DNA of 64,000 nt from Tubulanus polymorphus (lineage: Eukaryota; Animalia; Nemertea): assembly GCF_964204645.1 (NCBI RefSeq), contig NC_134034.1:9994962-10058961 (forward strand), written 5' to 3'. The translations under genes were made by a program, and so were the position numbers. Under the pieces are notes generated by a model. The model ran no database searches and had not been told where the DNA came from. It was given only the letters and a program-made list of their open reading frames with translations. Shown here piece by piece: positions 1-64,000 of the stretch (position 1 is the first letter of the stretch; each line of letters starts with the position of its first letter).

Positions 1-748
1 TGTTCTTGTATGGTTTAAACCTAAGTGTATCTCGTATGGTTCAAACCTCAGTGTATCTCGTATGGTTTAAACCTAAGTGTATCTCGTATGGTTTAAATCT
101 AAGTGTATCTCGTATGGTTTAAATCTAAGTGTAACTCGTATGGTTGAAACCTAAGTGTATCTCGTATGGTTTAAATCTAAGTGTATCTCGTATGGTTTGA
201 ATCTAAGTGTATCTCGTATGGTTTGAATCTAAGTGTATCTCGTATGGTTTAAATCTAAGTTGTTCTTGTATGGTTTAAACCTAAGCGTATCTCGTATGGT
301 TCAAACCTCAGTGTATCTCGTATGGTTTAAACCTAAGTGTATCTCGTATGGTTCAAACCTCAGTGTATCTCGTATGGTTTAAACCTAAGTGTATCTCGTA
401 TGGTTTAAATCTAAGTGTATCTCGTATGGTTTAAATCTAAGTGTAACTCGTATGGTTGAAACCTAAGTGTATCTCGTATGGTTGAAACCTAAGTGTATCT
501 CGTATGGTTTAAATCTAAGTGTATCTCGTATGGTTTGAATCTAAGTGTATCTCGTATGGTTTGAATCTAAGTGTATCTCGTATGGTTTAAATCTAAGTTG
601 TTCTTGTATGGTTTAAACCTAAGCGTATCTCGTATGGTTCAAACCTCAGTGTATCTCGTATGGTTTAAACCTAAGTGTATCTCGCATGGTTTAAACCTAA
701 GTGTATCTCGTATGGTTTAAATCTAAGTGTATCTCGTATGGTTTGAAT

Positions 749-8035
<7,287 letters not shown>

Positions 8036-9034
8036 AATTGAATATATGATATATTCTATTACGAAAATCACGCAGAATCGTTCAAACTAATCTCTCTAAT
8101 TGTGTCCCTCGCGAATTGGGAGTAACGTTCGGAACATGCGCGCTCTACCCGTTTCAACTTCACTCCGTGACGAGGTTTCAACTTTTGAGAAAATCATCAT
8201 TCAAATTCGTCGATTTTCGATTTTCAGTTTACAAAGATAACAAATCGCGAAAGAATAAACAAACTAGTAACTATTAACGACGATAACTAGTTGAATGTAC
8301 GAGTCGATCTAATCCGAAAATTTTCAATTAAGTTTTTACATGTATTATTAAAATGGAATTGGTTCTATGTCGAGAGTTTATGCGAAATTCAAATCGATTC
8401 CTATCGTTTCCCATGAGATACGCCGTGCATATAAAGTTGTCCCCAAGAGAAGCCGAAAAAATTTCGTCCTGGAAAAATGTTATTATGTATTTTCAAAACC
8501 CTGGTTCGTTGTCGGCAGGTGTAACTGATGGATCTGTATGGGAAACGCCTGCAATTAGCATAACACCAAATCAAATAACTTAGAGGAACAATCGAATTAA
8601 GCTTTCAGTTTATTATTTTCCACATGTTGATAACATCGCACAGAGCACAGAAAATACAACAAAATGAAATAACGAAAAAAAAACGACGATAAAATACAGT
8701 AAAGGGGAATCGAAACCCGATATGTGATTAAAAAGGAAAAATACAACAGTCTCGTGGTGTTATATCATTAGGTAAACGATTTGATACATTTTTTAATGAA
8801 TATATGATATAATATGATTTATTTTTCACTTAAAGATAACAATAAAATATGAAATGCCGAATTAACATCAATAAGCGAGGATGCAGTCACAGAGCCCCCC
8901 ACACAGGCTGTAACGACTGTGTGGACCAAGCCAAGTGGTGACCGTACCCAAAAAACAAAGAAATGATTAGTACCTCACGAGATGGGTGAAATGAGACATA
9001 ACATGTTTATATGAAGATTAGTAATAGAGTATGT

Positions 9035-9308
9035 GGAGCAGTGTGGCTTAGTGGTAGAGTGCTCGCCCCCCAGGTTGTGTGTTCGAACCCCGGCTTTGCT
9101 GTAGTGTCCTTAGGCAAGACATTAATAATTCACAATTGCTACTGGCTGACGACGCCTTGATCGCTCTGCAGCGTATCGGTGTTGCATCTCCCCAGGGAGA
9201 GTAAGAATGTACTGGATTGGTAACAGAAGCTGGGTAATAATTGAATGACAGCGCTTTGAGCATTCTTTGGAAAGGCGCTATATAAGCACTAATTATTATT
9301 ATTATTAT
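9035..9308 (+). mobile_element. tRNA-derived SINE, near full length
   Basis: A box TGGCTTAGTGG, B box GTTCGAACC, core GTGTCCTTAGGCAAGACA, LINE-type 3' end GCGCTTTGAGC...AGGCGCTATATAAG and an (ATT)n tail. Confidence 0.8.
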
Positions 9309-9905
9309 CTTTTTATTAAGTTGCCCATCGAGAATATTAATAAGTATATATTGTAATGAATGAATATAGCGACAGATTGAGCAAATTTTCACCTCCCCAG
9401 CAGAAAAGGTTATATAAGTTATTTTCATCGGAATGTCAACAGAAGTATCTCTAGGTATGAATTCGCTTCTCAGGTCTTGAAAAAGGGACTAACAGAAAAT
9501 GGAATCCGTCTTCGAAGTTGCCGCCATATTGCATTTGCGACGGATTCCATGGTTTCGCTAGATCCGGCGACATCTAGCTAATTCAGTTGGTAATAAAACC
9601 CTCCTTTTCTCCGACTGTCAATATTGTTCAATCAAGTTGGAATCACACCGAGTCGACAGTTTTAATATGAAATATAGCTGCAAAGCAGCGTCAACGGGTT
9701 TCTGCTTTGCTGGTTTAAATGTAGCCGCACTGGGAAGCGCACAAAGTTTTCACCAAATAATTCTTATCAGTTTATAACATGCGACTATTTTGAAGGAGCG
9801 CGACACATGTCCTGGATATCCACAGGGCTACCACGTAAAAAGTGCCGATGTACCTTGTTTGGTGCTTTCATAGTTCCGTTGGGAGTTGCATGAACTAATC
9901 GTACC

Positions 9906-9973
9906 CGACGTTTCGATCTCACCCTAGAGATCATCATCGTGTGTCAGATCTCTAGGGTGAGATCGAAACGTCG
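9906..9973. repeat. Perfect 27-bp inverted repeat with 14-nt spacer; arms resemble a Penelope-type terminus
   Basis: CGACGTTTCGATCTCACCCTAGAGATC at 9906-9932 is the exact reverse complement of 9947-9973. Confidence 0.85.
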
Positions 9974-11928
9974 TGTATTTTATATATTTTAGATTGTACG
10001 AAAATATAAATTTCGAGTTTACAAAAGTATTTTGTTTCCAACACGTTAACCGCAGCGCTACCGGGTCTATTCGCTGGACAACTCGCAGAGCTCTTATAAT
10101 GTATATTAGAATTCAATGTTGCTTACATATTAGGCTCACGCCTACGTACATTCTTGTTCGCTCTCTGACCTGGTAAAATTCTTTTACGCGATATTAATTC
10201 ATAATAAATTACTATACGCAAATTCGAAATGAGTTATATTTCTCTCGTTTATAATAAGCTGTTAGTAGTCGAATCTGAGAGGGGATAGATTTTATGGAAA
10301 AAATCTGTCTGGAAAGTGGAAAAGGAATAATCACGAGGATTACAATTCGGCTCTGCGAAGCAGCAGAGACCCTAACAAACTGAAACAACGATTAGTTTTC
10401 ATTTTCAAAACATTGACACGGACGAAGCTTCTGTATATATCATCAGTATTGCCGTATAACAGTAGGTGGCGTATGCAGCTCTAGCCGTGCCGTGACGTGT
10501 GTGACAGACATACACGATAAATACAGATGGTGCGACTCGGATGTCAGTTACACGCGCGGGTTAGAGAGGTATATTACCAGTAGAATCTCACTCGGTCGCG
10601 CAGGAGGGCAGTTGAATTAGAAGTATTATCTAGACCATCCGAAGCGCTCGCGCGAATCATTTGTATTGAAGACCCGGGACTTCGGAGCACTCGCAACAGG
10701 TTTGGATCAATCTAAAGTAATATTAATTTAAACGCGTTGACTAATATCATAACTTTCATTTCGATAAATTATGCCGTTATCTATGGATTTGTCTTAAATG
10801 AATTGTGTATATGTTACCCAGAAGTATAAATATCACCTCTGAATACCATTCAGTGCCGACACGGGAAATCAGTCACGTGTAAAGTAACATTTCGACTGAC
10901 ATAGATATTCAACAGAGTTGACAATCATTGAAATAAAGGCTTTCTAAATAACACTGACATGTAGCTTGAACGGTTTGACCAGTTACCAGCTATCTAAGCG
11001 TAGTGATAACCGACGTAATTGAAAATGGTCACACTAGGGGGGTTAGTATATCTTACGTCTAGTTTGGCAGGGTGGGGCATAGGCTTGCGAGTACTCCGCT
11101 AGTACGTATTCAATTCGATGCTCGACGCCACTTGACGAATCTAGTTTTAACCGATTTCCTATGAAACGCACATGTTCTATTAAACGGTTATGTTAGGTTT
11201 AGAGACAGTGGTAAGTGGTACTGCGCGTGAGAGATCGAGTGGGAGGGAGGGAGGGCGTCCTGTGTGCGACTGCGACACCTGCGCTGATAAATACGACACC
11301 TCGCTATATCCATTATCAATGGATTCATACAATAGTCGCATAGTCGCGTCGGATAAATGTTTGCCTCTAGACGAATGAACAATTTTTAAGCTCGTTGTCA
11401 ATTTGGTTTTATATATTTGTTCACGCGTTTAGTTCCCGTGAATTGTTCATAAAACAATCAACGCATCGACAAGCTCATAGAAATATACGTAAAGCCTCAC
11501 TTGAAACAAGGGCGGGGCCAGGTATTTTGGAATGTGGGTAAAAGTAATCACGAAGAGCACCCCCCCCCCAGGGAATAATGCATATTTTTCATTTCTCCGT
11601 AGTAATGAAATCAAGACAAAATGTAAATTTCATGAAACTCTGCGCGCTATTGTATAGGTCACTTATAGTTTTACTATCAGTGAGGTCAGGGTACATGATG
11701 TATTACAGTCTAAGTCCTTTAAACGGTACTCTTGGGACCGATGAAAAACTTTTTGGAATTTGGGGTTACAAATAAAGAATGATATTTTAAGTTTTGAGTA
11801 AGATTGGGGCAAATTTGTTCACTGCAAAATGTTGACACGTTCAGAGAGCAGTGGCAATAAAGAGGCGGGCAGTGTTGGAGGTGGGCCGACTTTTCATTTT
11901 AAAACAGTGGATTGTTCCTTTATTTATT

Positions 11929-12942
11929 TTATCGGTAGCTGATTTCGTTTGATTTGTTATGATTATCCATTACTAACCCACCACGCCTATAATGGTATCG
12001 AAACGGGGAGTTTGATTTTGAAATCGGAAATCGAAGTACAGATGTAGTTCTTTGATCGGCGGTCGAATTTACAGAATTTTTGCTTGAATCGCAGTGAATA
12101 ATCGGGAAATTCGGTTCAATCAAACAAGCTTCCAAACAGTCTGAACGGGCAAGCGACGGATCTCCAATGCATTTATACGTATATATAAAGTCACCGTTTG
12201 TCATTATTGCAAATTATTTATCTATGACAGAAATTTTTCTTGCAGACGCCAGATTATCGATTAGTCACCGGGACTAACAGTTAATCCTCGTATCCACGGC
12301 AACCGGAGCTCACACAGCATCAACCGGTTAATCCAGGGAGTGAGAAGAGACTGGCACCGCCGCCGCCGCCGCGTTGGTTGCTGCAGCAGCAGCAGCAGCT
12401 CTTGACGGTGACGCGCGCTCATCGGCAATGTTTCGGATAATATCAAACTAGATAGATATCGAATCGTGGAATAAAACCCTGTTTTTGTGTGTGCGTTTGA
12501 TTGTGTGGTCGCTATGGAAATGTCAGAATCAACTCATATACTGGAGGGGAATCAGGTCAGTTGATTCAAATTCATTACGATTAATCTGAACGCATTTCAA
12601 ATCGGGATAATATCGCGCAATCCATTTATTATATCCATCCATTAAGAATATCAAATCCAAATTTACTTCAGTATTCTCTGCCCAAGTCGGATCCAATTGA
12701 CTCGGAAATAACCGTTCAAGATCGGATGTTTTTTTGAAATATATAGCATCCAACTCGGATATTTCTCGAGTCGGACACATTTTTACGGTCCCGAAGATCC
12801 GACTCGAGCGGAGTCTATCTGTACTACTAATATCGTCGATATTTTTGACTGATGACTGAAATTGTATCAAAGAAGAACCTCGTCCAGTAGAACCGTGAAT
12901 TGGAGTTGATTCTTTTTTTTCAAAAAGAAAGCGCCCTGTCAT
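11929..12942 (-). pseudogene. Possible decayed intronless orphan ORF (two listed ORFs in one frame joined by a stop-ridden segment)
   Basis: ORFs 12942-12529 and 12204-11929 share a frame; the linker encodes poly-Ala with 8 in-frame stops and no frameshift; AATAAA follows the final stop. No recognisable homology. Confidence 0.35.
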
Positions 12943-13250
12943 TTTTGAGAGATATAGTCAAAATTGGACACTGGATGTGCCCCTGGGATGTGCCCAGTTA
13001 CACGAACGGGGATTAACTTTTAATTAAAATTAAGCAACTAACCCGAATTAGGGGCTAAATCCCCGGGCCCTGTCGTCCTGCTCAGGTAGGGATTTGAACC
13101 AGCTTGTAGGGTGTTAACCGAGTCCCGAGGATGAAACTCGTAGCGAAATTCAGGAGCATTTATCGAGATTTCGCACGTGAAACCATAGTTTGTCAACTAG
13201 AGACAACAAAAGATAGTCACAGCAACTAGCATGTGGCTGGCAGACCTTTC

Positions 13251-13316
13251 TGGAACCACTGCCTGGAACCACTGCCTGGAACCACTGCCTGGAACCACTG
13301 CCTGGAACCACTGCCT
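13251..13316. repeat. 13-bp tandem repeat (TGGAACCACTGCC) x5
   Basis: Direct reading of the sequence. Confidence 0.9.
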
Positions 13317-13644
13317 ACAGCCTATATAGCATTCAGCTTTGTACTCATGTATTGTAGTTAGTTTTCCTAAATCCTGCTCTCATGGTTTTGATTTCTAGAA
13401 CGAGGGCTATACAGTATTGTTTAATCTGACTCGTCAGATGTTTGTAAAATTCAGTCACAGCGTTACATCGAGCTTGCTTGAATAATGCGCTTTCTGATTG
13501 ACGGGTGATGACGTCACCGTTTAAGCGCTGCGCAACTATATATAAACGCATTGGGGCTGTTAGGGCAAGATTTTTTTTTGTACCGTAGCTGAGTTTCGGC
13601 TATATCGGTTTCGAATTCCCGTGGAGTAGGGATGACGTATTCCT

Positions 13645-13950
13645 GGCGTGGAATCCTCACTAACCACAAGTGGAATCCTGCGATTCGATGTTCTACTGCA
13701 CGCTAGCGACACCCGGTGGATCCTCACTTGTCATAAGCGGAATCTTCTTTTGCCACAGCAGTCGATGTCCTACTTCACACTAGTGACACCTGGTGGATCC
13801 TCACTTGCCACAAGTAGAATCCCCTTGTGCGACAGTTGAAATCCTACTGTTCACTAGCGACATCTGGTGGATCATCACTTGCCACAAATGGAATCCTCTA
13901 TTGAAGCAGTAGTCGATGTCCTACTGCATACAGTGACACCTGGTGGACTC
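13645..13950 (+). repeat. Tandem copies (~75 bp) of a dispersed repeat ACTAGCGACACCTGGTGGATCCTCACTTGCCACAAGTGGAATCC
   Basis: About 4 tandem copies here; single copies near 3790, 30190, 38016, 39290, 50830, 53290 and 55985 in either orientation. Confidence 0.8.
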
Positions 13951-16508
13951 AAACCGGAATTTCCAAATGCAATTGTCGGACGGGGAGTCATCATCAGAAT
14001 TCATTGTAAATTAGCTTCGTGAATCAGGACCGAAGGGCTTTAGGAATCATCGTCTGCGGTAAACTGAACTATATGAAAGTCCGAGACAGTGTCAGCTTGT
14101 AGACGATTTTAAGCTTGTCACCCCACGATATAGAAAACGTTCAATCTATGTAGGCAACTGAATGTCTCGAAGGCCGTTGGAATGCCTCTACAGATGATAT
14201 CAATGCTATAAATCTAATATATGTAGAATCTATTGTCAATATACGGATCGATACGTCAAACATCTGCGTTTCATAACTATCGCAGCCCAAGCTGTTCACT
14301 GCTGCGTGCACTCCTCGAGACCTCCTGCATTATTTACTGCTGCTACAGCACAAAATACTCACAGATGTATAGTTATTATAGCACTTGATTGCGCGGCACG
14401 AGATAATTGAATAATCAGTTGATTACAGTAATCACTGTGTAATCAGGTGTAGTTTACTCTCCGGAGCACGACAGCGGGGCCCAAACCATAGGATTCTACC
14501 AACCCCGTAAGTGTCACTATTATGCAGGTATCAATTTGCTATCGGTACACAAATCAGAGCGTAGGCGATATTTTTGGGGGGATGGGGATTATTTTTTTGA
14601 GAATAGTCGAACTGCCATTTGCCACAAAGAGGTGAGTTGTTTTCGAAGAGATAAGACGGTATAGAAAGGCCTGTATCGTCCTTAGTAATGCGGGGAAGGC
14701 ACACGCGATCCCTGTGATACCCCAGGCTACGCCCCAACAACCCCCTCAAATGTCTGTACCCAACCCTAAGATGATCGACAGACTATCGCCACCCTTAACT
14801 GATCGTCAAGACTTGTGTTTTCAGACCCGTGGAATTTCTTTTATTTACCCAGAAAAAGTATAAACTTATTAAATGATAGGATCAATCTCGTTGAAGGCGT
14901 CATCGGAAATAAGTCTCAATACTAGAATCGTCTTTATATGCACCGTTAGAATTATTGTTGTATTTTTACAATAAAATATTGGCAGCCAAGTTGGAAATAC
15001 ATGTACGCAAATTGGGACTCGCGTTATACAATTTGCGTACATGTAATTCCAATTCAATATACTAAGTGTAAGTCGTCATTTGGATAAAAGTCATCAGCAC
15101 ATAATGATTGCGCGTCACAACTAAGTACGTTTTACTGCAGACGTTTTATCGCCGTACGTAGAAAATTAGATCGTGTCCGGGAGATTTCACCCATCAAAAC
15201 GGTAATTGTCTGAGAAGGGAGTAGCTAGATTTGCAGGCAGCGTATTGAAATCTGCATCATAAACTACAAAGACGCTAAGCAAGGTGATAATTTCTAGTTG
15301 GCAGTTCATCTACATATCTAACCTAGCAGAATATTAACCGTCTTCGGCGGGTTGGTCGATTGGAGACATAAGCATATCAGTGTTACAGCAATAAGTAAGA
15401 TAAGTCGAGAACTTTGTCACTGCTAGGCTATAGGCTAGTTCACTAATTTCCCAACAGAGGGAGATATCTTCCAAAACGGCTGATGATGTTTTGTACTTCA
15501 TTTTGTTATAATTTTCTTTTACTAAATCTAATGCCTCCTTGTGATTATTGGAATTTCGAACTATGCTAAAAACCTTGCGAGGGTACTCAAGGCCAAAATA
15601 TTGTCACATCAACATATACACACCGCCCAATAACCATATGATGTCTCCTCCAAAAAAACCTCCAACCAATTTTTAATATCTAGATATACAAAACTTTGTT
15701 GCTGCGACGACGAGATTGCCCGCCTCGATATGATATCATCGCACCATTTTATTGGTTTTGCGTCTATTTTGTACGCACCAGCTCGTCGCGAGTCTTTTAT
15801 GAGTATCTCGGAATAAACACGGGATTCGACAATTATCGGTGTACTTATGATCGTTTGATGGTGCTAGTTAGATCGTGATGTTGGTTCGATACGGTCTAAC
15901 GAGCTGTCGGTTGTGTTCTACGATTTTCAAGCTGTTGTACGAAATTGACATTCGTCTAACTAACACACGAACGAGAAAACTAACTTGAACGTTTATTGAC
16001 ACTTTGAAAATAACACATCATATATTGGTTAATATCGTCGACAATAAATACAATTATATAATATTAAGGATCAACACAGTTATTTTGGATTCGAATATGT
16101 CGATATACAATCGAATTGAATTGGCCGGCAACCAGTCTAACCCCTTTTTATTGATGACGTAGTGCACATCCTCGAGAAAATATTCATCAAAATTTATCAA
16201 AAAAAAGAATAAGAGTCGTGAAATAGAGTTAATTACAAAATCAACGCCAAAATACACAATTTCAATTGTTATTTTGAAACGTGAATTCTATGTTTTAGTA
16301 AATATCTGGCACTTGACAAAGTTATTGTAGATGCTCCATCTGTAAATAGTTTTCAAGTCTCGCCTAGACAAATTCTGGAATACCAAACAATGTGAAGTTA
16401 GTGTAATCACCGAAACGTACTAAAACAAACCGACTTGATAGCCGGGAAATCCCCCTAAAACCAACGTTAGCAACCTAGCATCACAGACCTGTGAAACCTG
16501 CCATAGGC

Positions 16509-16835
16509 CATCTTCACCCGTCAAGGGATTCGAACCCACTACGCTAAAGCTGTTCCCCGAACCCCTTGACCTAACGAGTCGTTGGAGTCGTTACTAGCCG
16601 ACCAGAATCCGGTCGTACCAATCAGAGCGCTTGTAACAAACCGTCAGTAGACTTATGTTGGTTTTCCCGTTAAATTGACCAATCAGCGAACGTTTTACCG
16701 AACAAGGAAGTATTTCGCAAATCGATATATGACGTCATGCGCAACAGCGCCAGTAATGAAATCACGCTTCGTGAGGCCAGGGGGCTGGTGGAAGCGAGTT
16801 CGGGAGTGATACCGGACCCCTGGCAAGCGAGGATG
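16509..16835. mobile_element. 327-bp non-autonomous DNA transposon (MITE), copy A
   Basis: Near-identical to 28762-29088; imperfect TIRs CATCTTCACCCGTCAAGGG / CCCTGGCAAGCGAGGATG; flanks GCCATAGGC / GCCATAGAC (9-bp TSD, one mismatch). Confidence 0.85.
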
Positions 16836-17420
16836 GCCATAGACCAGGCCGGCCTTCGTTATTGGTTGCAATATATACGATACGAATATTGATGACGTTG
16901 TACACGTCGACTCGCACACAACCCCAAACGCAAGCTAGGTATCGTTAACGGTCTTTATATAGGGCGTCAAAAAGAAATCGTGGCTGGCGTCCAATCGCGA
17001 AGTGAAGTCGCGTATTCGCTACAGATTTCAACTGTCTGTCACGCCTCTCCTCCGTACGACGGTCTTTTCGATTCGTTATATCGTCCGTAATCCGTGATGT
17101 TTACTTTAATTACACGTCAATTTGTACCGGAAAGACGTTTTGCATTCACAAATAAACAATGATTTTTCACGTTCGATCGCTGATACACGACGACAACAGC
17201 GAGTTAACAGTAGTACAACGCGCTGAGAAACGTCACAAACAAATTTCAACAAAACATATTGAACCTGATTCGTTCAATCAAAGAATAATAACTGAATATG
17301 TAGTTCTATGATTTGATTCATTGTATCTTTAATAGCTTCAGGAATTCATTATAAAGCATTTGCGAAACTGGACCCCTAGTACGCTATAGTTCGTTGGACG
17401 CCAAGGAACCACTTTATTTA

Positions 17421-17873
17421 TCACAGAGAGGGGGACGAGGAATGTTGAATCTTGGAGTAATCATTTGAATAGCGCGAGCGACCTCCATTCAAATGATCAC
17501 TCCAAGGTTGAATCAAGCTTTCAATGAGCATTCGTTTCACATTACTATTATGCATAAACATAGCCCATCCCTGGCCTTTCATCTGAAAACCATACCCCGG
17601 TATGGCGGCATATCCGTTCGGAAGAAAAGCATCACTTCGATCAGCAACAATCAATTTTTTAAATATCTCGTAATCAACAAAAAGCGCTAAAGAAGCGACG
17701 ATTCGCACGAGCAGACGGGAAGCGAACAGAGGTGGCAGCACATGACGGGAGGCCGCCGTACGGGGATTCTGCGGGTTCGATGATCCGTATATGCTATTTA
17801 GTAATTTGATGAGGTCTATTTTGCTCATCGAACCGACATCTATTCGCATTTGATATCTATTCATATTATTCAT
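17421..17873 (-). CDS. Intronless orphan ORF, 150 aa, unknown function
   Basis: ATG-initiated open frame; TATATA about 130 bp upstream (~18000) and AATAAA immediately after the stop (17413-17418); no recognised family. Confidence 0.4.
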   Translation of the reverse strand: MNNMNRYQMRIDVGSMSKIDLIKLLNSIYGSSNPQNPRTAASRHVLPPLFASRLLVRIVASLALFVDYEIFKKLIVADRSDAFLPNGYAAIPGYGFQMKGQGWAMFMHNSNVKRMLIESLIQPWSDHLNGGRSRYSNDYSKIQHSSSPSL

Positions 17874-18439
17874 GGGTTCACGCGATATTTCAATAATCGC
17901 CTGTCAAAAACTATTTTTCTTTACTCGAGATTGAAGCTCTTTTGGCCCCCTGAAAAGACGAGTTATTTCGTCACATCACTTCTGCAAGCCGCGCCATGCA
18001 TATATAGCCGAATGAAACTGCAATGAAAATTATACACCTGAATTTGAAAATCAGTTGCCGTTAGCAACGTACGTAACGATTGCCTATACGGTGATTAAGG
18101 GTGTGGAGTTTCCGGTATAGTTCTCTTTTTTACGTGTTCGATGTATCTGAGCTAAAGTGTCTTTACACATCTAAAAATATATACATATACGCGACGCGAT
18201 GAAATAAAATGGTTTCCTGATAATCGGAGAGAATACTAAATGACTGTTTGTTTGTATATATACATATGTACTTAGAGACGGCCGCGTAACTCCCCAGGGA
18301 TCTGTTTGAATATTAATGAGATGATTAAATATGGAATAATTAATCTAGTCTCGGGGGAATCTTACAGAATGCTCTCATTGGTAGTCGGTGTATCTACTGT
18401 TTACTATCAACGGCGGTATTACAATGATTAGCGTCTGGT

Positions 18440-18690
18440 GCGGGTGCTTGTAAAATACCCTCAAATACGCAGCTCCACAAAGTCTCGTCGGCCTTGTAAA
18501 TACCCCCAATATACGGACCCAGAGGGTCTTGTGGGTCTTGTAAAATACCCCTAAAATACGCAGCTCCACAAGGTCTTGCGGGGCTTGTGAAATACCCCCA
18601 ATATGCGGATCCAGAGGGTCTTGTGGGCCTTATGAAATACCTTCAATTATGCGGATCCAGAGGTCTTGTGGGCCTTGTAAAATACCTTCA
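18440..18690. repeat. ~44-bp degenerate tandem repeat (CTTGTAAAATACCCC...GGTCTTGTGGGC), about 6 copies
   Basis: Recurring TTGTAAAATACC anchors. Confidence 0.8.
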
Positions 18691-20174
18691 AACTGAGTTA
18701 CCCTTATATATTATACAATATACAGCCAAAGGCTAATGAATATAGTGGGTTGCTGAATGAACTCTTAGTTCTTTACTGCCTTATCATTATATGAAATCTA
18801 ATAAACTCCTCTTGCATGATTGATAGGATAAGGGCAGATTTTCTACTTGGAAATGACGTGAAATGCATCTGACCCATCTACGAATTCCAAAAAGTGACAT
18901 ATCTCATAATATGCCTTTTCGGAGACGAAGAATGCCCTTATATAACATATTATAGTAGGATAATGATATGCATTTCATAAAAAATGTGTTACTCAAAAGT
19001 TGGTCGAGGATCCACCGTATGCTTCGATGAATCTAAGTGCTCCCCGGACGCTTTCTCATTTAAGTTGTGCCGAATTCGTAAATTTGAAAATCAACCTCTC
19101 AGAAAATTTTGACTCCCGTTATCTTATTATTTTTCAAAATATCCTCATTTTCCTCGCCGTTTCCACTCTCACATTCTGTGTCATCATCAGCTCTGCTCAA
19201 TCCGAAGATAACCGTTCCTTCCCTACACAACATAGCGAAAAGAAATATATGAATAATTCATAAACTGTGTATGTCGTATGTTTAGCAGTCTCACAGCGTG
19301 TAGAAAATACCCACTCGCGGTGTGAAACAAATCCGCAAAATAAGCTTTGTTCCGAAATCAATCGTCGAAGACATTGATAGCAGAATAGAAACAAAAATAA
19401 GCTGATAAATCTTTTTGTCAATAATGCACGTATAGAAGATGCTAAGTAAATGCACCTTCTTTCAACGTCTCCAGGGCAACTGCCAATAAGTAGTACCTTA
19501 TCTCAGTCTTATGCCTCAAGGGCACGCGGAGCATGCGCTTTTTCCAATGCCAACAATGAGCTTATTAATAATAGAAAAAAATAATTTGTAGAAACATTCG
19601 AACTGAAACATTTGTGAAACAAGAGCTGTTATCAAATCACTATTGTGGGGTTCTTTCATGCTATTTCTCCTTTCCTCAAGTGCCTGGAAACTGAACTGCA
19701 AAATGCACTGATATATCAAAATGTCGCAGAACCCTGTTTCGGCTTCACGCTTGGTGTATACGTCGATATACGTACTTGCCCTTTTCATTTCTTCGCGCCG
19801 CTGACAACGTCTGTCGCTGGAACCACTCCTGAACTTTTGCTTTAGAGATGAACTTCATTACCCTCGACTCGTTAAGCTTGAATTCAATTCAATCGCTATT
19901 AGAAGTAATTGACGATGTATCGACCAAATGGAGCCGATCGCAACGAGAAGTCAACGAATCTCCGTTGAGATTTGAACCCGGCGCTCGAGTCCGCCAATTT
20001 CTATTTACATAAATGAGTTTGGCGTGCTCCCCCCACGGCCGCACGCGACCGCAGTCCGTCATCGAGACAAACTTTCAATCAGAAAGTTATATCTGTTTAT
20101 ACTTAAAAGTGCATTGATGTCGATATGAGAAGTCTTGTTGCTTAAGTCGAGAGCGGTGGCTGTTGTGATAAACT

Positions 20175-20490
20175 AAGTGGAAGGAGAGGAAAGGGGGATG
20201 AGAAGAAGGAGAAAGACACAGAGAAAGGATAGATGAGCAAATGGGAGAAAGTGGAGGAGAAATAATAAAAAGTGAGAAAGTGGAGGAGAAATAATAAAAA
20301 GTGAGAAAGTGGAGGAAAAGATAATAAAAAGTGAGAAAGTGGAGGAGAAATAATAAAAGGTAGAAAGTGGAGGAGAAAATGCAGAAAGGGAGGAAAAGGA
20401 AATTGAGGAAAAGGGGGTAAGGCGAAAAGGAGAAATGGTGAAGAGACAAGGAATAAGGAAGAAAGGTGGAGGGAGAAAGAGGGAGGTATA
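20175..20490. repeat. Purine-rich low-complexity tract with ~29-bp repeats (GAGAAAGTGGAGGAGAAATAATAAAAAGT)
   Basis: Direct reading; explains the spurious Phe/Leu/Ser-rich ORFs on the - strand. Confidence 0.85.
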
Positions 20491-21694
20491 GTTGGAGTCA
20501 GTCACGTTTAAGGTGCCGTCGGCGACGTGTCTAAATACACCACGTTTTCAACACTTCAAAGTGTTTCTACAAATTGAATTATACATCAACCGCGCGCAAC
20601 ACATTCTGTCACCGGTAGAAAAAATACCTTCGCTCTAAAAACAGAAAAAGAAACGTTTTTGATGTTTATTTTTCTAACTCTCGATTGGATTGAATATTTT
20701 ACTCAAGATTCATCAGCAATCAGTTCGAGATTTGTTTTTCGAGTTTGATTATCTAAGTGGTTTAATTCAATTCTGCCCTGGGACTGCAGTTGCTCAAAAG
20801 ACGGTTTAACCAGTGGATATAGTGATAATTAAAAGTTCGTAAGGCATTTATCCGCCTGTTATGTATAACTGCCCTTGAGCAACTGGCCCCTGGAGTTTAG
20901 GGCAATTCATTTTTCTTCGTCTTGTTTCTTTGGTTCGTGTGGGCGGTCAATCAGTTTCACAAAGTTGGTCTTGAATACTTTGTAATTCGGATTTCTCAAA
21001 TCGCTCTGCCATAGTTGCAGAGGTGGATCCGAGGGAAGGGTGCAGGGGTGTGCACCACCTCCCCGAAAAGTTTCCCTGAAATTTAACAGCAAAATGAAAT
21101 ATGTAAAACTTATACCTGAACATGTTCAAAGCTTCTTTCTGTATTTTCAAGATTGAGTTTATTTTCGCCGATTAGCTCTCCTTCTGGTTGCCCTTTTAAT
21201 ATTGTGATAATGATATGCCTTAATTTAGGTGTGCACCCCTCCCCGATCGGCCCCTCGCTGGATTTTCAATTTTCGCGAGATTTCAATTTTTTGAGAGCGG
21301 TGAATAATAATGATCGATACCGTAGCTCACAGTGACAGTGAACGAGGGAGTTCCGGTTCCGGGCTGCAGCGGGGAACGCGTGGTGCTGAATGTAAATTAC
21401 AACAGACGTTTGATTAGAGCGCGAGTATGGCGGGGGAGTGGGGAGGCGAGGGACAATTCATGTGTTCGTTATTGACGGTATTCAAAGTGTGAATAGTTTG
21501 GTAAATTCAAATGTTCAAGCACAGAATTTAAATGAGCATTTACCGATTGAAACAGAAGCCGCCGCTGCTCGAGTGAGATTAAGACTGTATACCTCATAGT
21601 GTGACATGTTAATGTCGGTATCAATCTTAAGCTCCGAACCGCCGCCCTTTCGGTAATTCATCATTGTTAAGTGTCTCCACGATAATCTCATGAA

Positions 21695-22280
21695 ACAGCA
21701 CTGATAAAATGTCTAATGTCGCGGGTTTGTAGTTCATTTTTTGATTAGAAATGTCTCGTGTGTAGTACTGAACACATGTGAAGTGTGGACGATCAGTATT
21801 TGAAATTGTGCTGACAAAATGTCTAATGTCTGGTGGTTGTAGTTCATTTTCTATTAGAAATATCTCAGGTGAAGTACTGAACACATGCGAAGTGTGGACG
21901 ATCAGTATATGAGAGTGAGCTGATAAAATGTCTAATGTGTGGTGTTTGTAGTTCATTTTCAATTAAATATATCTCAGGTGAAGTACTGAACACATGCGAA
22001 GTGCGGACGATCAGTATTTTAGAGTGAGCTGATAAAATGTCTAATGTGTGGTGTTTTTAGTTCGCATTCAATTAAAGATGTCTCCGCTGAAGTCACGTGA
22101 AACGTAGGTTCCGGAATTCCGTTGAAACGATCAGGTTGTGAAAGAGTGCTGAAAAAGTATCTAATGTCTAATGTTTGTAGGTGAAGCACTAGCACATCTT
22201 AAGTGCGGACGATCAGTTTCTGAAATGGTGTCTGTAGTTCACGTACAGCTAGAAATATCTCCGGCGAAGTGGTGAACGAT
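21695..22280 (+). repeat. ~110-bp satellite-like tandem repeat of a dispersed family
   Basis: CTGATAAAATGTCTAATG at about 21701, 21811, 21920 and 22029; the same family occurs at about 41780-41900, 45610-45770 and 59770-60120. Confidence 0.85.
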
Positions 22281-22387
22281 CAAAAATCGAAAGAAATGAG
22301 ACTGTACGTGTCAATTAATATTTGTTTGCGTGTCGTCTACGCATGTAAAACGATCTAAAACATATTTGTTCGGGAAAACTTCGAACG

Positions 22388-22615
22388 AAAACGGGGTTTG
22401 CCGCGGCAAAACTGAAAATCACACGCAGAGAAAATTGCCATCACAAAAATGGGGTTTGTCGCGGCAAAACGTTATATCACACGCAGAGAAAATTGCCATC
22501 ACAAAAATGGGGTTTGTCGCGGCAAAACGTTATATCACACGCAGAGAAAATTGCCATCACAAAAACGGGGTTTGCCGCGGCAAAACGTTATATCACACGC
22601 AGAGAAAATTGTCAT
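22388..22615. repeat. 58-bp tandem repeat x4
   Basis: AAAA(C/T)GGGGTTTG(C/T)CGCGGCAAAACGTTATATCACACGCAGAGAAAATTGCCATCAC repeated. Confidence 0.9.
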
Positions 22616-25296
22616 CTGGGTCGAGGCTTTATCGAGAGTCGTGCATGACTTTCAATGACCAAATAAAGCGCTGACCACACAGAGATAAAATGCAATAACG
22701 TTCCGGTGTTGGCATAGCAACTGCTGATTCTGTACCCGAATATACATCTTCAACTATATCGATTCCTGTCTAAAAACCTGTAACGAGTTTTCAATATACA
22801 CTTTCATTTTCTGGATGACAAATTCTCTCTGTCTTGTTGTCAATTAGTTATGGTTGATTCTACGAATTGAAAGCGTGATGAGCCGTTGCGTTTGACGGCG
22901 ATTTCATCGGAATCGATCTTTTGATCTTAAAATAGGAACGATTGGATCTAGAAAAATCGGAAGGTCGCCGTCGGGGTCCTGAAGAAAAGAAAAGGCCGTT
23001 AGCGGATCAAGCAGCCATGTTAATGGACACAATAGCGGGGTCCCTCTATCTAGGGTAGGACATCTTTGAAGACATAAATCCGAAATGATGTAATTTCAAA
23101 GATGTTCAGTGCCAAATTTGTAGGTTTTCACGCAATCCCTGCGATTCGATTGATATTCGATTTAGTTGTTTTTTCTGAGCGTCACTCTGTGTCACGTGCG
23201 TTCACGAGAAACGAGAAACATGATTTGGGGTAAAAATGTTTCCGAGGCCAAGCACGTTTTGTTGCCACGTTTCTGCGTTTCGTAATTCCGGTCTTTTTCT
23301 TCCGTGTCGTGTGTATTGGGCTTCCTGTAGTCGCTTGACTTAATCGACCGTTCGCAAACACGGAAGCAGAAAAACACAAACATATTTCCGATCGTTTCCG
23401 TGTCTCTCGCGCGTATACGAGAAACATGGATTCGAGAAACAATGTTTCCGAGTGTTTATGTGTTTCCCCGAACCCACCGCGCACCTGCCAGGAACGAAAC
23501 AAGTACAAGCACCAGTCAACGACGATATACAAATCGATTTAGAACGTAATTTCAGTTGTGATTAAACCCGTTCGCTCTCGACGGATAGACTTCCAGTTTA
23601 TGATAACGTCTTAAATCTGGTAATGATATTTCTAGTATGTGATGATCACGTAGACGCACCACCCACGGTTCGCCGGTATCTCGTCTCGCATATACACCCG
23701 AGATCGAATTTCTCGACGTACAAATCCGATATGATATATATCAGATAACCGAGCCGTGGTGTAACTGATGCTGTAGCCTTCGCGGCGAGCAGCTGCAAGA
23801 ACGACCAATATAACCGTGCTTTATTACAATCATCATTATTATGGAGGAAGGGCACATTGAATATCCTATTTCAGGCAATTTTTTCATCAATCGTTGAACA
23901 TTTCTATTTGAACTGCTTTTTGTACAATATGTATTACTGCCTCCAGTAAGAGAGTCATCAGTGTTCTCCAAATGCTGGAATTATAAAAAGGGGCTGCACT
24001 CATTGTTCAGTGTATGACATCGTGGCTGTTGAAGTAGTAATCCCCCCCCCCCAAAAATACAGAAACTTAACTTAAATTTGGTATAATATCTTCTATTTCT
24101 GGTAGGGGCAGCAGATATTTTAAAAGGGGTGGCTGATTTTCAGAGGGGTGGATGTAAAAATCATAGGGGTGGCCGCCCTTCTAAAACCTGTTGTGGGAGA
24201 ACACAAAAACGATTTAATTGAATCGGCTGCAAATGGCATGCGACGTTCGCAGCCGTGCCAAGGGCTATTTATGCATAAGTTGTTTCAGGTGATTTATCCT
24301 CGGTAAAATGATTAGAAATCCATTAAAGAAAAAAAATTCATCTTTCATTGAAATATATATATCATGTTTCCCTTTAATATGTCGAACGTTTTGGGGTAAA
24401 CATATACATTAAATGCCTTCTCAAGATACGTCACAACCGAGAGATTTAACCGTTAAAGAGTAACCAGTGATCGGTGTTGACCAAGTGACAATTGAAAGTC
24501 CATGATAGCCACAGTATTCACCTGAACGTATCTTACTAACAACTTTTGAGCTGGATTCACAGATTTTGTCAAGAATTCTAATATTTTCCTCAGAGTTAAA
24601 CAATTGAAAATGCACTAATTTCAACTCATCAGACTTAACTTGCAACTGTGGAACGGCGTATATTTGCCCGAGGCCCGGAGACACTTAGTTGAAATTCATT
24701 GCGATATCGTAGCAATGTAAGTCCCTGAGCCAATCCAGGTTAAAGCCGCGTCATGATCGGGGACAGAACTCCAATTATCTGTAACGAGATGTCGACTGAA
24801 CACGCACCTGCAACAATCCCCTGCTGGGTTTCTAGGAAATTCGCTAAGATTGCTGGGAGTGCGCGCGCGTGCGTGTCATGGCCGCCACTTGGAGCGCGAA
24901 GCAAATTTTTTTGCTTTGTTGATAAAGGCAGTTTTTCATCCTTTACTCTATTTGCGTATAATATCCACAATGCTTTCTTCTTTCTTTCAGAATCTCTTTC
25001 AGTCGCCTCTCTATCGCTCTGTATTCTATCTACCTTTTTCTATCGTTTGTTTGCTAAGAAAACATGTCTTATTTTCAGGGTGTTGAAGGAAAGGTCATCG
25101 CGAATACGACACTGATATTGTTCACCCACTATTTTCCATTTCTTCTTATCCTTTCTCGCTTGACTAGTTTTCGTTTATTTTCTATTACGAAGGTTTTTAC
25201 ATCATAGCAATCAAATCACCAAAAATGAAAACAATTTTGATGCTTTTGATTCTCCAAGAATGATCTCAATGGATTTAACTACCTTCACTGAACCCT

Positions 25297-25425
25297 GGGC
25301 CAAGTTGCACACTTGTGACTTAAGTCTAAAAGCGGTCTTAAATCTGAGGACTAGTCTTAAGTTGTTAGATTGCCTATATAGAACTATGGTCTTAGATCTG
25401 AGCCATCAACTGTGCAACTGGCCCC
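25297..25425. mobile_element. Short MITE with GGGCCAGTTGCAC-type TIRs
   Basis: GGGCCAAGTTGCACA ... TGTGCAACTGGCCC; related copy at about 47310-47452. Confidence 0.65.
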
Positions 25426-26478
25426 TGTGATAAAAAAAAAAAATTTCCGATTAATTTATTTCTTATGTACTTACTTGCTCTCCCGGCCGCAGCGACCGTC
25501 CTATAACTTTGTCATAAACGACGTACGGGATTTTAAAGACCTTCCTCTGCTCCACATGACGACCGAGCTAGAGGTTAGTAAAGGTACTGAGCCAATGATG
25601 TTAGTATGAACCAGTCCGACTTTTAGTGTTTAGTGTGCGGAAACCAGTCAAACTGTCGTCTGGTGGAAGCCAGTTGATGTTAGAGTGTGAAAACATGGAC
25701 ACCGTTTATATTTATTGATGTATAGTTCGATATAGATGCATATTACTACGTGTATAATTGTTTCACTTATCACATTCAGAATAGGTGTATTAGTTATTTT
25801 TTGCGTGGGGTTCATTCATTCATTACGTACGCATGAAATTTGAATTTTTCAACCCCAACCGCCATCCCCAATCCCACCCTGTACGAAAAATCGGCAATTT
25901 TTCATATACGTTAAGCATTACAGTACGCAATATTGCGTACGTAATAAATGAAAGACCCCGTGTGCACATAGGAGTGTGCGAGGATGTATTTGAAAAAAGA
26001 AATTTTCAAGTATACTCTTTGAGTTTGCTGCTAAGTCGGAATATACTAGTTTCCTTAGTTAAAGCTAGTGTTTGAGGCTCGATAGCTAAATTGGATTGAA
26101 CCTCACCGGCAAAATCCCACTTTAAACGTTATCTGTATTGTATATACGTATGTATTCTATCTTTTTTTCGTAAAATAAACCATTACCCCCGACTTGACTT
26201 CAATAGGTGTGGTGATATTGTAATGAAGCTTTTAGGGCCAAATTTCGGAAAGAATCGCCTCCGAATCCGAGTAACTTACTACGAAAACCTCGAAATTCTT
26301 TTTTTCTCACACGAATATGTCGCAATCACTCCCCCGTGCATATATCCACGTGGGACTTAGCAAATTACAGACATAACTAGGGAAATCGATAGTTATTTTG
26401 ATGTTAGCGTGAATTCAGTTATTATATATTACACGTGTAGATTGTTATGTTTAAATGAAATGTATATTAATCGTAGTT

Positions 26479-27638
26479 AAAGTCAGATCTTTTGACTTGA
26501 AGAGGGATAACTGAGTCGGATGATTCAGTAGACTCCGCTCAAGTCTGATCTGTTGACTTGAGAGTGATATCTGAGTTGGATGATACAGTAGACTCCGCTC
26601 AAGTCAGATCATTTGACTTGTCAGTGATGTCTGAATTGGATGATACAGTAGACTCCGCTCAAGTCAGATCTTTTGACTTGAGAGTGATATCTGAGTTTGA
26701 TGATACAGTAGACTCCGCTCAAGTCAGATCATTTGACTTGTCAGTGATGTCTGAATTGGATGATACAGTAGACTCCGCTCAAGTCAGATCTTTTGACTTG
26801 AGAGTGATATCTGAGTTGGATGGTACAGTAGACTCTGTTCAAGTCTGATCTTTTGACTTGAGAGCGATATCTGAGTTGGATGGCACAGTAGACTCCGCTC
26901 AAGTCAGGATCTTTTGACTTGAGAGTGATATCTGAGTTGGATGATACAGTAGACTCCGCTCAAGTCAGGATCTTTTGACTTGAGAGCGATATCTGAGTTT
27001 GATGATACAGTCGACTCCGCTCAAGTCAGGATCTTTTGACTTGAGAGTGATATCTGAGTTGGATGATACAGTAGACTCCGCTCAAGTCTGATCTTTTGAC
27101 TTGAGAGTGATATCTGAGTTGGATGGTACAGTAGACTCCGCTCAAGTCTGATCTTTTGACTTGAGAGTGATATCTGAGTTGGATGATACAGTAGACTCCG
27201 CTCAAGTCTGATCTTTTGACTTGAGAGTGATATCTGAGTTGGATGGTACAGTAGACTACGCTCAAGTCGGATCTTTTGACTTGAGAGTGAGATCTGAGTT
27301 GGATGGTACAGTAGACTCCGCTCAAGTCGGATCTTTTGACTTGAGAGTGATATCTGAGTTTGATGATACAGTCGACTCCGCTCAAGTCTGATCTGTTGAC
27401 TCGAGAGTGATATCTGAGTTGGATGGTACAGTAGACTCCGCTCAAGTCAGGATCTTTTGACTTGACAGTGATATCTGAGTTGGATGATACAGTAGACTCC
27501 GCTCAAGTCTGATCTTTTGACTTGAGGGTGATATCTGAGTTTGATGATACAGTAGACTCCGCTCAAGTCTGATCTTTTGACTTGACAGTGATATCTGAAT
27601 TGGATAATACTGTAGACTCATCTCAAGTTGGATCTTTT
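26479..27638. repeat. 60/61-bp minisatellite, about 19 copies, each with an internal palindrome
   Basis: Unit AGAGTGATATCTGAGTTGGATGATACAGTAGACTCCGCTCAAGTCAGATCTTTTGACTTG; TCAAGTCA...TGACTTGA inverted repeat in each unit. Confidence 0.97.
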
Positions 27639-28761
27639 AAGCATTACCTGACTTGGCGCCAGCCTACTGTATTTGGAATTTTTTTGTTTTTAGTTGGTTG
27701 TACCACCGATTGAGCAACATTTAGATTGCGGGATCATTCATTTATAGCGCATTAAATCACGAAATTAAGGATATCGACGTACGTAAGATAACCTCAATTT
27801 ACCCGCACAGTTCCGCGTACGTGACCCTCCATCCTCGCATTGATGTGAACGTGATATAAAATGAATGATCTCCGTGTAGAAGCACTTCTATAAAACCGAA
27901 ATATTTCACCAACAGTCACGCACACGACCGATTGTCGATGGTGTTTTTATTTGATGTATTTAAACTAAATGTTTGGAGAAAAATTGTCGACGATGTTTCC
28001 ATGCGATCGTCACGCATCTGCGTCTCCAGTCGCCGTGTACACGATGAACGCGTACTAGTAAAACACATTTCACGCTGCCGGGAGTGGTTTAATATTTCAT
28101 TTGATGTCGTTTCGTGTAGACTTTGCTCTTTGAATGTCACCTCGAATTAGAATTAATGATTCGAAACGAAGATCGTCTGCGGTACGAAGATTAATACTTC
28201 ATTTTGCGCGCGCCTTGAGGCAGGTGAAGGTCGGCCTTACGACTGTGACTCGTTGCGACGAACTTGCCGCAGTCGGCCTATACCGGCCCAAAGCCGACCT
28301 TCACCCGGCTTAAAGGTCAGTGGAGGCCGGTCTCCACTCTAGACCTGTCTTTAAATGTGTTTAACCTTCTTTAAATCTACCATGCAGGAACTTAAATTCT
28401 GTAAATGCTACTGAACATTTCTGGGCCTCTAAAATGTTCAGATCTTTCGGTTATGATTTTTTTAAACCTATGATTCATGACGATTCTGGAGGCACTGTGG
28501 TCGGTGTATGAAAATACATTGGCTCCGCGTATTATTACCCCTTCACCCTGGCGAAAGTGAACTTTTGATCAAGTTAGCTCTTTCGAAAATCGATTGATTG
28601 CTTACGAGACAGCACTGGCCGTATAATTTGAAATCCTAACTAAGAATTATGATTGGAGTCTGAAACATTTCTTTGAGCAAGTAGTTTATTTCAACATTTC
28701 TTCTTAATCCCAAAAGTCACGTACAATATACATGATAAATAACAAGGAGCCGTGTAACCTG

Positions 28762-29088
28762 CATCTTCACCCGTCAAGGGATTCGAACCCACTACGCTAA
28801 AGCTGTTCCCCGAACCCCTTGACCTCACGAGTCGTTGGAGTCGTTACTAGCCGACCAGAATCCGGTCGTACCAATCACAGCGCTTGTAACAAACCGTCAG
28901 TAGACTTCTGTTGGTTTTCCCGTTAAATTAACCAATCAGCGAACGTTTTACCGAACAAGGAAGTATTTCGCAAATCGATATATGACGTCACGCGCAACAG
29001 CGCCAGTAATGAAATCACGCTTCGTGAGGCCAGGGGGCTGGTGGAAGCGAGTTCGGGAGTGATACCGGACCCCTGGCAAGCGAGGATG
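28762..29088. mobile_element. 327-bp MITE, copy B, with perfect 9-bp TSD
   Basis: Flanked on both sides by TGTAACCTG (28753-28761 and 29089-29097); near-identical to 16509-16835. Confidence 0.9.
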
Positions 29089-30299
29089 TGTAACCTGGTG
29101 TAGAAAAAATGCAACGAGTCGAATGGTACTTTATTAGATTAAGTAGTATTTTTTAAGCACGAGCTTTCGCTGCCAACGCGTAGTAACTTTATCAGGTGCA
29201 CGAGTGATGGAGCGACAATACGCCATAGTAGCGAAAGCTCGTGCGTCAAATGAGTCAACCTTTGAAGTACTGTGTTGTGTGTATTTAAACTGAACAAACG
29301 AGCGTTCCCTCTGAGTCTCTCCTGAGACCAAACCACTCTCCGTCCGGTCCCTTATTACACTAATTAACTACTAATCAATAGTATCGATTAGCCCCTCGAA
29401 GACAGACGTGCTTTATCAAGTGCGCGGATGATTGGGACTTGGGTAAATATTCGTAGTATCGATTATCGATTATTCGCTCGTCTGCCCCTTGCGGCCATGC
29501 GGTGGATCACGTGACCCAAGTACGAGACTATTATATGTGTCTTACCGATATTTAATGTGTATAGAGATTCATCGCGTTGGCCTACCTGATTGAAATTACT
29601 TGCGCTTCTGAAATCTTACGGAGCCGCGCTGGAAATTGATTTGATTACTGTCGTTGCCGCAACGGTTATTGAATTAAAATTATGTTCTCCTTACCGTGAT
29701 TTAATCAAACCAAAACAGTTCACTTCAACGCGGAACTACCTTTTCGACCACCAGATGGCGTGACTAGCATTTAGTGTTAGTCTTAATGTTTTCCTCCACA
29801 CATATATATATATATATATCTATACCATGATATTTTCCTCATATCATATCATAGAAATGGTTGGAGTTTGATAAATATTCGTATTCGAGTTGTCCCTCTG
29901 TATAACTCTCGTTTCAATTTCAAAATTTTATCAATTAATCAATCAATTAATCATTAAATCATTAAACCGCCGAATCCAAATATATACATTATCGAACGAA
30001 TTGATTTACAGATAGTAAATTGATTCCGTTGAAGTTTAGGTTTAGGTTTAGGTTTAGGTTTATTTATTTCTCTCTAACCAAACATTGGTACATAGAGGTT
30101 ACAAGAATTTGTACAATAAAATTTATAATTTACAAAACTTAAAAACAAGAAAACAGAGATACACATAGAATAGAAGTCCCAGTGACTACTAGCGACACCT
30201 GGTGGAGCCTCACCTGCCACAGTAGAATTCTAGGTTCTCATTGATGTATCGGATGCACGTAGGATATCATGTAATCGTCAGTTCCACAGCGAGGGGAGT

Positions 30300-30435
30300 A
30301 AGGGGGCGGGGGGGGGGGGGGGTAGGGCGGAGGGAATTGAGATAACATACAATGCTAGTTGTTATAGCTCTCTCTTCGATCAGTAGCCGATAGAGCACGT
30401 CGTACGCCGGAAGTAACGATAATGAACCGGAAGTG
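30300..30435 (+). promoter_or_regulatory. Candidate promoter of the SLC38A11-like gene (GC boxes plus two ETS/GABP-type CCGGAAGT sites)
   Basis: GGGCGG at about 30304 and 30326; CCGGAAGT at 30407 and 30427; about 350 bp upstream of the first recognisable coding exon. Confidence 0.4.
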
Positions 30436-30790
30436 CCGAGTTTCACCTGGTAATAATAAAGTGGAATTCTTTCTCAATCGATATGTCGGTTTAGAGAAGA
30501 AAATATGGCCCTCTCCCAGATTCCATGGAAAACATATATGATTACATAGATTTAAAATGAAAACAAAATGCTAATATTCACAGAGCCCCTTGAACCTCTG
30601 TCACAATGCACTTAGGATCTTAAACTCAAGGGTCAGCTGTGCAGACCCGGTGGAACTGGATCCCGAGTAGGATAAGTGAAATTTAGAAAAAAGGAAAGAA
30701 AAGAAAAGTGTTGAATTGAGGAGCTCACTCGCTGTGCCTGCACCTCTAACTATATAATAAAACATATGTGTGGATTTTTTGTTTTTATAG

Positions 30791-33700
30791 ACCCCCGGTG
30801 ACACACCAGCTACCACGCCTGACATCAGTTCAGACACCTATCAGCTGGTTAATGGCGACGATATGAAGGATAAAGACACGTCTAGTATGCCTATGGCAAG
30901 TTTTAATTTCATCAATTCGATCATCGGAAGCGGAATTATCGGTACGTATAGAACCGTTGAGGAAACGGTCTTTGTTACGATGGTATAAAATGCAACGCTA
31001 CGAAAGATACTTATCGTTTGAAATGTACATGATTCCCGAGGATGACTAGATAAGGATAAAACATCAAGTCATTTCTACGATCGCTGTAGAGTATTCCCGA
31101 GTATTCCCGACTATTCCCGAGTATTCACGGTTGTTAAAAAGAGCAAAAAGAGAAAATTTGAATTTTTGTTAGCTAGATTAGTTGGTTCAGTATTAGAATG
31201 AATCGACGTTCAATGAAACCGCTTTTAAATACAGATCTCTGATTTATCGACTTTCAAGCGCCATCGATCATCCTCCATTCCTCCAGGAAATATATCAACA
31301 CTGGATGATCAATCATCGCGTTTAAATTGATGAGAGAATATCTTTTGTTTAAATTCTAAAAAGGCGAAGTTTTCAAAACGGATTTACATCGAAGTATTGA
31401 TGGTGGTTTCGGTGTCGCGGGTTTTACGACTATTAAGGAACATTTCGATCAAATTGGTATAATTTCGGGACACTAAAAGACCGCATTGGGTTGGGGTTAA
31501 TGAAATATACGGTGAAAAATTCACAACAGTCCCAACACGCTACCGAGTTCCCTGATTCTCAACTCAGTGAAATATTTACAGCAGTCGCAACACGCTACCG
31601 AGTTCCCTGATTCTCAACTCGGTGAAATATTTTGAGCAGTCCCAACACGCTACCGAGTTCCCTGATTCTCAACTCAGTGAAATATTTACAGCAGTCCCAA
31701 CGCTACCGAGTTCCCTGATTCTCAACTCGGTGAAATATTTACAGCAGTCCCAACACGCTACCGAGTTCCCTGATTCTCAACTCGGTGAAATATTTTGAGC
31801 AGTCCCAACACGCTACCGAGTTCCCTGATTCTCAACTCAGTGAAATATTTACAGCAGTCCCAACGCTACCGAGTTCCCTGATTCTCAACTCGGTGAAATA
31901 TTTACAGCAGTCCCAACACGCTACCGAGTTCCCTGATTCTCAACTCAGTGAAATATTTACAGCAGTCCCAACGCTACCGAGTTCCCTGATTCTCAACTCG
32001 GTGAAATATTTACAGCAGTCCCAACACGCTACCGAGTTCCCTGATTCTCAACTCGGTGAAATATTTACAGTAGTCTCAACGCGCTACCGAGTTCCCTGAT
32101 TCTCAACTCGGTGAAATATTTACAGCAGTCCCAACACGCTACCGAGTTCCCTGATTCTCAACTCGGTGAAATATTTACAGCAGTCTCAACGCGCTACCGA
32201 GTTCCCTGATTCTCAACTCGGTGAAATATTTACAGCAGTCTCAACACGCTACCGAGTTCCCTGATTCTGAACTCGGTGAAATATCGACAATCCCAAAGTT
32301 GCCGAGTTCTCTGATTGTCAACTGCATATCCAGTCAACTCAGTCACGAATTACATTTCATAATTACATATCATAATATATTAATGTATGCACTTTCTATA
32401 CGATTAATAGATGGGTTGTTATAAAATGTAGGCCACTATTTCGTCTGCCAAAGGGATTATCACAGCTAAATGCATAAATACGTAGAGCAATTAACGGCTT
32501 TACTAACATTGTCACCTCATAATCATAATTATCATGATAATTAACATTTTGCATGCAAACTTTTACGATTTTTGTACATGTTGCAATAATGGCGGAAATT
32601 GATCACAATTTCCGCATAACCGATGTAGGTCAAATTCCCCTCGGGAAGAGGTTCCCAGCTTGGTATTATATTCCCCAGGTAAAGATCCCAAATCTTCTTA
32701 GGCAGGCAGACATCCCCCACCAGTAGAATGGAGTCCAACTCATATTTTTGTATTCAATTAATAGAATTCGCCGAATGTTGCGAATTGGAAGTTATTTTTT
32801 CATACCAAAAGTTTTCGCAAAGCTAAAATATAAGTCAAACAGAGTCCGGTCCAAATATAAAACAGTTTGAATGTTAAAATTTTGCGATTCAAATAAGTTC
32901 GTTAATACTAAAAGCTATAGGGAGACCATCAGGAAAACGACCTACTGTCCATGTTCTCACGGCGGTGATTTTTAAATAAATGATATTTTATATTTTCAGG
33001 GGCTCCCTACGCCTTAAAACAGGCTGGATTTGGATTAGGTTTAATACTCATAGTTCTAGTCGCTTTTCTCACAGGTTCGGCACTCAGTTTTAACTCTCTT
33101 TTATCGATTCAAATAGTTTTTTTTACCCATTGTGTTTTCATTTCTTGTTGCTGTTGTTGTTTTTAGATTACTCGATCTCGCTGTTAATATACGGTGGAAG
33201 TTTATCCAATACGAATTCATATCAGGTCAGTATCAAAATAACCCTCACCGAGAGACTGGTTGCCTTTGCCTCATCCTCGCTTGCCTGGGTTTGATTACCT
33301 CCCGCCGAAGCTAACGCCAACACAAATCCTGATGGCCGCATACCCTTCATTGGTCTATTACACCGCCCGAGATTTCTTGGGTGCGGGCGGACAGTTGGCG
33401 CTCAGCGGCCACCAGTCTATACATCTAGCCAATTAGAAGCGTGGTATTGATGATAGAGCGAATCTGTCGGTGAAAAACAAAGCATCTGATTTCGTTTAGG
33501 AGTCTATTTCACAAATTGTAAAACTGAAACGTCTCATTTCAGGATATGATGAGGGCCGCGTTCGGTCGGCCTGGATTTTACATACTGACTTTCATCCAAG
33601 CATTATATCCATTCATAGGTTAGTCGATACCCCGACGTTTTTTCATTGATTGAACTTACTATAATTGACGTTGGCAAGCAAGTGTTTCTCATGCTACTCA

Positions 33701-36700
33701 TATGCCACGGTACTTAGAGCCGTCAAATTTGACAATACATTTTTTGGAGCAGTTGCTGAAAATTTGGTCATAGTTCACCAGTGGATAGTTGACATAGTGA
33801 CAAAGTTCACCATTACTATGGTATTTATCCATAGCATTTTTTGTACGAATTTCAATTTGGAAATGTACAAAAAATGCTTTTGCACACGAGTGACGTCACC
33901 GCATTCTAGCAATTCCTACCGATGCTGTGGCTGGGCTTTTGTCAGTTTACATGACGACAATTTCCTTACAAATTATTGCGATGGACTACGAACGACTTCA
34001 GAGCGGACTGTTAACCGTATACTGGCGTTGATGCCGATGAATTCCAAATATTGTAATCGATCTATTTTTTTTCAGCGATGATCAGTTATAACGTTATCAT
34101 CGGAGACACAATTACCAAAGTAATAACTCGGTTAGGCGGAGGTAAGATTACAAACTTCCCGATTACTCGACTCCATGACGTCACTATAGATATCTTGCAG
34201 TCATATGATCGACGCCGCCATATTTGTTAGCAAACGCAATATGCATCATGCCCTCCACTACCTGCTTTACTCGCTTTACCCCCGGCTTTCCCGTTCCCCA
34301 CCCTTCTCCCCAGAATTTCCTCTACTCCGCCTTTCCCTATATCTCAACTATTCTATATTTTCAACTGTACTCCCTACAAATTCCCTTATCTCCCCACCGT
34401 CCTCATCCCTAGTCCACGCCCGTATGCTGGAGACGTGTTAATGCGTTTATTTTTACCCTTATCGCCAGTGTAACATCAGCGCAGACAATAATAATATGAT
34501 CTACCAGTGTCAGGTGTCCCCGGTGGCCATGCGGACTCCGTTCTCAGAGAGAACCATCATCATTTGACGGCAGAGATAATGGTTCCCAACGCCCACCAGT
34601 CAGTAATGGCACTATGCGCCGACTTACATCCATGTAAGACAAGCTCAGCGATATAACGTTCAATGGAGGGCTTAACTGCATCGTTAAAACGTGCTATGGG
34701 TGAAAATAGACTATGAATTCATACAATGAATCAATATCTATGTAAGAGGTCCGTCGTTGTTTGGTTGCCAACCAGTGCCGGAGAGCTGCATACAGCAAAT
34801 TTAGAAAAAATGAAATGATCAGGGGATTTAGAAACTTCGAGGTTCTGTCAAGTAACTCGCATGATGTGTTATCCAACCAATATGGCGTTGGATACGGTCT
34901 GGTTCGTGATCAGATGTCTCATTCGTGTAGGCTGCCGGCCGCTCAACCACTCCCAGCCGGTATCGACCTTCTTTCTATCCCGGTATCTCCATTTTTATCA
35001 TTCGCGAGTATAATTCCAGTTATCGAACCATATGCATGAACTGTTTTGCAGAGCATTTAGCCCATACGGTGTTAGGAAATCGACAGTTCGTGATAGCGCT
35101 GACGACTGTACTGGTTACATTACCTTTATCATTGTACAGAAACGTATCTAAACTTAGCAAGGTTCGTATGATATCTTTACCTTCTATTCGAACGAAATAT
35201 AAGTCAATTAATCATTTTATCTTATCCTATAAAACGGTTCTCGCAATTCGGACTGACGAATGTCTCCTAATACGTCAGGATTCATGCTGCTCTTCGAAAT
35301 CCTGGATTCCAAAAAATCCTCCAAATATCTAAGAAGCATTTTCAAGAACCTCAAATCCCCTTAAATTCCTTTAAGATTTGAGAGAGTTTACACTGATGGA
35401 CCCCTTGAGATGCTTCCACTAACCATGAAATTTGTTCCTTTCCCTACTAAACCCAATATCTGCTCCTGAAATTCTCGAAAACTCCTCTTAAATGAAGAAG
35501 TATTTTCGAGGACCTCACGTGAATTCTTGTCAGAATATTCAATATATTACCATCGTTAATTACCATGGTATAATGACATTTTCCCTCAAATTCTTAAGAT
35601 AGCCAGTTCTCATATCGTGGCTCTGGGTTAACCAACCACAACTTCGATTCTCCTTGACTTTCTTAGCATTTTTTTCAATATACTTTTTCGATGTAAACCC
35701 CTTTGCAGCCTGTACAGATGAATCCCCGATCTCGTGGAAGGCTAGAAGCTCATAAGAAACATGACAACCTTCTGGAATTACAGAGCAAATGTGAAAATTC
35801 TAATTCATAGTATTAGTTCCCCAAACATTTGCAGGAAGTCATACAGAATTAGTAATCTACCATACTCCTCAAAAGGTCCAAACCAATTCTGAACCCATAA
35901 TCTAATTGCAAAGAGTCTACTGGATTACCGACCTTACATTTGAGTTTTTACTCGATGTGTTTTGAGATTATGAATTTATTTTTCAGGCTTCCCTGGTATC
36001 TGTAGTGTTCATATTATTCATTGTATTCGTAATAATCGGAAAGGCGTTTGTCATAGGACCTCACGTGTAAGCGAACAACCGCACAATGTCATCGTCACCA
36101 TTTTCATCTCCGTGTCAGTGCCTATATAGCGCCTCCGCCTTATGCATATTTACAATTCACATTGGACGGATCTAGAGTAGGAAGGTCTCGGGGGTGCATA
36201 TTATAATTTAAAAGATCCACAATATGAAGACTTAAGAGGATGGGTCACTTCTGTCCATCTTCGGAGAACAACCTCTGAAGAAGCCTTCTTTCCGAAAAGA
36301 CAAAAAAAAACAGATTCTATTTGTTAAGTCTTCATTTCATGTTGTTGGTCTTTTAAATATAAACTTCGTTGATTGCGACTGGTGTCTACTTATTTCGCTC
36401 TCATCGGTGCTTTCAGTTTTCGGTTGCCATTGCTAGTTATAAACTGGTCGTCAATCTGCACTGACGCTAATCCTCTCAGAAATCGAATCATTCGGCTGTA
36501 TAGCCCTACTTCACGAAATTTTGATAATTTCCTTACACCCTTTCGGAAGCCCTGCTTCATTTTTGAATTGCCCGACCATACCTATCGAAACTAACATTCT
36601 ACTTCCTAGATCCGCCCGTTTTCTTCTAGATGTTTTCATTTGTCGGATTTGATAATAGGGGGAGGACTGATACTATCTCGTGTTGCATTGATATTTCTAA

Positions 36701-39700
36701 GTTGTTCATCTGTACTACTGTAACGTACGTATCATAAGTATCGTTGTTATATTTGCCTGATGATTTCGTGTTTAAAACCGTATTCAGTACATTTTCAAGC
36801 ATATATTATACGTGTTGTTTTCAGCTGAACTAAGTCGAAAAGCTGTAATTTCTTAATCCTTCTTTTCTGCATTTAAATGTCATTGATGTATATACGTGTT
36901 CATTGCCATCATGTTGCCTTCGAAGCTACATAGCCTCTTCTTCGACTGACCTGTAAACCTCGACTGAGTGGTGGCTGATTCGGGCTTGAGTTCGGTTCCG
37001 TCCGATACGGTCCAACGGATGGATAATCTCTGCGAGTATATGGAATTGTTTAGCAAGCTAAGATACGATAAGATTATCTTTTACTCTCCACCCATTTCCG
37101 TGGTACGCGGAGGGAAAGATGATTTCGTTAACAAACATATCGAGAGAAAGATAAAAACGTTTTAATAACTTACAAGGTTATTTACAATATAAACAGATGT
37201 AGTGTACTATTTACAATCTACCGACTACAGGAGGGATCTATATACATCGAAACCATCTTTGATTAATTTTGCTTATAGGAAATTTTTATGACGTCACCTG
37301 TAGCCCGAATCAGTCGCCGTTGAATGAGTCGTTATAGACAGTCACCGACGAATCGGGTTCGAGTCCCACATTTTTTAGCGATGTTTACATGTTTATATAT
37401 ATCTATATATATTTGTGTGTTTGTATCGTTGCAGTGCGCATTTCTATCAATCATATTGAATATAGTAATAATGGGTGTAGTGATATTTCGTTTAATCATT
37501 CCGTTCACTCCGTCGAGACCGTAAGATTGAGTTTGAAATATATGAAATCGTTCAACGGAATCATCGCGATCGTAAAGCTTAGCGTTCTTATCTCACTTTT
37601 ACCTTTTTGACGTTGCAGGCCGTCTACGGAAGGGGCGTGGTCGTTCGCGAATACCGGAGTAACCCAATCTATTGGGATATTAGCGTTTGGTACGTAGTAT
37701 TTACTGTGGTAACTTTACCTAGTCCAATGGGAACTCATGAAACCAGCTATTCCACCAGATGGCGTAACGAACAGTAGACCGTCCGTTGTCAAAATTAGTT
37801 AATTTTCATTGCGCATAGAACTGGATTTCTAGACTCTCAAATCCATATTATATGACAGCACCCACCAAGAAAAACTATAAATATACAAATAATGAATTCA
37901 TTTTTTGTTCAGATATCGGTATAGATTTCGTGAATAGTTGATTCATTTAAGAGAAAAGTTCATTCAGTTTTCATTGAAATGTAGAAGAAATCGAACGCGG
38001 ATAACCGAGTTACGACTAGCGAACCTGGCGGATCCTCACCTGCCATAAGTGGAATCCTCGATTGCCACAGTTCATTTAGTTTTTATTGAAATGTAGAAGA
38101 AACCGTACGGAACAGAGAATCCCGAAATAGGGCAGTTCTATTGGATATAACAATATCATTTGCAAAAAGGGCACATTTCCACAACTGCCTCCTGCCCACA
38201 GCTTGGTACGATCCTGTAAACGAATTCATTGCAATTCTAACGAAACCAATAGTCGAACTCAAGAGCTGCGGTTTGATTGGACTGTTGCGGAATATAATTT
38301 TCACTTTTTCTACTTACAGCGTTCATGTGCCATCACAATTCGTTTCTGATTTACGATTCTCTGGAAATGAAGACCGAAGAACGATTCGGCATCGTGACGC
38401 ACGCGTCTGTCATATTCGCTATGGTTTGTACGCTGATCTTAGGCGTCACCGGTTACGCGACATTTACTGGGTTCTCTCAGGGTATGTACGCGCCGAGAAC
38501 TGGAAACGAATGGGATTTTTTTTTGGAATTCGCGCCCCATCCCAAATACTAGAATAAAAGGCACCACGTTAACGCGAATCCGAATTTCGATATTCGAATC
38601 GTATTCTGTTTGGTATTTAATTACACGATCTGGCTGGCGAACGGGAACTCCGATCGCCCTTCAGAAATCCACTAGATACACTTGTAATCTCGTGTTTTGT
38701 CACCCAAATGCCTGAGCCTACGACTCGTAAGTCGACAGATTGCTGGTTCGAGTCCCGCATATTCGAAGCGGAGCAATAGTTTTTTCTCCGCGAACAATGA
38801 GGGTGATATGGTGGCTGATGCGCGCTTAAAACTAAAAGCAACAGTTTTTAAAAGACATTTCTCCTTTTTGATAAATTTGAAATTTTAATGGCTCGATTCC
38901 CCCATCGAAGGATAACGTTTTCATGATTGTTTAAGTAATACATGTGTACAACTTCATGACATACGCGCTCTCCTAAATACCCGCAGAAAAGATATAACCG
39001 TAAATCTATTGTTTTCATGTCGTGAATCGTACTGACGATTTCGATGTGTTTCGTGTTGACGATTTTTCTCACTGTATTCATTAACAGGTGATTTACTAGA
39101 GAATTACTGTCGTAACGACGATCTGATGAACGCGATTAGGATCATATTTGCGTTAACAATCATGCTGACCTATCCGATTGAGTGTTTTGTCGTAAGAGAG
39201 GTAAGATTTTCACTAGAATACGCAGCCTCTCTGATCGTTATTATTCCCATCTCTAACGTTAACACCGCGGCGATCGGGGATTCCGTTTGTGGCAAGCGAG
39301 GATCCACCAGGTGCGCTAAGTGCGCATTAGGACAACGATGCTGGATTTCTTCTCGGATTCAATTAAAATCCGGCCATCATTTCTAGAACCCTATGGATGA
39401 CCTATAAATGCTGCTCAAGAATAACGCCGTTTTCCGATGTCAGTGGCTTAAATGTGGTTAACAATTTTACGACTGAGTGAAAAGAAATTTCAAATGAAAT
39501 TTAAATTTATCTACACTCATCACCTCAACGAGAGGTATACAGAGGCAGTCATCAAGACTTATTAACAATTATAAAACATATGATATGATATGATATGATA
39601 TGATATATGATATGATATACAAAATTGTCCTTTTGATGCGCTCGCCATCTAGCGGGAGAGCTGGTCGCACGATATTCAGTAAATGATTCAAATACACTCT

Positions 39701-40907
39701 TTCTTCTTTCTCTGTTCATTTTTAGGTAGTTGAAAATTCGCTATTCGTAAATAACACTCAACCGGCTCCGCTGAAACGTCACGTTATCATCACCCTAATC
39801 GTCGTGACCTTGACCGTCGTCGTTTCCATGGCAACCGATTGTCTCAGCATCGTTCTTCAGTTGAACGTAAGCGATATTTAATTAATCGATTAATTATTCG
39901 ACGATTAGATTTAGATTTTATCACGTTACGTTCATTCCTTGAAGACTTTAAATACATACACAACGAGTGTTCTGGCAACGTTACTGTGGCAATCGAGGAT
40001 TCGATTAAAATCGAATCAATTCTGGATTTCGACGAGTAGAATTGTACATTACTCGTTCAGAAAGCTCATTTGATTATATTTGGATTCGGCAGTTTGAAAA
40101 TGCACAAGTTGATTTGAAATGAACAAGTTTTGACAATTTTTTCCGCCATCTGTATATCCAGACTTATGTATCGTGATTATTTCTCATAAAAAAGAAATAT
40201 TTCTTTGACAGTAACGTTTATTATCATTATTACATAAGATCAACTGCTAATTGTGCCATCTGTAAAAACGATATGTTAATCCAGTGTCTGTCATATAAGA
40301 TAACCTATATATTACAGACAATTCATTTCAATAATCTCTTTATTGTACTGAATACACCCTCTCGGGTCGAGATGTACGGAGTGACATTTACAAAATAGTA
40401 TTTACAAACCATATACATTTTACACTAGTATAAGAATAAATAGAACAACAGCATTTTCTTGTCAGTTACCAGAGTTTAAAATTTCAAAACCTTTCGAGAT
40501 TTTTTTTATGAATGAGAAGGTTTTTGACGCATGGATTAAAATGATTGTCGTTTATATATAGTAGCTACAACTCTGATACGAGTCGCTGCGGTTAACGCTA
40601 TATTTTGTTTGATCTATTACAGGGAGTGCTGGCCGCGGCGCCGCTAGCCTATATCATTCCGCCGTTGTGCGTGATGCGGCTTCAACAAGACGCCATTTTC
40701 TCTCTGAAGAACGTTCCGTGTATTGTCGTGTGCGTGTTCGGCATACTGGTGATGGTGTGCGGGTTCGCGATGACCGTCGTCGATCTGGTCGACGGCATTA
40801 CGTGCAGTCACGGTAAAGAAATGGCCTACTGTCTCGACGCTAACACGAACGCATCGGTAATTCTCGACTCGTTAAACCGAACCGGCGCGACGTACGGAGC
40901 CTCGTGA
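30791..40907 (+). CDS. SLC38A11: Putative sodium-coupled neutral amino acid transporter 11 (SLC38A11-like, Aa_trans family)
   Basis: Exons 30791-30941, 33000-33074, 33167-33225, 33543-33618, 34076-34141, 35052-35161, [35987-36066 or 37435-37520], 37619-37689, 38320-38481, 39088-39200, 39726-39866, 40623-40907, all GT-AG and phase-consistent. Motifs ASFNFINSIIGSGIIGAPY, AMISYNVIIGDT, LPLSLYRN, AFMCHHNSFLIY, QGDLLENYC, LTYPIECFVVRE. Start uncertain (first in-frame ATG at 30863, or an upstream exon). Confidence 0.92.
31525..32310 (+). repeat. 55/53-bp minisatellite (~14 copies) with internal inverted repeat, in an SLC38A11 intron
   Basis: Unit CAGCAGTCCCAACACGCTACCGAGTTCCCTGATTCTCAACTCGGTGAAATATTTA; ACCGAGTT...AACTCGGT stem; extra copies at about 7495-7560 and, inverted, 49483-49610. 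Confidence 0.97.
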
Positions 40908-42591
40908 GCGCGCGGCGCCGATCAAGCTTTAAACATCGATCAAAATTAAATACCCCCTCTCTCCAGTAAAAACCGAAACCGTAATTTATTTTGCGATATA
41001 TATTACTGTCTTCTGATTAGCGTTTAAGGATCTTCTTCTATATTGGAAACAAAATTACGGCGACGCGGGTGACGGCCAGTGCTGGACTTTGTGACGTCAC
41101 AGTATCTGAGTGTTGTGATTTTTCCACGTGCTATGTTAAATCGAAATATATTTAATGTTTAAAACATAAAACGTTATTTTCATAAACATTGTAAATATAA
41201 TTATATACATATATAATGTTAATTCCTTATTGATGAACAAATTATTAGTAAAATGACATTAACTGTGGACGCCCTCTAGCGTTCATGAGTCAAGTTTATT
41301 TTGTTGTGTTAAGCTGTTAAGTATTCTATTTAGTAGTTTTGATTGATCTCTACCGGTTTTGAAAATGCGTATTCTACTGACGCGTACGATTCGGCCAGGA
41401 TTTATATGCTCTACCTATTCCGGATATAGAGCATAATCTTGTTTTCGTCGTAGTTAACGTTGAATTCTATATGAAGAATATCATTTCTGTCCTAATTTTC
41501 TGTATTGGTTGTATCAACTCACGCGCCTGCCTTAAAAACCTTTGATATAAAAGGACTGACGTTCTGTATTTTAAATTTTAAGAAACTCGTGCGTTATCAG
41601 TTTACAAATCAGGCTCCGATATGCATTGAATCGGAATGCAACTAGCATTAGATTCTTTGTTGTACTCTGAAACGAATTTTCTAATAGGTTTGGAAGTCTG
41701 TAATCTACTAATGCTGATAGCTTGCGATCTACAACCTGAAACCACCGTTCACCATTTTGTTGTAAATGAATCCTAGACGATCAGTAAAAATGTCTGGTGT
41801 TTGAATAGTTCATTCTCAATTGAAATATCTCAAGCCTTGGACACATGCGAAGTCTGGACAAACAGTTTTGAAATGTGTGCTAGTAAAATGTCTACAAAGT
41901 ACCGAACACAAGTGAACAAAGCAAAATTGGCCCGATAAAATATATCGGATATTTGAGGGTTTTGGTTCCAGGCTGTAGGTGGATATCTCGTTATTAAAGT
42001 ACCTGTTCTCAGATTCGTTCTCATTCCAACAGCAGCTCCGGCATTTTTGAAAGTGAAATATTTTACGAGGTTATGTAAATGCTCTATACAATTGAATCCA
42101 TGTTTTCTGTGTTTACTTTGATGTTCTGTAGACGAATAGTTTCTGTATAGAGAAAAATGTAAGAAATATAGGATAAAATAAAGTTTCTAATACAATATGT
42201 GCATTGTAAACTTCAGTTCTGTAGGCAAACGGATTGTGGCACAATCTGACACGAACAAAATTCGATGATAATAATAATACAATCGAAATGCACTCTCGTT
42301 TTCTAAACGAGCGTGTAATTACAGCTTATTAGCAATGCAAGTCCGACCAGGATCCAGTCTCATGAAAAAGTAAAACTCAATTGATGTATTTGCTATTGGT
42401 TACTTCGTGTTTTGAATGAGGACAACATCAATTCCAACGTTAATTGATTTATGCTTAAACTTTTTCGAGAAGCCTTGAGTGATATTACAGTCATGTCTCA
42501 AGTCGATACGGCGAAGTCGCGATGATATCCAGGTTGATAAGTCTTCTATTCATAAGCTGTTGTCTGGGCGATTTTACGACTTTCACGACTC

Positions 42592-43635
42592 TCACGAGTC
42601 TTTTCCTCGTCTGTCAGTTTCCGCGTGTGGAAGTTTTTGCCGGAAGTTCTTGTTAACTATGGCGTATATGAAGAAGTTAATACAAGAATTAAGCACGGTA
42701 GTCAAGCCACCTATCGTATAGAAAATCGGCCAGAGGACAGAAATCTTCGTAGCGTATCTGACTATCTCAATGAAGACGTTCGGGAACTCGAGGATTATGA
42801 ACGCCGTACAAACGTATATGACGGTGACCGTTGCTTTCGTTTGGGAGTTGCCTTTCGCGCTGCCGCCAGGCGTCGCCGTGGCCGATGGGTTTAGAAGCGA
42901 TAGCCGATGCCTCCTGTTAGCGAACAGCCAGATTAGCATGGACGCATCGGCTAACAGAGTCAGGAATACGGGCACCAGCGTGTTGATGACGCGTAACTGA
43001 ATGATCGGGAAGTAAAGTAAAACTTTGCGCGAACTTTTCATTAACGAGAAAGCCGGGGTGATGCAATAATCGTCGAACGGGTTTATCTCGAAGGCGAGCG
43101 ACCACAGGCAAATATGCGAGACGAAAAATATGACGGTCATCCATACGCTGGATAGCATCAAACGGCGTGAGGTCAAAACTATCGGCGCTTTCAACGGGTA
43201 AACGATAATGAACAGGCGTTCGAGTTGCACGAGAACCGTCATCCAGTTACGAACGGCGACGAGAGTTGTTTTCGGTACGACCAAAACGCGGAAAGCGCCA
43301 GGGAATATCTGATAGGGATTACGGTTGAAGACGTAGCGACCGTAAACGATGCGAAACGTGACGTAGAGCACTGGGCCCGACAGCAGCACGGTCACCAGGA
43401 ACCCGGCGTCGACCATCGCCAGTAACCACAGCGCGTAAACCGATCGATGAGCTCTACGCAGACGACCCAATACGACGACCGTTAGAACGTTCAGGGCTAA
43501 ACCGACGACGCTCATGAAACCGATACCGTAGACTTCGGTGTGAAAGCGAACGTAATACGCCGGGTTCGTGTCGGTACATGATGATCGATTATTGGTTGAC
43601 GATGAACTGTTGTCGCCTATGATCGACTGGGCCAT
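42592..43635 (-). CDS. Intronless class A (rhodopsin-like) orphan GPCR, FMRFamide/sex-peptide-receptor-like, 347 aa (GPCR1)
   Basis: Seven hydrophobic segments; GLALNVLT (TM1), LAMVD (TM2), RNW..LERL (DRY equivalent), EFP (TM6), NSCINFFIY..NKNFR (TM7/helix 8). Confidence 0.9.
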   Translation of the reverse strand: MAQSIIGDNSSSSTNNRSSCTDTNPAYYVRFHTEVYGIGFMSVVGLALNVLTVVVLGRLRRAHRSVYALWLLAMVDAGFLVTVLLSGPVLYVTFRIVYGRYVFNRNPYQIFPGAFRVLVVPKTTLVAVRNWMTVLVQLERLFIIVYPLKAPIVLTSRRLMLSSVWMTVIFFVSHICLWSLAFEINPFDDYCITPAFSLMKSSRKVLLYFPIIQLRVINTLVPVFLTLLADASMLIWLFANRRHRLSLLNPSATATPGGSAKGNSQTKATVTVIYVCTAFIILEFPNVFIEIVRYATKISVLWPIFYTIGGLTTVLNSCINFFIYAIVNKNFRQKLPHAETDRRGKDS

Positions 43636-44139
43636 TGTTTATGTCATTTTCCTATTCGCACGTCGTGGATAACTGAAATACATACACCTAATCCAATCAC
43701 AATGTTTAATAGCGAATTCTAAATCGGATTGATTAAATCATTAAGCTGATTTATATCATCCTATTGAGTAGCAATCCACTCCGATTCGACTTCGGAGGTT
43801 TTGAAATCGATAATACATACATGGTAGATGAAACACTCTCTGTCCGTGCTACAGAATCCCACAATATGGAACAAAAAATGAGTTCGAAATGTTTCCTCGA
43901 ATAAATGATTTATTTCACCGAGTTTAATGTACATGTTTGTATTCCTGAAGATGACTATTAGAATATAGTCGAAACGTTGACTAGACTAAACTTTAGTCAA
44001 AGAAAAACGCCGGGCTGTATTATTTCTACTATTAGTTTTGCGATTTCTCTTACTATCGTTTCAATGCGGACAAAAAGTCCATTCGTTGTTTTCTTTTGTG
44101 ATTACCCTGCTCATTCAAGTGTCAGTTTGCCTAAAAATA

Positions 44140-44468
44140 CATCCTCCCCGGCAGGGATTCGAACCTGATGGTATCGAGGTTGCCGCGGTACGAAACCCTG
44201 CCACACTAGACCGAGCGCGCAGCTTACATGATGCCATCATTAGCATATCAGATATTCCGTTTTATTCTAGCCTGGGCTTTCCCATTTATAGTTTTTTCCA
44301 TGAAATTTACCTCAGCGAGTACACAACTAGCAATCTGATAGGTGCCGCGAGTTTTCCTGCGGCAAAGTGCACATGTACGTGCGCACACGGTCTAGTGTGG
44401 CAGGGGTTCGTGCGGCGTGGCTGAGTGTAGCGATGCCATGAGGTTTGAATCCCTGCCGTTGGACGATG
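44140..44468. mobile_element. MITE with long imperfect TIRs (CATC...GATG ends)
   Basis: CATCCTCCCCGGCAGGGATTCGAACCT ... AGGTTTGAATCCCTGCCGTTGGACGATG; inner TGCCACACTAGACCG / CGGTCTAGTGTGGCA. Confidence 0.75.
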
Positions 44469-44899
44469 CTATGATACTGTTGTTTTTCCATTGACAATCT
44501 CATTCACCTGATGAAGCTGCTATGCGTGTGCGAAAGCTCGTGTGCCAGTCGTAGTAATACTCGTCTCGTGATCAACACGGACCAAAGTGTTTCTCGTCAC
44601 TCTCGTCAGCAGCAGATCGTGGGGCCTTATGGTACTTCCGTTATACCATGAAACCTGAGCACAATATTGTTAGAGGCACCTTGTCGAAAATGATACTTTG
44701 TTGTTAAAAACAGCACATTCTGTTAAACAAAGCAAGAATTTGGAATAGGAATCTTTTGCCTGGGCACAGCTTGGACGTGGTAGGTTGATATGTAATGTCA
44801 ATTCTACAAACTGCGAAGTCCACGAATATTTTATACATGAACAACAAAAAGTATTTTGTAGACGATTTTATTTGAGGTCAGTTTGAAGTTCTTTTTTTA

Positions 44900-46020
44900 T
44901 TATTCGTATCTACAAACTAAAAACAATTTAAGTTCCCTATTACAGGTCGCAATTCCACATCCAACTTTCGACGCCGATTTCCAAGAATCCTAGATGATGA
45001 AATTAATAAAATATCACTGCCTGTGACAGAAAGGGTAGCACCAGTTAAAAGGCAGAGGTCGGGTCCACCGAAAATACCAATATATATACATGCACCTTTA
45101 AGTTATTTTACTATATCGGAATATTTTTTACGGTTAACCGCCGATCACACAACTAGTATATATGTACTTCGATTTCAAAATCAAACCCCCTTTTTCGTTC
45201 CCGGCAGGTGTGTGTGGTGGGTTTGTAAGATACACCAAATAAAAACAAATCAAACGAAATCTACCAATTAATTAGATAATAGGGTCAATCCATAGTTAAA
45301 GATAAAAAAAGAAAGAAAAATTTTTTTACCATAGATGTGGATTGTGCGCAGTATTTGGCATTTCCCGGACAACCTTTTAGCATATAGTTGGTTTTCGTCG
45401 ACCAGGCTTTAACAGCCACTCTCATCAGATTCCTGTTGGCGATCACCTCGCTGACCATGTACAGGTTTTCGGGGTATAGGTAAGCGTGCGACGAAGATTC
45501 CATGCTGCAATAATTGGCGTGTGCTTTAGCCTTTTTCGCCAAATCGCTCGACCATTCCTTTGAAGGCACAAAAAATGTGTTTATCGTTAGCATGAAAATA
45601 GCGACACAAATTTGAAAATATCTCGGGTAGTGCTGAACACATGAAGTCTAAAAGATCAGTTTTCGAAAGTGTGCTGATAGATGTCTAATGTCTGGTGTTT
45701 GTAGTTCTTTTTTAATTAAACATGTCTCAGGCGAAGAACTGAACACATGCGAAGTGTTGGACGATCAGAAATTAGAATAATAGTGATGAAATATCTAATT
45801 ATGTCTGGGCGCAGGGTCCGGGCATGAAAGCAGATGTAGGAATGACACCAAAACAGATTGTAGTCCTTAGTTTCATCTGTGTTTTTCATTCAAGATCAAA
45901 ATATTCACTTACGATTCCAGTCGATATTTTGTCGTGTTCAGCAATGGCTGTTGATCTCAGTTCACCGGCCGCGGCCACTCCCAAAAATACCAACAATAAC
46001 GAAGCGCTAAGATACATCAT
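44900..46020 (-). CDS. Small secreted CAP/SCP/PR-1 domain protein, 141 aa (CAP1)
   Basis: Exons 46020-45913 (signal peptide MMYLSASLLLVFLGVAAAG), 45557-45330 (EWSSDLAKKAKAHANYC, ENLY, AVKAW), 44989-44900 (SWKSASKVGCG..C...LVCRYE). Probable non-coding exon and TATA box at about 46455-46520. Confidence 0.88.
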
Positions 46021-47987
46021 CTGTAATTTACAAATATGGTAATACCTGATATGAGTATGATTGCTTCTCCGCCAGATGGTGCTAGTAGTCAGCAGGTCGT
46101 CTGCAGATTCGATTAAAACCTATTCTTATTTTCTCATATTCAATGAATTACGAACAACAGCAATATTATATATAACCTTGAAGCTCAACGCACACGACAC
46201 GGAAACAAAACAGGCTTGATTTCGGAAAAGTTGTTCCCGAAACCGGGTTTCTCGTTTCTCGTAAAGGCTCACAGTCAAGGAAACGCTCGAAAACACGTTT
46301 CTGTGTCCTGTTTCAGTGTGTCCCTGCGTCGTAGGCGTTGGGCTTTAGATCAATCACCAGGCATTAATTGATAAAAATCAATTGAAAATGAACTGAATTT
46401 TCATCGACCAACTCTGAAACGGCTCGCTGTCGAAAAGAAAATCCCAATACTCACGACTCTTCACGGTGCAGACGAATGAGTTCGATGAGCGATGATGACA
46501 TCTAGGAATGTATTTATACGCTGTAGAATCAGATCCCGATAAAACCGGGCTGGTTCATGAGGTGATCAACTTCATGTTACACGCAATGATACCTCAGTTT
46601 ATCGCGTCCATATCCGTTTCGACAACGTGTCTGAGAGACAGACATAGCACGTGCAAACTTTTCCGATCGTTCCCTGCAATTGGGTAGCAGCTTTTACGCC
46701 GGGTGTTAGGACAGTAAATATTTCAGAGGTGACAGAATAAGAAGAATGTTCTTCTATTGCGAGGATTTGAGTCGAAAAGATAACTATAGTATATCTACGT
46801 ATATACGGGAAAAGTGGTCAAGGAAAAGTTTTGAAATACACACAAACTTTGGTAAAATACATAACCTTCGGTAAAATACCTCTATTTATCTTTAAATTAC
46901 GTTCAAAACGTCGAACATCGTCACGCGACACTGTCACCTTGTAACGGAAGGTGACGGGTTTAGAGGGGATGGGAATGGTCAGGCGGCTCAGCCCTACGTA
47001 CCTGTATACTTGCGGCGGTTAAGATTTTTAAAACCTGGCTCAAGTAAGTTACACGAATAGAGGCAATACGTTCCTTGTCATTTTTTTCTAATGCTCAGAA
47101 AATGATTCACTTTTTCGATTTATAAGCACCCGACTTTACCTGTGAAGTCGTGAGGAGCTATACACCTAAACGTATCCGTTGCCCCAGTCGACGCAGATAC
47201 CTGTCGACGTGGAAAAGAAAGACTTGGTAGATGTTGGCTACAGAACTAGGTTGGTCTCTGAAACTGGTCTCAAATCTAAGCCATGACTATAACGTATGCA
47301 ATTCGGGTCAGGGGGTGGTTGCACAGTTGTGGCTTAAGTCCAATAGTGGTCTTATAAATTTCAAGTCTGGTCTTGAATTGTTACATTGGCTACAGAACTA
47401 AGTTGGTCTTAGACTGGTTTTAAGTCTAAGCCGTGACTATGCAACCGGCCCCTGGCCTGTAACCAGAGACCGAATCGTCGTGAAGTTTTGATTTTAAACT
47501 TTGCACATCTTTGAGCCCACGATGCAGAGAAACACAGGAAGAGAGACAGCAAAACGTCTCCCGCGTTTCCCCGTGTTGACACGTTTACGATAATTATCAT
47601 TAATAATTTCATTTCCACAATAAATTACAACATGTCATAAAGAAATATACGAAAATATAAAAATATGAAACATTTTAATATAATGTGGAGGAGATTAGAT
47701 GAAGCCAATGAAGGCTTATATAAACTCTAATCCCCTGGCACACACCGATTCGCACAACCTCATACACACATGCAGTCATACACCTTCACCCAACATACAC
47801 ACAAGAAACAAGAAACTTAGTTTCCGAAACAACGTTTCCGAGATCTAACACGTTTGTTTCCGTAGTTTGATGTTTCCGCGTTCCACCGCCGGGCGAGGAT
47901 CGAGAAACATGGTTTTGGGAAACAACGTTGATTCCGTGTTTCCGCGTTTCATTGCACCGTGTGCGTTGGGTTAAATAAACCCGCGCA

Positions 47988-49088
47988 CTAGTCGCAACTA
48001 GACCGTTGATTGGTGATCGTTCTGAACGAAGGGACGACGCACACTCGTCTCGTGGCGTCTCTGAACCTCGCGTTCGTTAAACAATAGATGAAAAAGTTGC
48101 CGCACGAATCGACGATAGTCAACAACAGCGCCAATTTACGAAACACCATTTTCGTTTCGACGCTGAGAAATTTCGTATCGACGCGAAATAAAACGAGTAA
48201 ACGATCGACGCTACCGGGCATCTCGCAGACGAAAAAGAAAATAACGACGATCGTGACCATTTTGAGTATTTGTTTACTCTGCTGTGCGCTCTGAGTCGAC
48301 GTCCTCGACATCGTGGTCGCGTTGACGAATTTGCCGCGTTGCTTTTTCGCCGATTTCAAAGCTGTCATCAACAAACAGTTTGAGACGATTACTCCCACGA
48401 TGGGGAGCACGACGCCACCTATTGTGAATGAATATCGGTCAGGTACGGCGTATTTTTGTTTGATTTCGGGTTCTAGCAACGTTTTCCCCTCTAAGACGTA
48501 GGCGTATTGACCAGGTTTTAGGCAACGCCAACGCCACAGGGACGGGGATCTATCGGGAGCTATGAAATGCCAGAACAAGCCGAAGCTCCCGAGCCCGAAT
48601 ACGACCACGACTACGACGACAATTTTAGTCTTGAGGATGTTTTGGTGCGTGAAGGGAAACCGGACGGCCAGAAATCGCTCGACGCTGACCAGCACGACGG
48701 TCCAGTTGCGCAAAAGCAGCAACGGGAAAAAGAACGGCAGAGTTACCGTCGAAATGTCCCAGCCGAACGTCCAGTCGTCGAAACGAAATAAAGCCTCGCC
48801 TAGCGTGTGATGGACGCGTACTATACGAACGGGGTACATGAAGAACATGTCCAGCGAGAACAGCAAATCAAAAACGGCCAGGATTTTGATACCGCGGTAT
48901 GCGCTCGAGTTGTCCAACTGTCGCAGAACGACTAGCGTAAGGATATTGACGACGATGGCGATGGCGCAAACCGGGAAAATTACGAAAGCGAAGAGGTAGA
49001 AACTGAAGCGTGTGTACCATGTTATCGGCGGAATATCGTCACTAGTGCACGGTCTGCTGCTGCTGGTACTGCTGCTTGTCGTATTCAT
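47988..49088 (-). CDS. Intronless class A orphan GPCR, 366 aa (GPCR2)
   Basis: Seven TM segments; LAVFD, RNW..VERFLAVRFP, CEMP, DSCGNFFIY..NARFR. Confidence 0.9.
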   Translation of the reverse strand: MNTTSSSTSSSRPCTSDDIPPITWYTRFSFYLFAFVIFPVCAIAIVVNILTLVVLRQLDNSSAYRGIKILAVFDLLFSLDMFFMYPVRIVRVHHTLGEALFRFDDWTFGWDISTVTLPFFFPLLLLRNWTVVLVSVERFLAVRFPFTHQNILKTKIVVVVVVVFGLGSFGLFWHFIAPDRSPSLWRWRCLKPGQYAYVLEGKTLLEPEIKQKYAVPDRYSFTIGGVVLPIVGVIVSNCLLMTALKSAKKQRGKFVNATTMSRTSTQSAQQSKQILKMVTIVVIFFFVCEMPGSVDRLLVLFRVDTKFLSVETKMVFRKLALLLTIVDSCGNFFIYCLTNARFRDATRRVCVVPSFRTITNQRSSCD

Positions 49089-49714
49089 TTAACTGCCAAT
49101 TAATCAAGCACCCTGGTAACTAAACCTTACCAGGTATCAGATTTTAGTAACACATATCTTATATAGCTAATAATCCAAATAGCGATAGAGGAATCAAATA
49201 TTTTTCCTTTCCATGAGATAACCTGAATGATATTTGGACTGAATTTTCAGATGGATGGATTTCCCAATTAAACTCGTTTTTTTCACATGCAATTCCGCGT
49301 TTTTGCTAAGTGCATGTTGTAGTTGTAGGGTGTTATTTCATTTCAAATTTAACTCATTAGTTAGGATAGATTTTCTTCGATAATCATTATTCTACTCGTT
49401 CCAACATCTTCCATCACATCTACATAATGCGTTGTCCCTAGCTCCTGTCAGACTCCGTATCGAGTTTTAGATCAGAAAACTTTGAGAATCAGGGAACTCG
49501 GTAGCGTGTTGAGACTGCTGTAAATATTTCACCGAGTTGAGAATCAGGGAACTCGGTAGCGTTGAGACTGCTGTAAATATTTCACCGAGTTGAGAATCAG
49601 GGAACTCGGAATAGAGTGGAAATAGGTTTTTCTCAAATGAGTTAAACATAAACAACATAAAGTGGTTTATAAACGATTTTTATTTGAAGTTACTATTCAG
49701 GTAGCTTCTATTAA

Positions 49715-50716
49715 TTATTCGTATTTACAAACTAAATACGATTTTAACCATTTATCACACGTTGCGACTCCACATCCAACTTTCGATGCCGATTTCCAAG
49801 AATCCTAAATGATAAAATGAATACAATTTCATTGTCTCGAGTTAAGTTATTACGATTTAGTTATCTATGAATTCGACCAGTTCATTTTCAATATTTTAGC
49901 TCTGGGTCAAATCTGCATATGCACAATCGTGGCGGAACTGGATCCTGAATATTTTCAACGATTTAAAAGAAAAAAAAAACAATTCTACAATCAATACCTT
50001 TGTTACTGATCGTACGCAGTATTTGGCATTTCCCGGACAACCTTTTAGCATATTGTTGGTTTTCGTCGACCAAGCTTTAACAGCCGCTCTCATCAGATTC
50101 CTGACGGCGATCTCCTCGCTGACCATGTACAGGTTTTCCGCCTCGTCGTTACGGTACGATTCCATCGATGACTCGAATCCGCATATATTGGCGTGCGCTT
50201 TCGCCCGTTTCGCCAAATCGTTCGACCATTCCTATTTAAGAAACAAAACGCGTTACGATCGTTAGTAAGAATATATGCCAAGCCTAAACGACAAAAAATT
50301 ACGTATTGATTTCCATACGAAACCTTGTTAGTTGTTTAAATTATAATGTAATTTCTGAACGCGAAATTAATTAATTCATTCATTATTTTGAATATGGTCG
50401 ACATACGCAGCCTGGAACCAGGCGTTCTCTTTAGTCTGGACGTTCAATCTCTTAATAACAATCAATGTCTGGTGTTTGTAGTTCATATTCAAGCTCATGA
50501 AGTATGGTGATAACATCGCGAGATTCGTAATAAATATCTGAATAGGGGGCCAGGTAGCTAGCTACATGATGCTAACATGAGTAGAAAAAACGCACGAGAT
50601 TCACTTACGATTCCAGCCGATATTTTGTCGTGTTCAGCAATGGCTGTTGATCTCAGTTCACCGGCCGCGGCCACTCCCAAAAATACCAACAATAACGAAG
50701 CGCTAAGATACATCAT
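49715..50716 (-). CDS. Small secreted CAP/SCP/PR-1 domain protein, 143 aa (CAP2), paralogue of CAP1
   Basis: Exons 50716-50609, 50231-49998, 49804-49715 with the same structure as CAP1; homologous non-coding exon and TATA box at about 51290-51360. Confidence 0.88.
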
Positions 50717-50956
50717 CTGTAATCGACAATAATAGTGGGGAGAATTCTAAGTATTTCTTTACTTAGTCACTAGTGTCGCTAGTGTGCGGTGGGATACCAA
50801 CTACTGTGACAATAGAGGATACCGCGTAAGCATCCACCAGGTGTCGCTAGCGTGCAGGAACTAGTTCTATAAATGAACGTAAACGATCTAGACACGATTT
50901 TTAAAAACCAGTTTATCTTGATCGAGAACTAAATTTTGATCAATAATGTTTCCTAC

Positions 50957-51246
50957 ATCCTCGCTTGCCAGGGTTTGATTGCCTCCCGCCGCCGAAGTTC
51001 ACGCCAACACAAACCAAGCTGGCCGCAATTCATTCATTGATTCCACTCAGGGGCCATCGGTCTAACATATATTAAGCTTCTCAGAAGCGTTCCAAGATTC
51101 CTAAGGCGGACAGGTTGCCGTTCAGCGGCCACCAGTCTATACACATCTAGCCAATAAGATGCGTTGTATTGGTTGAGCGAATCCACCGGTGAAAAACAAC
51201 GCATCTGATTGGCTTAATGCAATCAATCCCTGGCAAGCGAGGTTGA
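50957..51246. mobile_element. MITE with CATCCTCGCTTGCCAGGG TIRs, in the CAP2 5' intron
   Basis: Ends CATCCTCGCTTGCCAGGG / CCCTGGCAAGCGAGGTTG; a truncated relative lies at about 33272-33495. Confidence 0.75.
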
Positions 51247-51914
51247 TATCCTCCTCTGAGGCACGCTGTCAGATATACATTCAAATACTTACGATTCTTT
51301 ACGGTGCAGACGAGTGAATTCGATGAACAATGATGACATTCAGACGCGTATTTATATCTAGATTCTGATTAAACGTCACGATCAAGCTGATGTTACATGC
51401 AATGATAGCTCGGTTATCGGGTTCATATCCGTCTGGATATGGTCTACCAGTGAGTGATAGGACGCGCAAACGCATCTGGCCCATTCCCAAAATCTTAGCA
51501 AGCCAGACTAAGTTTGTAGCGGTCGCGTTGTAACGAAAAAAAGATATAGTTCCTCGAGAAAAGCACCATTATCATGTCAATAAATCAACAAAGATTGCAG
51601 ATATATATCTGATACAGATGATAGTATTGATTTAATATCCACGTTATTATTAAGTTTTGTATGTTCTATATATCTGTATTGTAATTATATTAAAATCAAT
51701 ATTATCTTTATCTTTTAATCCTAACCTTTCATTTCACCCAGCACTAGCCATTTGGACTTTGTTCCTTTTGTGACGTACCTTTGGTAAACATCTATTTTTA
51801 TCTTTACTCTCACCCGATAATGATTGACGAACTTGTTTTTATTTCTGTTTGCATAGCCATACGGGGTGACATTGAAGCATGATTGAATTAACGCATACAT
51901 AGTATTGCGTAATC

Positions 51915-53265
51915 ATGAACCCAACCGGACAACTTTATTCGCAAAACAATGGTTTTTCAAAAAGATGGGCTACTGATGTTCTGTCATTGATCGAATTTAA
52001 ACAACAGGGTTATACAGACATCCTGGATATAGGCTGCGGTACCGGAGAAGTCACTAACGTGTTACTGAACCAAATCAATAATGTTGAAAAGATTATTGCT
52101 TTCGATAAGGTAAATATATATATAAAGGCTCAATTCTAAGAGACATTTAAAAAAACTAAGAGAGTATATAGTGACGTTTAAACATGAAAGATGTGAATGA
52201 CTCACAGCTAAATTTTCCACTCACGGCTATCAAATATTCTATTTCAGAACGAATCAATGATTGAATTGGCTCGATCAGAAAATTCGAATCCCAAAATTGA
52301 ATATCTAGTCGCTGATGTGACCAAACCCGAATCGTTCAGACCGGAGTGGCGACAGAAGTTTGATTTGATAACTTCATTTCTAGTCATCCACTGGACTCCG
52401 AATCAGTATTCGAATTTAGAAACGATGAAATCTCTACTTGCTCCGAACGGTGAAGTCATCCTGTTGATGTCAACAACATCGTCCATCGTCAGTATGTCCG
52501 AATTGGTAACAAACTTGGAAAAATGGTCCCCTTATTTTCAGGTATGAAACTAAAGCAGTTATGGATACTTGTAACTGCCCAGAAGACACTGATATTCCCA
52601 AAATCCCCGCATTAACCCCAGATCCCAGTCTTTCCTGGCTCCGTTACTTGGGAGCCTAATACTAAAGGTTTCTGACTAAACTGGTCATAAAAGAAACTAT
52701 ACATATAACTTTTATAATTTTTCAGGGATTCACTCCGGAATGGATATACGAACCGGGCTGGGAGGAATATACTGAATGGAGATATCCTGATGAAGTTACC
52801 GGATATCGACGAATGGCTGAATCGTTGGGGTTCACCGTTAAACAATGCACGAACAATTCTATCGATTATGTATACCCGGATCTACAATCTGTAAAAGGTT
52901 AGTGTTGGGAAACCTCCCCAGTCAGTCTCGAACTTAACGAGGAACAAGAAAAAAAATGAGTAGAACAAACGATCGTTTGTGTTTTGTGGTGCGACGCTGC
53001 AAGGGATGGAAGGGGAGTGAATATGTAGCCCATTGAATATGATCCACAAGCCTGGACTGGTTATGTCCGGAAATAACGTTATCAATCGATTTCAGATGCC
53101 TACAGGACGTATCTACCGCAGGCAAAGCGAATTCCCGAAGCGAAAATATCCGAAATCATCGACGACGCCATGGACGTTTTCTTGACGAAATTCCCACTGG
53201 ATGAAAATGGAAAGTCGCATATGATTGGCGACGCGTTTGTTATGCATTTGCAAAACAACTCATAG
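51915..53265 (+). CDS. Class I SAM-dependent methyltransferase, juvenile hormone acid O-methyltransferase-like, 276 aa
   Basis: Exons 51915-52109, 52248-52541, 52726-52897, 53096-53265. N-terminal LYSQNN, motif I ILDIGCGTG, AFDKNESMIELAR, IEYLVADV, FDLITSFLVIHW, LLAPNG. Confidence 0.85.
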
Positions 53266-53665
53266 ATACGATCCACCATCCGGTACTGGTGTGGCAAGCG
53301 AGGATCCACCAGGTGCGCTAGCGTGTACTCGAACAACGATGCCGTATGTTTTGCACACATTCAATTAAACTCTATCCGTTTGTTCTCAAATTATAGTGAA
53401 ATACTTGCGTTTGAGTTTTACTTGAACTTATCGTTAACGAAGTTGGTATACGACTTTCTGCGATAGACACGAATGGTACGGATCTAAAAACATTATTCAA
53501 TATTTACTTCATTCAATGTCATTTAATCGTGTAACGTATTTAGTAGTAAGCATTGAAATTTTACACAATAAACATTTCGCAAATCTGGTGAAATTGTATT
53601 AGATTTATGAGAGGGTTGGTTTTCACTTGTTATTCGATGACATATTGTAACGTTGTGTTATTTAG

Positions 53666-54240
53666 ATCATACAATCCCTATACCCAGTTTGCCATGGGTT
53701 GCTACTATCACTTAACCGATCAATTCGTCTGTTTGATGACATATGTCATCCACGTCTATATTCTACCTTTAACTTTGATAATTGTATCAAATTCTGTGAT
53801 AATAATTCAGTTATTCAGAGGCTCTAAAATGGTTTCGTCCGATCAGAAAACTACAAAATCGCAACGAACAACAATAATGCTTGTAACAGTTTCACTAGCA
53901 TTCGCAATATTTACACTTCCATCCACTATAACTATTCCTACCAATATCGTTGCATCAAAAAGAATTCATTTTAGACATATTCAGTAAAATGTTGTTGTAT
54001 AACTAAGACCTTCAGCCATACCACACCAGACAGACGCGTGATTTATTGATTATCATTTGTTCTAAAATGATAAGTTTATTTTATTGAAGAGGTCCATAGA
54101 ACTGTCCAGTGGTTTACGCTACAACTTCACAACTCGATTCACTTCAATCCTACTTTCTCGTTCTTAATAACTTGATAACTGTCATTCTCTTGATTATCAT
54201 TATATTTTTCCACTTTTTTCATTTTCGTATGAAACAATCT
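53666..54240 (+). pseudogene. Fragment of a class A GPCR (TM5-TM6, degraded TM7)
   Basis: YILPLTLIIVSNSVIIIQL...RTTIMLVTVSLAFAIFTLP, then a stop at 53987; no TM1-TM4 exons recognised nearby. Confidence 0.6.
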
Positions 54241-54714
54241 TTCTCGCATGAAATGGGACTAACTAACTGCTTCTAAACGGCTCGCTAATGCTGACAAAAA
54301 TATAACAATCCATCCGAACTCATAGTTCTTATCTATGTATTGTCTATCATATTTTAAAGTTGATTATCACTGAAGAAACACCGTTCGCGTACGTGTCTGC
54401 TGACTCACAACAAAATATTGACTCGCTTTAAATCAATAATTTACTAGTAAAACGAATACCCCTTGACCGATTTACTTGAAATTTACGTCAGATGTACCAA
54501 ATGCAGGTACCTATTAACCCCCGGAAGGGATTTCTTATTGTTGACTTAGTTCACCCACCAGGGGGCGTTTGTTCAGACTACTTATTAGGAGATGCCACTC
54601 AGACAGCAAAGTAGTATCCTGCCCTCAAGAAGACGTAGTCAAACCGGTGTCTCCTACCTACAAGGGATTGAAAATCATTAACATTGCGATACTAGATGAA
54701 AGGCCACTTCAATT

Positions 54715-57139
54715 TCAAAGATGCACTTCGCCGATATTCAGATTCTTTTCGGCGAAATATTCCCGCATTTGCGCGGCAAAATTTTGCATTCGCCAAAGCT
54801 CGAGTAGCGACCCGCGCTCTTTGAAAAAGTTCCGCTTTCGTTCAAATTGGCTAACGGGCAACACGTAATGGCGCTTAGAACCGTCTTTCAATACCTGTTC
54901 GTAGTTATAGGTTAACGCGTATTCGGTATTATCGATCGTCACGGCCCCGCTGTCGTATTTCCTCAGCGAAATTCGCAACACCGCCGCACCGTCGACCCAC
55001 TGTATACGATATCGCTGGCGACTGTAAAAGTTACCCAAAGAAAACGCGACGAACGTGTCGGCGTCTCGGTTCCAGAGCATCGGCTGCAGCACGTGCGCGT
55101 GCGACCCGACGACCACGTTGACGCCTAATCTCGAGAAGATGTTCAACCAACGCGTCTGGCGCGAGGACTCGCATTCCTGGTATTCCTTACCCCAGTGAAC
55201 GTACGCTATCATCTGATCGACGTTCTTGACAGCTGCAAACGATACGTCCCGTTCGATCGCCGCCTCGTCCAGCACGTTCACGATGTAAGGCAACGGGAAC
55301 GAACTGAAGCTATTGTACGCGTCGGTATAGAACAAAATGGCGATTTGTATACTGCGTTTAGTTAGAATCAGCGGCGAATTCTTTTTCCTGTCGCGTTCGT
55401 TTAGAAACGTACCCGAACGTCGAATGCGAAGGGAATCGAGGGTTTTGATTGTGCTTTCTACTCCGTCGGTTTTTCGATCGAAAGCGTGGTTGTTCGCAGT
55501 CGACAGCGCGTCGAAGCCGACATCTCTCAGGGCTCGAGGTAGCGCCGCCGGACCGCTGAAACGTGGGAAGCCGGTGTAAGGTTTATGACCGATTGGCAAT
55601 TCCAAGTTGCCGATTGTGAAATCGGTAGCATTCAGTATATGCCGCATGTACCTGGAAAAATTAATTCTATGTAAATTACTGAAATAAAGAATCTCACAAT
55701 AAGAATAGTAACTAAAATTCCGAAATTTGCCAAATTTCGGAATTTTAGTTACTATTCTTATTGAAGCTCAAAGATGGTCCTTGAGCTACTAGTTTATTTC
55801 GACTTCTACTTGATCCCAATAGTCATCTTCAGGATTATGGGAATGAAGTCAAAACGTTGAAATAACCTATGGTAGGTCAAGGAAATATTTTGGACTGGCT
55901 CTATTTCTTATAGTGGCATTTCACATTATCGTTACAACACGTGCACTGTGTTTCATCAATGGGTACTAAGTATATTATTCACTGTGGCAAGTGAGGATCC
56001 GCCAGGTGTTCTAGCGTGCAGTAGGACATCAACTACCGGTACAGTGACATGATTCCATATTATGATTCCACATATTCCATAAGTCGTCATCCACAAAAAA
56101 AGCATCGAAGATCTCTCTGTCCGTGATGATACTGTGCTCAAATAGTGCCATGTACCCGTCGTCTTTGGTACAGTTTTATCACACAAGAAGATCGTAGAAA
56201 TGCCGTTTTCACAATTATACGACACGTTTTTAGTACGGTAATGATACATTGGCACGGTTTGGTGACGTTAAACTGTACCAAAAATGTACCGAAATTTTAC
56301 CAGTGAACCGTAAAATGGAAAAAGTGTTATACCTGAACGAGTAGTCAAAATTGTAGAGTCCAGTTTTGTTGTTGAATGCAGCTTTCTGTAACGTATCGTG
56401 TCCCATTATATCTCCTGTGAACTGTAGAGTCACTGTTTGATAACGACCATAGTGATTGCGACGCCTTCTCAACATCAGGGTGTAATACACAACAACCAAT
56501 ATCAACAGTATAAAACCTGCTCCTACAAGTCTCTTTATTCTGAAACAAAAAAATTACTCAGTGATCCATCTCAGACTTGTTACATTTCTGTTTTTGTCCA
56601 TCGGAAAAATTAGAACCCCCGTGAAGCTGGCTCCCAGTTCCCGGTTCCCGGTTTGGCTCCCGATTCAAAACCATTGAATCGGGAGCCGAATCGGGAACCG
56701 GGAGCCGGCTACGGGTTCGGCTCCCGATTCAAAATGTGAAGCTGGCTACTTATTCGATTCGACTCTATTGCGGACAGCAGGTAAACATAATTGCATAACT
56801 ATGTCTGCTGATATGAGTTGACCGCAACCTTGTCCTCGGCCACCAGGCTAATCGAGACGTCTGTATTAACACCATGCGTGTGACGATTGCCTCCCGATTC
56901 AAAACCATTTTGAATCGGGAGCAGAATCGGGAACCGGGAACCGGGAGCCAGCTTCACGGGGTGAAATTAGATGGGTGTCCATGAGGTGAGGACAAGTTTC
57001 GACTTTCAAGTTTAGTGAAAATTTTACATAAATCTTACAAAATTATACATATAGTAGGTTTTGATTGTGTGGCTATTCGACTACGGGGAATGAACTACCT
57101 TAATGAACTTGGTGAATATGTTGTTTACCTACTGATCAT
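54715..57139 (-). CDS. CapA-like (PGA_cap, poly-gamma-glutamate capsule synthesis family) metallophosphoesterase with N-terminal membrane anchor, copy 1
   Basis: Exons 57139-57129 (ATG ATC AGT AG, tentative), 56539-56333, 55651-54715. Motifs FTGDIMGH, GNLE, GFDALSTANNHAFD, VHWGKEY, VVGSHAHVLQP, FSLGNF; anchor LVGAGFILLILVVVYYTL. Confidence 0.88.
56617..56961. mobile_element. Palindromic MITE/foldback element in intron 1 of capA-like copy 1
   Basis: TIRs CCCCGTGAAGCTGGCTCCC / GGGAGCCAGCTTCACGGGG; internal CTCCCGATTCAAAACCATT(TT)GAATCGGGAG hairpins. Confidence 0.8.
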
Positions 57140-57337
57140 GACTCCTATGCGACTTGCACGACTTGCATCGACTGATCTGTAAAGCTTGAAGGCGTATAGG
57201 GATACACCAGCAGCGCTAGAACAGCTGCAGATGTTTTATAATGAACCTAACACAGAATACAGGACTTTCGCGAGTGACAGCTTGTGGGCCGCCGCCTGTT
57301 TAACAACAGGGAACCTTATTGGGTAATATTGGGTAAT

Positions 57338-57880
57338 AGACCAGGAGCCACGGACATTTTATTCATAGGAAGAGAGAAAAATTGTTTAACATGCCCAATT
57401 TGTAGGAAACCACCCGAGTAACAACGAATGACGTTGCTGCCGGGTCATAGCCTGTACCTTTGGCCTAGGCGAGCCCCTAAAAGGGGGGTAAAATTTATTT
57501 TCAAGTAGCCTTATACACATGGAAGTAAATAATGTAAGTTTCATTCATTTCTCGCTATCTTTGAATAACTTTATTTTCAGCCCCCCCCCCCAAAAAAAAT
57601 GCCACTGTTTAGGCCCCGGTACAGAAAAAAACTGCTGTCATGCTGAAAAATGATATACCTACATTCATTTCTATGATTATCGATTAAATTATGCATTTCT
57701 AATGATCTTTGAATAAAGATAAATTTTACCCCCCTTTTAGGGGCCCGCCCTAGGCCAAAGGTACAGGTTATGACCCGGCAGCAACGTCATTCGTTGTTAC
57801 TCGGGTGGTTTCCTACAAATTGGGCATGTTAAACAATTTTTCTCTCTTCCTATGAATAAAATGTCCGTGGCTCCTGGTCT
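57338..57880. mobile_element. MITE with ~160-bp near-perfect TIRs between the two capA-like genes
   Basis: AGACCAGGAGCCACGGACATTTTATTC...GGGGGGTAAAATTTA is mirrored at about 57720-57880. Confidence 0.9.
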
Positions 57881-59524
57881 CCACAATCCCAACGTTCTTT
57901 TGGTAAAGATCAATGATCATCAACCAGAGCATAGTTGTAGTACAATAGCCACACTTAAACGTGGTGAACGGACGATAAGATAAAAAAACCCACTGGTTGG
58001 GTCTTATGCCTTATCTTATGGTTGGGTTTTTATCTTATCAACCACAGCAACTTGTTGAGATCCCCGCATGAGACCTGCAAGGCCCTCCCAAAATTATCCA
58101 AAGCCCTGCTTCAACTTTCAGAATTCGAGCCCATTTATACAAATCTATCTTGCTGGTACGTTCGTCAAAATAACTACTTCGTAGAAAACAATGATTAATT
58201 ATTTGCATCTCTTCCTAGAATTGATATTTTGATTGGCATCTCTTACTAGATATTTCAATTCTTGAGAGGACTGAATTCTAGTGAGATGATTTATGATAGG
58301 GAAGTTAATGATATTCTAGAATATTGAATTTTGTTAGATTGTGCCAGGATGATAGATTCAGCTTTTATATGTTCATATGTTCCCCTACTCGTTACACCTG
58401 TTATCATTCCATTGTGACCACATTCTCAGTGTCAAGAACCTGCGGACTGTGGTAGCTCTTCATCTTCACAGATCTATTGTTTAAAAAATAATTTTTCAAT
58501 CATATTTTCGTTGTTGATTTTTCAATATGGTCGGTATTTCAGATTGGATTAAACAAATTTGTTCTCAGAAGGATGCTGGCGTTGAGCAGTGGCATTAACA
58601 AGGTTAGGGTTATATAACTGTAACTGGGATCTTGAAACGGTCGCTGGTTGTTATGATGCCAATATTATTATATCGTTATGCAAGAAGGACCTAGATATTG
58701 AAGATTTAACTATGCTACGCCGATGTGTCGGGCAGAACGCTTCTGTACATCTCCAGAGATCTGTTCGAAAAAAAGAATATCCTTTTTCAACGGATTTACG
58801 TTTTTAATTCTTAACGCGAGCCTCTTGATTTCGATATGTTGATACATGGACATAAGAAAATCCCACAATTGGAAAAATATCGATCGTTTCATTGATCATC
58901 GGATTTTCAGTCAGCGAATGAACTAGGAATGTCTAGACTAGTTATTTATACTCCAATATATCTCTCGATAATGCGCATAAACCATTGCTAAATAGAACGA
59001 TCATTTCAATTTGTGTCATATGCATTAGAAATCATCTATGAATTTATGTACCAGTATCTATGACTCTGGCGCACATTAACGTCCCCTATTTATCCGTCAG
59101 CTGCGGCTAATTTCATATTTGTCTGTACATCGTAACAATCGGAACGTACGATTTCAGCCAGGATCATATAGAAAGAGAATCTCGATGCGGGAGTATGGGG
59201 GCACATACTGAATTTTACTGAATTCTAATTTTTTAATTCTAACGTGTCGCGCTAGTGGAGCGAAACTGTTGATCCTTTCCCTGCTGTAGATATCCTGTGC
59301 GTTAGGTAAGTTTCCATCTTAGCTGAGATAGCTCATTTTGCGATATCCAGGTAAGCTCCAATTGCTCGAATCATAATTGTATATTTTACCCTGCGAGATA
59401 GGTCACTTGATGCGTTTTGCCGCTTTGGAAAATCTTAAGTAGCTGAATAGTAAATGAAACGGGTAAATAAATTAATTATGATAAACGAATGAATTGATAG
59501 CATATAAAACTATCATTTTAGAGA

Positions 59525-61348
59525 ATGTTTCGTCGCTATAAGAAGTTACTAGCCATCTGCGCGTTGCTCGTGGTCGCGTATTACGTCATCTACCGAAGAT
59601 CTCCGGCGATGGTTTCCGATGATGCCCGAACACCGCCGAAGACGATATCGATGGTATTTACGGGTGACATCATGGCGCACCGGAACATAACGCGATCGGT
59701 GTTCGACGAGAAAACTCAAACTTACGATTACAACCCAATATTCAGGTAACTTTATTTCAATGTAACTGAATGTTTCAACTGAAGTTTTGAACACATGTGA
59801 AGTGTGGACGATCAGTTTTTGAAAATGCGCTGAATGTGATAAAATGTCTAATGTCTGGTGTTTGTAGTTCATTTTCAATTAAAAAATGTCTTAAGTGAAG
59901 TTTTAAACAAAAGAGTTAAGCGTGGACGATCAGTCTTTGAAAGTAAGCAGATAAAATGCCTAATATCTGGTGTTTGAAGTTCATGTTCGATTAAAAATGT
60001 CTCAGGTGAAGTTTTGAACACAAGTGTGAATGATCAGGTCTTGAAAGTGTGCTGATAAGATGTCTAATATTTGGTGTTTGTAGTTCGTTTTCAATTAGAA
60101 ATGTCTCGGGTGAAGCACTCAACTTAATTAATCTTTAACTGAAATTACGAACTCATTATTTTACCTGTTTTTAGTTACAATGCTCTATTTGCAGCGAAAA
60201 CCCGTAATTTATGAAAAAATAATCGGCTACTACTTCTCGTCTTAATCTTAACGTAAATATTTGGCATCATCTGTTTAAGGTACGTGAAAAGCAGATTATC
60301 AAGCGCAGACTTCGCGATCGGCAATCTTGAATGTACAGTCGGTTCTTCTCCGGATGCGGACTGGGTGGACGGCCACTTTGCGATGGTCGTGCCTCCGTCG
60401 TTCATCGAAGCTTTACGTAACGCCGGATTCGACGTGCTGGTTACGGCAAACAATCACGCAAACGATATCGGAAAAGCGGGTATCGTCAAAACGAGCGAAA
60501 CTCTAGACGAATTCGGCATCAGACACACGGGAGCGTTCGTCGACGGTGACGCGCGTCGGAGACTCTCACCGTTAATTCTCGAAAAGGACGGGTTCCGTAT
60601 CGCGCTGCTGGCGTTCACCAGACACGTACCGTCCGAGTTTAAAATGGAACCGCCGACCGAAATGAACTATCTCGAAGAAACGACTATTCGTCGCGAGGTG
60701 GAACGCGCTAAAAACATGAACGTCGACCAGATCATCGCCTTCGTGCATTGGGGTAAAGAATTCCAAGAACACCCCGATTACTATCGGCAAAAATTGTGGT
60801 TTAAATTTTTCAAAGAACTCGGCGTGAATATAGTGATCGGGTCTCACCCTCACGTGCTACAACCGATGGTTTGGGATAAAAAGGACGACTCCTTGGTCGT
60901 GTATTCGTTGGGTAATTTCTTAGCCGATATGAAATACAAGATTATTTCGCTGAGAGGTGCGGCCATTTTTCGTCTGGTTCTGGAAAAGTGCGCAGACGGC
61001 AAAGTATCGATTAAAACGGCCGACTACGATTTGACTTTCATTCAAAAACGAATGACCGAGAACGAAGAAACGTCGTACGTCATTCTACCGATCGACGACT
61101 TCGAAAATAACGCGAGTTTTTTCAGCGATTTGAAAACGAAAAACGATTACCTGCTTCGTTCGGCTTCGGATTTGAGACGATTGATGGCCGCCGAAACGAA
61201 GGGAATCTACGAATCGTGTCGCGGGAATAGTCGACGCGGAAGTCTCGAGTTCGAATCGCAGTACTTGCGCATGAATTCAACGGCGCCGCCTGTTAGAATA
61301 TATCCATCGATCTATTCGGAAAACCCGGAGGAGTCGATTGCTCCGTAG
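59525..61348 (+). CDS. CapA-like (PGA_cap) metallophosphoesterase with N-terminal membrane anchor, copy 2
   Basis: Exons 59525-59745 and 60280-61348 (phase-2 GT-AG intron within the Arg codon of F-R-Y). Motifs FTGDIMAH, GNLE, GFDVLVTANNHAND, VHWGKEF, VIGSHPHVLQP, YSLGNF; anchor LLAICALLVVAYYVIY. Confidence 0.92.
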
Positions 61349-61417
61349 CCGGCCTGACCTTCACCCAGCCCTGGCAGTGGTTGTCTCCACACAGTGATTG
61401 GTAAATCAGACACACTA

Positions 61418-61716
61418 AAGCCAGGCGTAGGTCGACCTTGCGCCCCCACTTGTAAGTCAGTTGCGATGTGATTTCCAGCGACTGTGTGCGACTAGTTGCT
61501 CCCAGTCGCAAGAGCGCGTAGATCGGTTGCGACGGTCGCGTCGCCTAGCAGAAAGTAGAACATGTGCGACTCATTGCGACTGGCGTCGCTGGCAGTCGCA
61601 ACCCGTCAAGGTAGCGTAGGTCGGTTGGTCGTTGCGACGCGATCGTCGCTGGTGGTCGCAGTGAGTCGCGTCGCATTCAGTCGCAAGCCGTCGCAAGGCC
61701 GACCTACGCCCGGCTT
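61418..61716. mobile_element. MITE with AAGCC(A/G)GGCGTAGGTCG(A/G)CCTTGCG TIRs
   Basis: AAGCCAGGCGTAGGTCGACCTTGCG ... CGCAAGGCCGACCTACGCCCGGCTT; internal GTCGC/GCGAC repeats; short relative at about 28215-28312. Confidence 0.7.
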
Positions 61717-64000
61717 AAGGTTCTTGGTGAAGGCCGACCCTGCTCCGCGCGTGTTTGGTTCATCTTTTCATTGTTACTATTATTTAATGTATGATGCACA
61801 GTCTTAGGAGATAATTATTCTTCTAAAATAAAGATCTCGTATTCGATTGTCATTTGATTTCAATGATTTTTCAGAAAAATTACAATTCTTATCAGCAAGC
61901 TTTCGCTCTGGTGCTGAGTGCAAAGTGGAATCGCTTTGTGGACCTACAATTTCGTCTGTCTGTCACGCTGACTGATTTGACACCATGGATGGCTCCGAAT
62001 ACAATTTTTCAAATATCAATCTAGAAAGACACTGACCTGAATGGACTGGATAAAGGCAAAGCGACAACCGTCGGTATCGATACGGTTCTTTTGAACATGA
62101 ATCTTTCGGCCACACGCACCCATCGTGCGGCCGGATCCCGACCCGTCCTAACCAACGATTAATTCATCTGTACCCCAGGTTTCAAACGACACTTGAGACA
62201 TTTCTTTTCAAAGTATGTTTCTGGAGAGAGAATTATATCATAACAACAGGGCCTATCCTCTAAAGTGGTTCAGCTGAGCCTCGACGATCTCATGGAATTA
62301 CGAGCACCCAGGGCGAACTTCGGTTATCAGAGTTACGACTATTGTCGAACTAAACGAAAACGAATGTCCGTTAGTCGGTGGTCCGGAGATGGTCGACCAT
62401 GCAATTGACTTAAATGATTATTGCAGTATCTATATACGGGGTACAGCAGTTTAGTAACTAAAACTAACAGATTTGTCATAAAGAGTGAGACTTAAATGAT
62501 TATTTCAGTATCTTTATACGGGGTACAGCAGTTTACTAACTAAAACTAACTTTGCGCCTAATTATTCATGAGTTTGATTATTCTTACATAAATTAGCAGC
62601 ATTTTTTGGTTACTCTGTCTCTGCCTACGTACGACTCTTACTCTTAGGCCATTTAGACCGAAGAGCATTCGAGATTAATCGTCACGTTTGAGCACGACTG
62701 CTCTGTTGAACTGAATCATCATTCATGAACATGTAGACCGGAAATAAATCGGAGTTACGCATGCGCAACGAAGCACCGACCTGGTGTGAAAAAAAATTCG
62801 CGGCTTCGCATCCAGGACTCTGAGCACTGTCTCTATTATACTCCTGACTTCTGAATGATTACTGTGGAGAAGATAAAACTACCCCGGCCCCGATTCCCAA
62901 TCAAAAAGTGTTCATTCCTTCAAGTGTCGATTCTTTACACGTATTGCATTATAGCATATATCTATATATATATATATCTATATGATGCAATAGTTGGGTC
63001 CAAAAAGTTCGGCTTCCTTACTTGTACCTTCGATTTCTGTTGCAGTCGTCACATTTGCTCCCTCACCGATAATCATCTAATTTTTCTGACTTTATAAACG
63101 TCTTTCCGACCCATAATTCGGGCAGTTCGCTTAGTATTAGACACTATTACCACCAGTGGCCCACGAGAGCAGTTTGTGTGAATTTGGCGGGCATATTTTT
63201 AACCGATCGCCCGCTCCGCTAGCCATGAGGCTTGCGTGAGGGTAAAAATACTATCTATTAATATTCTGACACTCAATACACTTTTTTCCTTACACTTTCT
63301 AAACTTCCTTCCGCGAAGTGACGTCTAAGGCTGGCTTCATGTCGACGCCTAGACCAACGCAACCGGCCGGATAATCGCCGATTAGCGCCACATAACCTCA
63401 GCGTTTTAAAACTTCGATACATTTTCACACTTCAAAAGAAAAGATGCCATTGACCGTAATTCAAGAATGGCCAGTGACCTACCTGCAATACCTTTTGAAA
63501 TCATTCCCCAAAGCTTTTGTTATCGGCGATGCAACCAATCACCGGCTACGAATTTTAAGGGGGTCAGTTAAAAACTGGTGGGCGCTCCTACAAGTTGTCA
63601 TTACACTTGGAAATTCTACACGGCGAAGAAGTCTCTGTCGCTGGATATTGCTGAGATAGGACACGTTTTAGAAAAAGAGAATTTTCGTTAGATTGTAACA
63701 AACGCAGCTGAGCTGATAAACTATTTGTTATTAATACAACTGGATTTTGGCAACAGGACACGGAATTTAAAAATGACTTTAAAATTGACTCTTAAATAAA
63801 AGGATTACATTTTCAAAGTGCTGCTTCATCCGCGTAACAAGGTTGCTGTAAGGTAGGTGGAACATTTATTTAAAATTAGCGGTCGAAATTATGTTTTATA
63901 GGTTTAGATTTAGGAAAAAATAGTTGCACTTTAGGTTAGGGTTAGGTTAGGTTTGATTAACAGGTACCGATACCCAGTATTACAGCTTCATGGAAGATAC

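Follow-up and report, generated by a model that had tools for sequence, protein, structure and literature searches.

A six-copy family of bacterial-type CapA genes in the nemertean Tubulanus polymorphus

Two divergently oriented genes in the 64,000-nucleotide stretch of the Tubulanus polymorphus genome analysed here (the window) encode CapA/PGA_cap proteins, and they are clearly part of a genuine, old and retained transfer from a bacterium to an animal, a new case of a known kind of event. They belong to a family of six copies that quite probably descends from a gene of a marine Flavobacteriaceae-like bacterium, most likely acquired in a single event, and that has been retained as host-adapted enzymes, putatively of the secretory pathway.

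The pair, termed gene A and gene B, occupies positions 54715-61348 of the window, with the following features.

54715..55651, minus strand: last exon of gene A (311 codons and the stop), covering the greater part of PGA_cap as well as the C-terminal subdomain; acceptor ...ttccag/G at 55653-55652
55652..56332, minus strand: gene A intron, 681 nt, GT..AG, phase 2, within the Arg codon of F-R-Y
56333..56539, minus strand: gene A hydrophobic-segment exon, with an RRRR run and the GDIMGHD motif; its 5' boundary is a putative acceptor
59139..59305, plus strand: gene B 5'UTR exon, minimum upstream extent; a contig of sequencing run X4 joins 59139-59305 to 59522 onward; donor GTAAGT
59306..59521, plus strand: gene B 5'UTR intron, 216 nt, GTAAGT..AG
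59522..59745, plus strand: gene B first coding exon, with the ATG at 59525, a basic N-terminus, one hydrophobic helix and the GDIMAH motif
59746..60279, plus strand: gene B intron, 534 nt, GT..AG, phase 2, in the same Arg codon as that of gene A
60280..61348, plus strand: gene B last exon, which completes PGA_cap and encodes the C-terminal subdomain plus a disordered tail

As an earlier note made from the DNA letters had proposed, both genes are members of the CapA/PGA_cap family. Specifically, the last exon of gene A matches Pfam PGA_cap with 162.9 bits (E 1.3e-47) and that of gene B with 179.2 bits (E 1.3e-52), against a cut-off of 27 bits, and the motifs GDIM(G/A)H, GNLE, ANNH, HWG, GSH(A/P)H and SLGNF are all legible in the translations of both. 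The phase-2 intron in F-R-Y that the note described as shared was also found as stated, splitting the same Arg codon as AG/G, after F and before Y, between GT-AG borders in both genes. The spacing of about 2.4 kb given there needs correction, as the coding regions lie about 3.0 kb apart, or 2.6 kb if the 5'UTR exon of gene B is counted. The short basic N-terminus followed by a hydrophobic segment, proposed for both proteins, is present in gene B; gene A has the segment, but its hydrophobic exon contains no in-frame ATG upstream of it.

The spliced reading of gene B is identical to the NCBI model P0001 of 429 aa. Within its coding intron lies a 104-bp tandem repeat (59837-60115), and the joint of its 5'UTR at 59301/59518 is ambiguous by the four letters TTAG, so that 59305/59522 fits equally well. 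In gene A, the GC content is 0.37 for the intron versus 0.52 for the exons. Four sequencing runs of one study (X1-X4), none of them recorded as RNA, were compared with positions 55400-61399. Run X1 behaves like whole-genome DNA, while runs X2-X4 are patchy, cover intergenic DNA too and have a word share about as expected of low-coverage DNA; apart from a single spliced contig in X4, they are no evidence of expression. In that contig precisely the gene B stretch 59306-59521 (GTAAGT..AG) is missing, and among the four runs no contig was seen to join the exons over either coding intron. Evidence for the spliced expression sought for the pair is thin: it comes from the 5'UTR intron of gene B, in one contig, and neither from the coding introns nor from gene A.

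The genome holds six CapA-type loci in all, four of them on contig C10 (14.3 Mb) and the others on C1 (32 Mb) and C12 (11.5 Mb). Five of the six carry the intron at an identical codon and phase with canonical sites, in agreement with the intron gain that had been suggested, whereas the C1 copy is intronless and colinear with its protein. The C1 copy also has a cleavable-looking signal peptide and a GC3 of 0.45, and it is more similar to bacterial proteins (49-53% identity) than to its paralogues (about 44%). Genes A and B share only 41% identity and are old paralogues in this six-member family, not a pair that duplicated recently; the duplication inferred earlier is borne out by the family. 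Across the six worm copies and 60 aligned homologues, the residues GD..H, GNLE, NNH..D, HWG and GSHxH do not vary, with GD..H present in every first exon of the worm copies, and 72 columns are invariant overall, including the E of GNLE, NNH..D, the H of HWG and HxH. No NCBIfam equivalog was matched by any of the six.

Next, we compared the family with its relatives, searching exons individually and whole proteins as the public models P0001, P0002, P0004 and P0121. The closest relatives of every copy are CapA proteins of marine Flavobacteriaceae (Aureivirga, Polaribacter and Tenacibaculum; 41-53% identity), and GTDB species genomes gave 524 matches, the best of which were in Tenacibaculum (50-51%). 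Besides the worm's own, no eukaryotic protein was among the best 120 hits of three protein searches; no other eukaryote was among the best 150 profile hits to 1.84 billion representative proteins, and the ESM Atlas returned bacterial clusters only, with no other eukaryote. Four trees were built, including a careful one of 36 rows and quick PMSF trees of the 93-row and 74-row sets. The six copies form one clade in all four (SH-like 94; SH-aLRT 93; 96; UFBoot/SH-aLRT 78/89 in the careful tree), and they are nested in a Flavobacteriaceae clade with a support of 98/98 in the careful tree and 98 in another, consistent with the origin in Bacteroidota that had been put forward.

The number of transfers deserves separate consideration; the worm branches are all long. 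At least two independent transfers from related Flavobacteriaceae, for example with the C1 copy arriving apart from the progenitor of the five copies that bear the intron, would account for the missing intron, the signal peptide, the lower GC3 and the bacterial affinity of the C1 copy; the only moderate support (78/89) for monophyly of the six copies also leaves room for it, and a single origin was needed in 74% of the bootstrap trees of the careful analysis versus two changes in 26%. We nevertheless regard this as unlikely, since the copies form one clade in four of four trees, since the C1 copy alone, gene A alone and the group of the C12 copy and gene B, each placed separately, attach to the same node in the Flavobacteriaceae clade, and since a single transfer followed by intron gain is simpler. 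With a single transfer, the intronless signal-peptide copy on C1 would be nearest to the original state, one intron would have been gained before the other five copies arose, and the bacterial export signal would have become an N-terminal membrane anchor. The worm family is also a compact record of a bacterial gene becoming an animal one, with an intronless signal-peptide copy kept alongside five copies with intron and membrane anchor.

Retention of the family, also proposed in the earlier note, is borne out by host-like composition, intact frames and catalytic residues, and dN/dS below 1. The GC3 of the worm copies is 0.45-0.63, compared with 0.60-0.65 for host genes and 0.17-0.35 for the bacterial relatives; the base composition of the worm copies has fully adapted to the host and does not match that of the donors. 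The dN/dS values among gene B and two paralogues (L008 and L009) are 0.2-0.6, while in the deep paralogue pairs dS is saturated and dN is 0.5-0.63. The gene B group has a central segment altered by gene conversion.

It is nonetheless conceivable, if improbable, that one or both genes of the window are decaying, non-functional relics, gene A being the likelier. Gene A has the longest branch in the trees (1.27-1.5), has GSHAH rather than GSHPH, lacks an ATG before the membrane segment, and has no X2-X4 contigs on 56200-56599 in these patchy runs not recorded as RNA. In its NCBI model P0121, a chimera with a CAP-domain gene, the start is placed at the Met of GDIMGHD; as no start codon is recognisable and the public model is chimeric, expression of gene A may be poor or the gene incomplete. 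On the other side, although its dS is saturated relative to every paralogue, gene A retains an open frame of 311 codons, the two splice sites and all of the invariant catalytic residues. The frame of its hydrophobic exon begins right after a stop at about 56553, and a pyrimidine tract and an AG at 56541-56540 precede the exon; this putative acceptor, together with the missing in-frame ATG, makes a further 5' exon likely. The paralogue P0002, in which a short additional 5' exon occurs, likewise has a good acceptor before its membrane-segment exon. A by-eye search of the DNA upstream of 56541 singled out no candidate for the first exon of gene A.

Uptake of a CapA-family gene by an animal has precedents, and the cnidarian transfer was reportedly described by Denker et al. 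in 2008. A bacteria-to-animal transfer of PgsAA into cnidarians is on record (PMC5375639, PMC5566210), and a table of genes transferred to plant-parasitic nematodes includes a PF09587 'candidate polyglutamate synthase' (PMC4901422). In the cnidarian case CapB and CapC are reportedly missing too. These cases concern other phyla and, judging by the hits, a different donor, and the six-copy expansion with a shared intron is specific to T. polymorphus; no paper linking CapA to nemerteans was found in the literature. The same cases could be read as signs of vertical inheritance, that is, of an ancient animal CapA-like gene common to cnidarians and nemerteans and lost nearly everywhere else. We consider this very improbable, since the worm copies lie within one bacterial family-level clade (98/98), which is unexpected for an ancient animal gene, and since no non-worm eukaryote, and thus no cnidarian or nematode sequence, was among the best hits of the protein and profile searches described above. 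In the trees, which took in no cnidarian or nematode sequences, the nesting of the worm copies in a metazoan CapA-like clade, which the earlier note had named as the finding that would refute transfer, did not appear, with no such clade close to them.

Bacterial contamination or mis-assembly is scarcely credible, although the family is otherwise bacterial and the marine bacteria nearest to it might colonise the worm, since canonical spliceosomal introns stand at one position in five copies, the loci sit in chromosome-scale contigs of 11-32 Mb amid animal genes (the neighbours of gene A, as read from ORFs and Pfam, are genes of the rhodopsin-type GPCR, CAP-domain and methyltransferase kinds), GC3 is host-like and far from that of the bacterial relatives, X1 DNA contigs span the exon-intron borders, and one spliced contig covers the 5'UTR intron of gene B.

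Few bacterial genes are known to have been kept, to bear introns and to have multiplied in animals, and each well-documented case shows a route to new chemistry. At least three animal groups, namely cnidarians, plant-parasitic nematodes and T. polymorphus, have now acquired genes of the CapA family, which hints that the enzyme is useful alone, without the bacterial polyglutamate machinery. The worm proteins resemble Flavobacteriaceae CapA (PF09587) in the full-length domain match, including the C-terminal subdomain of about 100 residues, in the N-terminal export signal and in the same invariant residues; spliceosomal introns, host-like composition and membrane-anchor N-termini, in contrast, are features of the worm. 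With PgsA/CapA of the Bacillus PgsBCA system they share the Pfam family, the fold and membrane anchoring with an extracytoplasmic domain, but they are not of the Bacillus-type lineage, and the worm genome has no PgsB/CapB and PgsC/CapC. The earlier note had seen neither partner in the window, and genome-wide, too, CapB (TIGR04012) and CapC (PF14102) gave no match at E up to 1 across all 268 Mb, with the controls detected. Because both are missing, canonical polyglutamate synthesis by the worm proteins is unlikely, and a role as PgsA/CapA within a polyglutamate synthetase, whose ligase PgsB/CapB and PgsC/CapC are absent, would not be theirs. The bacterial relatives give no conserved gene partners, and no hint of function, in three neighbourhoods (L012, L015 and L091), and capB/capC are absent beside them in the neighbourhoods examined.

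To see which fold the domain adopts, the AlphaFold model of gene B, the only one used in this comparison, was examined (pLDDT 85.9, pTM 0.83). The model has the calcineurin-like metallophosphoesterase fold, and Foldseek ranked MslH first (E 1e-15), followed by 5'-nucleotidases, all with a probability of 1.00. No solved structure other than that of MslH, the C-terminal Trp epimerase of a lasso peptide (PDB 8GQ9; PMC10406935, PMC8179263), shows detectable sequence similarity (E 1.7e-10 for MslH). As the best fold match, MslH reaches a TM of about 0.53, and its identity is only 16%. Its Glu44 (NLE), Asn87/His88/Asp91 and His295 (the second His of G(S/H)xPH) have aligned counterparts in the worm, which are family-wide and hence not discriminating, and no alignment to the worm protein was obtained for its His259/His261 pair (MslH residues from PMC10406935). 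The MslH equivalog model NF038314 was rejected for the worm proteins, as gene B scored 47.7 bits and gene A 25.1 bits against a cut-off of 700. Unlike them, MslH is cytoplasmic and works with a RiPP recognition partner, and the worm loci have no lasso-peptide cluster. Our best guess for the chemistry is either that, as in MslH, the only structural relative that has been characterised, an acidic peptide or polymer is epimerised (acid/base) or hydrolysed, or that phosphoesters are hydrolysed.

Once in the secretory pathway, the proteins would be either anchored in the membrane in type II fashion or secreted, with a lumenal or extracellular catalytic domain, whose metal centre would act on an extracellular substrate; the glycans, phosphoesters and microbial polymers suggested in the earlier note are candidate substrates. 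A Golgi or cell-surface location may be predicted from the N-terminal hydrophobic helix, at residues 2-24 of the gene B model. A far more speculative proposal, which we hold to be a long shot, is that nemerteans, independently like cnidarians, recruited a CapA enzyme to secretory cells, making or modifying an acidic polymer or D-amino-acid-containing peptides for extrusive granules, mucus or toxins, one candidate site being the proboscis pseudocnidae, structures that occur in Tubulanus species (PMC7897414). If so, the six copies would reflect specialisation among gland cell types, and, with CapB and CapC missing here, proof of such recruitment would further demonstrate that the classical synthetase is not needed for CapA-family enzymes to work. 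This would agree with CapA having been proposed to be a peptide epimerase (PMC8179263). Either way, the worm family offers a tractable system for the role of orphan CapA enzymes. As to the remainder of the gene B model, its tail (residues 392-429) has a pLDDT below 50, and proteins of the gene B group are longer than the bacterial ones by a disordered tail of some 45 residues.

The two divergently transcribed CapA-family (PGA_cap, PF09587) genes proposed in the earlier note are both present on opposite strands at window positions 54715–61348, every family motif listed for them is readable in their translations, and their last exons score 162.9 bits (gene A) and 179.2 bits (gene B) with Pfam PGA_cap, against a cut-off of 27. 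The structures of these and the related genes below were derived from tblastn and splice-site inspection.

59525–59745, plus strand: gene B first coding exon, from the ATG, ending 2 bases into an Arg codon
59746–60279, plus strand: gene B intron, 534 nt, GT..AG
60280–61348, plus strand: gene B last exon, to the stop
Exon ending at 56333, minus strand: gene A upstream exon, encoding a hydrophobic segment, four arginines and the GDIMGHD motif
56332–55652, minus strand: gene A intron, 681 nt, GT..AG
55651–54715, minus strand: gene A last exon

The joined product of gene B is identical to P0001, the public 429-residue model 'capsule biosynthesis protein CapA-like [Tubulanus polymorphus]'. The two genes do share the intron: in each it interrupts the same Arg codon at the same phase. 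The hydrophobic exon of gene A lacks an in-frame ATG before the membrane segment, and its frame opens right after a stop, with a pyrimidine tract and an AG (56541–56540) ahead of it, so a short additional 5' exon likely lies upstream; such an exon is present in the paralogue P0002. For gene A, the public model P0121 ('PGA biosynthesis protein CapA-like', 420 aa; 54889–56406) starts at a Met within the GD motif and uses a donor inside the last exon to join a CAP-domain gene 4 kb further downstream (50731–49718), passing over genes on the opposite strand. P0121 is probably a chimeric annotation of gene A and this CAP/cysteine-rich secretory protein gene. Genes A and B are paralogues, as suspected, but being only 41% identical they are old ones and not a recently duplicated pair.

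Tubulanus polymorphus is a palaeonemertean with an assembly of 268 Mb in 77 contigs, and the window occupies 9.99–10.06 Mb of the 14.3-Mb contig C10. A six-frame genome search with PF09587 revealed six loci.

Contig C10, window: gene A and gene B
Contig C10, 10.29 Mb: P0002
Contig C10, 10.63 Mb: one copy
Contig C12: one copy
Contig C1: P0004

The intron lies at the identical codon and phase in five of the six copies, all but C1, with donors AG/gt and acceptors ag/G or ag/A. In C1, gene and 361-residue protein are colinear, and the protein's N-terminus resembles a cleavable signal peptide, while the other five N-termini consist of a basic stretch and a single hydrophobic helix.

The nearest relatives of the worm genes are Bacteroidota CapA proteins, a resemblance that the earlier note had suggested. 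Specifically, protein searches with gene B, gene A and the C1 copy, using exons or public models as queries, returned, beyond the worm paralogues and among the matches listed, nothing but CapA-family proteins from contigs of bacterial size. The named relatives are from Aureivirga, Polaribacter, Tenacibaculum, Flavivirga, Lutibacter and other Bacteroidota, with identities of 41–46% to the window genes and 49–53% to the C1 copy. In GTDB, with one genome per species, 524 matches were confirmed; the best are two Tenacibaculum proteins (50–51%), followed by Flavobacteriaceae and then by Cytophagales and others. A six-copy profile run against 1.84 billion representatives detected no protein intermediate between the worm and bacterial ones, and the ESM Atlas search returned bacterial clusters and nothing else. 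The nearest match, P0017, is located in a dense bacterial gene array containing a T9SS-tail protein. Another homologue, the metagenomic bacterial P0003 (514 aa), carries an internal duplication of ~150 residues; this is a genuine tandem duplication or else an artefact of assembly.

Every tree was built on the last-exon region, and the six worm copies form one clade with the following support.

FastTree, 259 rows: local SH-like 94
Quick PMSF, 93 rows: SH-aLRT 93
Quick PMSF, 74 rows: SH-aLRT 96
Careful tree, LG+C20+F+G4 PMSF, 36 rows: UFBoot/SH-aLRT 78/89

The 74-row tree places the worm clade within a Flavobacteriia clade (98), with Cytophagia, Bacteroidia and others outside, and in the careful tree the worm copies are nested in an enclosing Flavobacteriaceae clade (98/98), in line with the transfer that the earlier note had proposed. 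The branching order recovered, (C1,(A,(C12,(L008,(B,L009))))), in which L008 and L009 are the close C10 paralogues of gene B, is that expected if the intron was gained once, after the C1 lineage had diverged. Support for the branch uniting the five copies with the intron is weak (68/43), and all worm copies have long branches. When the lineages were re-placed singly, C1, gene A and the C12+B group each came out as sister to the same 15–16 Flavobacteriaceae sequences; since single lineages attach at the same place, the worm grouping is not merely mutual long-branch attraction. We regard one transfer as the probable origin of the family and two related transfers as rather unlikely.

Contamination or mis-assembly was set aside on the animal neighbours, the G+C of introns and exons, the DNA contigs over their borders and the host-like GC3. 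The neighbours are as follows.

53607–53987, plus strand: rhodopsin-type GPCR fragment, downstream of gene A
51915–52547, plus strand: class I methyltransferase exons, downstream of gene A
49718–50731, minus strand: spliced CAP-domain gene, beyond the methyltransferase exons
47988–49088, minus strand: rhodopsin-type GPCR, single exon, 366 aa, between the two CAP-domain genes
44903–46023, minus strand: second CAP-domain gene

The CapA introns contain 32–37% G+C versus 49–52% in the exons, and contigs of X1, a run behaving as whole-genome DNA and possibly from the assembly's own sample, span the exon-intron borders of both genes. GC3 is 0.45–0.63 in the six copies, 0.60–0.65 in neighbouring host genes and 0.17–0.35 in the closest bacterial homologues. 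Additionally, the two tandem CAP-domain genes are 73% identical in one exon. The gene B intron harbors a tandem array (59837–60115, within 59600–60199) of 2.6 copies of a 104-bp unit, an extremely abundant genomic repeat whose summed contig depth reaches ~110,000 versus ~30 for single-copy DNA, and another high-copy element lies in intergenic DNA at 56600–56999.

In the AlphaFold model (pLDDT 85.9, pTM 0.83), gene B has an N-terminal helix (residues 2–24) and a calcineurin-like core (residues 39–344), then a C-terminal helix and a tail that is disordered. In structure the model most closely matches MslH, a lasso-peptide epimerase (E 1e-15), and next 5'-nucleotidases and other metallophosphoesterases; MslH is also the only match in a sequence search of solved structures. 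MslH performs metal-dependent acid/base epimerisation via two His/Asp dyads, and CapA itself has been proposed to be the epimerase placing D-Glu in polyglutamate (PMC10406935, PMC8179263). The residues that align with MslH are conserved in the worm proteins, yet they are conserved family-wide too, and against the MslH equivalog cut-off of 700 bits the worm proteins fall far short (47.7). PgsB/CapB and PgsC/CapC, already noted as missing from the window, have no match in the Tubulanus polymorphus genome, and no CapB/CapC genes lie beside the Flavobacteriaceae relatives examined. In our reading, the worm proteins would not be classical polyglutamate synthetase subunits; they may enter the secretory pathway, type II anchored or secreted, where a predicted intact metal centre would act on an extracellular or luminal substrate. 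Candidate chemistries are epimerisation, peptide hydrolysis or phosphoester hydrolysis.

The worm case joins a known kind of CapA-family transfer into animals, since cnidarian and nematode cases are on record. Cnidarian PgsAA is described as acquired from bacteria and linked with polyglutamate as the propellant of nematocysts (PMC5375639, PMC5566210), and for plant-parasitic nematodes a PF09587 'candidate polyglutamate synthase' is tabulated among the transferred genes (PMC4901422). Our literature search found no paper on CapA in nemerteans. Tubulanus likewise produces extrusive organelles (PMC7897414), a parallel with cnidarians whose link to CapA is speculation. The worm family is of moderate interest for its clean intronless to intron-bearing series and its six-fold expansion.

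All six copies keep open frames and splice sites and share 72 invariant columns, including the E of GNLE, NNH..D, the H of HWG and HxH, and GD..H is retained in the first exons of the family. Among the close copies B, L008 and L009, dN/dS is below 1 (0.2–0.6 in all partitions), consistent with the retention suggested earlier; for deep paralogue pairs dS is saturated and dN is 0.5–0.63. Judged by this pattern of frames, sites and rates, the family appears to consist of old genes under selection. A contig of run X4 (not on record as RNA) joins 59139–59305 straight to 59522 onward, and the 216 nt left out, with GTAAGT at the start and a pyrimidine tract plus AG at the end, are thus a canonical 5'UTR intron of gene B. 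This contig is the sole direct sign of a spliced transcript, for the gene B 5'UTR only. Among contigs of X1–X4, none on record as RNA, none was seen joining across either coding intron, and no contig of X2–X4 covers the gene A hydrophobic exon. In gene B, contigs of X2 and X3 extend unspliced over the border between the 5'UTR intron and the exon (59484–59634) and carry 5 differences, including 59514, 59528, 59549 and 59555, three of which also occur in the X4 spliced contig; the variant sequence represents a second allele or else a close copy.

Over its central 150 codons (60461–60910), gene B is near-identical in DNA to L009 and L008 (contig C10 at 10.29 and 10.63 Mb), with 0–2 differences per 90 nt at some points and 15–38 in the flanks. 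Because this segment is far more alike (dS 0.09–0.17) than its flanks (0.3–0.46), the comparison points to gene conversion among the three loci, which lie 230–570 kb apart.
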